A DNA stretch of 59,854 nt from a virus (lineage: Duplodnaviria; Caudoviricetes). A program made the position numbers and the translations under genes. Where the stretch lies: IMG/VR virus record IMGVR_UViG_3300030419_008063, positions 1 through 59,854 of that record; one strand, given 5' to 3'. The notes beneath the pieces were generated by a model, which saw only the letters and a program-made list of their open reading frames with translations, was not told where the DNA came from and searched no databases. Of the stretch, positions 1 to 59,854 are shown piece by piece; the first letter of the stretch is position 1; every line of letters starts with the position of its first letter.

Positions 1-90
1 AATCAAGTAGATGCCCAGTGGATATTGGACATAAGAGAATGGAAGTATCCAGAGACAAACAAAAAGAATAATAATAACAAGGGGATATAA
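1..90 (+). CDS. 3' end of a hypothetical protein (partial)
   Basis: Open frame NQVDAQWILDIREWKYPETNKKNNNNKGI* from the window edge to TAA at 88-90. Confidence 0.5.
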   Translation, partial: NQVDAQWILDIREWKYPETNKKNNNNKGI

Positions 91-92
91 GA

Positions 93-188
93 ATGATAGA
101 CTTTCTTATTCAGTATGGGGAAGCTATAGGAGCCTTACCTCTTTTAGTATCAGGTATAGCAATGGTAATATACACAGAACTTTTATAA
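93..188 (+). CDS. 31-aa small membrane peptide
   Basis: Manual translation MIDFLIQYGEAIGALPLLVSGIAMVIYTELL*; hydrophobic; starts 2 nt after the upstream stop, GGGGA upstream. Confidence 0.45.
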   Translation: MIDFLIQYGEAIGALPLLVSGIAMVIYTELL

Positions 189-412
189 ATATAGCTGCAC
201 ATTATAGCAGTACTGTAAAGTTGTTCAGTGGGTTATGGGGGTAAAGCAATTAGAAAGTTATAAAGCTTTGAAAAGATTGGGAGATCTTAGAAAGCGATCT
301 AAAAGAGATCGGAAAGTGGTTGGATCTAGTACATGCACGAAAGAATTGCAAGAACTTTATAAAACTTTTTTATAACTGCATGTTTTGCAAAGGCTTTTCA
401 ACTTAGAAATAT

Positions 413-441
413 TTGACTTTCCTTTCCCAATTTGTTATAAT
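413..441 (+). promoter_or_regulatory. sigma70-type promoter with extended -10 (early promoter)
   Basis: TTGACT (413-418), 17-bp spacer ending TGT, TATAAT (436-441); upstream of the ORF at 488. Confidence 0.85.
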
Positions 442-487
442 AGGGGAGTAAAGACAAAGAGACACCAAAAACAAAAGGGAGTTCACA

Positions 488-781
488 ATGAAAAAAGCTT
501 ATACTATCACAATCGAATCAGGTTCCAAGGTTGGCAAGGCTGTCATCATGGCAAAGTCTTACAAAGATGCTATGAGCCAAGCCCTTAAAGCTTGCCCGGC
601 TGGCTTCAAAGTTTCCAAGGTTCAAGAGAACGCAAAAGAACAGATGGTTCGATTTGTCGGTTCTCCTAGAGGCCCTCGCTGTGCTTTGGCTGGCGTTGTG
701 GATAGAGGAAGCCTTTATAAGCGAACCAGCAAGCCGGCCTTCTGGGCTGGAAAAAAGGACAAGAAATTTAAAAGTTGCTGA
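488..781 (+). CDS. hypothetical basic protein (likely early)
   Basis: 97-aa ORF, AAGGGAG SD, directly behind the consensus promoter. Confidence 0.8.
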   Translation: MKKAYTITIESGSKVGKAVIMAKSYKDAMSQALKACPAGFKVSKVQENAKEQMVRFVGSPRGPRCALAGVVDRGSLYKRTSKPAFWAGKKDKKFKSC

Positions 782-839
782 TTTCTAAAACACTGTATTC
801 ATGCGGCTTTGATTAGCCCCCCTTCTAAAGGATGATAAA

Positions 840-1064
840 ATGATTAAATACGATCCCATGGAACTCTTTGCAATGCTCTCTGATGCCACTCGCAAGGCCA
901 TCATAAACCAAGCGCCCTCTATGTGGGATGACCCCGCGCGGAACGACATCCCAGTGCCAGAGGGTTTTGATGAAGCTTGGAATGAAGCCTTAGAGCGCGA
1001 GGCCCGAAGGGCCGAGCATGAGGGGCTTTCAGTTTGCGGCGATGACGAATGGGGGAAGCGTTAG
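840..1064 (+). CDS. hypothetical acidic protein
   Basis: 74-aa ORF with AAGGA SD. Confidence 0.75.
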   Translation: MIKYDPMELFAMLSDATRKAIINQAPSMWDDPARNDIPVPEGFDEAWNEALEREARRAEHEGLSVCGDDEWGKR

Positions 1065-1078
1065 TAAAATTTAAAAAG

Positions 1079-1096
1079 CTTTGCAATTTTGCAAAG
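1079..1096. repeat. inverted repeat CTTTGCAA-TT-TTGCAAAG followed by a C-rich tract
   Basis: Perfect 8-bp arms; CCCCCTCCCCCCCTCTCCTCTCC at about 1107-1129. Confidence 0.6.
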
Positions 1097-1323
1097 TGGG
1101 AGAACACCCCCTCCCCCCCTCTCCTCTCCGGAATGTAAATCCCTAATGATTCCGGGCACTTAGGGCGGCCTAATACACGCACGACACACACAGCAAATTT
1201 TGGGAAAATTGAAAAGGGTAAAAAAAGACCCCCCCTTAAAAAAATACGTAGAAAAAAATGCAAGACTTTGTGCTCCTTTCAAAGAACGAAAACTTCTTCT
1301 CAAAACTATTTATGTTATAAAAC

Positions 1324-1352
1324 ATTATAACAAAAACGTCGAGTTAAGTCAA
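1324..1352 (-). promoter_or_regulatory. sigma70-type promoter with extended -10 pointing into the non-coding junction
   Basis: Minus strand reads TTGACT, 17-bp spacer ending TGT, TATAAT. Confidence 0.75.
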
Positions 1353-1376
1353 GAAAAAAATAATATATTTTTAAAA

Positions 1377-1610
1377 TTATTCAGGCGAAACGGGTGTCCA
1401 CTCAGGCTTTTGAATTTCCGCCGATAGTTCGGCTCCGGTATAAACAGTAAGACCCAAGGCAGCAACCCATGAAGGGTTGTTCCCAATCCATTTCAATATA
1501 GACTTCGAGCCGTCAACAGATTTGCGAACTGTGTCGCGGGAAGTTTGAACGCAATCTTCGATCATTTGATCGGTGATAGCATTTGTGTCAATAATTGTGT
1601 AAGTTCTCAT
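1377..1610 (-). CDS. small tail-fibre-associated protein
   Basis: 77 aa, QTSRDTVRKSVDGSKSILKW; resembles small proteins that follow LamG virion genes in aquatic phages; AAGGA SD. Confidence 0.7.
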   Translation of the reverse strand: MRTYTIIDTNAITDQMIEDCVQTSRDTVRKSVDGSKSILKWIGNNPSWVAALGLTVYTGAELSAEIQKPEWTPVSPE

Positions 1611-1665
1611 TTCAAATTATCCTTTAGCTATATAACACTAGACGGTACCTTCTTCTGCTAATTTT

Positions 1666-2946
1666 CTAGAAGATGTTTTGAAGGCTTCCATCTTCACGGA
1701 TTCTAAAAAGGGCGGGCTCGGTGAATATTAGCGCGTTCGCATCTCCTGCACCGGGTGTAGAGCCCGTTTGGAGAAGCGCTATAGCGGCACCTCCTATGTC
1801 TAACCAATAATACCCTGCCCGTAATTCTGTTGCGTTCGGTGCAGCGGCGAGCGCGCTGGCATTAAAACTGTGCTCTGTTTGTAAGCTGGTTGGGCCGCTG
1901 CCGCCAGCTTCTGATTTAAAGACTCGAAGTGTGGTTTCGGCAAAAGTAACTGGCTGATCAAAAACAACCGGATGCAATGGCTTTTCGTTGTAAGTATTTT
2001 TTTGATAATTTGCGCCAGTTAGTGCAAAGTTGCAATCCATGTGATAGCCGCCATTGAAAAGCTTATCAACTTGGCCGGCATTTAAAGCAAAGTTCCATAC
2101 TGCAAGGTTTGATAAACCACCAGACAAAAGCTGGCGGCTTCCTAAATAATGAACGTCAAGGGCTGCGCCACCAATTCCTAAACATCCAGATCCAGTTTCG
2201 TTTGTTACGGTGCCCGATGGAGCTGTTGCGTTTGACGTAGCAGCAACGGCATTGTTTGTAACTCCCCCAACGGAACTGCTTCCAACGTCATAATACTCTA
2301 CTCTTTCTTGTTTGCCATCTTTATAAAATTTTATACTGCTGTGTGTTCCAGAGCATGCAGTTGTTGCATCTCCATTTGCGGAGCCAGAATATACAACCAC
2401 CCAGTGGTATGGATCAGATGATCCTATTTGAGTACTGGCAGTAACTTGCATTAAATTTCCCGCAGAGTCGCCAACCATAATTGCCGGCTTTCCAGAGCTA
2501 AGCTTCACTCCCCAGCCTCCGAGACGGGCTCCTGTAACGCCATCCCAAAAGCTAATAATATCATTATTGGAAATAATTTGATTATGGCACCAAAAGGAAA
2601 CAGACCATGAATCTGTTTTTGAAAATCTTAGACTATCATCAGCAACACAGCGAATTCTTTCATCCACCCAATCAAAGTGCATCATATATCGATCAGATCC
2701 TGATGCCGGCAACCTAGACGGTATTAGCTTTAGGCCACCACCGTCAAAGGCTCCCCATGTGCCCAAGGACCAATTATCATTTTCCATATTAATACACGTT
2801 CCGGACATGTCATGTGTAAAGTTGCCGGATAGCGAAGCATTTGCAATGGTTTTTGTTCCACCTACAAATCTGGCGTAATCCGAGCCGTCAAAGCGCCAAT
2901 ATGCAACGGGATAAACGTAGGAAGTGTTTTGGTTGAATACAAACAT
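1666..2946 (-). CDS. LamG/concanavalin A-like domain virion protein
   Basis: PVAYWRFD, WSVSFW, YHWVVVY, IKFYKDG, LSNLAVWNFALNAGQVDKLFN are typical LamG-3 elements. Confidence 0.8.
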   Translation of the reverse strand: MFVFNQNTSYVYPVAYWRFDGSDYARFVGGTKTIANASLSGNFTHDMSGTCINMENDNWSLGTWGAFDGGGLKLIPSRLPASGSDRYMMHFDWVDERIRCVADDSLRFSKTDSWSVSFWCHNQIISNNDIISFWDGVTGARLGGWGVKLSSGKPAIMVGDSAGNLMQVTASTQIGSSDPYHWVVVYSGSANGDATTACSGTHSSIKFYKDGKQERVEYYDVGSSSVGGVTNNAVAATSNATAPSGTVTNETGSGCLGIGGAALDVHYLGSRQLLSGGLSNLAVWNFALNAGQVDKLFNGGYHMDCNFALTGANYQKNTYNEKPLHPVVFDQPVTFAETTLRVFKSEAGGSGPTSLQTEHSFNASALAAAPNATELRAGYYWLDIGGAAIALLQTGSTPGAGDANALIFTEPALFRIREDGSLQNIF

Positions 2947-2963
2947 TTCTGATTTCCTTATTT

Positions 2964-3338
2964 TTAGCTATATGATTTGGATAGGTTGGCAAGAAAATTT
3001 GTCCCGTCGTAAACAGCAGATAGAAGATCAACTGCATTTGCCGTTGTAGAAAGAACTGGTTCTCCTCCGCCCGGAAATTTAAACTTGTTTCCATACGCCA
3101 AGGTTCTACCTCCGGTCCCATCTTGTACGATAATCCAAAGATAAGTTGCACCAGTTTGCATGTTTGTTGGATTTGACAATGTTCGGTTTCCCCCCAAGGT
3201 AACCTTGTGGCTATTACCGTCATCGCAATTTGTTGCAATGTTTATTCCATCTGTCAGTGTGTTTATTGATGAATACGCTTGTCCTGTGACTTCTAAGTTG
3301 TCTGCGATTTGGCCGCGGCCGGGTTTATATCCACCCAT
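2964..3338 (-). CDS. small beta-rich tail/virion protein
   Basis: VTLGGNRTLSNPTN...IVQDGTGGRTLAY...FPGG..P.LST.ANAVD, a module common in phage tail fibres; AGGAG SD. Confidence 0.75.
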   Translation of the reverse strand: MGGYKPGRGQIADNLEVTGQAYSSINTLTDGINIATNCDDGNSHKVTLGGNRTLSNPTNMQTGATYLWIIVQDGTGGRTLAYGNKFKFPGGGEPVLSTTANAVDLLSAVYDGTNFLANLSKSYS

Positions 3339-3445
3339 TTGAATTTCTCCTTATAACTGTTTGGCAGGTTTCTCCTATAATTAGTATTATAATTCAAATT
3401 TGGAAAGTTTCAAAAAGTCCTTATTTTTTGGCTTTCTAAGCTTTT

Positions 3446-3622
3446 CTAAGGGTCTTTTTCTTTTGTGGGATGTCCTTCTATGTTTTCGAAAGCTTTCTGC
3501 TCTTCAGGACCTTTGTACGGCTTGCTGTAAGGGTCCTTGCTTTGTTCGTCCCATGCTAATAAACCCAACGTAAAAAAACATACCACGACTGTTAGGAAAT
3601 AAGCAATATCTAATAAATTCAT
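3446..3622 (-). CDS. 58-aa single-pass membrane protein
   Basis: Manual translation MNLLDIAYFLTVVVCFFTLGLLAWDEQSKDPYSKPYKGPEEQKAFENIEGHPTKEKDP*; AAGGA SD; below the ORF-track cutoff. Confidence 0.6.
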   Translation of the reverse strand: MNLLDIAYFLTVVVCFFTLGLLAWDEQSKDPYSKPYKGPEEQKAFENIEGHPTKEKDP

Positions 3623-3637
3623 TTGTAATCCTTTCGA

Positions 3638-3644
3638 CTATTTA
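3638..3644 (+). promoter_or_regulatory. candidate phage late-promoter motif CTATTTA
   Basis: Intergenic, 30 nt before the ATG at 3675; the same motif recurs before several operon starts. Confidence 0.5.
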
Positions 3645-3674
3645 TATTATAACACACTATTGCGGAGATTGTCA

Positions 3675-3977
3675 ATGAAACTTACAAAAAAAATTTTAGA
3701 AAAAATTATTTTCGAAGCAATTCAAGAAATTAGGGAACGCGAAATGCTTGCGCCTAATCTAAACACTGCTAGTTTATATGCCGCCCTTGTTACTGACGAT
3801 ATTGGGCCGCAATTTGAAAAAGAACAGCTTGCTGCCGGCTTAGAAGAAGTTGTGGTATGGCTTAAGGAAAAAGAAGAGCTAACCAAAATTGCTCAAGAGA
3901 TTGTAGATATTGCTGAAGAAATGTATCCCGATAAATGGGACGAAGTTATAACTGGGCTTTATAAACTTGTAAAATGA
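3675..3977 (+). CDS. hypothetical protein with head-protein-like N-terminus
   Basis: MKLTKKILEKIIFEAIQEIRE; GGAG SD before ATG 3675. Confidence 0.75.
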   Translation: MKLTKKILEKIIFEAIQEIREREMLAPNLNTASLYAALVTDDIGPQFEKEQLAAGLEEVVVWLKEKEELTKIAQEIVDIAEEMYPDKWDEVITGLYKLVK

Positions 3978-3989
3978 TAGGAAGAATAA

Positions 3990-4529
3990 ATGAGAATCGA
4001 CCATATTGCCTACCGCGTAAAAGACCGACACAAAACTGTAAAATTTTTTATTGATACTTTGGGTTATAAAATTCCTGATGATTTGCCTGATGGCTTTGAA
4101 ATAGAATTCGAAGATGGTTCAAAGGCAAAGTGTTATGCTTTGGTCCCTCCGGAAAAAATCAAGGCGGAGGCTAGATACCTAACCGCTCCTTGGGTTTGCG
4201 GAGAATATCACCTGCCTCCTGAACTTTTTATTTCGGACGGAACAGAAGGTTCAATTGTTGGAGAGTGGGTTAAGGGTCGAAACAATGTTGGCGGAATTCA
4301 TCATATCGCCTATCAAGTTGATTCTGTTGAAAAAGTAATGGAAGAGTGGAAAGAAAAAGGCTATGCTGAATTTACAACTGATAAACCTCTTACATGTCCC
4401 GGCTTGGTTCAAGCTTTTACAAAACCTTCTGAACTAACCGGTATTATTTATGAGTTTATTGAACGGGAAGGTCATGGCTTTTGCGAAACCAATGTTAAAG
4501 ATCTGATGAAAAGTACGGAGGGATTATGA
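3990..4529 (+). CDS. VOC-family, 4-hydroxyphenylpyruvate dioxygenase-like protein
   Basis: RIDHIAYRV, GGIHHIAYQVD, LVQAFTKP, YEFIERE-GHGFCETNVKDLM parallel the HPPD C-terminal domain; His-His-Glu metal ligands present. Confidence 0.75.
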   Translation: MRIDHIAYRVKDRHKTVKFFIDTLGYKIPDDLPDGFEIEFEDGSKAKCYALVPPEKIKAEARYLTAPWVCGEYHLPPELFISDGTEGSIVGEWVKGRNNVGGIHHIAYQVDSVEKVMEEWKEKGYAEFTTDKPLTCPGLVQAFTKPSELTGIIYEFIEREGHGFCETNVKDLMKSTEGL

Positions 4530-4802
4530 ATGAAAAAAACTATTTTTTTTATTTTTTTGTTAAAAATTTTCGGCGTCGGGGTTTTGATGGCCGCGCCGAA
4601 GGTTGTAGTCAAAAAAGGAAAGGATCGTATTGTTTATAAAAAAAATACGGAAATAAATTTCAATGATCGAATTGTTGATGGCGAATTGGTTCGTCCTTCT
4701 GGAGCTTATCATCAAAGTCGAGCCCGCGCCAAATTCAACAGCCTCATTATGTATAAGAAAGATTTTTTGAAAGAAATGTTGAAAAAGGCAAAAACTTTAT
4801 AA
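4530..4802 (+). CDS. cglF: adventurous gliding motility protein CglF/GltF homologue
   Basis: Signal peptide followed by DRIVYKKNTEINFND..VDGELVRPSGAY...RAKFNSLI..KKDF..EM.K.A..L, matching the myxobacterial CglF pattern as I recall it; length about 90 aa fits. Confidence 0.8.
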   Translation: MKKTIFFIFLLKIFGVGVLMAAPKVVVKKGKDRIVYKKNTEINFNDRIVDGELVRPSGAYHQSRARAKFNSLIMYKKDFLKEMLKKAKTL

Positions 4803-4809
4803 TTCAATC

Positions 4810-6378
4810 TTATTTTATTTTCTTTTTTAGTTCTTCTACTTCTGCCGATAGTTCTTGTACAGCTTTGACCAATATTGGGATAAGCTCCGCTTTTGCAATA
4901 CTCTTGATTTTGAAACCAAACTTTTCATGCACATGCGGATCTTCAGCAACCATTTCCGGATATACTTGTTCGCAATTTTGAGCACTAAAGCCTATTTTAT
5001 TTAATTTTGTATTATATCGATATAGCGGATTCCATCTGTACTCGATTAGCTCCAAACCGTTGATCGTCTCCAATCCTTTAATTTGAGTTGGATTGATGTC
5101 AGTTTTGATTCTAATGTCCGATCCATTAAAAAGTTCAGGGTTCGCAACTGTTGAGCCGCAGCGAATTCCCCCGCCATCGTCCCCATCACCATCTTGGAAC
5201 TGTAAATAAACACATTTTCCCTGACCTGATGGATTGCCCTCTCCTGCCCTAACTAAGATCCCGGTGTCTTTTTCAGAACCGCCGGCTCCTGAACCGCCGG
5301 GGGCCAACGTTCCGGAATGCCATACGAACAAAGCATTTCCGCCATTATGACCACCCGTATGACCTTTTCCAACGGCAAGAACCATCGCCTCCCCCGAAGA
5401 AGAAACATAAAACAGAGGGCTTCCGGCAGTTTCGGTACAGGTAGCATTTATAAGAAATGAATTATTTCCGCCCGGAATAGGTTTTATAGCACCGCTGACA
5501 AAAAGAGAATTCAAATCGCCACTTGATTTTCCAGCATCGGTAGGGCCGATGATTAACTGCCCTATTTTATCTGCGGCTTCATTGGCATTTACGTAAAGTC
5601 TTCCATGGAGTGCGCCATTTGCAAAAGTGTTTGTTCCGATGGCAACAGAGCCAGAATAATTAATAGTGAAGAGAGGGCTACCATGTGTTTTTCCGCCAAG
5701 GGGCGCGCCGCTACCGGCCCTACGGATTCCGTGTTCTGTTTCATTGTTCTGAATAATGAAAGAATTGTTTACGTGTGGGAAAGACAATCCGAATGAATTT
5801 TTATAAACATCATCCCAATTTGGGCCGAAAGTTCCAACTTCCCACAAGGCCGAACCAGTTCCAGCAAATGCTATCGTATTGGTGGCAAAAGCAGATTCTT
5901 CAGCCTTAATTTTTAAGGGCGAATGATTGACTACCGCTGTGGTCGGAGCAAAAATTTCTAAAGTATGTGCCGAAGAGCCAGATATAAATGCAGAGCCTGT
6001 TATAATATGGTTGACTGATGAAGCTTTTCCGGCGTTTAGATTTCCGCGAATAGTAGCCGAACCTGTAATGCCCAAATCTTTAGCTTCGATCCTTTCAGCA
6101 ATTTGAAGCTTGCCAGAGCCACTTATATCTCCGGCAACCGTCAACACGCTTCCGTCGAAAGTTAAATTTTCTTCCCCATTGAGAGCTTCTGTTGAAGAAA
6201 AAGTTGCAACTCTATTATTAGCTCCATTCTCTACTGAAGATACCGGCGGGGTTACTACAACTGTGTTGCCATTTGAATCTAGACCTAGAAAACTTCCTTT
6301 TCCGGCAACAGAACCGGAAACTACTTCGGAAGAGACAAGATCGATTAAATGTTGTACGCTTTTTATATGTAAAGACAT
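4810..6378 (-). CDS. tail fibre with C-terminal peptidase S74 intramolecular chaperone
   Basis: Gly/Ser-rich body; SDIRIKTDI...IGFSAQN..QVYPEMV...LIPILVKAVQELSAEVEELK. Confidence 0.85.
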   Translation of the reverse strand: MSLHIKSVQHLIDLVSSEVVSGSVAGKGSFLGLDSNGNTVVVTPPVSSVENGANNRVATFSSTEALNGEENLTFDGSVLTVAGDISGSGKLQIAERIEAKDLGITGSATIRGNLNAGKASSVNHIITGSAFISGSSAHTLEIFAPTTAVVNHSPLKIKAEESAFATNTIAFAGTGSALWEVGTFGPNWDDVYKNSFGLSFPHVNNSFIIQNNETEHGIRRAGSGAPLGGKTHGSPLFTINYSGSVAIGTNTFANGALHGRLYVNANEAADKIGQLIIGPTDAGKSSGDLNSLFVSGAIKPIPGGNNSFLINATCTETAGSPLFYVSSSGEAMVLAVGKGHTGGHNGGNALFVWHSGTLAPGGSGAGGSEKDTGILVRAGEGNPSGQGKCVYLQFQDGDGDDGGGIRCGSTVANPELFNGSDIRIKTDINPTQIKGLETINGLELIEYRWNPLYRYNTKLNKIGFSAQNCEQVYPEMVAEDPHVHEKFGFKIKSIAKAELIPILVKAVQELSAEVEELKKKIK

Positions 6379-6411
6379 TTTATTTCTCCTATTATTATTA
6401 AATAGAAAAAT

Positions 6412-6443
6412 AAAAGAAAAAAGGCGGGCCGACGGCCCGCCTT
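6412..6443 (-). terminator. intrinsic terminator
   Basis: 10-bp perfect stem AAGGCGGGCC/GGCCCGCCTT (6421-6443), 3-nt loop, U-rich tail on the minus strand. Confidence 0.8.
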
Positions 6444-6560
6444 AAAAAGAGGATTTTATCCCTCTTCTCTTTTGTGCGACACCATTAGCTGAATAGCAGT
6501 ATCGCACCCTATGGGAGAGCAGCCTTCGGAATCAAATTCGATTCTTTTGTGTGAAGACTT
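6415..6560 (-). ncRNA. candidate structured small RNA
   Basis: Own -10 (TATAAT, 6566-6571 minus) with TTTAAA 17 bp upstream, several stems, no ORF, ends at the terminator. Confidence 0.5.
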
Positions 6561-6672
6561 TCTATATTATAGAACATTTTCTTTCTTTTTTAAAAAAAAA
6601 GAAACTTTTTATTTTTTCTGACGATATATATATGTTTGCCTAAAAATAAATCAATACAAGGAGTGTTTAAAA

Positions 6673-6768
6673 ATGTTCGATAGTTTTTGGGGGCCAATGT
6701 GGATTTTGGCTACATGGGGCGCGGTTCTTTTTGGATTAGCATACTTAAAATATTATATTGAAAATTAG
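6673..6768 (+). CDS. 31-aa membrane peptide
   Basis: MFDSFWGPMWILATWGAVLFGLAYLKYYIEN*; AAGGAG SD. Confidence 0.65.
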   Translation: MFDSFWGPMWILATWGAVLFGLAYLKYYIEN

Positions 6769-6785
6769 AAAGGAGATACCATCTA

Positions 6786-7415
6786 ATGGCAAATTCCCTA
6801 AAACAAAAGAGAGAAAAGTTAGAAAATTTTATGACACAAAATATTAAAGGTTTTGAAATTAGAAGTAAAGAAGATAGTTTTTTGATGAAATTTCTTTCAT
6901 ACATAATCTTTTTCAACAAAGGGTTTATGACTAGATTTGTGACCACTTTTTACCCACATGTTTATGTGCCCAAACTTCCATGGAATGAAGATAATAATTT
7001 AGGAGCTATAGCAACATTAGCTCATGAATGGGTTCATCTGTATGATAGGCAACGATTAGGATGGTTTTTCAATTTTCTTTATCTATTTCCTCAGTGTTTG
7101 TTTGTTCTTGGCCTGTTGGGAATTTGGAATCCTTGGTTTTATTTTTTCTTCTTATTCATCTTACCTTTTCCATCTCCGGGAAGAGCATGGGCTGAATTTC
7201 GCGGATATAGAATGACTATTGCAGCATACTATTGGATGACCGGCATGAGAATCGATGTAAAGTCTGTTGTTGATCATTTTGTTAATTCAAATTATTATTT
7301 TATGTGGCCATTTAGAGGCTGGTTGATGAGAAAGTTTCAAAAAGAATGTGTAAAAATACAAAATGATGTATTGACTGCCGAACTAACCATTGTGAAGAAC
7401 ATACTGCGTAATTAA
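6786..7415 (+). CDS. membrane-associated HExxH zinc metallopeptidase-like protein
   Basis: LAHEWVH, hydrophobic hairpin, downstream Glu in RAWAEFRGY; AAGGAG SD. Confidence 0.7.
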   Translation: MANSLKQKREKLENFMTQNIKGFEIRSKEDSFLMKFLSYIIFFNKGFMTRFVTTFYPHVYVPKLPWNEDNNLGAIATLAHEWVHLYDRQRLGWFFNFLYLFPQCLFVLGLLGIWNPWFYFFFLFILPFPSPGRAWAEFRGYRMTIAAYYWMTGMRIDVKSVVDHFVNSNYYFMWPFRGWLMRKFQKECVKIQNDVLTAELTIVKNILRN

Positions 7416-7489
7416 TAAAAACTCAGAGCAAAAACGTTTGAAAACATCTAGTTACTTATGGTAGACTAATAGTGGAGAGGTGTGATCAA

Positions 7490-7810
7490 ATGAAAAAACC
7501 GAAATTTCCTAGTCCAAGTTCTTCTTTAGTTGATGGTGGGTACGAATCAAGCGAATATACAAATACTCACAAAATATTGGCAAACAGCATGTTCATGAAA
7601 GCCGCGGATGTCTCTTGCGAGAGGGAAAGAGCTTATATGAGTAGTGATGAGCTATATTATCTCGCCAATTCTTTGACCGGTCTAAAGAGCGAAAAATACC
7701 AAAGAGCACTAATAGATATGATCCACTTACAGTGTGACGAAGATTCAGTTTATAGATTTATGCAATTTTTGTCGGATGACTTCAAGGAGAGTGTAATGTA
7801 TTCTTGTTAG
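7490..7810 (+). CDS. hypothetical protein
   Basis: ORF with GAGGTG SD before ATG 7490. Confidence 0.7.
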   Translation: MKKPKFPSPSSSLVDGGYESSEYTNTHKILANSMFMKAADVSCERERAYMSSDELYYLANSLTGLKSEKYQRALIDMIHLQCDEDSVYRFMQFLSDDFKESVMYSC

Positions 7811-7822
7811 GGAGGATGCTTT

Positions 7823-8029
7823 GTGGACCTCTACATAAAAGTTACTTGTACTGTATGCAAGGGAACGGAAGCAACATGGTATGGCAATCACTGCCCGTAT
7901 TGTAGCGTTGGAAAAATGTATGTCGCAGTTACAAAACAAAATTTGCTAAATTATATTTTAGAATTTGAAAAGGAAGATAAATATAAAATATTTAAAACCC
8001 TAAAGGAAGATATAGAAAATGAAAATTGA
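7823..8029 (+). CDS. small zinc-finger protein
   Basis: CTVCKG...CPYCSVG (DnaJ-like CxxCxG pairs); GGAGG SD, GTG start. Confidence 0.7.
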   Translation: MDLYIKVTCTVCKGTEATWYGNHCPYCSVGKMYVAVTKQNLLNYILEFEKEDKYKIFKTLKEDIENEN

Positions 8030-8951
8030 CGAACAAACAGAACCATATCAAAAAGAAGTTCGTAAAAAACACAAAAAAATGAAAATAAAACTCATTGGAA
8101 AAGGTGGTAATAAGTATTCCAAAGGGCCATATAGCGAAAAGCCAGACTACGAAAGGTCAAAAAGCGCTCCGCCATCGGGAAAAAGAGACGAAATTCAAGA
8201 ACTCAACGAAGCAATTCATGCATTTTTTGGTTATGATCAATTCAATCTCAAAGATGAACTAAATCAGAAGTTTTGGAAAAATCCCGAAAAACTTGACTCA
8301 CGAGTGAGGCAAATACTTGTAAAAATAGGGAAAGACTTTTTCAAAACTTTGGAGGTGGATGCAGAGCTTATCGATATCACTTTTACTGGCTCTTTAGCAA
8401 ATTATAATTATGCTGATGAATCTGATATTGATCTTCACATATTGTTGGATTTTAAAAAAATAGATCATAGATTTACTTTTCTTAAAGATTATTTCACTTC
8501 AAAGAAAAATGATTGGAATAGAAAACATGATATTAAAATAAAAGGTTTTGAAGTTGAAGTCTATGCACAAGACGTTAATGAGCCTCATGCTTCTACCGGT
8601 GTTTATTCTCTTCTCTATGATCGCTGGGCTACAAAGCCAACAAAGAAAAAAATCAAAGTTGACTCTGCGGCTGTTTATAAAAAAGCCGCTGCCATCGGAA
8701 ATGCAATAAATGATGTTCATGCTCTTTTTTCAATAGGCAATTATGAGCAGGCACACGCAGATGCTGAAAGGTTGATGGAAAAAATAAAAAAGTTCAGAAG
8801 GTGTGGGCTGGAAACCGGGGGGGAATTTTCCTCGGAGAATTTAGCGTTCAAATCCCTGAGAAGAAGTGGGTATTTGGAAAAATTATCTAAGATAAAAACA
8901 AACGCATATGATGAAATGATGTCCATTGCCGCTAAAAGAGATACTAGGTAA
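8019..8951 (+). CDS. pol-beta superfamily nucleotidyltransferase with basic N-terminal extension
   Basis: TGSLANYNY..SDIDLHI and EVEVYAQD; family widespread in T4-like aquatic phages. Confidence 0.85.
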   Translation: MKIDEQTEPYQKEVRKKHKKMKIKLIGKGGNKYSKGPYSEKPDYERSKSAPPSGKRDEIQELNEAIHAFFGYDQFNLKDELNQKFWKNPEKLDSRVRQILVKIGKDFFKTLEVDAELIDITFTGSLANYNYADESDIDLHILLDFKKIDHRFTFLKDYFTSKKNDWNRKHDIKIKGFEVEVYAQDVNEPHASTGVYSLLYDRWATKPTKKKIKVDSAAVYKKAAAIGNAINDVHALFSIGNYEQAHADAERLMEKIKKFRRCGLETGGEFSSENLAFKSLRRSGYLEKLSKIKTNAYDEMMSIAAKRDTR

Positions 8952-8956
8952 ATGAA

Positions 8957-9268
8957 ATGTTATTTTCAAAAAAAATCATAAAAGCATTTATTTATGGAAT
9001 CTTGTTTTTTAATTTGGTTGATATATTTGTGTCAATCGGTGTCATAAAAAATGGTTTATATAAAGAAAACAATCCTTTTATGAATATTTTTATGAAAATG
9101 GATGGAATTATGCCTTTTATTCTTGTCAAAAGTATTCTAATTTGTTCCGGGTGTTATTTTATTTATAGATATAAGGATGTTCTCATGGCACAAATTGGGG
9201 CTTATCTTTGTTTTAGTTTTTATTGGGCATTAATTGTTCATTTTTATTATTTTTTGTGGTATAAATAA
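8957..9268 (+). CDS. three-TM membrane protein (DUF5658-like)
   Basis: FNLVD...ENNPFM...LVK pattern with three hydrophobic segments. Confidence 0.6.
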   Translation: MLFSKKIIKAFIYGILFFNLVDIFVSIGVIKNGLYKENNPFMNIFMKMDGIMPFILVKSILICSGCYFIYRYKDVLMAQIGAYLCFSFYWALIVHFYYFLWYK

Positions 9269-9309
9269 CTAATTATATGCTCAAACTTTACCTTACAAGG
9301 AGGAATATG

Positions 9310-9654
9310 ATGAAACTTAGCAAAGATAGGCTTAAAGAAATTATCATAGAAGAAATAAATAAACTGGATGTAAATGAAGCGCAGGATAAAGATAAAAGTT
9401 CTGTCAAACAACTAAAGGGCCACCGGGCATGGGATTTTTTCTTCGACCGGATGAAAAAGTTTAAAGTTGATGATGTTATAGAAATCACACAGGCTATAAG
9501 CGCTATTATGCAAGAATTGGGAATGGGTTTGGAAGATTTTCAAAAAGCAATTCCTTTGATCAAAAGAGATCTCAAAGGTGATGCGGCAGAAACTGAAGCT
9601 CCTCCAGAGGAAGAATCTTCAAAAGTACAAGTCGGAGAACCTGACGACCTATAG
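9310..9654 (+). CDS. hypothetical protein with head-protein-like N-terminus
   Basis: MKLSKDRLKEIIIEEI; AGGAGG SD. Confidence 0.75.
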   Translation: MKLSKDRLKEIIIEEINKLDVNEAQDKDKSSVKQLKGHRAWDFFFDRMKKFKVDDVIEITQAISAIMQELGMGLEDFQKAIPLIKRDLKGDAAETEAPPEEESSKVQVGEPDDL

Positions 9655-9670
9655 TGGGGGAAATAATCAA

Positions 9671-10528
9671 ATGCCTTTTTTTATTATTGATGAATCTGAA
9701 CGAGATAATTCAAGAACTATGGAATTGTTGGATGACTTTTATCCTTTTGCGAAACAAAGGATGAAGTTTGATAAAGATGCAACAATTAGATTTGTTTCGG
9801 ATAGAGAAAATGCAAAAAAAGAGTTAGGGAGAACAGCATATTATGATCCCGATAATCACCGAGTGACCGTATATGTTGATAATAGGCATCCCAAAGACAT
9901 TCTCCGTTCAGTTTCCCATGAGTTGGTCCATCATGCACAAAATTGCAGGGGAGAGTTTGACGAAAATTCTATTACCTTTGAGGGTTATGCTCAAGAAAAT
10001 CCACATCTTCGAAAAATGGAAATGGAAGCTTATTTAATGGGAAGTGGAATGCATTTTAGAGATTGGGAAGATTCTTATAAGTTAGGAGAAAAAATTATGA
10101 AAGAGTGGAAACAAGATAAAAAGGAGAAAAAAGTTTTGAAAGAAGCAAAAAAAGAAAAAGGTATTAAGCACGACTGTGCATCTCATGTAAAAGAAAATAC
10201 CACCGGAAGAGAAGGTGTTGTAATTTCCCATAGTCTATTGGAAGATGGAACAGTTAATTTTTATACAGTTGATTTCGGAGATGAGGTTGTGGAAGATATA
10301 AATGTTTCCGAACTCACCGTTTTAGAGATGCGCGAACACATGCATCAAAAAAGAGATGAGCCAAAACCGGATTATTTAGATTTAGATAAAGATGGCGATA
10401 AAGAAGAATCCATGTCTAAAGCCGCAAAAGATAAAAAAGTAAAAAAAGAAGGTAAATCTATTGCCGAAAGAAAAAAAGAAGCAAGAGAAAATACTTTTAT
10501 AAAACTGATGGAGAAGTGGACTAGATGA
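9671..10528 (+). CDS. modular protein: HExxH metallopeptidase-like domain, HDCA module and DxDxDG motif
   Basis: DILRSVSHELVHHAQ...EMEAY; HDCASHV; KPDYLDLDKDGDKEESM. Confidence 0.75.
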   Translation: MPFFIIDESERDNSRTMELLDDFYPFAKQRMKFDKDATIRFVSDRENAKKELGRTAYYDPDNHRVTVYVDNRHPKDILRSVSHELVHHAQNCRGEFDENSITFEGYAQENPHLRKMEMEAYLMGSGMHFRDWEDSYKLGEKIMKEWKQDKKEKKVLKEAKKEKGIKHDCASHVKENTTGREGVVISHSLLEDGTVNFYTVDFGDEVVEDINVSELTVLEMREHMHQKRDEPKPDYLDLDKDGDKEESMSKAAKDKKVKKEGKSIAERKKEARENTFIKLMEKWTR

Positions 10529-10773
10529 GTATTGCTGTTCAAAAAAATAAAATTCGAGGTGATTTCATAATTGAAAATTTCACAATTGGAGAATTGACTT
10601 TTCAAAAGAAGAGAAAAACAGAGGGAGGGGCAGGAGATATAACAATTGATCAAATTCCTTTCTCCCTAGGAGTGGGGACCGGCCATAGAGCCAGAGGAAT
10701 ACCTTATGTTATTTCAATTTCCAATCCGGATATGATATTTCCCTATCCAATAACACACAGTCAAGTAGATTAA
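10525..10773 (+). CDS. hypothetical protein
   Basis: 82-aa ORF overlapping the upstream stop. Confidence 0.65.
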   Translation: MSIAVQKNKIRGDFIIENFTIGELTFQKKRKTEGGAGDITIDQIPFSLGVGTGHRARGIPYVISISNPDMIFPYPITHSQVD

Positions 10774-10783
10774 GGAGAAAAAA

Positions 10784-11017
10784 ATGGGTAAAGCATGGAA
10801 AAGGCTGACTTACAGAAGAAAAGTGGAAGAAAGAAAAAAACAACAAGAAGAAATTGTAGATTTTGGAGAAATTATCACTGAAACAAAAACCCCTTCTGTT
10901 ATTTCGGAAACCACTAAAATAAAAGCTGAGAAGCCAAAAAAAATTGTGAAAAAGAAAAAGCCAACTAAAGCCAAGAAAAAATCTAAAAAAACAACAAAGG
11001 TCAAAAAAAATGATTGA
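10784..11017 (+). CDS. Lys-rich basic protein
   Basis: AAGGAG SD; histone-like Lys-rich C-terminus. Confidence 0.7.
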   Translation: MGKAWKRLTYRRKVEERKKQQEEIVDFGEIITETKTPSVISETTKIKAEKPKKIVKKKKPTKAKKKSKKTTKVKKND

Positions 11018-11288
11018 CTTAAACAAAATAACAAAAAATTTTCTAATGAAAGAGTGGAAAGAAAATCCGACATTATCCGGATATATCCAGTCTGTTCATG
11101 AACTTCTTTCTTCTTTGAGGCCAAAAACTCTCAAAGAACAAAATAGGGTTTCTGTTGCTAGGCAACAAATAAAGGAAATTAAAAAACTGACAAAAAAACT
11201 TGAAGAACGTGTAAGAATTTTAGAAGAACAAATTCAAGTTTTAGAAGAAGGTAATAATACAAAAAATGAAGAAAAAACTTCTAACTGA
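11010..11288 (+). CDS. coiled-coil hypothetical protein
   Basis: 92 aa, heptad-like C-terminus, overlaps its neighbours. Confidence 0.75.
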   Translation: MIDLNKITKNFLMKEWKENPTLSGYIQSVHELLSSLRPKTLKEQNRVSVARQQIKEIKKLTKKLEERVRILEEQIQVLEEGNNTKNEEKTSN

Positions 11289-13911
11289 AGGCGGTGCGGC
11301 TGGGCATATGTCCCATCCCTTTGATCTGAAATCCGTCAGAAACGGAAAAGATCTTATTGGTTTTTTTATGCTTGCGCAGGACTCTTTAGAAGAAAGCCCA
11401 GCAAGTGTGAAAATTGATGGCGTGAACGTAAGTTTTAAAGTAATCGGAGACGAACAAAGTAAACAGTTTGCAGTTGATAGGGGAAGTTTAAAAGCAATTG
11501 ACCAAGCCGGCGTTACTGTTTCAAATGTTAGAGAAAGATTTCCGAAGAATCCCGGCACAGGGCAAGAGCACGGGATGGTAAAATCGGTTACAAAACTTTT
11601 AACAATATTGAATCGCTCTCTTCCTAATATTGAAGAGGAACTAAAAGAGTTAGGACTTTATGATGATCCTACAAAATTTATCAACGCTGAATATGTTTCT
11701 GAAACCACAAACGTTACAAAATACGAAGATAATTTTTTAGCTTTTCATGGCATAAATCAGTTTTATGAAAGAAAAGATCGAAAAGGAAATGTTGTAAGAC
11801 AGGGCGAAAGTAGGCCGGAAAAATCAAAAGCGGTGAGTTATGAAGTGAAATATGATCAGTCAAAAATGCAGGAAATGATTGATAAAATAATGCCTGTTGC
11901 TGAAAAATATGGTTTTAAAATATATGGAAGCATTCCAACTGAATTCAAACAAAAGCCAAAATTTGATTCTGTTTTGTCGGAAACTTTTTCAGTTACGATT
12001 TCAGAAGAAAATATAGAAGAAAAATCGTTGAAACAATGGCTAATTCAAGCTGATAATCCCGCCGGAGAAAAAATTAAGGTTGGAGAGCGAAAAGGCGTTG
12101 GAGCAGTTAGTAAAGAAGTTTATCTTTTGGTTCTCAATGGAACACCTTTAGAACCCTTGATTGAAGATGAAAAAGAAAGAAAAAAAGCCATTGATGGTGC
12201 AATAATGTATCATGCGACTCGTGAAATGGGAAATATAATTTTAGATTCTTTGACCAGTGTTGCCGGCGAAATGAGAGATCATGAGGGGATTGTTCTGCGA
12301 GATGAGAAAAGATTTGGAACAAAAAATCCTATAAAAATAACGGGTGATTTTATTATTGGAGGCATGCAATCTTCATTTCAACAAGCAAATGAAGAATTGA
12401 AAGATGATTCTAAATATATTATTCTTATTCCCGGAGGTTTCAAACCTCCAACTGCTGGCCACTATGAATTGATGATGGAATATGCAAACAGTCCGCAAGT
12501 TGAAAAAGTAATTGTATTTATTGGAGATAGTCCTCGTGGAAGGTTTACGTTGGACGATTCTTTACAAGTTTTTGAAATTTATGGAATTTCTCAACACCCT
12601 AAAATTGAAATTAAAACAGTGTCTGGAAGTCCGGCAAAGTCTGTTTATGAGTTTATTGAAAAAGGTGGAGAAGCTGGTCAATATGAAAATGTAAAATTTG
12701 CGATGGGAGCTAGTTCTAAACCTGATAAATCAAAAGAAGAAATTACTGATGCCGCAAGGGTCAATGAATTTAAAAGATGGGCTGATGCCAATAAACAAAA
12801 ATTAGAAATTGACCCGGAAAAAGTCGATGTACCTCCTTTCGTTGCCAAAGTCGCAGTTGGAAAAGGAGGAATGGACTTGAGTGCTTCGTCTTTCCGACAG
12901 GCCATAGAAAACGAAGACGAAGCAGGAATAGATGATCATATTCCTAGATTTATTGTTGGCGAAAAAGGGGAAAATACTGGTCCTGATAATATTTATAATA
13001 AAGTAATGGCCATATTGAGACCAGAATCTTTAGAGGAAACATCTGTTATGGGTTCCGGAGCTGTGGCTATTGGACCAGTCAAAAGGGCAAAACCTAAAAG
13101 AGATAAAAAGTTGAAGAAACTTAAATATGAAAAAATTGATCGGAGTGAATTTATTATGGATCTTATTCAAGAAGAAAAGCTTAGAAAACTTATAAGAAAA
13201 ACTATCGTAAATATACGAGAACAACAAGAAGCAGAAGCTAAACTTCGAGGTGTAATAAGAAAATTAATCTCAGAACAAGAAGAAGTTGGCGGAAGCTCTT
13301 TCACCGGAATCAATGAATTAGGTGATCTTCTCAAACAAATTATGCCAAAAATTGAAATTCATTATAAAAAAATGAAAACAAGCAAAGGCCAAAGAGATTC
13401 TTTTCGCAAACATTTGGTTGTAAATTTGAAAAATCTCTTAAATGTACCTATCGCAATCGCAGATATTGCAGATCAATATGAAAAAATAAAAGCCGACAGA
13501 ACAGAAGACACCGAACCTCTGGCTTTAGAAGAAGATCTTCAAATAGATTTGACAGATCAGCCTGAAGAAGAAGAGGCTGCTATATTCGATTTGAAAGGTG
13601 ATGAAGAAGCGGCTGAAATAGAGCAAGAGTTGGAAAAAGAAGCAGAAGACGAAGTTGATTCTCTTCCCGGAGAAGACAAAACAGGAGCTGCTTTTGCGGC
13701 TGATGCCGTCAACGAAATTGACACTCAAGTTATAAATTCTTTCAACAGGGTAAAGGCCAATCCAGTAGATAGAGAATTATTTGTCCGTTATTTATTGATC
13801 AACGCTCTCTTGAATATGGATAATTATGAAGCTGAAATTGGAGAGGCTCCGGAAACGGATGTTCCCGGATATGAGCAAGAAAAATCTGAAATCGAGGCTG
13901 AATTGAGATAA
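11266..13911 (+). CDS. fusion of an ATP-dependent ligase-fold domain, a HIGH-type cytidylyltransferase-like domain and an acidic helical domain
   Basis: EGGAAGHMSHPFD, KIDG (motif I), HEGIVLR and IKITG; PGGFKPPTAGH and SASSFR; C-terminal LRKLIR/acidic region. Confidence 0.75.
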   Translation: MKKKLLTEGGAAGHMSHPFDLKSVRNGKDLIGFFMLAQDSLEESPASVKIDGVNVSFKVIGDEQSKQFAVDRGSLKAIDQAGVTVSNVRERFPKNPGTGQEHGMVKSVTKLLTILNRSLPNIEEELKELGLYDDPTKFINAEYVSETTNVTKYEDNFLAFHGINQFYERKDRKGNVVRQGESRPEKSKAVSYEVKYDQSKMQEMIDKIMPVAEKYGFKIYGSIPTEFKQKPKFDSVLSETFSVTISEENIEEKSLKQWLIQADNPAGEKIKVGERKGVGAVSKEVYLLVLNGTPLEPLIEDEKERKKAIDGAIMYHATREMGNIILDSLTSVAGEMRDHEGIVLRDEKRFGTKNPIKITGDFIIGGMQSSFQQANEELKDDSKYIILIPGGFKPPTAGHYELMMEYANSPQVEKVIVFIGDSPRGRFTLDDSLQVFEIYGISQHPKIEIKTVSGSPAKSVYEFIEKGGEAGQYENVKFAMGASSKPDKSKEEITDAARVNEFKRWADANKQKLEIDPEKVDVPPFVAKVAVGKGGMDLSASSFRQAIENEDEAGIDDHIPRFIVGEKGENTGPDNIYNKVMAILRPESLEETSVMGSGAVAIGPVKRAKPKRDKKLKKLKYEKIDRSEFIMDLIQEEKLRKLIRKTIVNIREQQEAEAKLRGVIRKLISEQEEVGGSSFTGINELGDLLKQIMPKIEIHYKKMKTSKGQRDSFRKHLVVNLKNLLNVPIAIADIADQYEKIKADRTEDTEPLALEEDLQIDLTDQPEEEEAAIFDLKGDEEAAEIEQELEKEAEDEVDSLPGEDKTGAAFAADAVNEIDTQVINSFNRVKANPVDRELFVRYLLINALLNMDNYEAEIGEAPETDVPGYEQEKSEIEAELR

Positions 13912-13912
13912 A

Positions 13913-14272
13913 ATGTCTTGGAAAAGAAAAAGAAAAATATCTGGTAAAAACCGGTATTATTCCATATCTAAAAAACTTCGAAAAGAAAAGAAATCCAACG
14001 AAAATTTCGAAGTCATGTTTAATAATCTTTCCTTAGAAGAAGTCATAGCACTTAAACTCGAACTTGCATCAAAGTCAATTGGAGGAAATCTATATGGTCT
14101 TCCTATATGGAGATCCTTAAAATATGTTGTTGAAGATGCAGTTCTAAAATATGCTCTTTCTGCCGCTAGGACAAAAAAAGAAGTTGCTAGATTTTTGGGT
14201 CTAAGAGAAACTGAAATGAGAAAAATAAATTGGATTTATAATCCGGATTCTTATTTCGAAGAAAATGAATAG
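13913..14272 (+). CDS. Fis-like helix-turn-helix protein
   Basis: VEDAVLKYALSAARTKKEVARFLGL resembles the Fis/NtrC HTH. Confidence 0.6.
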   Translation: MSWKRKRKISGKNRYYSISKKLRKEKKSNENFEVMFNNLSLEEVIALKLELASKSIGGNLYGLPIWRSLKYVVEDAVLKYALSAARTKKEVARFLGLRETEMRKINWIYNPDSYFEENE

Positions 14273-14393
14273 GCTTGCAATGATGAAGGGATTTTTTTTG
14301 TTTGTATAATGTAAACCTCAACTCCTCCAACGAGTTTGTGAAGGGAGGAGAGCATGGCTGTTAAGCTAGAAACCAGCCCATTGCAAGCCTATT
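14268..14393. repeat. 15-bp perfect inverted repeat enclosing two hairpins (candidate structured RNA)
   Basis: AATAGGCTTGCAATG (14268-14282) / CATTGCAAGCCTATT (14379-14393); inner CTCCTCC/GGAGGAG and GGCTG/CAGCC stems. Confidence 0.7.
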
Positions 14394-14403
14394 TATCAAT
14401 ATT

Positions 14404-14574
14404 GTGGGAGATGTAATTAGCTTGTTTTTATTTTTATTTTGTTTTTTTTATTATGTCTGTATTCTTGCTATCTTATTCTTATCTTATAATAAACCAGAAC
14501 AAGGCATAGAGAAATATGAAAACTCCTCTAGCCATGTAATGAAAGATATTATAAATAAATATTATTTTTATTAA
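14404..14574 (+). CDS. possible 56-aa membrane protein
   Basis: GTG start 8 nt after a CTATTTA motif; hydrophobic N-terminus VISLFLFLFCFFYYVCILAILFLSY; no SD. Confidence 0.35.
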   Translation: MGDVISLFLFLFCFFYYVCILAILFLSYNKPEQGIEKYENSSSHVMKDIINKYYFY

Positions 14575-15398
14575 TCCCTTTGCGGAATATAATATTCTGA
14601 ATTGTCTTTGTGCGGATCCGGGTTGATACAAAAGCCAAATCCAAACTTTTTCAAATGTTTATTTACAAAATCATTTAGTTGTTTCCATGTGGGAGATATG
14701 GAAATATGGTGAAATCGTCGACTAACAGCCGAAACCATTCCAACTATATAACCATCTGAATTCAAAATTGGAGAACCTGAAGAACCTCCGGCTACTGGAA
14801 TTCCTGTAATTGCCATAGGGAGTCCGCCAAAACTTCTATCTACCATTATCCCCAAATACCTTCCTTCATACATACCAACTAGGTCTTTTCCAAATAATCC
14901 CGTTGGAGCTGCGACATTATAAAGTTTTTCTCCGAGTTTTGGCTCGGTAGAGGAAATGTGAAGCATTGGAATATTAACTTTATCTATAGAAACGATTGCC
15001 AAATCAGATTTTTTATCCGACTTTATTATCTTTTTAAGTTTATATTTTCTCCCGGTTATATCTTGAAATGTGTAAGTGGACACAATTTTCAATTTTCCTT
15101 GACTTTCCAGCATTATTCTTTTGAAATTGCTAATCGGCTCCATCCATATCATGTGTGCGGCTGTCAATATATAACTACTTTTATTTGAATGATAAATTAC
15201 AGAAGCGCTTCCAGTCATCCGACCTTGGTGGACAATAGAGCATTTATTTGTTTTGCATTGAAAAAAAGTTGATTTTTTTTCAACAAATAAAAAAGAATTT
15301 CGTGGAAACACCGTTCGAATTTGTGGCGCAAGAGAAAAGCACCCGCTGAAAATAATAGCGGAAAAAAGGAATAATGACAATAGTACAAATTTTTTCAT
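14571..15398 (-). CDS. trypsin-like (S1) serine protease, lipoprotein
   Basis: Signal with lipobox-like FSGC; LTAAH, SDLA, GGSSGSP catalytic triad; AGGAGG SD. Confidence 0.85.
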   Translation of the reverse strand: MKKFVLLSLFLFSAIIFSGCFSLAPQIRTVFPRNSFLFVEKKSTFFQCKTNKCSIVHQGRMTGSASVIYHSNKSSYILTAAHMIWMEPISNFKRIMLESQGKLKIVSTYTFQDITGRKYKLKKIIKSDKKSDLAIVSIDKVNIPMLHISSTEPKLGEKLYNVAAPTGLFGKDLVGMYEGRYLGIMVDRSFGGLPMAITGIPVAGGSSGSPILNSDGYIVGMVSAVSRRFHHISISPTWKQLNDFVNKHLKKFGFGFCINPDPHKDNSEYYIPQRD

Positions 15399-15544
15399 AA
15401 TTTTACCTCCTAGTTCTAATTACAAAGTTCACCTCCTTTAGGCATGTTCCCGCCACCTAATAATAACTAGTGATATAATGAGTCTTTCGCAGGTATGAAC
15501 TATTTATTTATACATTTGTCATAAAGAAAAAGGACAATAACAAC

Positions 15545-16855
15545 ATGGCAAAAAAAACTTATATCCTTGATACCTCTGTTTATCTCACCGAGGCAGATGC
15601 TATCAGAAACTTTGGAAAAGACGATATAGTAATTCCTTTAAAAGTTTTAGAAGAGATTGATAAGCACAAAACAAGACAAGATGGCGTTGGTGCTCAAGCT
15701 AGAAAAATTATTCGTATTTTAGATGAACTTCGAGGCCAAGGAAATCTTCAAAAAGGTGTGCGATTAGCGAAGGGAAAAGGTTTAGTTCTCACCAAAACTT
15801 ATAATCCTGAGTATCTTCCGGAGGGTTTTGACGAAAGAAGCCCTGATAATCAGATAATATGTGTTGCTTTGACAGAAAAAAGAGAAAAACCAAAAAGAAA
15901 AGTTATATTAGTATCTCGTGATATAAACATGCGAGTAAAATGCGACGCGATAGGGATACAGGCAGAAGATTATCTAGCTAGTAAAATCGTCAGCGACACA
16001 ACTCAGCTTTATACTGGTTTTCGAAAACATTTGGTTGATGATCAAGTTATCGATCATTTTTACAATAACGAAGATGTTTTTATTGAGAAAAAATATGAAA
16101 ATTTTTATCATAATCAGTTCATTATGCTTGTTTCTAACGCAAATGATAAGAAGACATCATTATGCAGATTTAAAGGGCATGCAGTACCCTTAGAACGAAT
16201 ATACGACGGCAAAGAAAAGGAATGGGTTGTCAATCCTCGAAATAAAGAACAAAGTTTTGCTATGGATCTTCTTTTAGATGAAAGTGTCCCTATTGTAACA
16301 CTAATAGGAAGAGCGGGAAGCGGAAAAACTCTTTGTGCGATATCGGCGGGACTGCAACAAGTGTTGGATGAAAGAAGATATAAGAGACTAATAGTATCTA
16401 GACCCGTGCAACCCATGGGGCGAGATATTGGATATCTTCCGGGTACAATGGAAGAAAAAATGAGGCCTTGGCTTGCACCAATTAGAGATAATTTACAATT
16501 TCTCATGGGCGGTGATAAATTTATGATGGAAGAATACATGACTAATGGAACAGTTGAAATAGAGGCTATAACTTATATAAGAGGAAGATCTATTTCTGAT
16601 GCTTATATGATAATTGACGAAGCTCAGAACTTGAGCCGACATGAACTGAAAACAATTATAACTAGGGTTGGAGATAATACTAAAATTATATTAACAGGAG
16701 ATATTGAACAAATTGATAATGCATATGTTGATGAAACTTCAAATGGACTAACTTACGCAATAGAAAAATTTAAAGACTCCCAAATAGCAGGTCATATAAC
16801 TCTAAAAAGAGGCGAAAGAAGTAAAGTTGCAACTCTTGCTGCAAATATATTGTAA
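15545..16855 (+). CDS. phoH: PhoH family ATPase with N-terminal PIN domain
   Basis: ILDTSV...DNQI...SRDINMR (PIN); GRAGSGKT, GYLPG, RGRS, IIDEAQN, GDIEQID. Confidence 0.95.
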   Translation: MAKKTYILDTSVYLTEADAIRNFGKDDIVIPLKVLEEIDKHKTRQDGVGAQARKIIRILDELRGQGNLQKGVRLAKGKGLVLTKTYNPEYLPEGFDERSPDNQIICVALTEKREKPKRKVILVSRDINMRVKCDAIGIQAEDYLASKIVSDTTQLYTGFRKHLVDDQVIDHFYNNEDVFIEKKYENFYHNQFIMLVSNANDKKTSLCRFKGHAVPLERIYDGKEKEWVVNPRNKEQSFAMDLLLDESVPIVTLIGRAGSGKTLCAISAGLQQVLDERRYKRLIVSRPVQPMGRDIGYLPGTMEEKMRPWLAPIRDNLQFLMGGDKFMMEEYMTNGTVEIEAITYIRGRSISDAYMIIDEAQNLSRHELKTIITRVGDNTKIILTGDIEQIDNAYVDETSNGLTYAIEKFKDSQIAGHITLKRGERSKVATLAANIL

Positions 16856-16863
16856 ATTAGTTC

Positions 16864-16892
16864 TTTACTTTTTTACGATACTATGCTATACT
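16864..16892 (+). promoter_or_regulatory. sigma70-type promoter
   Basis: TTTACT, 17-bp spacer ending TGC, TATACT; upstream of the long operon starting at 16924. Confidence 0.7.
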
Positions 16893-16923
16893 CTTTAAAG
16901 CAAGCTTTATAAAGGAGATTTTA

Positions 16924-17238
16924 ATGGCTAAAAAGAAGAAAGAAAAAGAAGAAAAAATTATTAATGAAAAAGATCTTGATCTTGAAAATCCTGAATTGGA
17001 AAATAATGTTGCAATAGATACTCCAGTAAAACAATTTTTAGTAAATTATACAGGAGAGCAACATACACCTGAAGATGATCATGTAACTGTTGGAATGATT
17101 GTTGAAACTGTGGCAAAGGAATTCCCAGAATTCTTAATGGCAGTTGCTGAAGAGAATTGGATTAGAGGATACCATCAGGCAATGCATGATGTTGAAGAAG
17201 GGGAGAAAATTTTGAAGAATGAAAAGGATGATAATTGA
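16924..17238 (+). CDS. hypothetical protein
   Basis: AAGGAG SD; EFPEFLMAVAEENWIRGY. Confidence 0.85.
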   Translation: MAKKKKEKEEKIINEKDLDLENPELENNVAIDTPVKQFLVNYTGEQHTPEDDHVTVGMIVETVAKEFPEFLMAVAEENWIRGYHQAMHDVEEGEKILKNEKDDN

Positions 17239-17905
17239 ATATATTAAAAAGAAAACAAGAAATACCAAAAAATATTCTATTCATGGTTTCCTAAAAGTTT
17301 ATGTCTTACAACCTCTTCCTGAGAATGTTGAACTTTCCTATGTTATAGATAAAATACAAAACAACATACCAAAGAATTTTTTCTACAATATTGACGGAAT
17401 ATATATTACTAATATTCCAGAATTTGAAGAGAGAGAAATCAATGCCCTACATAAAGACGGTGTTATATATATTACACCAGAACAAGATGATAATGAAGAT
17501 TTGATTGATGATATTGTTCACGAAGTCGGACACGCGGTAGAAAAATATTACGAAAAAGAAATATATTCAGAAAGATCTATAGAAAAAGAATTCTTAGGAA
17601 AAAGAATGCGCCTATATGATCTTTTGAAAGCAGATGATCAAAATCCTGACATACTTCTGTTCAAAGACATTTATTTTTCCAGAGAAATGGATGATTATTT
17701 TTACAAAAACGTTGGGTATGATAGGTTATCGGCTCATACGATGGGCTTGTTTACTAGCCCTTACGCTCCCACATCTTTGAGCGAATATTTTGCAGAAGGA
17801 TTTGAAGAATATTTTATTGGAGATAGAAAATATATAAAAAATATAAGTCCACTTCTTTATAAAAAAATAAAAATGTTGCATGATTTAGATAGCTTGGAGG
17901 ATTGA
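17219..17905 (+). CDS. HExxH zincin-like protein (anthrax LF/ATLF-like motif arrangement)
   Basis: VHEVGHAV and SEYFAEGFEEY. Confidence 0.65.
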   Translation: MKRMIIEYIKKKTRNTKKYSIHGFLKVYVLQPLPENVELSYVIDKIQNNIPKNFFYNIDGIYITNIPEFEEREINALHKDGVIYITPEQDDNEDLIDDIVHEVGHAVEKYYEKEIYSERSIEKEFLGKRMRLYDLLKADDQNPDILLFKDIYFSREMDDYFYKNVGYDRLSAHTMGLFTSPYAPTSLSEYFAEGFEEYFIGDRKYIKNISPLLYKKIKMLHDLDSLED

Positions 17906-17909
17906 TTGT

Positions 17910-18212
17910 ATGGATTTTGAAGTAAAAGTCGATAAAATAAAGGGAATAGTTGAGGTTATAGTTGAATTGTCGCCTAGGCGTTTAGCCAAACAGCCAAAAG
18001 TACAATTCTCAGAGAGGGATGTAAGAAAAAGACTAGTAAAAGAAAATCCTAAATTAAAGGTTGGAGAATTGATTTCTGGCAAAAATACAAAGGTAAATAA
18101 TTATAATTCACTTTCCGGAAAGTGGGTTTACAAGCTATTAGTTGATAAGCCAAAGCCTGTTGTTCCTCGAAAAGTAAAAAAACAAACACCCTCTAAATAC
18201 CAAAAAAAATAA
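17910..18212 (+). CDS. hypothetical protein
   Basis: GGAGG SD, 100 aa. Confidence 0.75.
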   Translation: MDFEVKVDKIKGIVEVIVELSPRRLAKQPKVQFSERDVRKRLVKENPKLKVGELISGKNTKVNNYNSLSGKWVYKLLVDKPKPVVPRKVKKQTPSKYQKK

Positions 18213-18226
18213 AGAAAGGAGGCGTA

Positions 18227-19009
18227 ATGCCTCACATATCATTTTCGGCACTGAAAGTATGGAACGAGTGCCCCTACAAACACAAGCTCACTTATATAGA
18301 TAAAATAGAAGAGTTCAGAGGAAATGCTTACACAGCGTTCGGATCTGCTATTCATGAGGTGTGCGAAAAAATTCTTCTTAAAGAATATGATCATAGTAAA
18401 GCTCCAGAGAAATTCAGAAAAGCATTTATAAGCGAACTCAATTCTCTGCCTCAAGAAATAAAGGTAAATTTGGATGAAAATTTGCTAAAACAAATGCTTG
18501 AACAAGGTTTGAAATTGGCTCCATTGGCAATCCCATATCTTGAAAAACATTTTGGAAAATTTGAAATAATATCCTCAGAAGAACAATTATATGAACCAAT
18601 TACAGAATATTCTGACGAGGATTATGATTTCAAAGGGTTTATTGACTTGGTGATTAGAACTGAAGACGATAAATATCACATTGTCGATTGGAAAACTTGT
18701 TCTTGGGGTTGGGATATGAGAAGAAAATCCGAACCTATGACAACTTATCAGCTAACTCTTTATAAACATTATTATGCCCAAAAACATGATATCAATCCAA
18801 AAGATGTCGAAACTCACTTTGCTTTATTGAAAAGGACTGCAAAAAAAGATCAAGTTGAAATATTCAGAGTAACGTCTGGTCAGAAAAAAAGTAAAAATGC
18901 GCTTAATTTATTAAACAAAGCGTTGTATAATATTGATAAGAATATTTTTATAAAGAATCGACTTTCCTGTAGAAATTGTGGATTCTACAAAACCATACAT
19001 TGTAAATAA
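18227..19009 (+). CDS. PD-(D/E)xK nuclease, Cas4/AddB-like with Fe-S staple cysteines
   Basis: N-terminal ECPYK, GSAIHE, GFIDLV, IVDWKT, QLTLY, C-terminal CRNC...C. Confidence 0.85.
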   Translation: MPHISFSALKVWNECPYKHKLTYIDKIEEFRGNAYTAFGSAIHEVCEKILLKEYDHSKAPEKFRKAFISELNSLPQEIKVNLDENLLKQMLEQGLKLAPLAIPYLEKHFGKFEIISSEEQLYEPITEYSDEDYDFKGFIDLVIRTEDDKYHIVDWKTCSWGWDMRRKSEPMTTYQLTLYKHYYAQKHDINPKDVETHFALLKRTAKKDQVEIFRVTSGQKKSKNALNLLNKALYNIDKNIFIKNRLSCRNCGFYKTIHCK

Positions 19010-19020
19010 GGGGAAAAAAA

Positions 19021-20286
19021 TTGGATAAAAAAATAAAAGTGCTTACCATTAGTGATCACCCTTTGAGTCCGTCAGGTGTCGGATCGCAAACCAGATATGT
19101 GATAGAAGCGTTGTTGAAAACTGAAAAATTTAAGTTTATTTGTCTGGGCGGAGCAATGAAACATAGTGATTATCGCCCAATGCAGACGGAAGAATGGAAG
19201 GACGAATGGATTATTTATCCAGTCGATGGATATGGCACTGAAGAAGTTGTAAGATCTGTTTTAAGAACAGAAAGACCAGATATTCTTTGGTTTATGACGG
19301 ATCCGCGTTTTTATGAATGGTTATGGGGCATGGAGCATGAGATCAGAACTTTAGTTCCCATGGTTTATTATCACGTATGGGACAATTACCCGCTTCCAAA
19401 ATTCAATAATAAGTTTTACAGATCAAACGATTTCATCGCGGCAATTTCGAAAGTTACACATGACATTGTACAGAAAGTTTCACCTGATGTTGATAGCGAA
19501 TATGTGCCACATAGTGTCAATACTGATATTTTCAAAAAATTAGACAATATAGATGAACTTAGAGAGCAACTTCTAGGAGAGGAAAATGAAAATAAATTTT
19601 TTGTCTTTTGGAATAATAGAAATGCTCGTCGCAAAATGACCGGATCGGTTCTTTGGTGGTATAAAGAGTTTCTTGATAATATAGGCAAAGACAATGCAAT
19701 AATGGTTATGCACACAGATCCTACCGATGTTCACGGTCAAGATCTTGCAATGCTTATCGATACTTTGGAATTGGACAAGTCTCAAATTCGAATTTCTTCG
19801 CAAAAAGTACCACCAGAAGCGTTGGCAACTGTATATAATGCCGCGGACGTAACCGTCAATATTTCAGATGCTGAAGGTTTTGGCTTGGCGACTTTGGAGT
19901 CTTTATCCTGCGAGACTCCTATTATTGTCAACATGACCGGCGGCTTGCAAGAACAGGTTACAGATGGTGAAAAATATTTCGGTGTAGGTATTGAACCATC
20001 GTCAAAGGCTGTGATTGGATCTCAGCAAGTTCCTTATATATATGAAGATAGAGTTTCTAAAGAAGATTTTGTAAAAGCCCTTGAACTCATGTACAATCTC
20101 TGGAAAGATAAGCCTGAAGAATATGAAAATTTGGGAAAAATGGGTCGAGAACATGTAGAGAAAAATTATAATTTTGAAACATTCAACAAACAGTGGACGG
20201 ATATTATGTTAAAAGTCCACGAAAAACATGGTTCATGGCAGACGAGAAAAAATTATAAATCATGGGAATTATTAGAGGTTAAATAA
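19021..20286 (+). CDS. glycosyltransferase family 4
   Basis: NRNARRK, EGFGLATLESLSC. Confidence 0.9.
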   Translation: MDKKIKVLTISDHPLSPSGVGSQTRYVIEALLKTEKFKFICLGGAMKHSDYRPMQTEEWKDEWIIYPVDGYGTEEVVRSVLRTERPDILWFMTDPRFYEWLWGMEHEIRTLVPMVYYHVWDNYPLPKFNNKFYRSNDFIAAISKVTHDIVQKVSPDVDSEYVPHSVNTDIFKKLDNIDELREQLLGEENENKFFVFWNNRNARRKMTGSVLWWYKEFLDNIGKDNAIMVMHTDPTDVHGQDLAMLIDTLELDKSQIRISSQKVPPEALATVYNAADVTVNISDAEGFGLATLESLSCETPIIVNMTGGLQEQVTDGEKYFGVGIEPSSKAVIGSQQVPYIYEDRVSKEDFVKALELMYNLWKDKPEEYENLGKMGREHVEKNYNFETFNKQWTDIMLKVHEKHGSWQTRKNYKSWELLEVK

Positions 20287-20288
20287 TA

Positions 20289-21575
20289 ATGAGAACAAAA
20301 GTATTTGTAAGAGGTCCGGTCTTGAGCAGGTCCGGCTACGGAGAGCATGCTCGTTTTATTCTCAGGTCGTTGAGATCTCAGCATGAAAAGTTTGATATAT
20401 ATGTACAGAATATAAACTGGGGTCAAACTGGATGGATTTTCGATGACAACGAAGAAAGGGAGTGGATCGATAGAAAAATTGAAAAAACGTCCACTCTAAT
20501 AGCTCAAAATAAGAAGCCGGCATATGATATGTCTATTCAAGTTACTATTCCCCAAGAATTTGAAAATCTTGCTCGCGTAAATATTGGAGCTACTGCCGGC
20601 ACAGAAACAACTAGAATATCCCCCCAATGGATTGAAAAATCAAACAACATGAACAAAATTATTTTTGTTTCAAACCATGCGAAAAGTGCATTTAAAAATT
20701 CGTCCTATTCAGGCCAAAATGCTGAAACTGGTCAAATTGTCAAAGATTTTAGATGCACTATACCTATGGACGTTGTAAATTATCCTGTTAGAATAGTGGA
20801 GCCATCTGATGCGGAATATAATTTTGATTATGATTTCAATTTTCTAATCATGGCACAATATTCGCCGCGAAAAAATCTAGAAAAAACTATTGAATGGTTA
20901 GTCGAAGAATTCTATGATAGGGAAGTAGGAATCATTTTAAAAATGAACCTAAAAAATGATTCCATTATTGATAGACACCATTCTTACGAAAAACTAAAGC
21001 AACATGTAGTTACAAAATATCCAGACATGAAATGTAAATTATATCTTCTTCATGGAACTTTGTCAGAAGGTGATATGTCGGCTCTTTTTCAACATCCCAA
21101 AGTCAAGGCAATGGTAAATATTGCCCACGGTGAGGGATTTGGCCTTCCTATATTTGAGGCAGCATATTATGGCTTACCTGTTATTTGCCCGGAATGGGGA
21201 GGTCAACTAGATTTTTTACATGTTCCTGTGAAAAACAAAAAAGGGAAAACAAAAAATAAAGCTTACTTTGCCAAGGTTGATTATGATATCAAGCCAATTC
21301 AAAAAGAAGCTGTTTGGGAACCAGTACTGACCAAGGACTCTAGCTGGTGTTATCCAAAACAGGGAAGTTTTAAGATGAAGTGCAGGGAGGTAGTCCGCGA
21401 TTATAAAAAATATAAGAAAATGGCCGAAACCTTGAGAAAGCATATTTTGAAAAACTTCAAAGAAGAAGATATGTATGAAAAATTTGTTTCTTGTATTGAG
21501 GAGTTTATAATCCCAAGCGCATCACAAGAAGAAGTTGATAATCTTTTCGCAGAACTAGTCGAAAGTGCAAGATGA
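20289..21575 (+). CDS. glycosyltransferase family 4
   Basis: SRSGYGEHAR, PRKN, GEGFGLPIFEAA. Confidence 0.9.
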   Translation: MRTKVFVRGPVLSRSGYGEHARFILRSLRSQHEKFDIYVQNINWGQTGWIFDDNEEREWIDRKIEKTSTLIAQNKKPAYDMSIQVTIPQEFENLARVNIGATAGTETTRISPQWIEKSNNMNKIIFVSNHAKSAFKNSSYSGQNAETGQIVKDFRCTIPMDVVNYPVRIVEPSDAEYNFDYDFNFLIMAQYSPRKNLEKTIEWLVEEFYDREVGIILKMNLKNDSIIDRHHSYEKLKQHVVTKYPDMKCKLYLLHGTLSEGDMSALFQHPKVKAMVNIAHGEGFGLPIFEAAYYGLPVICPEWGGQLDFLHVPVKNKKGKTKNKAYFAKVDYDIKPIQKEAVWEPVLTKDSSWCYPKQGSFKMKCREVVRDYKKYKKMAETLRKHILKNFKEEDMYEKFVSCIEEFIIPSASQEEVDNLFAELVESAR

Positions 21576-23191
21576 TAATATTTTGTTCAGATATTTTTAG
21601 AGAATTTTATGCCGGCGGTGCGGAGTTAACAACCGATGCAATTATAGAAGATTCTTTGATCCCTGTGGGGAAAATATTTTCTTCATCTGTCAACATGAAA
21701 ACTCTTGAACAGAATAAGGACAAATTTTGGGTATTTAGCAATTTTAGTAATTTATCGGATAACGCTCTTTTTTATATTGCAAAAAATATAAAATATGCAA
21801 CTTTGGAATATGATTATAAATATTGTGAATATAGATTGCCGGAACTGCATAAACATGTTGAGAAAAAAGATTGCGATTGTCATAATTCGACAAGGGGAAA
21901 AATTATTTCTATTTTTCTCAAGAATGCGCAAGCTACTTTTTGGATGTCTCACAAGCAAAAAAAACATTATGAGGAAATGTTTCCTTTTTTATCTAAACAT
22001 AATAATATTGTTCTTAGTTCGGTGTTTTCCAGTGAGTCTTTGGAATATTTTAGAGAGTATCAAAAAAATCCCAAAAAGAAGAATGATAAATGGATTATAA
22101 CTGGCAACCCATCATGGGTGAAGGGCCTCCAAGCTTCTATCAAATATGCTGAAGATAACGAATTAGATTATGAAATTGTCAATGGCATACCTTATGACGA
22201 AATGTTGGATAAGCTGGCAGAATCAAAAGGTATAATATTTTTTCCCAAAGGCAGGGATACATGCCCTAGATTTACAATTGAAGCAGCTTTGCTTGGTTGC
22301 GAAACAATACTAAATGAAAATGTACAGCACAGAGACGAAAAATGGTTTGAAAATCCAAAAACAATTTTGGAATATATGGAAAAAAGAACAGAAGTTTTCT
22401 GGAGAGAGTGTTTCAAATACGTTCCAGAAATTCCAAAAGTAGATAAATTAGACGAAAATACGCATTTTAAGATTGTGGTTCCTTTCTACAATGCTGAAAG
22501 GTGGATTGAAAAGTGTATTAATAGTGTAAAAATGCAAAATTATGACAATTTTACGTGTTATTTGGTCGACGATATATCTACCGACAACACTGTGGAATTA
22601 GCCAAAAAAATAATCAAAGACGATAAAAGATTTAGAATAATTGAAAATAAAGAAAAAAAATATGCTTTAGGAAATATTCATGACACAGTTGAACACTCTG
22701 AAGCGAAGGATGATGATGTTATTATTCTTTTGGATGGGGATGATTGGCTGTCATGTTATGATGTTCTCCCTAAGTTGAACGAAGTTTATCAAACAAATGA
22801 TTGTACAATGACTTATGGCAGCTATTTCATGCACCCGTTTGGTGTGCGAGGTGTTGAGCCATCAGAATATCCCAAAGAAGTTATAGAATCTAACGGATAT
22901 AGGGAAGATAAGTGGCGAGCTTCTCACCTGAGAACGTTCAAATACTTATTGTGGAAAAACTTGGATAAAAATGATTTGAAATATGAGAATGGTGAATTTT
23001 TCAAAATGACGTATGATCAGGCAATCATGCTTCCGTTGCTTGAAATGTCTGGAGAGAAAGCAAAATATATAGATCATATTATGCACGTATATAATAAGGA
23101 AAATCCGTTGAATATTGACAAGAACAAAGCAGAAGAACAACACAACTTAGCTTTGAAAATAAGAAATAAGAAAAAATATAAAAGAATATGA
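21572..23191 (+). CDS. GT4-like plus GT2 fusion glycosyltransferase
   Basis: GGAELT, DTCPRFTIEA; then VPFYNAE, VDDISTD, LDGDDWL. Confidence 0.85.
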   Translation: MIIFCSDIFREFYAGGAELTTDAIIEDSLIPVGKIFSSSVNMKTLEQNKDKFWVFSNFSNLSDNALFYIAKNIKYATLEYDYKYCEYRLPELHKHVEKKDCDCHNSTRGKIISIFLKNAQATFWMSHKQKKHYEEMFPFLSKHNNIVLSSVFSSESLEYFREYQKNPKKKNDKWIITGNPSWVKGLQASIKYAEDNELDYEIVNGIPYDEMLDKLAESKGIIFFPKGRDTCPRFTIEAALLGCETILNENVQHRDEKWFENPKTILEYMEKRTEVFWRECFKYVPEIPKVDKLDENTHFKIVVPFYNAERWIEKCINSVKMQNYDNFTCYLVDDISTDNTVELAKKIIKDDKRFRIIENKEKKYALGNIHDTVEHSEAKDDDVIILLDGDDWLSCYDVLPKLNEVYQTNDCTMTYGSYFMHPFGVRGVEPSEYPKEVIESNGYREDKWRASHLRTFKYLLWKNLDKNDLKYENGEFFKMTYDQAIMLPLLEMSGEKAKYIDHIMHVYNKENPLNIDKNKAEEQHNLALKIRNKKKYKRI

Positions 23192-24084
23192 ACATCCATT
23201 TTGAGAACGTTGACATCAATAGTCATAGTGGGCCAAATTCTTTTGCTTCAAAACTTGTAAAGTATATGAAACAAAGGGGGCACTCTTTTGATCCTTCTTT
23301 ACCAGCCGATGTCGATCTTTGTTTTATAGAATCTTTCAAAGCAAAGCATAACAATCCAATGGTGTTGAGGCTGGACGGAATTTATTTCAATACAATGCAG
23401 GATTATAATTTTCAAAATAGAAATATACGCCTTAGCTATGAGAGAGCCGACGGCGTTATTATTCAATCTGAATTTGACAAGAAATTGATATTTGAGTATT
23501 TTGGAGAGCACAGAAACGCAACAGTTATTCGAAACGGCGCAGATACCGAATTCATTAAAAGAATCCAGCCAGCTCTAAATACAAGGTTTGATAAGATTTG
23601 GTCTTGCGCTTCATACTGGCGACCTCATAAAAGATTAGATGAGAATATAAAATATTTTCTAGAGCATTCCGGAAAAAATGATTGTCTTTTTGTTGCCGGC
23701 ACCATACCACCAGAACATGAAAGGTTTGAGGACGGAAGAATTTTATACACTGGCGAGCTAGATTTAGAACATTTATTGAAACTATATAAAACATCAGACT
23801 ATTTTGTTCACTTGGCATGGCTAGATCATTGTCCAAATGTTGTTGTTGATGCAAAAGCAGCCGGCTGTAAGATTATTTGTTCTTCTGCTGGAGGAACATC
23901 AGAAATAGCTGGAAATGGTGACATCATAATACAAGAGGAAGAGTGGAATTTTGAACCGGTTGAGCTTTATAATCCTCCAAAATTAGATTTTTCCAAAAAA
24001 ATAATAAAAAAAGAAAACACAGATGTATGTATGAAATTTGTTTCTGAAAAGTATGAAAAATTCTTAGAAGAAACTAAGAGATAA
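23188..24084 (+). CDS. glycosyltransferase family 4
   Basis: SGPNSF, WRPHKR, DHCPNVVVDA. Confidence 0.85.
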   Translation: MNIHFENVDINSHSGPNSFASKLVKYMKQRGHSFDPSLPADVDLCFIESFKAKHNNPMVLRLDGIYFNTMQDYNFQNRNIRLSYERADGVIIQSEFDKKLIFEYFGEHRNATVIRNGADTEFIKRIQPALNTRFDKIWSCASYWRPHKRLDENIKYFLEHSGKNDCLFVAGTIPPEHERFEDGRILYTGELDLEHLLKLYKTSDYFVHLAWLDHCPNVVVDAKAAGCKIICSSAGGTSEIAGNGDIIIQEEEWNFEPVELYNPPKLDFSKKIIKKENTDVCMKFVSEKYEKFLEETKR

Positions 24085-24086
24085 AA

Positions 24087-25016
24087 ATGAAAAAAATTTA
24101 TATTTTAGATGGTAATGAAAATTGGATTTGTGATAGATTCACAAGAGAGTGGCGCACAAACAATCCGGAACTTTGTGCCAAAAATCCCATGGAAGCCGAT
24201 ATTCTCTGGCTTCTAGCAGAATGGAAGTGGGATTCTATTCCTCCAAGCATTTTAGATGAGAAAAAAGTAGTTGTTACCATTCATCACATCGTCCCGGAAA
24301 AGTTTCACAAAGAAAAGGCTTTTGGGTTTTCTTTTCGAGATAAGTTTGTTGATTTATATCACGTCCCTTGTTATAAGACTATGATGGCTCTTAGGCCTTT
24401 GACTTCAAAACCAATAGAGATAGCACCTTTTTGGGTAAATTCAGATATTTTCTTCGAGATTGAAAATAAACAAACTCTGAGAGAAAAATATAATATTGCT
24501 GTTGACAAATTTGTTATAGGTTCTTTTCAAAGAGATACAGAAGGGCATGATCTCAAGAGCCCAAAGCTTGAAAAAGGCCCGGATATATTTTGTGATGTAG
24601 TTGAACATCTTCACTCTAAAAATAAAAATATTCAAGTTTTGTTGGCCGGTTGGAGGAGGCAATATGTTATTAATCGCCTAGAGACTGCCGGAATCAAATA
24701 TTATTATTATGAATTTTGTGATTTTGAAACGTTAAATGAGTTATATAATTGTTTAGATTTATATATTGTATCTTCTAGATGTGAAGGCGGACCTCAAGCA
24801 ATCGTAGAATGCGGAATAACAAAAACGCCGATTATCTCAACAGATGTGGGATTAGCTAGTCGTTTTTTACCCCATGAAAGTATAGCAGATAGCGATAAAT
24901 TGTTATTTGCAGAACCAAATGTTGAACAAACTTATAAAAATGTGGTAGAATATGAAATAGGCAAGTACATGAAAAAATTTAACAATCTAATCATAAACAG
25001 TGAGAAATTATTATGA
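24087..25016 (+). CDS. glycosyltransferase family 4
   Basis: EKGPD, SRCEGGPQAIVEC, STDVG. Confidence 0.85.
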   Translation: MKKIYILDGNENWICDRFTREWRTNNPELCAKNPMEADILWLLAEWKWDSIPPSILDEKKVVVTIHHIVPEKFHKEKAFGFSFRDKFVDLYHVPCYKTMMALRPLTSKPIEIAPFWVNSDIFFEIENKQTLREKYNIAVDKFVIGSFQRDTEGHDLKSPKLEKGPDIFCDVVEHLHSKNKNIQVLLAGWRRQYVINRLETAGIKYYYYEFCDFETLNELYNCLDLYIVSSRCEGGPQAIVECGITKTPIISTDVGLASRFLPHESIADSDKLLFAEPNVEQTYKNVVEYEIGKYMKKFNNLIINSEKLL

Positions 25017-26629
25017 AAATAGCAGGGGTATATTCAGGTCACGATTGTTCTTTTTATATTTCGGAAAACGGAAAACCGATTGTGCATGCGGAATATGAAA
25101 GGTATATCAGAGAAAAAGAACCAGAAGGCGATTCAATAGGGTTTATGTTCGAGGAATATAATCAGTGTGATGATATCAAGCATGTTGCTCTTTGTCATCC
25201 GGTTTCAAAAACTGCTGGATATAAAGAATCTTATGAAAAACTTAAAAACATCGTAAAGAAGAATGACGGAGAAATATATTCCGTTGGACATCACCAAGCA
25301 CACGCAGCAAATGCATTTTTTTCTAGCAATTTTGAAGATGCTCTTATTATAACAATCGATGGTGGAGGGTATGAAGATAACAACTTTGTATCTGCCTGTA
25401 CGGCATGGAAAGGCAAAGGGAACAAAGTTGAGCCGCTCCATCTCTTTCCTTTGGAAAAAATAAATATTGGCGGAATATGGACCAGAGTTACAAGATATAT
25501 TTTTAAATTATCTTCTGGGTGGCCAAGAGGACATTCTGCTGGGACTGTGATGGCCATGGCAGCTTTGGGCAACTCGGAGAGATTTTTAGATGATTTTTAT
25601 AAGATGTTGACAACAGACTTGGCAATGGCCTCCGCGCGTCCGCACAACCAGCCAAAAGGGGTTTATGATGGAAACGATCCTGAACATCCTTATTTGAAGA
25701 AGTGGGCTAAACTAGCAGATGAAAGTGAAGAGAATAAATTTGATATTGCGGCCGCTTTGCAGAAAGCAACAGAGAAATATCTCAAAGGATTGATAGGGGA
25801 GATACTTCAGAAAAATCCAAGCAAGAATCTTTGTCTTTCTGGCGGTGTCGCTCTAAATTCAGTCGCAGTGGGTAAATTTAGAAAATGGTTTCCAGATTTG
25901 GAGGGCATTTATGTTACACCAACACCACATGATGGTGGGTTGCCAATTGGGGCTGCTCAATATGTGTGGCATCAAATATTAGACAATCCGAGAATCAAGT
26001 GGGAAGATAATTATACTCCTTATCTGGGATATGTTTATGAAAATGTTGAAGAGACTTTGAAAAATTACTTTGACAAGGTGGAGTGGCGAAAAGCTTCTGA
26101 CGATCAGGTGGTAGATCTTTTGTCGGAAGAAAATATAATCGCAGTATTTGGAGGAGGCTCAGAGTCTGGAAGAAGGGCTTTGGGGAATAGAAGCATCCTT
26201 GCAGATCCTCGTAGTCCGAATATGAAAGATTTGATCAACGAAAAGGTAAAACACAGACAGTGGTTTAGGCCATTTGCACCTTCTATTCTCCGTGAAGAGG
26301 TTTCTAAATGGTTTGAAGAAGATATTCCCAGCCCTTATATGAGTTTTGTTCTTAAATTCAAAGAAGAGGCAAGAGACAAAGTTCCGGCCGTTGTTCATTT
26401 TGATGGCTCAGCAAGACTTCAAACAGTGGCCGAAAAAGATAATAAATGGTATTATAATTTCATAAAAAAATGGCATAAAAAATCAGGTGTCCCCATTGTT
26501 CTCAACACCAGTTTCAATGATCGAGAACCTATATGCGAAACAGCCCAACACGCAGTGAACTGTTTTCTAAAGACTGATATTGATTATTTATATTTTTATG
26601 ATGAAAATTTATTGGTTAGCAAGAGATAG
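25013..26629 (+). CDS. carbamoyltransferase (NodU/CmcH/TobZ family)
   Basis: GHD, ER..R.K, HHQAHAA, IDGGG, GGVALN, RALGNRSILADP, RPFAPS, LNTSFN. Confidence 0.95.
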   Translation: MKIAGVYSGHDCSFYISENGKPIVHAEYERYIREKEPEGDSIGFMFEEYNQCDDIKHVALCHPVSKTAGYKESYEKLKNIVKKNDGEIYSVGHHQAHAANAFFSSNFEDALIITIDGGGYEDNNFVSACTAWKGKGNKVEPLHLFPLEKINIGGIWTRVTRYIFKLSSGWPRGHSAGTVMAMAALGNSERFLDDFYKMLTTDLAMASARPHNQPKGVYDGNDPEHPYLKKWAKLADESEENKFDIAAALQKATEKYLKGLIGEILQKNPSKNLCLSGGVALNSVAVGKFRKWFPDLEGIYVTPTPHDGGLPIGAAQYVWHQILDNPRIKWEDNYTPYLGYVYENVEETLKNYFDKVEWRKASDDQVVDLLSEENIIAVFGGGSESGRRALGNRSILADPRSPNMKDLINEKVKHRQWFRPFAPSILREEVSKWFEEDIPSPYMSFVLKFKEEARDKVPAVVHFDGSARLQTVAEKDNKWYYNFIKKWHKKSGVPIVLNTSFNDREPICETAQHAVNCFLKTDIDYLYFYDENLLVSKR

Positions 26630-26640
26630 GAGAAAAAGTT

Positions 26641-27441
26641 TTGAAAATAGGCATTCTCGGAGTAGGGGTAGTTGGAAGCGCTGTCAAGTATGGTCTTGAA
26701 AAACTAGGCCACAATATTTGGGTACACGATCTTAGGCTTGGGACGACAATTCAAAATGTCCTAGGCACAGAGATGTGCTATATCTGTGTTCCTACACCTT
26801 CTTTAGAAACTGGACAGTGTGATACTGCTATTGTTGAAAAAGTGGTTCACGAACTAGAACAACATGGTTATGATGGCATTATTGCCATAAAATCGACTGT
26901 GGAGCCCGGAACAACCGAAAAGCTGAGAAAAGAGACCGGTAACGACAAAATTTGTTTTGTTCCGGAATTTCTTAGAGAACGTTGTGCTATATCAGACTTT
27001 ATTGAAAATCACGACCTGTGTGTCATAGGAACGGAGGATATGAAAATATTTGATTTGGTGAAAAAGTCTCACGGCTCTTATCCAAAGAAAGTAGTACAAT
27101 TATCTCCAACAGAAGCAGAATTTTGCAAATATTTTAGCAATGTCTACAATGCTACATTGATAACCTTTGCAAACAATTTTTCCGAAATATGTGAAAAAAT
27201 GAATGTCAATTACAGCAATGTCAAGAATGCCGTTGTAAACAGGAACCATATAACGGATAGTTATCTAGATTGCAATGACAGTTTTCGGGGCTTCGGCGGC
27301 GTGTGCCTTCCCAAAGATACTAAAGCTATGGCGTTTATCTCTTCGATGCTTGAAACGGAGGGGGAGATGTTCGAATTTCTTATAAAAGAGAATAATAAAT
27401 ATAAAATAACAGTTCCAAAGGGGATGAGAGATGACTCCTAA
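26641..27441 (+). CDS. UDP-glucose/GDP-mannose dehydrogenase family, lacking the C-terminal domain
   Basis: GVGVVG, CVPTP, KSTVEPGTT, PEFLRE, GFGGVCLPKD; only 266 aa. Confidence 0.85.
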   Translation: MKIGILGVGVVGSAVKYGLEKLGHNIWVHDLRLGTTIQNVLGTEMCYICVPTPSLETGQCDTAIVEKVVHELEQHGYDGIIAIKSTVEPGTTEKLRKETGNDKICFVPEFLRERCAISDFIENHDLCVIGTEDMKIFDLVKKSHGSYPKKVVQLSPTEAEFCKYFSNVYNATLITFANNFSEICEKMNVNYSNVKNAVVNRNHITDSYLDCNDSFRGFGGVCLPKDTKAMAFISSMLETEGEMFEFLIKENNKYKITVPKGMRDDS

Positions 27442-28372
27442 AGTAACATTTGGTATTATAAATTATAATAGATTATTTTATTTGAAGAGTTGTGCTGAAT
27501 CTTTGATGGAGTCTGTAGAGGATTATGATAATGTAGAATTTATCTGCATTGATGATGATAGTAGGGAAGTTGGCACCAAGGCATATCTAGCCTCTTTGCG
27601 AGAAAGAGGATGGACAGTTATTAACCAAGAAGAATATAGGATAGGCAGAAAACTAGTAACAGATGAATATAATGATACTACTCATATGAACGCTTTTGCC
27701 GATGCTTTAAATATAATTTTGAAAAAATCATCCGGCCAACTTTTTGTACCGCTTCAGGGGGACATGGAATTTGTGAGAAAAGGATGGCTTCCTGATTATG
27801 TTGAATTATTTTCAAAAAGACGCGATATTGGATGTGTTCTTTTAGACGCACAGAGAAAAGCTAGGTTGAAAAAAGCGAAGTTTGAGGAACAGATTTTTAC
27901 TAAAACAAATCTTTTTGCTGTTGATGTGGATAGGAAAATATCTGGTGCGGGAGATGCAATGTATAGAACATCTTTGGTCAAAGATTTGGGGGGTTGGAAC
28001 CCCTCTCCCGCTTTGACAAAATTTGGAAACAATCCAACCTCAGAGACTGATTTCATAATCAGGGCATATACAGAACACGGTGACAAAATAAAAATATATC
28101 AACCATTTAAACCTCCGGCCGTTGCGATATTGACAGATCCAAGCGGAACAAACGCTAGGATAAGGGGTGGAAAAAGATATGGAAGCTATTGGCAGGCAAT
28201 GGATAATAGATATTATATATGGAGCAACACACAATGGAAAAACGACGAAAGGCCACAATCTATAGAGGAGTTGGTTGTTACAAATGGTAATTGGGAATTA
28301 CCAATCGATGAAAATGGAGACATAATAAAGTTAGGAACAAAAATTGATCTGCTTGAATACGAGGAGATATAA
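27431..28372 (+). CDS. glycosyltransferase family 2
   Basis: IINYNR, CIDDDS, LQGDM. Confidence 0.75.
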   Translation: MTPKVTFGIINYNRLFYLKSCAESLMESVEDYDNVEFICIDDDSREVGTKAYLASLRERGWTVINQEEYRIGRKLVTDEYNDTTHMNAFADALNIILKKSSGQLFVPLQGDMEFVRKGWLPDYVELFSKRRDIGCVLLDAQRKARLKKAKFEEQIFTKTNLFAVDVDRKISGAGDAMYRTSLVKDLGGWNPSPALTKFGNNPTSETDFIIRAYTEHGDKIKIYQPFKPPAVAILTDPSGTNARIRGGKRYGSYWQAMDNRYYIWSNTQWKNDERPQSIEELVVTNGNWELPIDENGDIIKLGTKIDLLEYEEI

Positions 28373-29367
28373 TGAGCTTTTTCAATGACAGTAAAAAAAG
28401 AAATATATTAATAACCGGCGGTGCCGGCTTTGTTGGTTATCACTTGGCAAAAACTCTTGCTGATGAAAATCATAATATCACAATAATTGACAATTTTCAA
28501 AGACCAAATGAAGATGAAATGTTTTTGCAATTAGTGTCGAAAGACAATGTTGAACATCTCAAAGTAGATATATCCAGTCATGATGTATATGATAACTTGG
28601 AGATGAACTATTATGATGTGATTTATCACTTTGCGGCACTTAATGGAACGGCTAATTTTTATAATCACCCGGAAAAAGTTGTAAAAATAGGGACATTATC
28701 TACGATATATTTGTTGGAATGGGTCGCAAAACATGAAAATAGGCCAAAAATAATATATACAAGCAGTTCAGAAACATATGCCGGCACGGCAAAACTTTTA
28801 GGGGAAAACTTTCCCTTGCCAACACCAGAAGATGTCCCCCTTACAATTGACGATGTTACAAATGTTAGGTGGAGTTATGGAGCTAGTAAACTTTTGGGCG
28901 AGGTTGCGTTTTATTGTTATGGCCAAGCGCACGAGATTACAGATTTTAACGTTGTGAGACTTCACAATATATATGGACCTAGGATGGGTTTTGAGCACGT
29001 TATCAGCCAGTTTATCGAAAGATATAGAAATGGTGAAAGACCTCTCGCTGTCTATGGCGGTTCAAATACTAGATCTTTTTGTTTTATCACTGACGTGTTG
29101 GCCGCGCTTTCAAAAATAACTAACGAAGGAATTCCGAGAGAAATTTATCACATTGGAAATGATAAAGAAGAAATAAGAATAGATGATTTGGCAAAGCTGC
29201 TTTTTGAGATAAATGAAGAAAAAATCAATATCAAGGTTCATGAGGCTCCGGAGGGAAGCGTCAACAGAAGATGTCCAAATATTGATCGGCTCAAATCTTT
29301 AGGGTACGAAAATGAAACCTCTCTAAAAAATGGACTCAAAGTAACATATGATTGGTATAACAGATGA
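28372..29367 (+). CDS. NAD-dependent nucleotide-sugar epimerase/dehydratase/decarboxylase (extended SDR)
   Basis: TGGAGFVG, SSSETY, RWSYGASK, NIYGPR, TRSFCFI. Confidence 0.9.
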   Translation: MSFFNDSKKRNILITGGAGFVGYHLAKTLADENHNITIIDNFQRPNEDEMFLQLVSKDNVEHLKVDISSHDVYDNLEMNYYDVIYHFAALNGTANFYNHPEKVVKIGTLSTIYLLEWVAKHENRPKIIYTSSSETYAGTAKLLGENFPLPTPEDVPLTIDDVTNVRWSYGASKLLGEVAFYCYGQAHEITDFNVVRLHNIYGPRMGFEHVISQFIERYRNGERPLAVYGGSNTRSFCFITDVLAALSKITNEGIPREIYHIGNDKEEIRIDDLAKLLFEINEEKINIKVHEAPEGSVNRRCPNIDRLKSLGYENETSLKNGLKVTYDWYNR

Positions 29368-30638
29368 TGGAACAGTTAAAAAAAGAAATCTTTGAAAAAG
29401 TAGAAGAATATTTTGCAACAAAAACGAATGAGCCTAGTGAAAAAATAGGTGTTGCTTATCCATGTTTTGATCACAAGGAAGTCAATCAAGCTCTGGATTC
29501 TTTGCTCGATGTTTGGATTTCTCAAGGTCCAAAAGTAAAACAATTTGAAAAAGAATATGCTAAATATATCGGTACAAAATATGGAATTGGATGCAATTCG
29601 GGAAGCTCAGCAAACTTATTGGCTTTGACCTCGTTAATTCAGGCTGGACATTTGAAGCCCGGCGACGAGGTTATTGTTCCTGCTGCAACTTTTACAACCG
29701 TTATCTCTCCTTTGTTACAAACTGGTTTGGTGCCTGTATTTGTGGATGTTGAACTGGAGACATATAACAACGATCCGGCAGCAATAGAGAGGGCAATTAC
29801 GGACAAGACAAAGTTGATAATGATTGTTCATTCTTTGGGTTGTGCTTCGAAGATGGATGAGATTATGCACATATCTAGAAATTACAATATACCGGTCTTA
29901 GAGGATTGTTGCGAGGCTCACGGCTCCTCCATTGACGGCAAGAAAGTTGGAAGTTTCGGTCTAATTTCTACATTTAGTTTTTTCGTTGCACACAACATGA
30001 CAACAGGTGAAGGTGGCATGATAATGACTAGCGATGATGAACTTCATGACATACTTCGCTCTGTTCGCGAATTTGGCCGCCTGACAAAATATGAAAAGAA
30101 TAAACCTAGGTTTTATTATAGCGATGAACACTTGAATGAATATGATGAAAGATATGTGTTCACAAACGTTGGGTACAATCTTCGAATGACGGATATTGCC
30201 GCTTCGCTGGGCATTGAGCAGCTTAAAAAATTGGATGATTTTAATGACGCAAGAGTAAAGATAGCTCATTTTTATACCGAAAGTTTGTGCAAGTTTCAAG
30301 ATTATCTAACTTTGCCAAAAATACCATTGGGGTATTTTCACTCTTTTTATGGCTATCCGTTTGTTATAAAACCTGATGCTCCTTTTACTCGACAAGAGCT
30401 GGTCAACCATTTAGAAAACAACAATATTGAAACTAGGGCTTTCATGGGTGGCGATCTTTCAAAGCAGCCGGCCTATAGAAATACACCATGCAAGACGCCA
30501 TATAGTATGCCAAATACAGATCTGATGTTTAATAATGCATTTTTCATTGGCTGTCACCCTTTTATAACCGAAAAACAAAAAAAACAAATTGTCGAAGCAT
30601 TTGAAAGCTTCTTTTTGTATAAAAAGCTAAAAATATGA
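29364..30638 (+). CDS. DegT-family PLP enzyme, ColD/RfbH-type 3-dehydratase
   Basis: NSGSSANLL, EDCCEAHG, SFFVAHNMTTGEGG with His at the usual Lys position. Confidence 0.8.
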   Translation: MMEQLKKEIFEKVEEYFATKTNEPSEKIGVAYPCFDHKEVNQALDSLLDVWISQGPKVKQFEKEYAKYIGTKYGIGCNSGSSANLLALTSLIQAGHLKPGDEVIVPAATFTTVISPLLQTGLVPVFVDVELETYNNDPAAIERAITDKTKLIMIVHSLGCASKMDEIMHISRNYNIPVLEDCCEAHGSSIDGKKVGSFGLISTFSFFVAHNMTTGEGGMIMTSDDELHDILRSVREFGRLTKYEKNKPRFYYSDEHLNEYDERYVFTNVGYNLRMTDIAASLGIEQLKKLDDFNDARVKIAHFYTESLCKFQDYLTLPKIPLGYFHSFYGYPFVIKPDAPFTRQELVNHLENNNIETRAFMGGDLSKQPAYRNTPCKTPYSMPNTDLMFNNAFFIGCHPFITEKQKKQIVEAFESFFLYKKLKI

Positions 30639-31549
30639 AAATTTATCTCAATAGGAGTCCAAAAACAGGCCCATGGGGCGGCGGTAACAAAACTGTTACA
30701 AAGCTTTCGGAGAAGCTTGTTGAACAGGGGCACGAAGTGGTTTATGAGTTGTGTAAGGGCATAGATATAATATTCTGCTTTGATCCGCGGCCAAATGAGA
30801 GAGGCGAGCAATATGCAAATTTTTTGGATTATAGAAATAAAACTGATTGCAAAATAATTCAAAGAGTTGGAGATTTGGGAACACATGGAAAACCACAGCT
30901 AACCAGCTTTGTCAAAGAAACAATAGAGTTGTCCGACTTTCTCATCTTCCCCAGTGAATGGGCGAAGGAAAAAATAGAATATAAAAAAAACAATTATAAA
31001 ATCGTCCACAACGCTCCTTTGGAAATGTTTTATAATTACAGAAACGAGAATTCTAATATAGTAGGGCAAAAAATAAAAGTAATTACTCATCACTGGTCGA
31101 CGAATCCAAAAAAAGGTTTTGATTATTATAACACAGTTGATCGTGCATGCAGAGATAGTAAGTTCTTAAGTTTTACATATATTGGAAGATTACCTGAAGA
31201 TATGGAAATGAGCAATCACATTGAAGCTACCGGCGACAATAATTTTATAGCTAAAAAATTGTCAGAAAGTCACATATATCTTACGGCATCGGAGGAAGAA
31301 GCAGGCGCTAATCATGTTTTGGAAGCCATGGCAGCCGGGATACCAGTCGTATATCATGAAAATGGTGGGAGTATTCCAAATTATTGCAATGGTTATGGAT
31401 TATCTTTCGAGGACGAAATGAGCATGTTTGTAAAAATTCGCGATGTTGCTTATAATTATGCTGATTACAAAGCTGCCACAATGAAGTATCAAAGAAACAT
31501 GTCAAATGTTATAGAGGAGTACATAGAAGTAATATGCAACATAGGGTGA
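30635..31549 (+). CDS. glycosyltransferase family 4
   Basis: GPWGGGN, HHWS.N.KKG, EAGANHVLEAMAAG. Confidence 0.85.
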   Translation: MKIYLNRSPKTGPWGGGNKTVTKLSEKLVEQGHEVVYELCKGIDIIFCFDPRPNERGEQYANFLDYRNKTDCKIIQRVGDLGTHGKPQLTSFVKETIELSDFLIFPSEWAKEKIEYKKNNYKIVHNAPLEMFYNYRNENSNIVGQKIKVITHHWSTNPKKGFDYYNTVDRACRDSKFLSFTYIGRLPEDMEMSNHIEATGDNNFIAKKLSESHIYLTASEEEAGANHVLEAMAAGIPVVYHENGGSIPNYCNGYGLSFEDEMSMFVKIRDVAYNYADYKAATMKYQRNMSNVIEEYIEVICNIG

Positions 31550-32253
31550 ATATTAGCATTGATGATGTTTCTCCGCATCCTAAATCTTCTACCAAGGTTC
31601 TAAAACAATGCTATAAAATAATAGAATCTTTTCCATCAGCAAAATTTACATTGTTTATTCCAATAGCCTATTGGAGAACTGTACGTCCAAGTATATCTAC
31701 TAGCGAACCCTTGTTTATATCAGAGTATCCGTCCTTTTGTGATGAGTTGAGAAATTTATCAAAAGAAAATTTTGAAATTGCGTATCACGGATATTATCAT
31801 GGTATTCCAAACAAGAGTGACAATGATGAATTGAGAGATTTAAAATATGATGAAGCAATTTCTTTATATGAAAAAATGTTCAAAGAAGTAAAAAAAGCTC
31901 AATTGGAAAAAGTTTTTAAAAAAATAATCCGCCCGCCGGCTTGGAGGATGTCTCCCGAAGCTATCAAAGCAGCAAAGCATGTGGGTTTTGAAATATTGGC
32001 ACTTTCGCCAGACAAGTATCCTGACGGCTCTTTGGATTACAAGGAGGAGGATAAAAAATTTGGTAACGTTGTTTACTATAATGTGTGCCCTCCGTCTAAA
32101 AAAATGGAATTGTATGAAAAAACAGAAATTGTTTATCACGCCTGCGAATGGGACAAAAATTATCTTGACGAAAAACATGCTGATCAGTTGATTGCTTTTT
32201 TTTCAACCCACGAAGAACAAGTGGATTTTTGTTTTATGAAGGGTATGATATAA
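31534..32253 (+). CDS. polysaccharide deacetylase-like protein (CE4/DUF2334 type)
   Basis: SIDDVSP, YHGYYH, RPPAW. Confidence 0.75.
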   Translation: MQHRVNISIDDVSPHPKSSTKVLKQCYKIIESFPSAKFTLFIPIAYWRTVRPSISTSEPLFISEYPSFCDELRNLSKENFEIAYHGYYHGIPNKSDNDELRDLKYDEAISLYEKMFKEVKKAQLEKVFKKIIRPPAWRMSPEAIKAAKHVGFEILALSPDKYPDGSLDYKEEDKKFGNVVYYNVCPPSKKMELYEKTEIVYHACEWDKNYLDEKHADQLIAFFSTHEEQVDFCFMKGMI

Positions 32254-32855
32254 TGGGCAGATCTGATCCTGTAGTGTTTCAATTTTACAGGCAAAACATA
32301 ACACCAGTGGGAAGTGTTGCCTTGTTGGGGTTCACAGATGCTAATCTTTTTGAAGGAGATTTGTATGATTTGCAGTTGAATAATTGGGACATAAATTCTG
32401 ATTGGAAATTAGATAAAAAGTATGATACAATTATCAGCCTTAGATGTCCATATTTCTCTAAAAATCCTCAAGTCTTTGTTGACAAATGTTACGAACACTT
32501 GAACGATGGCGGCTTTCTTTATATGGACTGGGGATTGGGTGATCATTGGAGATTTGAAGATTATAAAGTTGGTTGGAAGAAAAATGGAGAACAAGAATAT
32601 GCATATGGTGATTCGAATTTTCTTTGGTCAACAGCTTGGGGTGATGAATTTTTAGACGATGATCAATATAGATTATTTTGTCAAAGGGTTGAAAAATTTG
32701 GATATACCGACGTAAAGAGCGCTATTTTCAAAGAGGTTCCCTCGATATTGGAGCTGGATTATATAAGAAAATATTTTAAAGTGGGGTATAGAGTTCTCGC
32801 CCTTTGGGATGATAGACCTCAATTATATATCCTAACTGCGGGAAAGAAGATATGA
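32253..32855 (+). CDS. SAM-dependent methyltransferase-like protein
   Basis: KYDTII...F...CYEHLNDGGFLY; weak motif I. Confidence 0.55.
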   Translation: MGRSDPVVFQFYRQNITPVGSVALLGFTDANLFEGDLYDLQLNNWDINSDWKLDKKYDTIISLRCPYFSKNPQVFVDKCYEHLNDGGFLYMDWGLGDHWRFEDYKVGWKKNGEQEYAYGDSNFLWSTAWGDEFLDDDQYRLFCQRVEKFGYTDVKSAIFKEVPSILELDYIRKYFKVGYRVLALWDDRPQLYILTAGKKI

Positions 32856-33817
32856 ATTTTGTTGCCACAGAAACAACATTTTTAAGATATTTTCTACCTC
32901 TTATAATCGAAGGGAACAAAAGAAAAATTAGTTCAAAACTTTTTATTTCCCCAAATAATAAATATAATAATCCCTATTCTTATATTTCAAATATTAAAGA
33001 GTATGCAAACAATTACGGTTTTGAATTATTTGACTTGGACCAGATCGCCAATCATCCAGATATCACTTTTTTTGTCGAAGGTTGCGGCGCAGATCGTGTT
33101 CCTTATGATAGGGAGAAAATTTCTTTTACCTATATGACTGATTTTTCACTATCGTATAAAAACTATATTGACAAAGTTGATTATGTTGTCCATCCTAGTG
33201 AATTTTTTGCAAAATATTATAAAATTGAAGGAAACAAAAATCTTTATTTAGGTTCTCCAAAATATGACATAGAATTAAAAGATAAAGACATTTTATCTAA
33301 ATACAATTTGACAAATGATAAAAAAGCTCTGATTATGTTTCCGAGAAACAGGGATTTGCATCTAATAGACATTAGAAAAATATATCGCTCTTTATCAGAC
33401 TTGGGCTACAAGATAATGGTCAAAACCAGAGGAAAAGACCCAGTTACCGATAAAAACAACAAAGGTGATTATTATTTTGAAGATTGTTCTTGGTTTCCTC
33501 ACACCGGCATGGAGTTGATAAGAGTATCTGATCTTATTATAAACTTTAGCTCTACCACTATAAAAGAGTGCGTTCTTCTAAGTAAGCCAGTTATAAACTT
33601 TCACATTAAGCCATTTAAAAAACCATTGGATTTCCTGTATAATTATGGTTATTGTGACATGTATGAGAAACATGTCGATGAAGATAAACTAAGGGAATCA
33701 ATTCAAAGGTTGACGACAGTTAGTTTGGAAGATGAATTTGAACTTTCGATTCAAAAACATCTTTTTCCTGTCAAGGGTACGTGTAAAAGAATATTGGATT
33801 ACTTAGAGGTGAAATGA
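32852..33817 (+). CDS. GT-B fold transferase (glycerophosphotransferase/nonulosonate-transferase-like)
   Basis: LGSPKYD, SDLIINFSSTTIKECVLLSKPVI; adjacent to neuA. Confidence 0.55.
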   Translation: MNFVATETTFLRYFLPLIIEGNKRKISSKLFISPNNKYNNPYSYISNIKEYANNYGFELFDLDQIANHPDITFFVEGCGADRVPYDREKISFTYMTDFSLSYKNYIDKVDYVVHPSEFFAKYYKIEGNKNLYLGSPKYDIELKDKDILSKYNLTNDKKALIMFPRNRDLHLIDIRKIYRSLSDLGYKIMVKTRGKDPVTDKNNKGDYYFEDCSWFPHTGMELIRVSDLIINFSSTTIKECVLLSKPVINFHIKPFKKPLDFLYNYGYCDMYEKHVDEDKLRESIQRLTTVSLEDEFELSIQKHLFPVKGTCKRILDYLEVK

Positions 33818-34374
33818 GAATACTTGCAATCATACCCGCTCGCGGCGGAAGTAAAAGACTAGAAAAAAAGAATATTTATCCCATCTGGGGAAAGCCGATG
33901 TTACATTGGGCAGTAAAGGCTTGTCAAGAGTCAAGATATTATATCGAGCCATGGGTAAGTACAGAAGATTCAGAAATAGAAAAAATTGCTATATCTTCAG
34001 GCGCTCGTGTCCACCGAAGAGATCCAAAACTATCAAAAGACAAGGTATATAAACAAGTCGCTATTCGTGCGGCCGCAAAATATATATTTGACAATTCTGG
34101 AAAATATGATATAATAATATCTCTTCAAGCAAATTCGCCACAAATAAAAGCAAAGCACTTGGATGATGCAATTGACATGTTTTTAAAGTATGAAAGAGAT
34201 GAAGTTTTTAGCGTCGATGAAAACCTGATGCAAAATGCAGCTTTCAGAATTTTCAAAGGGGATTATGTTTTCCAAGAGGATTTAAGCACAAATTGTGGAG
34301 TTGTTGTTTGTCCCTTGCACGATGTTCACACAAAAGAAGATGTCAAGTTTATAGAGGAGTTGGGAGATGTCTAG
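33814..34374 (+). CDS. neuA: acylneuraminate (nonulosonate) cytidylyltransferase
   Basis: IIPARGGSKRLEKKN, GKPML, VSTED, LQANSP. Confidence 0.85.
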   Translation: MRILAIIPARGGSKRLEKKNIYPIWGKPMLHWAVKACQESRYYIEPWVSTEDSEIEKIAISSGARVHRRDPKLSKDKVYKQVAIRAAAKYIFDNSGKYDIIISLQANSPQIKAKHLDDAIDMFLKYERDEVFSVDENLMQNAAFRIFKGDYVFQEDLSTNCGVVVCPLHDVHTKEDVKFIEELGDV

Positions 34375-34399
34375 AGTTTATATAATTAGCGAACTTTGT
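34367..34399 (+). repeat. 33-bp direct repeat, copy 1
   Basis: ATGTCTAGAGTTTATATAATTAGCGAACTTTGT, identical to 35581-35613. Confidence 0.95.
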
Positions 34400-35566
34400 T
34401 ATGAATCATTGGAAATTTTTAATGATAAAAAAGGTTTATTGGTTTATTTAAGAGATATTTTTTCACAGCAAGATATTCAAGAAATAAAAACACTTATTAC
34501 AGAAGATAAAGGAGCATTTGTTGATCTTTATTCTGCTTTTGACCAAAAGCAAGAAGATTATTTTTCTGAAGTTGACTGCGAAGAGGAGCTTAGATTATAT
34601 GTTAATGAACTTTTTTCCAATGGTTTCGCAAAAATTGAAAATGTTTTTTCCGAAGATGAATTGGAGGAAGTAAAAGAATTTCAAGATTTAATGCAAGAAG
34701 CTATATTTCCTGACAATGGTATTTCCGGCTATATTGTAACTCCTTACACGGATCTATCAAAGAATTCCGAGCAGATATATCCTCTTTGGAGAGAAGTTTT
34801 CTCCCACCGGCGCGCATGGCACCCGAACGCTGGAGGGCATGCCAACCCGAAGGAAAAAAAGCATATTTCCCTCTCCCCTGCGCTACCAAATGATGGCCAA
34901 CAGAGAATTCAGTCAAAAAATTTAGGCATTCATCCTCCCGGTATTAATACCATGGTTGAAAAACCAATATTGTGTAAAATTTTTGCACACTATAACAACC
35001 TTAAAAAATATGAGATTGATCGCTCTACTCTGGAATTTATATTCCCCGCCCCAATTAATCACAATGGATGGCACAGAGATACTGCATTTAATGAACTAAA
35101 AGCGATGATTTTGTTAGAAGATGTTGATGAATATACTGCCCCGATACTCAGTGCTATTGGTTCCCACCGCGCCAAGAAAGATTTTGATAAACAGCATTTG
35201 CATGATATGTTTGTAATGACTCCTAATGGTAAGTTTGGTGATCCATCTTCATGGCCGGCCAACACAAGATGGCCCGAATATGCTATTCATAAAGATAGTT
35301 CTCATAATGGGTATATTTCACATGAGCATGCTCCATTTAATATGTCTCCTTCGGAACGTATACAAAAACATGTAGTTATCAATGATTGCGAATATGAATT
35401 AGGTGCCGGCACTGGAAAAGCTGGAGATGTATTATTTTTCGAAACTTGCGCTCTTCATTCCGGTACGCGAGCGCATTTTAAAAGTCGTAGAAATATTTCA
35501 CTTTCGAGTGCAATATATTCATCTCCAAAAACTATATTTTTCAATATGTTAAATGACTTTGTTTAA
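34367..35566 (+). CDS. PhyH-like Fe(II)/2-oxoglutarate dioxygenase
   Basis: NGFAKIENVFS, GWHRD, GSH, GKAGDVLFF...LHSG, RR. Confidence 0.75.
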   Translation: MSRVYIISELCYESLEIFNDKKGLLVYLRDIFSQQDIQEIKTLITEDKGAFVDLYSAFDQKQEDYFSEVDCEEELRLYVNELFSNGFAKIENVFSEDELEEVKEFQDLMQEAIFPDNGISGYIVTPYTDLSKNSEQIYPLWREVFSHRRAWHPNAGGHANPKEKKHISLSPALPNDGQQRIQSKNLGIHPPGINTMVEKPILCKIFAHYNNLKKYEIDRSTLEFIFPAPINHNGWHRDTAFNELKAMILLEDVDEYTAPILSAIGSHRAKKDFDKQHLHDMFVMTPNGKFGDPSSWPANTRWPEYAIHKDSSHNGYISHEHAPFNMSPSERIQKHVVINDCEYELGAGTGKAGDVLFFETCALHSGTRAHFKSRRNISLSSAIYSSPKTIFFNMLNDFV

Positions 35567-35580
35567 GAAAGGCGGATATT

Positions 35581-35613
35581 ATGTCTAGAGTTTATATAAT
35601 TAGCGAACTTTGT
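35581..35613 (+). repeat. 33-bp direct repeat, copy 2
   Basis: Identical to 34367-34399; start of neuB. Confidence 0.95.
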
Positions 35614-36276
35614 GGCCAATGGGGTGGTTCCATAAAGAGAGCAGAGCAAATGATTTTACAATCTAAGGTGGGAGGAGCAGATGCTGTAAAGGTTCAGCTT
35701 TGGGACACTTATAGAATGCCCGGAACTCATAGGAAAAAATGGGAATATCTTACGATGACAGAAAAGCATTTTCTTCATTTAAAAGATTATGCTGAAAGTT
35801 TGAATCTAGATTATTTTGCTTCGCCCTTTCACGAAGATAGGTTTGAGTGGATTAGAAAAGCCGGCCTGCAAACTAATAAAATCGCCAGCTCGCTTTTGGA
35901 ATGGGATATAAAACTATGCGAAAAGATGGTCAAATCTGATATAAAAACTTTTTGTTCATTAGGAAAATGGGAAGAAGACCATCTCCCATTCCAGAGAGAA
36001 AATGTATTTTATATGCACTGTGTTGCAAAATATCCCCATTCTTATAGAGAAGCTTTTGAGTTGTTACCACCAGTTTTTACAGAAAAACTTTGTGGATATA
36101 GCGATCACAGCATTGGAATCGAAGCTTGTAAAGATGCAGTAAAAAGAGGAGCAACTGTTATAGAGAAGCATTTTACAATTGATAGAGATCTTCAGTGTGA
36201 AACTGAAAGTGCACATGTGTGCTCTATGGAACTAGCAGAGCTTTCCGAGCTTAGAAATTTTTGTGAAAAGAGATGA
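35581..36276 (+). CDS. neuB: N-acetylneuraminate/nonulosonate synthase lacking the C-terminal SAF domain
   Basis: IISE, GADAVKVQ, KIAS, HCVAKYP, GYSDHS, IEKHFT. Confidence 0.9.
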   Translation: MSRVYIISELCGQWGGSIKRAEQMILQSKVGGADAVKVQLWDTYRMPGTHRKKWEYLTMTEKHFLHLKDYAESLNLDYFASPFHEDRFEWIRKAGLQTNKIASSLLEWDIKLCEKMVKSDIKTFCSLGKWEEDHLPFQRENVFYMHCVAKYPHSYREAFELLPPVFTEKLCGYSDHSIGIEACKDAVKRGATVIEKHFTIDRDLQCETESAHVCSMELAELSELRNFCEKR

Positions 36277-36962
36277 TCCAAAGACCGAAAAAAGTTTTAA
36301 TTATTGCTGCTCATTATGATGATGAAACGATTGGTGCCGGTGGAACTATAAAAAAGTGGTCCGATTTGGGGACGGAGATTCACGTACTTTTCGTGACAAA
36401 TGGAAGCACAGGAATCGATCAAACTGGTGACTATACTTCTGAAGACATTGTTACAATAAGATCTGAGGAATCCAAAGAAGTAGCTAGGATGTTAGGTATT
36501 TCAAACATATACAATTTGAATGTGCCGTCTCAGAGTGTAGAAAATACACAAAGATTTTTTCACAGAATTATTTTTTATATTCGAAAACTTCAGCCAAACT
36601 TGGTTATGACTCACTTAAATGTGGACAAGCATCGAGATCACGTTCAAATATCAGAAGTTGTCAAGGAAGCATGTTGGAAATCGAATGAAGATATTCACGA
36701 AGAGCTGGGCGAATGCCACAGGGTTGATGATTTGTGGGCATTTGAAGTGACAGATCTTCTTCCAAAAGTTGATGTTGTTGTTGATATAAGTAACACAATT
36801 GACTATAAATTGGCCGCTATGGAGGTATATTCATCGCAAAAAAACGTCATAAAAGGCATTCTAAGCCATATTTTGGGCCTTTCTAGGGTTAGGGGTTATA
36901 TGGTGGGGAAAATGCACGGAGAAGGCTTTATGCGGCTTTCTCATGGCCCTCTAGTGTGTTGA
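36273..36962 (+). CDS. PIG-L/LmbE family N-deacetylase
   Basis: AHYDDE.IG.GG, R..E, HRDH, K..A...Y.SQ. Confidence 0.9.
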   Translation: MIQRPKKVLIIAAHYDDETIGAGGTIKKWSDLGTEIHVLFVTNGSTGIDQTGDYTSEDIVTIRSEESKEVARMLGISNIYNLNVPSQSVENTQRFFHRIIFYIRKLQPNLVMTHLNVDKHRDHVQISEVVKEACWKSNEDIHEELGECHRVDDLWAFEVTDLLPKVDVVVDISNTIDYKLAAMEVYSSQKNVIKGILSHILGLSRVRGYMVGKMHGEGFMRLSHGPLVC

Positions 36963-36969
36963 AATTGTT

Positions 36970-37701
36970 ATGAATATTTCGATTATTACATCTAACCACT
37001 TGCGTCACAAAGCTTTTGCAAAAAGATTGTGCGATATATTGAGTATAAAGACCGTTGTTTGCGAGAGCAAGAAGCGCTCAACAAAGCAATTTCACGAAAA
37101 AGAAAAAGATTATTACAAAGAAGTAGAAGAATGGTCCCCGTACAATCGTTTTGTTGTATGTGCAGAGGGTGCCGTCAACGGAGAGGTTATTGAAGGCATT
37201 CTCAAGAAAGACAAGTTGGATTATTTGTTCATTTTTGGCTGTAGTTTGTTAAAAAAGAATATTTTTTCAATTCCAAAGAAGGGGTGTATCAATATACACA
37301 CGGGTCTGGTGCAAAGTTTTCGCGGGGTTGACAGTAGTTTGTGGGCAATCTATGAAGAAAAACCCGAAGCAATTGGAGCAACGATTCATTTTGTCAACAA
37401 TTCAATTGACGGAGGGAATATCATAGCCCAAAGCAGAACAGAGCTGGACATGGAAGACGATTTGCATGACATTTTTTTCAAAACTTGTAATACGGGTTTT
37501 CAACTTCTTGAGGAAAAAGTTTTTGATATACTTGCTGGCCGTACCCGGCAGAAAAAATTGACAAAAAAAGGAAAACTTTATCAGAAAAAAGATCTTACAA
37601 AGCAGGTTGTAGAAGAGGTTGTCCAAAAAACGCCCGATGTGATAAGAAAATATTTACAAAACAAAGAAAAAATTGATTTGGGACTTAGGTTGATAAAATG
37701 A
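36970..37701 (+). CDS. sugar N-formyltransferase
   Basis: INIHTG..Q.FRG, GATIHFV...IDGGNI. Confidence 0.85.
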   Translation: MNISIITSNHLRHKAFAKRLCDILSIKTVVCESKKRSTKQFHEKEKDYYKEVEEWSPYNRFVVCAEGAVNGEVIEGILKKDKLDYLFIFGCSLLKKNIFSIPKKGCINIHTGLVQSFRGVDSSLWAIYEEKPEAIGATIHFVNNSIDGGNIIAQSRTELDMEDDLHDIFFKTCNTGFQLLEEKVFDILAGRTRQKKLTKKGKLYQKKDLTKQVVEEVVQKTPDVIRKYLQNKEKIDLGLRLIK

Positions 37702-38540
37702 AAGTAGATATTATCCTATGTGCGCACAATGCAGAGAGAACAATAAAAGATTGCATATCTTCTTTGGTCGTGCAGACTCACAAAGATATCAATATTCATG
37801 TTTTTGATGATGCCAGCACAGACAATACTTTGGAAATACTGAGAAAATATCGCGACACTAGAGTCAATATTGTATCATCAAAGAAAAATATTGGAACTTA
37901 TGCTGGAAAGAATTTTATTTATAAAAACTTTTGCGCTGGATCCGACTATATCGCCCTTCAAGATGCTGACGACTATAGTCATCCGCGAAGAATAGAAATA
38001 CAATCTAAATTCCTTAAGGATAATGATATAGTATGTGCTGGCACTGGCATTGTAGAGTTTTGGGAACAGGGTTCATTGCCATGGACAAAACATTCCGGCG
38101 AGTGGATCGGAAACAGTAGAGAGAATTATTATCCTGAACTCATAGAGAATAAAGATTTAGAAGAGGTTTTGAGCTATTTGCAAGACAATGAAAATTATCA
38201 AAGATATTTGAAATTTAAGTTTTGTATGAATGGGTCAGTTATGTTCGAGACAGAATTTTTAAAAAGTATTGGAGGTTGGGATGGAGAAGCTCGTGTAGCA
38301 GCCGATACTGATATTTTTATTCGTACCTTGGCCAATAATAATATCTGCAATATACAAAGATGTCTTTATTATCGAAGGTTTCATAAGAATTCCCTTACAG
38401 CTAGAAAAGACTGGGGAATAAAGTCAGATTTTAGAAAAGAATATAACTTGAACAGAATTCCTGTTATTGAAAGCTCGCTACAGAACATACCTGTGGTAAG
38501 AAATTTTTACTATCCGGAATTTGATTATGAGGTTTATTGA
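37698..38540 (+). CDS. glycosyltransferase family 2
   Basis: AHNAE, FDDASTD, QDADD. Confidence 0.9.
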   Translation: MKVDIILCAHNAERTIKDCISSLVVQTHKDINIHVFDDASTDNTLEILRKYRDTRVNIVSSKKNIGTYAGKNFIYKNFCAGSDYIALQDADDYSHPRRIEIQSKFLKDNDIVCAGTGIVEFWEQGSLPWTKHSGEWIGNSRENYYPELIENKDLEEVLSYLQDNENYQRYLKFKFCMNGSVMFETEFLKSIGGWDGEARVAADTDIFIRTLANNNICNIQRCLYYRRFHKNSLTARKDWGIKSDFRKEYNLNRIPVIESSLQNIPVVRNFYYPEFDYEVY

Positions 38541-40165
38541 TGTGTGGAATTATAGGAACAACAAACAAGAGACTAAATCGCACATCTTTGAATCAGATTT
38601 CTCACAGAGGTCCCGATGAAAGAGGGCTACATTCTGATTCGGATATATGCCTAGGTCACACTAGATTATCTATTTTGGGGCTTGACTGCGGAACCCAGCC
38701 GTTGTCCGATGACGAAATTGTCCTTTCCTACAATGGTGAGATTTACAATTATATAGAACTGGCAAACTCTCTAGGTATAAGTTCTTCTTCTGATACAGAG
38801 GTGTTGGCAAAATATTATCAAGTTCATGGCTTGGAAAAGACATTGAGAGATATAAATGGTATGTTTTCCATTGCGATATATGATAGAAAAAAAGATATTA
38901 TATATCTGGTGAGAGATCGGATGGGGATAAAGCCTCTGTTTTATTCAACACATAAAAACGAAATAAGTTTCTGTTCAGAAATAAATCCACTTCGTGATCT
39001 GATTGGAGTTGAAGAGCTTACTATTAATAAAATGGCTGTAGCCCTGTTTTTCAATCTTTATTATATTCCATGGCCAAATACAATTTGGAATGAAATAAAA
39101 TCTGTTCCTCCCGGAAGTTATATTGAATATAATTTAAAAACAAAAAAACATAAAATTGTTCAATATTGGAACATTGAAAAAAGAGAAAGAAATGAATCTG
39201 ATTTTGAACAATTGGAAAATTTATTGTGCAACTCTGTCAAGTTGAGAATGAGAAGCGATGTTCCTTATGGCGCATATCTCTCCGGCGGAAATGATTCAAC
39301 GCTCGTTGTAAAATGTATGACGGAACACAAAGAGGAAAATAAAACTTTCACAGCCGTAATTCAAGACGAAGAATTGAACGAAAAAGAATATGCAGACCTT
39401 GCGGCAAAAAAATTCAAAACAAAACACACAGATATTGATGTAGAATATGGGGATATAAAAATATCCTTTCTTAGGGAATTGATAAAATATTTTGGACAAC
39501 CTTTCGCAGATTCTTCTATTGTTCCGACTTATTTGATATCAAAAGAAATAGCTAAAAACGTTACAGTTGCCATCGGCGGAGATGGTGCAGATGAAATATT
39601 TTGTGGGTATAATAAATATAATAATCTGACCGCAGATATCAAAAGCAGGTTTTATAGAAATGTTCTTAATAATTTTCTCAATTTAGAGTATAATAAAGAT
39701 ACTTATGGATACTTAAAATCTCTTCTTCCCTATGAAACAGAAGATGATTATGAGACTTTGCGACTTTTAGATATTAAGTTTTTTTTAGAAGGAGATATTC
39801 TGCAAAAAGTAGACAGAATGAGCATGGCTAGTTCTTTGGAAGTTCGGGTGCCATTTTTGGATCATAGAGTGGTTGAGTTTTCAAATCGCCTGAAACGAGA
39901 ACACATCTTTGGAGATGTCCGTAAGTACGCCGTCAAGCATGTCCTTTCAAAATATATGTCTCATGACTTCGTTCATCGTTCAAAGATAGGATTTATGTTG
40001 AACATAACGGAGTGGATTGAGCCTTTGCAGGAGTATGTAAACTTCTCACCTGTTTTAAAAAGCGGAATTTTCAAAGAAGGGTTCGATATCAAAAAGATTG
40101 ATAACAATTATTTAAAATTTGCTATCTTGATTTTTACACTATGGTACGAGGAGAATTATGCGTAA
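38540..40165 (+). CDS. asnB: asparagine synthase-like glutamine amidotransferase (WbpS-type sugar amidation likely)
   Basis: MCGI, HRGPD, NGEIYN, RDRMGIKPL, LSGGNDS, GDGADE, EVRVPFLD. Confidence 0.9.
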   Translation: MCGIIGTTNKRLNRTSLNQISHRGPDERGLHSDSDICLGHTRLSILGLDCGTQPLSDDEIVLSYNGEIYNYIELANSLGISSSSDTEVLAKYYQVHGLEKTLRDINGMFSIAIYDRKKDIIYLVRDRMGIKPLFYSTHKNEISFCSEINPLRDLIGVEELTINKMAVALFFNLYYIPWPNTIWNEIKSVPPGSYIEYNLKTKKHKIVQYWNIEKRERNESDFEQLENLLCNSVKLRMRSDVPYGAYLSGGNDSTLVVKCMTEHKEENKTFTAVIQDEELNEKEYADLAAKKFKTKHTDIDVEYGDIKISFLRELIKYFGQPFADSSIVPTYLISKEIAKNVTVAIGGDGADEIFCGYNKYNNLTADIKSRFYRNVLNNFLNLEYNKDTYGYLKSLLPYETEDDYETLRLLDIKFFLEGDILQKVDRMSMASSLEVRVPFLDHRVVEFSNRLKREHIFGDVRKYAVKHVLSKYMSHDFVHRSKIGFMLNITEWIEPLQEYVNFSPVLKSGIFKEGFDIKKIDNNYLKFAILIFTLWYEENYA

Positions 40166-40778
40166 TCCACAAGCTTCAATAATTGTTACAAATTATAATT
40201 ATGGAAAATATATTTCAAGATGTATTCGAAGTTGCCTAGCTCAGAAAAATATAAGGTGCGAAGTTATTGTAATAGATGATTGTAGTGTCGATAATTCTTT
40301 AGAAGTGCTTGAAACATTTAAAGACGATATAAGAATTATTAGAAACGAAAGAAATCTTGGCGTTGCAGGATCTTCTAACGTAGGGGTCAAAGCTGCTAAA
40401 GGCCAGTTTGTTGTTCGTGTAGATGCGGACGACTTTATACAACCGGATATGTGTTATTTTATGAAAACATATTTAGAATCTAATCACGATGCTTTTTGTG
40501 TCTCTTGTGATTACGCCATGGTCGACAATCAAGAAAATATGATTGAGAGAAAATATGCTGAAAAAGATAATATCTCTTGTGGTATAATGTATCGTAGAGA
40601 CTTGCTTCTAGAAGTTGGCGGATATAATCCAAAAATGCGCCATCGCGAAGAAGAGGAGTTACGAAAGAGATTAGGCGAAGATTATAAAATTCACCATTTG
40701 CGTATTCCGTTTTATCGCTATCGGATGCACAAGAGCAACAAAACAAAGCAGTCTGAATACAAGACGTGGCAAATTTAG
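40158..40778 (+). CDS. glycosyltransferase family 2
   Basis: TNYNYG, IDDCSVD, RVDADD. Confidence 0.9.
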   Translation: MRNPQASIIVTNYNYGKYISRCIRSCLAQKNIRCEVIVIDDCSVDNSLEVLETFKDDIRIIRNERNLGVAGSSNVGVKAAKGQFVVRVDADDFIQPDMCYFMKTYLESNHDAFCVSCDYAMVDNQENMIERKYAEKDNISCGIMYRRDLLLEVGGYNPKMRHREEEELRKRLGEDYKIHHLRIPFYRYRMHKSNKTKQSEYKTWQI

Positions 40779-40787
40779 GAGAATAAA

Positions 40788-41663
40788 ATGGCTAGATGCT
40801 TAGTCACTGGACATAAAGGTTATATTGGCTCTCATCTCTTTAGAACATTACGAGAACAGGGGCATGAAGTCCTAGGGATTGATCTGAAAGAAGAATATCC
40901 AAAAGATATTTTAGATTACCTAAGAGAAAAGGCAGATAAATCTGGTTTTCACCCACATTATGAAAACTTCAAACCAGAATATATATTTCACTTGGCTGCG
41001 ATACCTAGAGTGCCTTATAGCATAGAAAATCCTGTTGAAGTTATGGAAAATAACATAATGGCAAATTCTATAGTTCTAAATTTTGCTAGGAAAGTGGGAG
41101 CTAAGAGGGTAATATATTCAAGCTCATCTTCTGTAATGGGGAACGGAGACGGCCCGGAAAGTCCATATGCCGTTTCAAAATTGACACCAGAGTTAGAATG
41201 TAAAATGTATTCTAAGTTATATGGCTTGGACACCGTTTGTTTGAGATATTTTAATGTATATTCAAAAGATCAGACGGTTGACGGCCCATATGGAACCGCT
41301 GTTGCATCTTTTATGGATGCTATCAAAAAAGGAACTAACCCTTATATTACCGGTGACGGCGAACAGAGAAGAGATATGTTACATGTTAGTGATGCTGTTA
41401 GAGCCAATATATTTTGTATGGAATATGAAGGCAAGTTTGGAGGCCAGCATTTTGATACTGGTACCGGCCATAATATCTCTCTAAATGAAATAAAAAATAT
41501 AGTTTTAAGTAAGCATTCAGATGTTGAGTTTGATTATGTGCCGCCTAGGCCCGGAGATGTTATGTTGACTAAAGCCAACACTCTGCCTTTTAATAATTTG
41601 GGCTGGCATACCAAAGTATCTATACAATCTGGAATAAAAGAGTGTTTTAATTTTACCAAATAG
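40788..41663 (+). CDS. NAD-dependent epimerase/dehydratase
   Basis: TGHKGYIG, HLAA, SSSSS, PYAVSK, LRYFNVY, GDGEQRRD. Confidence 0.9.
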   Translation: MARCLVTGHKGYIGSHLFRTLREQGHEVLGIDLKEEYPKDILDYLREKADKSGFHPHYENFKPEYIFHLAAIPRVPYSIENPVEVMENNIMANSIVLNFARKVGAKRVIYSSSSSVMGNGDGPESPYAVSKLTPELECKMYSKLYGLDTVCLRYFNVYSKDQTVDGPYGTAVASFMDAIKKGTNPYITGDGEQRRDMLHVSDAVRANIFCMEYEGKFGGQHFDTGTGHNISLNEIKNIVLSKHSDVEFDYVPPRPGDVMLTKANTLPFNNLGWHTKVSIQSGIKECFNFTK

Positions 41664-41672
41664 GAGAAATAA

Positions 41673-42506
41673 ATGAAAGTAGGAATTGTTGGAAATGGCT
41701 TTGTTGGAAATGCATGTGCCTATGGTTTTAGTGAATATGTGCCGGTATATATCCACGACAAAGATCCGGCTAAAAGTGTAAACTCTTTCGAAGAAACAGT
41801 AAATGAATCTGATTTCATATTTGTTTCGGTCCCAACCCCAATGAATGAAGATGGCTCTATCAATCTGGACATTGTTTATAATGTTTTCGAGAGCATCAGT
41901 CAGGTCAACACTAGAAAAGACAATGTGGTTTTGCTAAAGTCGACAGTCATTCCCGGAACAACCGAAAGGTTGAGCAAGAATTTCCCCGACTTGAATATTG
42001 TTTTTAATCCAGAATTTTTGACAGAAAGAAAAGCCAAATTTGATTTTATTAATCAGGCGAGAATTATTTTAGGCGGAAAACCTGAGCATACAAAAAAAGT
42101 TGAAAAGCTATATAGGTTTAGATTCAACAATTGCAATCTAATCCATACCGACTCAAAGACAGCAGAGTTTATTAAATATTTTGGGAATATTTTCTTTGCC
42201 GTAAAGGTTTCTTTTGCGAATGAAATGAGAAGGATAAGTGATTTAGTTGGGGTAGACTGGAATGCAGCTTTGGCCGGTTTTGTCGCTGATGCTCGCGTTG
42301 CAGATTCTCACTTGAGAGTTCCCGGCCCGGATGGTAAAAAGGGCTTTGGAGGAAGCTGTTTCCCTAAAGATATAAATGCATTTATAACCTTTTGTGAAAG
42401 TTTGGGTGTCAATGCAAATGTTATAAAAGCTGCTTGGAAAACAAACTTGGAAGTTCGACCTGAAAAAGATTGGGAAGATCTGAAGGGTAGAGCAGTTACT
42501 AATTGA
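41673..42506 (+). CDS. UDP-glucose/GDP-mannose dehydrogenase family, lacking the C-terminal domain
   Basis: GNGFVG, VPTP, KSTVIPGTT, NPEFLTE, GFGGSCFPKD. Confidence 0.9.
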   Translation: MKVGIVGNGFVGNACAYGFSEYVPVYIHDKDPAKSVNSFEETVNESDFIFVSVPTPMNEDGSINLDIVYNVFESISQVNTRKDNVVLLKSTVIPGTTERLSKNFPDLNIVFNPEFLTERKAKFDFINQARIILGGKPEHTKKVEKLYRFRFNNCNLIHTDSKTAEFIKYFGNIFFAVKVSFANEMRRISDLVGVDWNAALAGFVADARVADSHLRVPGPDGKKGFGGSCFPKDINAFITFCESLGVNANVIKAAWKTNLEVRPEKDWEDLKGRAVTN

Positions 42507-42516
42507 GGAGAAAAAA

Positions 42517-42708
42517 ATGAGTTTAAAATTATCAGAACAAGCAATGGGGGCGATCATGATGGCTCTCCAAAAATCACTAATGGAACAATCAGATATAGTA
42601 CCAGTTTTGCAAAACATGGAATGGCATCCGGGATCAAACGGAAAACTATATGTGGAAAACCCCCCCATCGTAAAAACCGAGGCGCTCGAAGAAGACGAAG
42701 ATGCCTAG
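42517..42708 (+). CDS. hypothetical protein
   Basis: GAGGAG SD; 63 aa. Confidence 0.8.
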   Translation: MSLKLSEQAMGAIMMALQKSLMEQSDIVPVLQNMEWHPGSNGKLYVENPPIVKTEALEEDEDA

Positions 42709-42958
42709 GTATGAATATCATTGTAAAAATTGTAACAAAAACTCACTAATACGGCACGGCATAAAAGAAAAAGTAACAATATGCCCAGTTTGTCACAAAG
42801 AAGGCCAGCTAGAGCGTATCCCTTCTTTTTCTGGAAATTATAAAATCAAAGACAAGAAAACACAGGCAGGCTCCGTGGTGAAAAAGTACATAGAAAAAGC
42901 GAAAGAGCAGTTGAAAGAAGAAAAGAAAGATCTAAAGAATAGAAAATATGGTGAATAA
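42701..42958 (+). CDS. FmdB-family zinc-ribbon protein
   Basis: MPRYEYHCKNC...CPVC. Confidence 0.85.
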   Translation: MPRYEYHCKNCNKNSLIRHGIKEKVTICPVCHKEGQLERIPSFSGNYKIKDKKTQAGSVVKKYIEKAKEQLKEEKKDLKNRKYGE

Positions 42959-43287
42959 TGTTGTCTATAATTATAAATATTGTTTTATCAGTTGCGATCA
43001 TATTCTTGATCTACTATGTTGTATACCTCATAAGGACACTTCTTTTCCATTCAGAAAACCTTTCAGAGCTTAAAGACAATTTGAACCTGTTTAGAGAGCA
43101 CTTAGAGAGTATTTATGAGCTAGAAGTTTTTTATGGAGACGAGACTTTAGAATCTCTTCTACAGCATTCCAAAGAAATTTCTACATATATTGAGAAATAT
43201 AATGAAATTTATTCTCTAGCAGAAGAAGAAATCGGAGAAGAATTTGAGAATGAAGAAGAAGATCCGGAGGACGAGAGGGAAGAGTAG
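42958..43287 (+). CDS. single-pass membrane protein
   Basis: Hydrophobic N-terminus, FYGDETL, acidic tail. Confidence 0.75.
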   Translation: MLSIIINIVLSVAIIFLIYYVVYLIRTLLFHSENLSELKDNLNLFREHLESIYELEVFYGDETLESLLQHSKEISTYIEKYNEIYSLAEEEIGEEFENEEEDPEDEREE

Positions 43288-43954
43288 AAAGCTCTATTTT
43301 ACTCAAGAGCATGAAAATGCTATAGTAGAGTATGCCCTCTCAGATTCCGTTAGAAAAAGGACAGATTTGTATGTGAAGTGGATCCAGCCAGCTTTCAATG
43401 AGATGGTTGATAAGATCGTTTTTACTTACAAATTCACAAACTTACCTAACGTTGACTCTTTGAAAGAAGAGTGTAAAGTTTGGCTAACAACAATTTTGGA
43501 CAAATATGATCCAAACAAAGGTTCGAAAGCGTTTTCTTATTTCTCAGTTATAACAAAAAACTGGTTTATACACAAGGTAAAGAAAAACGCAGCCCGCACA
43601 AAAAGAGAAGTTCATTATGATGAACTGCCCGCCAATGTTACTCTAGAAGAACAACTTATAACACATAATGAATATCATGAAAAAAGAGAAAATCTTGAAT
43701 TTTGGACTTTGTTGATTGTTGAAGTAGATTCATGGTTCAAAATGGAACTCCGCCCCAACGAAAAGAAAGTAGTTGAGGCAATAAAGATTCTCATGAGCCA
43801 AACAGAGTCTATCGAAATTTTTAATAAAAAAGCTATTTATTTATATCTAAGGGAAATAACAGGCTTGAATACAAAGCAAGTTGTCAACAATTTGAATAAA
43901 ATACGAAAAAGATATAAATCTTTTAAGGAAAAATGGGATAACCATAAGTTATGA
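43250..43954 (+). CDS. phage sigma-like factor (gp55-like late sigma candidate)
   Basis: YFTQEHE; LDKYDPNKGSKAFSYFSVITKNWF resembles sigma70 region 2; C-terminal HTH-like LREITGL. Confidence 0.7.
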   Translation: MKKKIRRTRGKSRKLYFTQEHENAIVEYALSDSVRKRTDLYVKWIQPAFNEMVDKIVFTYKFTNLPNVDSLKEECKVWLTTILDKYDPNKGSKAFSYFSVITKNWFIHKVKKNAARTKREVHYDELPANVTLEEQLITHNEYHEKRENLEFWTLLIVEVDSWFKMELRPNEKKVVEAIKILMSQTESIEIFNKKAIYLYLREITGLNTKQVVNNLNKIRKRYKSFKEKWDNHKL

Positions 43955-44259
43955 AACAAATCGATCACTATGTGGAAAAAGCAATAAAAAATATTGAACA
44001 AGATCGTGCCACCACTCAAGTTTTGCTGACCGATGCCATGGCCTATCTTAAACAGCATGCCGAAAACCACAAAAGCACAGGCCCAGTTGTTGCAAAATAT
44101 TTAGAAACTTTACAGAGATCTAATGAGCAATTGGTAAAGATTGCACAACTGGTTTACAAAGTCCAGACTCGCGATATGGAAATGGACGGGTTTGATGAGG
44201 AAGATATTTTTGATCAAATAAAAAACAGCTCCGAAGAAGAAAAAGAGGAGCAATCATGA
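43951..44259 (+). CDS. hypothetical helical protein
   Basis: AKYLETLQRSNEQLVK; ATGA overlap with upstream gene. Confidence 0.8.
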   Translation: MKQIDHYVEKAIKNIEQDRATTQVLLTDAMAYLKQHAENHKSTGPVVAKYLETLQRSNEQLVKIAQLVYKVQTRDMEMDGFDEEDIFDQIKNSSEEEKEEQS

Positions 44260-44260
44260 G

Positions 44261-44401
44261 ATGAGAAAAATGTTGATTTCGTTGTTCACTTTTTTGTGGA
44301 TGGCGGGTTTTTTGAGTGTGTATTTTATGTTCTTCAGCGATGCTCACGGACGCAAGGCCAGTTTCAGGTCATGCAAAGACGAAAAAAAGGAGAGGGAATG
44401 A
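44261..44401 (+). CDS. 46-aa single-TM peptide
   Basis: MRKMLISLFTFLWMAGFLSVYFMFFSDAHGRKASFRSCKDEKKERE*; fills the gap exactly; GAGGAG upstream. Confidence 0.5.
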   Translation: MRKMLISLFTFLWMAGFLSVYFMFFSDAHGRKASFRSCKDEKKERE

Positions 44402-44402
44402 A

Positions 44403-45827
44403 ATGCCATGGCCCGGATATGAATGGGGGATATTAAACCCAGTTGAAAGACCTTCGCAACTAGGACAAAGCGTTCGTGGAGAATATGATTTTTATGAAAC
44501 AGATCCTATGAATCTAGCCCTTCAGGCTGGTCAAAAACTTCTAGAACCGGATGCTTTGAAAGATGTGGATATATGGAAAGCAATTGTTCTTCGTGAAGTT
44601 GATGCCAAAGAACATTCTGCTACGAAAGAAATTCAAAGAAGATTTAAAATCAAGCTTATGGAAGGTGATGCTTGCATACCTTTTGATGGTACAAAAGATT
44701 ATTCAAAATCTCCAAAATCTGTAAAACAAATAACGGCTGATCAACATTTCGCAGATATGCACATTACAGCAACCGCCGGCGCAGCTATTCCCTACCTTAA
44801 ACCCGGTGACCGATGTTTGATAAAATTCCAACACAAAGATAATTTTAAAATGGCAACAATTGTTGGCGTTCCGGATGCAAAGCAGTCTGAAATTCAACAG
44901 AGGGCGGCTACGGCTGGATTATTTGTGTCGTCCGAGCTTTCCAAAATCAGCCACATGAGAAAGTATCTTGTTACGCCAAATGAAATAAAAGGACAGTTAA
45001 AATATTTAGGGTCAGGACCAGCCATAGTAAGCGCAGTCTTGGACTACGAATCTTATAATTTTGAATCACAAACTACAAACCGAAACGGGCTTAACAACTT
45101 TTCAACATGGAATGCGAATGATGCCGGTGCCGGCGTTTCGTTCGGCTTCATCCAGTTTAATCAAAAGGTTGGCTCACTGCTTCTTTTGTTTCAGCAAATG
45201 TATCAAGATGATCCCGATACTTATAATCAGCATTTTGGAAAATACGCTGACAAGCTTAGAAACAGGAGATGGCTAAGGGGGACTGCGCTGAGAGATAACA
45301 CCTTGAACACGCCAGAATTAAAAACGTTGATAACGAGAACGGGACGTATAAAAACTTTTCGCGATTCTCAATACAAAGTAGCTAAAAGAGGTTATTTCGA
45401 CCCAGCAGTCAGATTGTGTAATGAATATAACTTGAAATCTGTCAATGCATATGCTATGTGCACTGGTATAGCTATTCAATTTGGTGTGACAGCCCGACGG
45501 GGATTGCAAAAATGGCTAGCCGAAACTAGAAAACAGGTAGGAGCTGACGTTCCAAAGGTCCCAGAGTATCAATTTTTAAAAGTTCTTGCAAATCTTGTTG
45601 ATAGAGCAAGATGGCAAATGGGAATGAAAAAAAGCCATGCTGCTAGAGCAAACCATTCACTAAAGAATTTTTTGTCCTTCCTCCAGAGTCCACCCGGAGG
45701 TCTTCACAGGTTTTATCGCCACAAGGGCGGCAAGATTGGAAAAGGTTGGAAGAACTGGGCCGCTGATCAAGTCGGGCTTAAACTTCAGGCCGGTAGGGCA
45801 ACTGATCAGTTTAAAGCGAAGAAATAA
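44403..45827 (+). CDS. baseplate hub-associated protein with C-terminal lysozyme-like domain
   Basis: OB-like N-terminal half (KAIVLR...LKPGD); NDAGAGVSFGFIQFN resembles VgrG3-C/lysozyme-like hydrolases; ATG 44403 has AGGAG upstream. Confidence 0.6.
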   Translation: MPWPGYEWGILNPVERPSQLGQSVRGEYDFYETDPMNLALQAGQKLLEPDALKDVDIWKAIVLREVDAKEHSATKEIQRRFKIKLMEGDACIPFDGTKDYSKSPKSVKQITADQHFADMHITATAGAAIPYLKPGDRCLIKFQHKDNFKMATIVGVPDAKQSEIQQRAATAGLFVSSELSKISHMRKYLVTPNEIKGQLKYLGSGPAIVSAVLDYESYNFESQTTNRNGLNNFSTWNANDAGAGVSFGFIQFNQKVGSLLLLFQQMYQDDPDTYNQHFGKYADKLRNRRWLRGTALRDNTLNTPELKTLITRTGRIKTFRDSQYKVAKRGYFDPAVRLCNEYNLKSVNAYAMCTGIAIQFGVTARRGLQKWLAETRKQVGADVPKVPEYQFLKVLANLVDRARWQMGMKKSHAARANHSLKNFLSFLQSPPGGLHRFYRHKGGKIGKGWKNWAADQVGLKLQAGRATDQFKAKK

Positions 45828-45845
45828 TACTAAAAGGTAATATGA

Positions 45846-46865
45846 ATGGCTACAACAAAAAAAGTTTATGATAAAGAAAAACTTAGCAAAGAGCAAAGAG
45901 AAGCTTTGTCCGGGGATGCCGGCCGCGGTATTGGGTGTACTTTCTTGTCAGAGCCGCTCCCAAACTTCAATCAAGCTGAGTGTGAACATGTTATAGAAGG
46001 CAGGAACAATACTTACATTGTATTGGGAAGAGATCGTCCCGGACCAAAAATTGTAAACTTGAAACCAGAAGAAGATGACAACCCTAATCTGATCACAGGC
46101 CCTTACGGACCCAAGGGATATCCAAAGTGTGGAACAATTGATATAGTCGCCGGCCGCCACAGCGTAGATCCAGCTCCTTTTAAGAAAGTGGGTACGGGAA
46201 CTTCGGCCAGAGAAATGACTTTGAAACATGAGCCGGATTTCTTTCGCGACGCTGCGAGAATTTATATAAGTCAAAAAACAGATGTTGATGAAAATTTTAA
46301 GATCGGAAATAAAAGATGGATAGGAAAAGATTACGATAGAAGCTCTCAAGGTCCCGGAGCCCCTCAGTCGGTTGGCAAATCTGCGATTGGGATGAAGGCG
46401 GATGCTATTCGAATTATAGGGAGAAGCGGAATAAAGCTAGTTACCGGCACTGATTCAAGAGATTCTTTAGGCCGTTTTATTTCAGTTGGAGGAATTGACC
46501 TGATAGCAGGCAATGATGATGAAGACATGCAGGCTCTGATCAAGGGAAAGAACATGCTAGATTGTATGTCAGAGCTTGTTAGTCAAATGGATACTTTGAG
46601 TGGTTTGGTTGCACAATTTTTGGAAGATCAGACAAAAATCAACAATGCGTTTGTACAGCATACTCACAAATCACCATTTTTCGGCCTGATAACGGCTCCG
46701 TCTGAAACAGCAGTGGTGGTCGGCAGAAGTGCTATAATTTCACAACTCAATAAAACAAAATTAGGATTAGTTATTTTCAAAAAAAGCTTGGCCAGTTTTA
46801 GAACTAATCACCTAACTCCCTTGGGACAAAAATATATTTGTAGTAAATATAATAGGACAAACTAG
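45846..46865 (+). CDS. baseplate spike/gp5 C-terminal-like protein
   Basis: IVLGRDRP, DAARIYISQKTD, MKADAIRIIGR, HTH metal-tip motif; position before the wedge genes. Confidence 0.6.
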   Translation: MATTKKVYDKEKLSKEQREALSGDAGRGIGCTFLSEPLPNFNQAECEHVIEGRNNTYIVLGRDRPGPKIVNLKPEEDDNPNLITGPYGPKGYPKCGTIDIVAGRHSVDPAPFKKVGTGTSAREMTLKHEPDFFRDAARIYISQKTDVDENFKIGNKRWIGKDYDRSSQGPGAPQSVGKSAIGMKADAIRIIGRSGIKLVTGTDSRDSLGRFISVGGIDLIAGNDDEDMQALIKGKNMLDCMSELVSQMDTLSGLVAQFLEDQTKINNAFVQHTHKSPFFGLITAPSETAVVVGRSAIISQLNKTKLGLVIFKKSLASFRTNHLTPLGQKYICSKYNRTN

Positions 46866-46867
46866 CA

Positions 46868-49800
46868 ATGGCAACTAAAAAACCAAAAGGCTTTAGTGAG
46901 TTTACACCAGATGAATATGCAGATTATCTAGATGAACAAGAAGTCAAAGAAAAACAGCGCAAAGAGCGAGAAAAAAGAGAAAGAGAAAAGATAGCTGCTG
47001 TAGCCAAGAAACAAAAAAACCTAACAGGGTTTACTGCGTCTGAATTTAGAAAAGGTTTGCTTGAACCAGATAAATTTAAGAAAAAATTGGGAATAAAGAC
47101 GGATACGCAGCTAGAAAAAACAAAAACAAAACCCTTGACCGGTGTAGAGGATATAACCTTTATACTTGAAACAGATTCTGTAACAAAAGATTTCAACGAA
47201 TTAGGAAAGGCATTGTCGGATTTCGATGCCCAATACAGGAATTCAACCTTTTATAAAATCTACAAAGGAAGACTTCAGGTCATTGGAGGCAATTCGAAAT
47301 GGGGAAAGGAGTTAGATCTTAAAGTTTTTGCGGGACAGATGAGCACTCTAAAATCTTCAATAACGGAGTTTATAAGAACTGCTGCCAGTACTCAGCCATT
47401 GGCTCTTGATAAAAACTATAGAGATTTATTTGGTATCAATGTAAATCCATTTTACAATCCCATATTATCGGCCAGCAAAGAGAGGCAAAATCTCCAGAAA
47501 GAATTTGAAGATTTGGAAGCTTTTTTAAAAAGTGTTGGCTGGCCGAACACGGATACATGGAGCGACGAAGACGCTAAGAAGATTCGAGCTTCAGCTAAAA
47601 GAGCAGAAGAGATAAAAAACAAAATTACTAGCATCGATGGCGATGTCAACACTGGTTCAAAAAATGTAGCTAAAACTACAAAAGGTGGTAATTTTGTTCG
47701 TCGGTTTGATGGCGTTGATGGAAAAACAAAATATCGTATTACTATGGTTTTTGGCCATCAACAAGATGTTGATTTATATGAACTTCGCGAAGTGTACCTT
47801 AATATTCCTCTTTATAAATCCTCCAATTCTTATGAGATCACAGGGTATTCTGAAAGATTTACTCTATATAACAAACTAGCTCCAATAACTCAGATCATAG
47901 ATTTGCCAAAAGATTATAAAATCCCTCCTCTTTTGGCTGGAAGCTTGAGGCCTTTGATATATCTTCGCTGGCTAAGTTCTTTAGATCGAAAAGCAAATAC
48001 AAGACTAACTTGGGTCGAGTTTATTCAAAAATATGATCCTTTTACGTTTGCTCTTTTTCCCGATAATAAGGGAAAGGTGGTATTGGTAAATCAAACTGTT
48101 GCTGAGATTCTCAAGAGATTTGAAAAATCAACTGTCAAAGCTAGAAAAGAAAGCGATGCGCTAGACAAAGAAATAAGATCTAACAAAGAGTTACAAAAAC
48201 ATTTTATTGATAACATAGAAAAAAAACAAATTCTAGAGCCATCGCTGGCAGACGAACTTAGAGCTTTGCTCATAGAGTTGAATAATTCTGAAACTTTGGG
48301 TGATGCCGCTGGAACACTGGAAAAGCTTCAAAAGCTTTATGGCCTAGTGTTACATAAATATGACTTGAAAGAATTGGTTGGAACTGCTATTGAATGCGCT
48401 AACAAGCTGGTGCCTTTTGAAGAAGTGGAAAGGCTGATCTGCAAGAAAATCTTTGGCAACATAGCCAAGGCTGTTGGAGTTGAGTTCTTGAGAGGGTTGC
48501 TCAAAGATTCAGCCGGTGACGTTGAAAAGTTCGCAACTGAATTTGCTGATGTTATCAATGCTAATTTTGCCGGCCCCATGGGTATAAACGCAGTTGAAAC
48601 CTCAAAGTCTGTAACAGCAAGCGCAGATCAGATAGTAGATTTTGCGAATGAACTAGAACAGGCTCTAGATTTTCAAAAATTGTGCAGCCTTCTTTTGGAG
48701 AACGTCCCAGAATTTTTGAGACTGGTTGAACAGTCTATTGAATCGTTGGGTGCTAAGTTTGATGATCTTTCAAAAATGACTTTGCCAAAACCTCCAAGCT
48801 TTTCTTTTCCGATTATCAAGCTTCCCGATCCTTTATCCGGCGTCACACAACAAACAGAACAACAAATGTTTGACGCATTGGCAAGAACTGTTTACAGTGG
48901 AGCAATATCTCTGTTGACAACAATTATTGATGCCACATGCGTTCAGGATTATAATTATGGCGAGCAGATAATAACCAGATTGATACCGGATGGTCAAAAG
49001 ATTGCCGATGTATTTAATAGGTTTGGCATCGGTGACAGCGATACTGCGAATGAGATTGGGGGAGCTTTAGAAAAACTTTCTTTGATCTTAACTGGTACCG
49101 AGATTTGTGCTCTTTTATCAGGTGTTCCTTCCGGAAGAGTTTTGAAAATAGTAAAAACTTTTATGGATTCTCAGTATCCAAAATACAGAGATGTTTTTGC
49201 CGATGATCAAAGAATAGGTGATTTATTTTTGGCACTGGGCACACTAGTTGACGATGACGTGTGTCAGTCAATTAGAGATAACGTAGAACCTTTGGGTGAC
49301 AATTGTTTCGACAACCCCAGAAGAAACGAAATACGACAATGCTATATGAAAGGTGTTGGAGTAACAGACGAAAGGCTAAATGACTTATTTAGAGAGATGG
49401 CCGCTGAAAGTTCTTCTAGATTAGAGGAATTGATTAGAATAGCCGATCAGAAAGATCCGTATAGCGATGATGCTCCGTCTCCGTTTTGTGACGGAGAAAA
49501 AGTTTCTTTATTTCCGAAAAATAATCCAGCAATTACAAATGCTGTTTCTAGTGTTGTTGACACTGTTTTCAATACAGTTGAAATGTCTTTTGACGAGTCT
49601 ATAGCTTCTTATACTAAAAGTTTATTAAAAAAAGAAGTTCTAGAGGGTGGCAAAGATAATAATCAATCGCCCGCTACTCAAGCCGCCGAAAACCTTTTGG
49701 AGCAATATAACAATCAATATAAAAGCGGGGTTAAAAGCTCACTTCCCAACACGAAAGATGGCGTATTTGAAGATTCGAGACTGAATTCTTTTATCGACAG

Positions 49801-52800
49801 CCGCGCACTAAGTTCAAAGTTGGATCTTTTTAAGTTCAAAAACACACGAAAAAAAGTACAACCAGATTTATACAAAAGATTAGACAGCGCCGAAGAAAAT
49901 GAACTTTATTTGTATAATAAAGGCAATTATGTTTTTTCTTTACCAAAAACACCAGAGGAAGAGCAGGCAGAAATCTATGGAATAGGCTCAGAAGCTGCAA
50001 AATCAACAAACTTTCTTTTGAGCAGAATTTTGCCTCTCAAGAAGAATAGACAACTTCGAGCTTTTATGGACAATAAAATAGTAAAGGACGATAAAGGTAA
50101 AACAAAAATAACAGACGAGTTCAAATTGGATCTTTCAATTTCTGAGGTTCGCAAGCCACCTCCAAGACCTTTTCCTGTCACCGGTGAAAAATATGTAAGT
50201 GAAAATGAATGTAGGATTTATACAGTATTTATGCCGATTACTTTGGGGATAGCGAAAGATATTCGTTTTTTCGAAAGACTAAAGATTGCCGGAATAACAA
50301 AACTCAGCACTCAGCCTATTTTTCCGAATTTTGGAGAAGTAATTCCTGCATATCATCCTGAAATTTATCCATTTAAAAATCCGGGATTGGATTACAACAA
50401 GTGGAATATATCTTCTGGGATTGAAGCTGCGACTGCTAGGCTAAGAAAACAGTGGCAGGATGAGGTTTATAGAGGTCTAAAGGGGGATGATTCTTCTGCT
50501 TTTTGGCCACAAGCTTTTGCAAAAGCATTATCTTCCTCACCAAAGCCAACAAATTCATATACAGCCTTGGGCAGTAACCTTTCTGATGTGGCTCTTTTTA
50601 CCGGTTGGTATAATCCCGCGGATATTAGAGGCGGAAATTTTAGCTCATTTATTCAAAACACTGATGCGGAGCCGGACTATAAACAGGTTTTAGCCAAATT
50701 AGAAAAACATTGGCTTGACAGAGTATGGGCAGATTTGAAAATAGCCTATACATATAGGGTTTTCCAAAATGGCGAAGCTTATTTGGTTGGTTTTGATTTG
50801 AGAAGGGCGTGTCCTTCAAGTGTGCCAGATGGAACATATGCCGGCCCAAGTATGAATTTGGATGATTGGGCTAAATATAACAATGGAAATTTAGGACAAC
50901 CAGATTGGAACACAAATAATGACAGATTCAGAGCGGATTTTCCCCACCGATATCAACAAGCCATTTCAGGTCATAAGTTACATTGGATTAATCTTTTTGC
51001 CGGTTATGCCGGCGTAAAAGGTGGTAAAACACCTTTTCCCAAAGGTATCCCTGCCAATGAAAAAGCTAGAAATGTATCAAAATCAACACGAACTAGACCT
51101 TACGACCCGGTTAGTAATTTTTCTTTTTTTGACGGAGATGTTAGCATACAGTATCTGTCGGAGATGTTTACAAAATATGGATTATCAACCGATAAAGCTC
51201 GCAGAAAATTTTGGGATGATATAGGATATACTAACGAGTTTGTCAATTCAACCTTAAAAAGTGGTAATTTTCGCTGGGTAAATGGACAGTTGTGGAGAGT
51301 TGACAGTAATGGTAACTTGACGAGAAAACTAAAAGGTACGATAGATATCGGCTTTCCCAAGACAACAATACCTAAAATTGGTGGTGGAAAATATGCTATT
51401 GAAGATATTTTAAAACTTAGCGACGAGCCTGTGAGGCAGTTTCAAAGCTTGGGGCCAAATTATTTTTATGGAGAGGATGGAACTTACGCAAACAGAGAAT
51501 ATACTATTCTCGTCGAACAAAGAAAGTATGAACAAACCTCTCTTGTTGATGAAAAAGTCCAAAAATTCATTGACAAAAACAATCTCCTAAGAGAGGCTCC
51601 CAAGACTAGTCAAAAAGTTTCATCGATCAAATTTACGGAAAAAACAGCTAACAATTGGGAAACTGCTAATTCTGAAAAATTATCTGAAAAAACTGCCAAA
51701 GAATTGTTGTCGCTGAACTCAAAAGAGAAGGTAGAAACGGCTAGAAAAAGTCAAAAGTTTAATGCATCCACTTTTGATTATATTTTTGCAACAATGATAA
51801 GGAATAAGTGGGAAAAAAGATTCGGATTGTCTTTCCCAGAGATAACAAACTTTTATCTAAACAATCCTTATTTTGAAAATGATAAAGAATCTACGCACGA
51901 AGAGTTGAGAAATGCTTTTATAAATAAGATTGCAAAATTTATTTCATTTTCCAATCTTTTTGGAACAACAGATTCTGCAAATCCGAAAGTTACGGAAGAC
52001 CCGAACCTTCATGAGACAAATTTGCTTGAACATGTTGATTTCTCCCCAGAACCTTCCGAAAGTCTCAAACTATGTGACTTAGATATAGACCTGATGAGAT
52101 TTCGCGAAATAAAAAGGCAAGCCAGAGACGAATATAACACAGCAATTAACTGCATGCAGGGAGACTTCAATTCATCAGAGATTGATTTTGTATTATCTGT
52201 TTCCTCTGTGAAAGTTTTGATCAGATTGCATTGTGTGGAAGCTATTATGGCCGCTTTGTTCCCTTTTTCAATGTTTAATTTAAACGAAAAAGATGTTGAC
52301 GATTCTTTGCTTGACTACGTTACGTTGGACATTATTGAGACGATAAAAGAAGAGGCAGAAAAAATCAATCCGGGCGTTACACAAAGAAGAGAAGCTTACG
52401 ATGAGGCTTTGGAAAAATATAACACCAGCGAAGATCCCAAAGATTTGCTTCAAGCAGAAAAGGAAAGGCGAAAGATTGGAACAGATTTTTATGAATCATT
52501 TTTGGAAATCGTAGCTAGACTTTATATAAAAGATAATCCAGTTGAAGGTGTTATTGATTGTCCGAATCTCTTAATGGAATTGGTTAGAAAAGAGCTGGTG
52601 TTGGCCTCTAGGAGGCTAAAGGATGTACTTTATGATCCGAAGTTGGTTAGAGATAATAAGTTTGAGCCAAATCAAGTTTTGCTTAGGGAGATCTTTTTTA
52701 CAATTGGAATGCCAGAAAGCGAAGTGGAATATAGAAAAATTGGAAGCAGGTTTTCTAAATCTTACACCGAAAATAAAAAAACCAAGACCTATGATTCGAC

Positions 52801-55309
52801 AAAAGAGGGTGTACCAGAATACATAACAAACTATTATGGCGGCTTTTATCAGCCTAGGACTGGGTTTTTCAACGCGAAACGAGTGAGCGAAATATTTGAA
52901 TATGATCGCGGAGGTTTCTTTTTAGAAAAATATGTCAAACCAACATGGCGACCGAACCAAAAGCCGAAAGATAGAGCACTACAGGGCTACGTAGACATTC
53001 AGGCTATGGAGAAGTATCTAAAAAAGATTTCTTTTGGCACCGGTGCAAACAAAAACACACTTTTAAAAGATTATTTCACTGATCTTAAATTTGGCCTGAG
53101 ACTTGTATATAGAAGCAAAGTCTCTGGCCCTACAACATCTACTCGGTCCAAAGCAGAATCAAAATTATATTTTGATCTTATGAGCAAGTGTTTGCAAAAT
53201 AATGCAGTACAGAGGGATTCAAATGATAAAATAGCTTTGGGCTCCCCAAAGGGTCGTGTTTTTATGCACGAAGAGAAAACATGGTTTGAACCCGGACTTA
53301 CAACACTTGGTCCACCTGACTTGTTTATTCGGCAAGTTATAGATCAAACCTCTTTGCAAAAGCCATTTAAGCTTCCCGGCTTCACTGCTGATGGAAAAGA
53401 TCAAAATGGAAATGATGTATTGGCAAAAGCTGATCTTACTTTTTATATAAATTGGAAGTTTCCGTTTCCAAATAACAAATATGGTGCCGGCACTTATAAT
53501 AAGCAGTTAAATTTATTGAAAAAATTTGTGATAGATTCCATGTACGATTCATATCCAAAGAACCAAAAAGTACCAGCCAATTTATTTGACACTTCTCTGT
53601 TGAAAAAAATTAATGGTCTTTCAATAGAGGTTAGAGTCGAGCCTAATTTCGTTCCCGGTGCTCCGCAGGCATCCATTGACAAGGCAAAAGATGAACTTGT
53701 TAAACAAAATTGGCCGACAAAAAAACCAACAAAGCCCGGCATGGGTGTGGTTACCGGCAAAGATGCTATGAGTGTTGCTTATTTTGATTTTAAAAACTTT
53801 GCAAATCTTGGCTTTGTTCCCAAGCCGGCCCAAGAGGGGGGGTCATATTCAAAAATCTCGTACGAGGAAAAACACTTTTTCCTTTTTTGGAATTTGGAAA
53901 CCGAAAGAAGATATTCTTCGGTTCGGAACACGGACGAAGACATTCTGACAAAATATCTTAATCGGGGAAAGCCCCCGACTTCTGCATTTTTGAAAAGAGG
54001 TTTCAAAGGAGGTGGCATGGCCGGCTGGCCATTTGTTGGCTCCGGACCGGAAGAAGCAATTTTTCAAGGTTTTGTCGGCCTCACTCCGATGATCGAGGTC
54101 GAAGAAAATATAAGCTTAGACATTCCAGCCGCAAAATTTGTCATAACCTCTGCAAAGGAAGATTCTCAAACTGTTTCTTTGGGGCAGCCCGCAACTTGTT
54201 CTCCTGAAGAGATAGCAAAGGCCGGCCGCCGCCAAGATAGTGTTATGCCGATTGTCAGCGTTGATTTTCTTGGGGAATATGCTGACTGCTATGAAGACAG
54301 TTTGATAGATAAGATGATCAAGACAGACGACTATAGCCTCCTTTTTGGATATATGTTCCCTCTAGAAAAAGCGATTTCTCTGTTATCTATTCATGGAATG
54401 TTCTATAACAAAAATACTACAAATATTGGAGGATTGTTTGACACTGTTAAAAATAATCTTATTAGCTTGATACAGTCGGTCGACAATATCAATAATCGAG
54501 AATACGAGGACAGGAGAATAAGAGCAGTTGGCGGAGACAGAGGTTTGAATAAAGTTTCTACAAAAATTAGGACCGGCCCATCTCCAGAGCTTCAAATTGC
54601 TGAAAGAATATTTAGCTCTACTATAGACTTTGCAACAGCTCCTTTGGTTATTTTAAAAGGAATGACAGAAACATTCGATCCAAACATCGCTATGGCCAAG
54701 AAAGTTACGCAACTGGTAGGCTCCTATAAAACTGCAATTGAAGCTCAAGCGCAACCGATTTTGTTTTTGGTTGAACAACTTAAGGTGATCGGCGAGACCG
54801 TTTTCGGCGCACAGTTTCCCAAAGAGAAGCAGTTAATAGATGACAACCAGTGGTTACTCCAACTTTTAGAAGCCGTGAGAAATGTTCCTGATTTGCCGAT
54901 CCATATTCCTTCTATTTTCTTAATGTTTCAAGGAATAATTCCGGGACCACAAGGGTGGATCTATTTATTGCTAGAGCCGTTGCTAAACGACGAATTACTC
55001 AGAAAACTAAAAGAAATGGCCCTAAAAAATACTGAAGGCTTGGCCATTGAAACAACAGGTTTAGATCTTAATGCTTCGCAAAAATTGGATCTTAGCTTAC
55101 AGCAAGAATGCCGCGAAGCGCAAGTTTATCAAAAAGAAGGCCGCGGCAGGGTCGTTCTGGCCCGGCAATATACCCAAGGTGGGGAGTATGTAAGACAGAG
55201 AAATAAAAAAGACTATATAGGTCATTTTCATGTTCATGAGGATGGTACGGTTATGACAGGACCTTACCACGATCCAAAAGTTGACCATGACATTTTAGAG
55301 AAAAAATAA
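46868..55309 (+). CDS. very large (2813 aa) virion structural protein
   Basis: Uninterrupted ORF between spike and gp25; C-terminal YTQGGEY...YIGHFHVH...MTG..H module. Confidence 0.7.
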   Translation: MATKKPKGFSEFTPDEYADYLDEQEVKEKQRKEREKREREKIAAVAKKQKNLTGFTASEFRKGLLEPDKFKKKLGIKTDTQLEKTKTKPLTGVEDITFILETDSVTKDFNELGKALSDFDAQYRNSTFYKIYKGRLQVIGGNSKWGKELDLKVFAGQMSTLKSSITEFIRTAASTQPLALDKNYRDLFGINVNPFYNPILSASKERQNLQKEFEDLEAFLKSVGWPNTDTWSDEDAKKIRASAKRAEEIKNKITSIDGDVNTGSKNVAKTTKGGNFVRRFDGVDGKTKYRITMVFGHQQDVDLYELREVYLNIPLYKSSNSYEITGYSERFTLYNKLAPITQIIDLPKDYKIPPLLAGSLRPLIYLRWLSSLDRKANTRLTWVEFIQKYDPFTFALFPDNKGKVVLVNQTVAEILKRFEKSTVKARKESDALDKEIRSNKELQKHFIDNIEKKQILEPSLADELRALLIELNNSETLGDAAGTLEKLQKLYGLVLHKYDLKELVGTAIECANKLVPFEEVERLICKKIFGNIAKAVGVEFLRGLLKDSAGDVEKFATEFADVINANFAGPMGINAVETSKSVTASADQIVDFANELEQALDFQKLCSLLLENVPEFLRLVEQSIESLGAKFDDLSKMTLPKPPSFSFPIIKLPDPLSGVTQQTEQQMFDALARTVYSGAISLLTTIIDATCVQDYNYGEQIITRLIPDGQKIADVFNRFGIGDSDTANEIGGALEKLSLILTGTEICALLSGVPSGRVLKIVKTFMDSQYPKYRDVFADDQRIGDLFLALGTLVDDDVCQSIRDNVEPLGDNCFDNPRRNEIRQCYMKGVGVTDERLNDLFREMAAESSSRLEELIRIADQKDPYSDDAPSPFCDGEKVSLFPKNNPAITNAVSSVVDTVFNTVEMSFDESIASYTKSLLKKEVLEGGKDNNQSPATQAAENLLEQYNNQYKSGVKSSLPNTKDGVFEDSRLNSFIDSRALSSKLDLFKFKNTRKKVQPDLYKRLDSAEENELYLYNKGNYVFSLPKTPEEEQAEIYGIGSEAAKSTNFLLSRILPLKKNRQLRAFMDNKIVKDDKGKTKITDEFKLDLSISEVRKPPPRPFPVTGEKYVSENECRIYTVFMPITLGIAKDIRFFERLKIAGITKLSTQPIFPNFGEVIPAYHPEIYPFKNPGLDYNKWNISSGIEAATARLRKQWQDEVYRGLKGDDSSAFWPQAFAKALSSSPKPTNSYTALGSNLSDVALFTGWYNPADIRGGNFSSFIQNTDAEPDYKQVLAKLEKHWLDRVWADLKIAYTYRVFQNGEAYLVGFDLRRACPSSVPDGTYAGPSMNLDDWAKYNNGNLGQPDWNTNNDRFRADFPHRYQQAISGHKLHWINLFAGYAGVKGGKTPFPKGIPANEKARNVSKSTRTRPYDPVSNFSFFDGDVSIQYLSEMFTKYGLSTDKARRKFWDDIGYTNEFVNSTLKSGNFRWVNGQLWRVDSNGNLTRKLKGTIDIGFPKTTIPKIGGGKYAIEDILKLSDEPVRQFQSLGPNYFYGEDGTYANREYTILVEQRKYEQTSLVDEKVQKFIDKNNLLREAPKTSQKVSSIKFTEKTANNWETANSEKLSEKTAKELLSLNSKEKVETARKSQKFNASTFDYIFATMIRNKWEKRFGLSFPEITNFYLNNPYFENDKESTHEELRNAFINKIAKFISFSNLFGTTDSANPKVTEDPNLHETNLLEHVDFSPEPSESLKLCDLDIDLMRFREIKRQARDEYNTAINCMQGDFNSSEIDFVLSVSSVKVLIRLHCVEAIMAALFPFSMFNLNEKDVDDSLLDYVTLDIIETIKEEAEKINPGVTQRREAYDEALEKYNTSEDPKDLLQAEKERRKIGTDFYESFLEIVARLYIKDNPVEGVIDCPNLLMELVRKELVLASRRLKDVLYDPKLVRDNKFEPNQVLLREIFFTIGMPESEVEYRKIGSRFSKSYTENKKTKTYDSTKEGVPEYITNYYGGFYQPRTGFFNAKRVSEIFEYDRGGFFLEKYVKPTWRPNQKPKDRALQGYVDIQAMEKYLKKISFGTGANKNTLLKDYFTDLKFGLRLVYRSKVSGPTTSTRSKAESKLYFDLMSKCLQNNAVQRDSNDKIALGSPKGRVFMHEEKTWFEPGLTTLGPPDLFIRQVIDQTSLQKPFKLPGFTADGKDQNGNDVLAKADLTFYINWKFPFPNNKYGAGTYNKQLNLLKKFVIDSMYDSYPKNQKVPANLFDTSLLKKINGLSIEVRVEPNFVPGAPQASIDKAKDELVKQNWPTKKPTKPGMGVVTGKDAMSVAYFDFKNFANLGFVPKPAQEGGSYSKISYEEKHFFLFWNLETERRYSSVRNTDEDILTKYLNRGKPPTSAFLKRGFKGGGMAGWPFVGSGPEEAIFQGFVGLTPMIEVEENISLDIPAAKFVITSAKEDSQTVSLGQPATCSPEEIAKAGRRQDSVMPIVSVDFLGEYADCYEDSLIDKMIKTDDYSLLFGYMFPLEKAISLLSIHGMFYNKNTTNIGGLFDTVKNNLISLIQSVDNINNREYEDRRIRAVGGDRGLNKVSTKIRTGPSPELQIAERIFSSTIDFATAPLVILKGMTETFDPNIAMAKKVTQLVGSYKTAIEAQAQPILFLVEQLKVIGETVFGAQFPKEKQLIDDNQWLLQLLEAVRNVPDLPIHIPSIFLMFQGIIPGPQGWIYLLLEPLLNDELLRKLKEMALKNTEGLAIETTGLDLNASQKLDLSLQQECREAQVYQKEGRGRVVLARQYTQGGEYVRQRNKKDYIGHFHVHEDGTVMTGPYHDPKVDHDILEKK

Positions 55310-55324
55310 CAAGAGGGAGAAAAA

Positions 55325-55744
55325 ATGGCAGGACTTTCACCAAAATTACCATTGCAGAGAGATCAAGTTGACGGGTTTTATTCTTTGAATAAGACGCACG
55401 TTGAACTAGTAAAACAAAATTTTAAAATGCTTTTGCTAACCTCGCCCGGTGAAAGAATAATGGATCCTAATTTTGGCGTAGGGTTGCGAACATTTTTGTT
55501 CGAGCAGGATGCACAAATATTACAAGATCAGATTGTCTCGAAGATAAACGAGCAGGTTAAAATCTATTTACCCTTCATAGATGTTCAAGAGGTAAATTTT
55601 CATGCCTTGTCACAAGGAGGTTTGGATTTTGATCCAAATACTTTATCAGTTGTTATCAAGTATGAAATCATTCCTTTGAAAAAATCTTATTCTTTGGAAA
55701 TTAGTCCTTTGGAAGATATTTCTCGTGCGCAAATAAATCTGTGA
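55325..55744 (+). CDS. baseplate wedge protein, gp25-like
   Basis: QNFKMLLLTSPGERIMDPNFGVGL..FLFE, YLPFI. Confidence 0.9.
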   Translation: MAGLSPKLPLQRDQVDGFYSLNKTHVELVKQNFKMLLLTSPGERIMDPNFGVGLRTFLFEQDAQILQDQIVSKINEQVKIYLPFIDVQEVNFHALSQGGLDFDPNTLSVVIKYEIIPLKKSYSLEISPLEDISRAQINL

Positions 55745-55748
55745 TTGA

Positions 55749-55755
55749 CTATTTA
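55749..55755 (+). promoter_or_regulatory. candidate phage late-promoter motif CTATTTA
   Basis: In the 34-bp gap before the gp6-like gene. Confidence 0.5.
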
Positions 55756-55778
55756 TTTTAAAAAAAGGAAATGGTTAT

Positions 55779-57599
55779 ATGGCTCAATACCGTTCAAAGT
55801 CTAAAGCTAAAAAAGTACCTATTAAGTACACAAGTAGAGATTTTTCGTCAATTCGTGACGATCTGATCGATTACGCAAAGAGATATTACCCCAGTACATA
55901 TCAGGATTTCAGCGAAGCCGGTTTCGGCTCGTTGATGATTGACACTGTTTCTTATGTTGGGGATATTTTATCGTTTTATCTGGATTATCAGGCAAATGAA
56001 ACTTTCTTGGATACTGCTTTTGAGTTTGAAAACATTCGAAAGATTGGGAAACAACTAGGGTACAAAATCAAGGGAAGACCAACTTCTTTTGGCACGGCAA
56101 CGTTTTATGCGACTGTCCCAGCCGCGGCTGTTGGAGAAGGTCCAGATTCTAGATATTACCCCACAGTTAAAAAAGGAACAGTTCTTTCGGCTGATAGCGG
56201 TAACCGTTTTACTCTAAATGAAGATGTGTTTTTTGATGATCCAACAAATGAAGTTGTTGTTGCTGAAGTTGATTCAACAACCGGCTTGCCAATCTCTTAT
56301 GCGATAAAAGCAAAAGGTTTGGTTCTTTCTGGCGAACTAAATGTTCAAACCATCAATGTTGCCGATGCAGAGAGATTTCTCAAGATTCAGCTAGAAGATC
56401 CTAACTTTAGCGAAATTGTGTCAGTTATCGACTCGGATGGTAATGAATACTTTGAGGTTGATAGTTTGTCACAGAATGTAGTCTATAAAGCTGTTACAAA
56501 CAGAGGTAGGACATCTTTGGATGCTAAATCTATTCTCAAGCCTTTTGTTGTTCCTCGAAGATTCACTGTGGATTTTGACGGCGATTTCTTCTTTTTGCAG
56601 TTTGGATCAGGCACTGAGACAGAATTAGAAGAAGCTAGTCAAAACTTGTTTGATCCTCAAAAAGTTGCATTACAGATGCATGGAAGAGATTATGTTTCGA
56701 GCACGTCTTTCGATCCAAACAGACTGATTAAAACAGATAAGTTTGGAATAGCTCCGGGCAACACGACTTTGGAAATTGTATATCGAAGAGTTGACACTGA
56801 GACAGCTAATGCAGCGGTTGGGACTCTAACACAGGTTATCGATCCAATCGTAACTTTTGCCGACGAAACAACAGTTGATACTGAATTAGCCTTTTCTGTT
56901 ATTGACTCTTTAGAGGTCACTAATGAAGATCCGATTACTGGAGATGTTGAAATTCCAGATGCAGATGAGTTGCGACAGAGAATATTTGATAATTATGCAT
57001 CTCAAAATAGAGCAGTTACTGCACAGGATTATCAGGCAGTAATTTATGCAATGCCGCCAAAATTTGGTTCGGTGAAAAGGGCAGCAATTTTGAGAGATAG
57101 AAATTCTCTAAAAAGAAATTTGAACATTTATGTGATTTCAGAAGATTCCGAGGGAGAGCTGGTGCAAACAAGCAATTCTATAAAAGAAAATTTGAAAACT
57201 TGGCTAAATCGCTATAGAATGATCAACGACACTATTGACATTTTAGATGCTAAAATTATAAACTTATCATTAGAATTTAGCATTTTAGGGGATTTAGAAA
57301 AAAATAAATATGATATTTTGAATGATGCGGTGACTGAACTTCAAAACTATTACAATCGGACATTTGATATTGGCGAGCCTTTCTTTGTGACTGATGTTTA
57401 TAAAGTCTTGAAAGACGTTGAAGGCGTCGTTGACGTTGTTGATGTAAAAGTAAAGCAAAAAACAGGAGGAGAATACTCCAGAACTCGAATTGATATGGAA
57501 AGGAGTACATCGAGAGATGGCCGCCTGATTCGAGCCCCGGAAAATTGTATTTTTGAAATCAAAAGGCCTATCGCTGACATTAAAGGGATTATTAAGTAA
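55779..57599 (+). CDS. baseplate wedge protein, T4 gp6-like
   Basis: YTSRDF..IR..L, YQDFSE, DILSFYLDYQANETFL, FGSG, SQNRAVTAQDY. Confidence 0.9.
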   Translation: MAQYRSKSKAKKVPIKYTSRDFSSIRDDLIDYAKRYYPSTYQDFSEAGFGSLMIDTVSYVGDILSFYLDYQANETFLDTAFEFENIRKIGKQLGYKIKGRPTSFGTATFYATVPAAAVGEGPDSRYYPTVKKGTVLSADSGNRFTLNEDVFFDDPTNEVVVAEVDSTTGLPISYAIKAKGLVLSGELNVQTINVADAERFLKIQLEDPNFSEIVSVIDSDGNEYFEVDSLSQNVVYKAVTNRGRTSLDAKSILKPFVVPRRFTVDFDGDFFFLQFGSGTETELEEASQNLFDPQKVALQMHGRDYVSSTSFDPNRLIKTDKFGIAPGNTTLEIVYRRVDTETANAAVGTLTQVIDPIVTFADETTVDTELAFSVIDSLEVTNEDPITGDVEIPDADELRQRIFDNYASQNRAVTAQDYQAVIYAMPPKFGSVKRAAILRDRNSLKRNLNIYVISEDSEGELVQTSNSIKENLKTWLNRYRMINDTIDILDAKIINLSLEFSILGDLEKNKYDILNDAVTELQNYYNRTFDIGEPFFVTDVYKVLKDVEGVVDVVDVKVKQKTGGEYSRTRIDMERSTSRDGRLIRAPENCIFEIKRPIADIKGIIK

Positions 57600-59254
57600 T
57601 GGCAATCAAAAGATACACGGCTATAGCTGATAATACAATAACAAATGCTTATAAGAGTGATTTGAGCACTCGTGGCAGCGGCTCAAATATGGGAGCCGCA
57701 GATACAGTGGAGATATTTTCTCTATACGGCCAAGCTTCCGGCACCTCTGGCTTATCCTCAGAATTGTCTAGGGCAATATTGAAATTTCCAATTGCTGGCA
57801 TGCAAACAGATCGTTCAGCCAGCATCATACCTGTCTCCGGAAATGTTAGCTGGTATCTAAGACTGTTCAATGCTCCTCACGCAGAGACCACTCCGAGAAA
57901 TTATCATATGGCTGTTTCTGCACTGGAAAGAGCATGGGATGAGGGTGACGGCCTTGATATGGAGTCCTATTCTGACAAAGGTTATCCGCTGGGCTCCGGC
58001 TCGAACTGGATTTATGCCCGACAAGATAAAAAATGGCAAGCAACGGGCGCAGACTTTGATCCCACGGACGCATCAGGAACTTATACTCAATATTTTGACA
58101 CCGGTGATGAAGATTTAGAAATTGATGTCACTCCCTTGGTAGAGTCATGGATGCATGATAAAAATAGCGCCTTTGCTAGAAGGTTCGATCATGGTATAAT
58201 TGTTTATTTGAGTGGGAATTATGAAGCATATTATTCTGGATCTGTAAAAGCTCGCGGCGGCCAACTAAAAACAGGATCAGAGGGTGAAGAAATTCACAAC
58301 ACCAATGGAGCAAAACGTTCTTATTATACAAAAAAATTCTTTGCTAGAAGTTCTGAATTCTTTTTCAAAAGACCAGTGCTTGAAGCTAGGTGGAATTCTG
58401 CAAAAAAAGATAATAGAGGTAACTTCTTCTACAGCAGCTCTTTAGCGCCTGCGGAGGATAACCTCAACACCTTGTATCTCTATAACTATATAAGAGGTCA
58501 GTTGAGAAATATTCCAAGCTTGGAGAAGACCGGTGGCAAAATCTATGTTTCTCTATTTAGCGGAACAAATCCCGATCAAACTATTTCTCAACAACAGCTC
58601 CATTTAGCAGCAGGAGGCGATGTTGTTGCAGCTTTAGATTTCAATGCAACTGGCGGGCTTGTTTCCACGGGGATATATTCTTGTTCAATTTGTCTTACTG
58701 CGGCTGTTTCTCCTCACACGCAAATATATGATGTTTGGCATGATGGTGCCGGCCCGTCTTATGCGGCAACGCAGTTTTTTACAGGATCAATTTATCCTGA
58801 AAAAATAGAAGCATCAGAGTTTAATCCTACAAACAAATATTACACTTCAATAACAAACTTGAGGCCAACTTATTATACAGATGAGACTGCTAGGTTTAGA
58901 TTATATGTTAGACCAAGAAATTGGAATCCAAATATATACACCAGAGCAGTTAGCACAATTGAATCAAATATGATAGAAAGTGGCGCTTATCAAGTGTATC
59001 GCGTCGCTGACAATCGAACAGTTGTGGATTTTGGCACAGCTAGTTATGCTTCTACACTTGGCAGAGGTGAAGGTTTACATACTCAAATGTCTTATGATAT
59101 ATCCGGAAATTATTTTGATCTGGACATGAGCATGCTTGAGCCGGGATATTCATATGGTTTGAGATTTGCATATTATGATGGAGCTATTAGCTCTTGGCAA
59201 GAGCAGAGAGAATATTTCAAATTTCGAGTAGAAAAGACGAGAGAATTTAACTAA
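57599..59254 (+). CDS. virion structural protein
   Basis: ADNTI, SRAILKF, WDEGDG, DLEIDVT.LVE.W, KKFFARSS...P.LEARW; coupled to gp6. Confidence 0.75.
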   Translation: MAIKRYTAIADNTITNAYKSDLSTRGSGSNMGAADTVEIFSLYGQASGTSGLSSELSRAILKFPIAGMQTDRSASIIPVSGNVSWYLRLFNAPHAETTPRNYHMAVSALERAWDEGDGLDMESYSDKGYPLGSGSNWIYARQDKKWQATGADFDPTDASGTYTQYFDTGDEDLEIDVTPLVESWMHDKNSAFARRFDHGIIVYLSGNYEAYYSGSVKARGGQLKTGSEGEEIHNTNGAKRSYYTKKFFARSSEFFFKRPVLEARWNSAKKDNRGNFFYSSSLAPAEDNLNTLYLYNYIRGQLRNIPSLEKTGGKIYVSLFSGTNPDQTISQQQLHLAAGGDVVAALDFNATGGLVSTGIYSCSICLTAAVSPHTQIYDVWHDGAGPSYAATQFFTGSIYPEKIEASEFNPTNKYYTSITNLRPTYYTDETARFRLYVRPRNWNPNIYTRAVSTIESNMIESGAYQVYRVADNRTVVDFGTASYASTLGRGEGLHTQMSYDISGNYFDLDMSMLEPGYSYGLRFAYYDGAISSWQEQREYFKFRVEKTREFN

Positions 59255-59268
59255 GTCGGAAAAACAAA

Positions 59269-59854
59269 ATGAGTTCGAAAAAATATTTTGATAAAGCAAC
59301 AAAAATCCTAAAACAAAGTGATCTAGAAGCCGTTGGAAAAAAGGTAGAATCTAGAGAATATATTGACAAATATATAGCTCAAAAAGATAGGTACGTTCCT
59401 CCGGTTGATTTTTCATCGGCTTCGAATTTTGCAAGATATGGGTTGGCTAGCAAATATTATGAAGATTCTGTAAAAAGAATTTATAAACAATATCCTTATG
59501 ATGGTTCCAGAAAAGAAAAAATAGAATGGGAGCTAAGCTCTTCCTATTTGGATAAATGGGTTTTTGAAAATGTATATCCCAGAACTCACGGCTGGGCAAA
59601 CATGGGATTCAACTGGGGCGCTTCTAAGTCTACGATTTATGACTATGGAGCACCGGTAACTGCTTCGTATGAATATATTAAGATTAAAGGCGGCCCAAAT
59701 TCAGGATTTGATCCCCATGGGGACAGAACTCCTGAGTCGTTATCTGGATCTAAAGGCATAAGATATGATAATGTAAATATTTACGACGAAGCAAAAAATA
59801 GGACTTCAAATTTAAAATTCAATCTAAGTGGAGCTTTCAGCGGTAGCGACAATG
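59269..59854 (+). CDS. large virion/baseplate protein (partial, runs off the window)
   Basis: MSSKKYFDK...PPVDFSSASNFARYGLA..YY...YPYDGS, open to the window end. Confidence 0.75.
   Translation, partial: MSSKKYFDKATKILKQSDLEAVGKKVESREYIDKYIAQKDRYVPPVDFSSASNFARYGLASKYYEDSVKRIYKQYPYDGSRKEKIEWELSSSYLDKWVFENVYPRTHGWANMGFNWGASKSTIYDYGAPVTASYEYIKIKGGPNSGFDPHGDRTPESLSGSKGIRYDNVNIYDEAKNRTSNLKFNLSGAFSGSDN

Follow-up and report, generated by a model that had tools for sequence, protein, structure and literature searches.

A CglF/GltF-like gene of marine phages suggests that phages plug into the myxobacterial-type gliding machine of their hosts

CglF/GltF proteins and phage proteins acting on envelope machines

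The gene cglF of Myxococcus xanthus was reportedly identified by Pathak and Wall in 2012. According to two studies, CglF carries a type I signal sequence, and the phenotype is transferable between cells (PMC3325183, PMC3824092). The same protein was described as GltF (MXAN_4868; NCBIfam NF033764), 89 aa long, with a signal peptide and essential for gliding; a functional GltF-mCherry fusion was located at focal adhesion clusters, and the localisation of GltD depended on GltF (PMC3169522). In this study, the range of gltF was limited to Myxococcales and Bdellovibrionales, and the paralogous Glt-like clusters nfs, G4 and G5 were noted not to serve motility (PMC3169522). A published AlphaFold model presents GltF as largely disordered; a strand (residues 94-111) pairs with the TonB-like domain of GltG, and the C-terminal helix (residues 133-147) is inserted in a crevice of GltC, so that GltC is bridged to GltG/GltD; the numbering is that of a 147-residue form of GltF (PMC11761067). 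Within the Agl-Glt focal-adhesion machine, GltF is an essential and little-understood linker with contacts known from structure prediction only.

Phage proteins acting on motility or receptor machines of the host are Tip of D3112, Aqs1 of DMS3, Llp of T5 and Cor of phi80/N15. Tip and Aqs1 shut down pilus motility and exclude other phages, and the receptor-blocking genes llp of T5 and cor of phi80/N15 lie by tail-fibre genes. An auxiliary gene of host origin is psbA of cyanophages. Bacteria with Glt-type machines (Myxococcota, Bdellovibrionota and kin) have, to our knowledge, few known phages. A phage-borne CglF/GltF was not reported in the literature searched, and a 2026 myxophage preprint, as far as covered by a term search, mentioned gliding in general terms and neither a Cgl nor a Glt term.

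The CglF/GltF-like gene and its cellular relatives

The window, i.e., the whole stretch of 59,854 nt that was analysed, is a linear virus record of IMG/VR (IMGVR_UViG_3300030419_008063) with a CheckV completeness of 31 %. A preliminary description, made from the letters alone, had assigned a 90-aa ORF with a signal peptide to CglF/GltF by its motifs. The ORF was present at exactly the described position (Table 1), and its translation held the quoted motifs as YKKNTEINFND, VDGELVRPSGAY and FNSLI, with DFLKE near the C-terminus. The N-terminus is composed of a charged MKK, an 18-residue hydrophobic stretch (mean Kyte-Doolittle 2.38) and A21-A22; at the equivalent position, the N-termini of the phage copies end in ..VFA or ..VLA ahead of KPK. 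Cys is absent from the protein, hence there is no lipobox. This composition fits a type I signal peptide. Cleavage would release an exported part of about 69 aa that is basic (pI about 10.2, 18 K+R versus 7 D+E), and as an alternative the N-terminus may act as an uncleaved membrane anchor.

Table 1 Features of the window around the CglF/GltF-like gene and in the remaining record
Feature	Position	Strand	Remarks
Tail-fibre-like gene	2964-3338		
Gene, 105 aa, first of an apparent three-gene unit	3660..3977	+	no family reaches its cut-off
VOC/glyoxalase-family gene	3990..4529	+	Pfam Glyoxalase_4 1.8e-9, Glyoxalase 2.4e-8
Shine-Dalgarno GGAGGG	4517..4522	+	7 nt ahead of the CglF-like ATG; read in the DNA
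CglF/GltF-like gene	4530..4802	+	ORF, 90 aa plus stop, ATG start, TAA end
Signal-peptide-like N-terminus, residues 1-21	4530..4592	+	MKK, hydrophobic core, A21/A22
Conserved beta-strand block, residues 36-54, YKKNTEINFNDRIVDGELV	4635..4691	+	AlphaFold2 strands 37-42 and 48-54
C-terminal segment, residues 71-90, amphipathic helix	4740..4799	+	predicted GltC-docking element
Tail fibre with C-terminal Peptidase_S74 chaperone domain	4810..6378	-	Pfam PF13884 3.9e-10
Trypsin-like serine protease	14571-15398	-	Trypsin_2 1.9e-12
PhoH-like ATPase fused to an N-terminal PIN domain	15545-16855	+	Pfam PhoH 1.2e-51, PIN_4 1.6e-29
ORF, 228 aa	17219-17905	+	sub-threshold PF07737 metalloprotease-type match (E 4e-4, 20.6 vs 27.4 bits), probably not meaningful
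Sugar-biosynthesis island, ~23 kb	19021-42506	+	
ORF, 2,813 aa	46868-55309	+	no Pfam match

Among 18,950 NCBIfam models, NF033764 'adventurous gliding motility protein CglF' was the sole match to the 90-aa protein (E 6.4e-14, 51.8 bits), spanning the profile positions 10-86 of 88, while no model of Pfam or PHROGs matched the ORF. A phmmer search of 1.84 billion representative proteins retrieved 215 sequences at E<=1e-3, almost all 72-154 aa long, and NF033764 was the one model matched by all 31 of the 31 aligned best relatives (best E 4.1e-28). Both invariant columns of the family (P56, F79) and 11 of the 12 nearly invariant ones are kept in the window protein; K76 replaces R76. The profile search proposed in the preliminary description thus gave a significant match. 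The similarity to CglF/GltF is far above chance and, at the level of the sequence, true homology is secure, unlike functional equivalence. By its near full-length profile match and the many related members, the protein belongs to the family in the broad sense. It is also a small protein of the expected kind, with 90 aa, a type I-like signal sequence and no lipobox, resembling CglF of M. xanthus with its about 89-90 aa and type I signal sequence (PMC3169522 Table 1 and PMC3325183). A gltD-gltE-gltF-gltG cluster of the G1 type was not found around the gene, which has a VOC-family gene and a tail-fibre gene as neighbours. The curated equivalog cut-off of NF033764 is 90 bits, well above the 51.8 bits of the phage protein. 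This score and the position of the gene outside any glt cluster, away from gltD/E/G, justify the name 'CglF/GltF-like', but not 'CglF'; homology as claimed earlier is upheld, the CglF identity is not. A role in gliding is likewise not assured, since the family includes copies in Glt-like clusters that do not serve motility, e.g., nfs (PMC3169522).

Two database proteins, P0106 (540 aa) and P0073 (1374 aa), matched the query in 4-5 stretches. P0106 was considered as a fused CglF and rejected, its repeats share a likeness with the VDGEL..P.G.Y block alone. Judged from the P0106 units, this block appears in CglF as one beta-hairpin unit of the repeat type.

The TGA stop of the VOC/glyoxalase gene directly abuts the ATG of the CglF-like gene, and both genes are likely co-transcribed. 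On the other side, the tail-fibre gene is convergent and separated by 7 nt; it matched 19 PHROG families, mostly of tail fibres (best 8e-18). A scan for promoters and terminators between 3300 and 7000 remained at chance level (9 versus 8.6 expected and 6 versus 3.8).

The sole named cellular relative that was reached is L002, one locus obtained in a contig profile search with a closer alignment (A2). It belongs to a 'Deltaproteobacteria bacterium' MAG with 51 % GC, and its CglF-like protein is 48 % identical to the phage protein and scored 52.1 bits with NF033764. The gene run consists of a GltC-like gene, a 1,320-aa TPR gene of the size of GltD, and GltE-like, CglF-like and GltG-like genes. 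CglF-like genes were present in five of six genomes of this phylum, with 15 matches in all, and a GltG-like gene was located directly downstream of 9 of the 15 copies. The gene order of the L002 type is the G1-cluster arrangement of M. xanthus. In the window, which as a record holds only about 31 % of a genome, neither GltC nor GltG nor an AgmX/PglI C-terminal domain was detected. The cellular CglF-like paralogues in Glt-like clusters, e.g., L002 and those of nfs, G4 and G5 of M. xanthus, are the nearest cellular branch in the tree of the family. They differ from the orphan phage copy in their position upstream of gltG (9 of 15), in 2-4 copies per genome and in a GC content of 51-55 % versus 33-37 % for the phage.

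Carriage in related marine phages

Tail-fibre genes are located on either side of the CglF-like gene, and farther on there is a baseplate wedge gene of the gp6 type; other genes of the window encode PIN-PhoH and a PD-(D/E)XK nuclease. Copies of the CglF-like protein with 55-69 % identity were found on nine other contigs, eight short metagenome contigs and one IMG/VR record of 60.9 kb. Scanning IMG/VR with the single protein revealed no relative, an alignment-based scan revealed one, L025. A tblastn search of 50,697 deposited phage records had no match to the CglF-like protein. Four contigs (L007, L010, L013, L025) share further genes with the window, 40-69 % identical and in similar order, and are therefore phages related to it; synteny was assessed on four of the nine contigs, the other five being too short to judge. 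The preliminary description had considered the gene as phage-encoded, and the viral record, the tail-fibre and baseplate genes and the copies in related phages confirm this.

The surroundings of the gene vary among these phages. In L007 and L025 a phrog_18251-like gene takes the upstream place of the VOC/glyoxalase gene. Five contigs had enough flanking sequence, and adjacency to a tail-fibre gene was observed in the window and not in L007, L010, L013 and L025; the PHROG scan of the neighbours covered these contigs apart from L010 2611-2967 and L025 5033-5317. The gene following the CglF-like gene in L007, at 1091-1858 (+), is endolysin-like (PHROG 181, 3.1e-12), an adjacency seen in this one contig of five. 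At E<1e-4, the window had no counterpart of this endolysin-like gene.

In a tree of 173 family members, the phage copies formed a single clade of 22 rows (SH-aLRT 96), comprising the window protein, the contig copies and 14 unlabelled database proteins. This clade is nested in a 34-row group (SH-aLRT 93) that holds cellular copies adjoining gltG; the alignment had 90 columns, most deep forks are without resolution and the labelled cellular rows are biased to the six-genome phylum of L002. A phylogeny with cellular copies had been suggested before, and it yields one phage clade among cellular copies, a viral orphan branch of the known CglF/GltF family. A search of the ESM Atlas gave as neighbours one viral cluster and clusters of Myxococcota, including one named CglF family protein, and by structure a second viral cluster; these rows scored 0.88, under the bar of 0.9, and are leads only.

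The CglF-like gene is under purifying selection in the phage lineage. Pairwise dN/dS was 0.07-0.19 for the six pairs of phage copies with dS<0.6 and did not exceed 0.23 in any of the 19 pairs, out of 28, with unsaturated dS. The GC content of the gene, 33 %, is near the 36.7 % of the window and thus gives no sign of a recent import. Near-identical DNA was present in marine metagenomes of several studies. A 5,006-nt contig of another study spans the positions 3600-6500 with 13 differences, none of them within the CglF-like gene. Compared to near-identical contigs of other marine samples, 11 of the 14 listed differences were located at 4933-6118 in the tail-fibre gene; none of the listed differences affects the CglF-like gene. 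RNA data were not among the sequencing runs listed with near-identical DNA. The CglF-like gene is a long-resident, selected phage gene, neither a contamination nor a recent pick-up.

The phage is marine with 36.7 % GC, and the cellular relatives in hand, with 51-55 % GC, are poor candidates for the host. The baseplate protein had its best cultured relatives in a Microcystis myovirus (35 % identity) and in Flavobacterium myoviruses (30 %), too distant to serve as host pointers. Halobacteriovorax has a GC content of about 37 % and is a lead only. The host range assumed in the preliminary description, Myxococcota, Bradymonadia or Bdellovibrionota, fits the range given for gltF in the literature (PMC3169522).

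Predicted GltC docking and possible roles in infection

An AlphaFold2 model based on the family alignment was poorly ordered outside two strands and the C-terminal helix (mean pLDDT 64). It has an N-terminal helix at residues 3-16 and a C-terminal helix at residues 79-89, and the last 10-residue block reached a pLDDT of 87. The columns invariant in the alignment of the phage clade are mostly within the beta-strand block, and F79 of the C-terminal segment is invariant in the family alignment. The protein lengths and the near gap-free profile match allow a mapping to the published GltF by counting from the C-terminus: the GltF residues 94-111 and 133-147 would correspond to the phage residues 37-54 and 76-90. 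As modelled, the phage copy resembles M. xanthus GltF, for which disorder outside a strand block and the C-terminal helix is likewise predicted, as is docking in the crevice of GltC (PMC11761067).

A co-fold was calculated with the mature phage protein and two partners of L002, the GltC-like protein and the C-terminal 112 residues of the GltG-like protein; these partners are stand-ins from a probable non-host, with small alignments per chain. The score was 0.79 (0.79, 0.73 and 0.81 in the runs) versus 0.00, 0.00 and 0.10 in the three controls; 58 of 80 solved complexes and 2 of 110 mismatched pairs attained this mark, a rough guide for a three-chain job with custom alignments. The runs had at least 56 % of the contacts in common, and the pLDDT of the partner was at least 51. 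In the confident interface, the phage residues 71-80 and 82-90, centred on F79, are placed against central helices of GltC. When GltC was swapped out, the score dropped to 0.10; the GltG contact has thus no support of its own. No GltG residue is included in the confident contacts, where the absence of a residue from the list is not evidence against a contact. The co-fold shows, as a model, that the features behind the GltF-GltC contact predicted in the published work are retained by the phage copy, and this does not imply binding in the cell. A structure prediction with GltC had been put forward in the preliminary description, and in the model the stand-in GltC did dock, at 0.79 versus 0.10 in the best control.

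With moderate confidence, we favour an exported linker that docks to GltC and is supplied by the phage to a Glt-type machine of the host. The small, basic and largely disordered protein of the phage-resident CglF/GltF branch, with about 69 aa exported, would be made during infection together with the products of the two upstream genes and reach the periplasm via the Sec pathway. It would then insert into the envelope-spanning Glt-type machine as the cellular GltF does: the C-terminal helix would occupy the crevice at the centre of GltC, a TPR protein, and the beta-strand block would probably pair with the TonB-like C-terminal domain of GltG. In this way, the phage might keep or take control of the machine once the host gene expression falls. 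The logic would be the one known from host proteins with a fast turnover of which phages carry copies. By analogy, psbA of cyanophages is likewise a copy of a host protein under purifying selection, plausibly replacing a component lost after host shut-off, but the phage CglF-like protein would be a structural linker of an envelope machine and not a metabolic or photosynthetic protein. The docking to GltC has computational support; export, the pairing with GltG, the timing and the effect on the host we infer. The machine may be sustained, rewired or jammed, and the data speak for sustaining no more than for jamming. Boosting or jamming of gliding, masking of a receptor and passage of the protein to neighbouring cells, put forward in the preliminary description, are conceivable roles.

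Ranked second is a decoy for the exclusion of superinfecting phages, a possible explanation that we regard as rather unlikely. The phage copy would compete with the GltF of the host for GltC, and also GltG, and uncouple or lock the outer-membrane platform, so that gliding stops or a receptor or entry component is hidden. The end of the CglF-like gene at 7 nt from the convergent tail-fibre gene is reminiscent of the tail-fibre-adjacent genes llp and cor, and the effect would be comparable to the pilus-blocking Tip and Aqs1. Like these proteins, the phage copy is small and may be directed at an envelope machine, and some of them are encoded beside receptor-binding genes; however, Tip, Aqs1, Llp and Cor are not homologues of machine components, whereas the CglF-like protein is a host-derived structural part. 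The predicted docking to GltC (0.79 versus 0.10) would also suit a decoy, with the GltG contact lacking support of its own. Against it, the adjacency to a tail fibre was limited to one of the five contigs with usable flanks. Moreover, the strand block and the GltC-binding helix are both invariant or nearly invariant in the phage clade and under purifying selection, and a pure decoy would not need a constraint beyond the GltC-binding helix. Since both conserved blocks are constrained, a linker competent for bridging is favoured over a one-sided decoy.

Two readings involve the sugar-biosynthesis genes of the window. In the broader one, which we hold for improbable, large marine phages have domesticated the GltF linker, and a Glt/Nfs conveyor together with the ~23-kb island spreads a phage coat, or the movement of the cell is steered or frozen. 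Slightly less probable still is a glycan partner in the narrow sense, in which the linker recruits a Glt/Nfs-type conveyor to spread a surface glycan specified by the phage. Nfs of M. xanthus does spread spore-coat polysaccharide, and at 19.0-42.5 kb the window has the island of ~23 kb. Roles other than motility, e.g., that of nfs, are also served by Glt-like clusters that include gltF-type genes (PMC3169522). However, the CglF-like gene is 14 kb away from the island in a separate transcription unit, and this reading is purely inferential.

A role as lysis accessory is very unlikely. The gene would encode a small exported basic spanin- or holin-like protein acting with an endolysin, and the likeness to CglF would be reduced to a short motif. 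The N-terminal hydrophobic segment together with the C-terminal helix and the endolysin-like gene next downstream in L007 (PHROG 181, 3.1e-12) point in this direction, but the homology extends over nearly the whole CglF profile (10-86 of 88), the endolysin adjacency was seen in one of five contigs, a lipoprotein partner is absent and the docking to GltC was lost in the co-fold controls. Host DNA misassembled into, or flanking, the viral contig is scarcely credible: the first 6 kb have 41 % GC compared to 34-37 % in the remaining window, yet phage genes lie on both sides, syntenic copies occur on L007, L010, L013 and the IMG/VR record L025, the 5-kb contig of another study spans the region, the gene has 33 % GC and glt neighbours are missing.

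The GltF-like gene suggests that phages plug into the myxobacterial-type gliding machine of the host, by the favoured reading with a linker that docks to GltC. A diverged copy of GltF kept by phages shows which residues matter, and it could directly serve to probe how GltC, GltF and GltG are connected, be it by complementation or as a dominant-negative form. The gene points to bacteria with Glt-type machines as the hosts of a recurrent lineage of marine phages. If the movement or surface exposure of the host is altered, the manipulation by phages extends from pili and flagella to the gliding machinery. If the commandeering of a conveyor applies, a virus would for the first time be seen to encode a structural component of a bacterial machine for gliding or surface transport.

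Further genes of the window were recorded (Table 1). The sugar-biosynthesis island includes several glycosyltransferases of the families 1, 2 and 4, a NodU-like carbamoyltransferase, two UDP-glucose/GDP-mannose dehydrogenase-like genes, two NAD epimerase/dehydratases, a DegT aminotransferase, NeuB, a formyltransferase, a PhyH-like dioxygenase and DUF2334. An island of this size is unusual in a phage, and it suggests the synthesis of a glycan of the virion or of the host surface. The gene for the trypsin-like serine protease is located on the strand opposite to its neighbours. The first 6 kb, with the tail fibres, had a GC content of 41-42 %, compared to 32-37 % over most of the window. The ORF of 2,813 aa is located just upstream of the baseplate-wedge-like genes, and its product may be a giant tail- or baseplate-associated protein.
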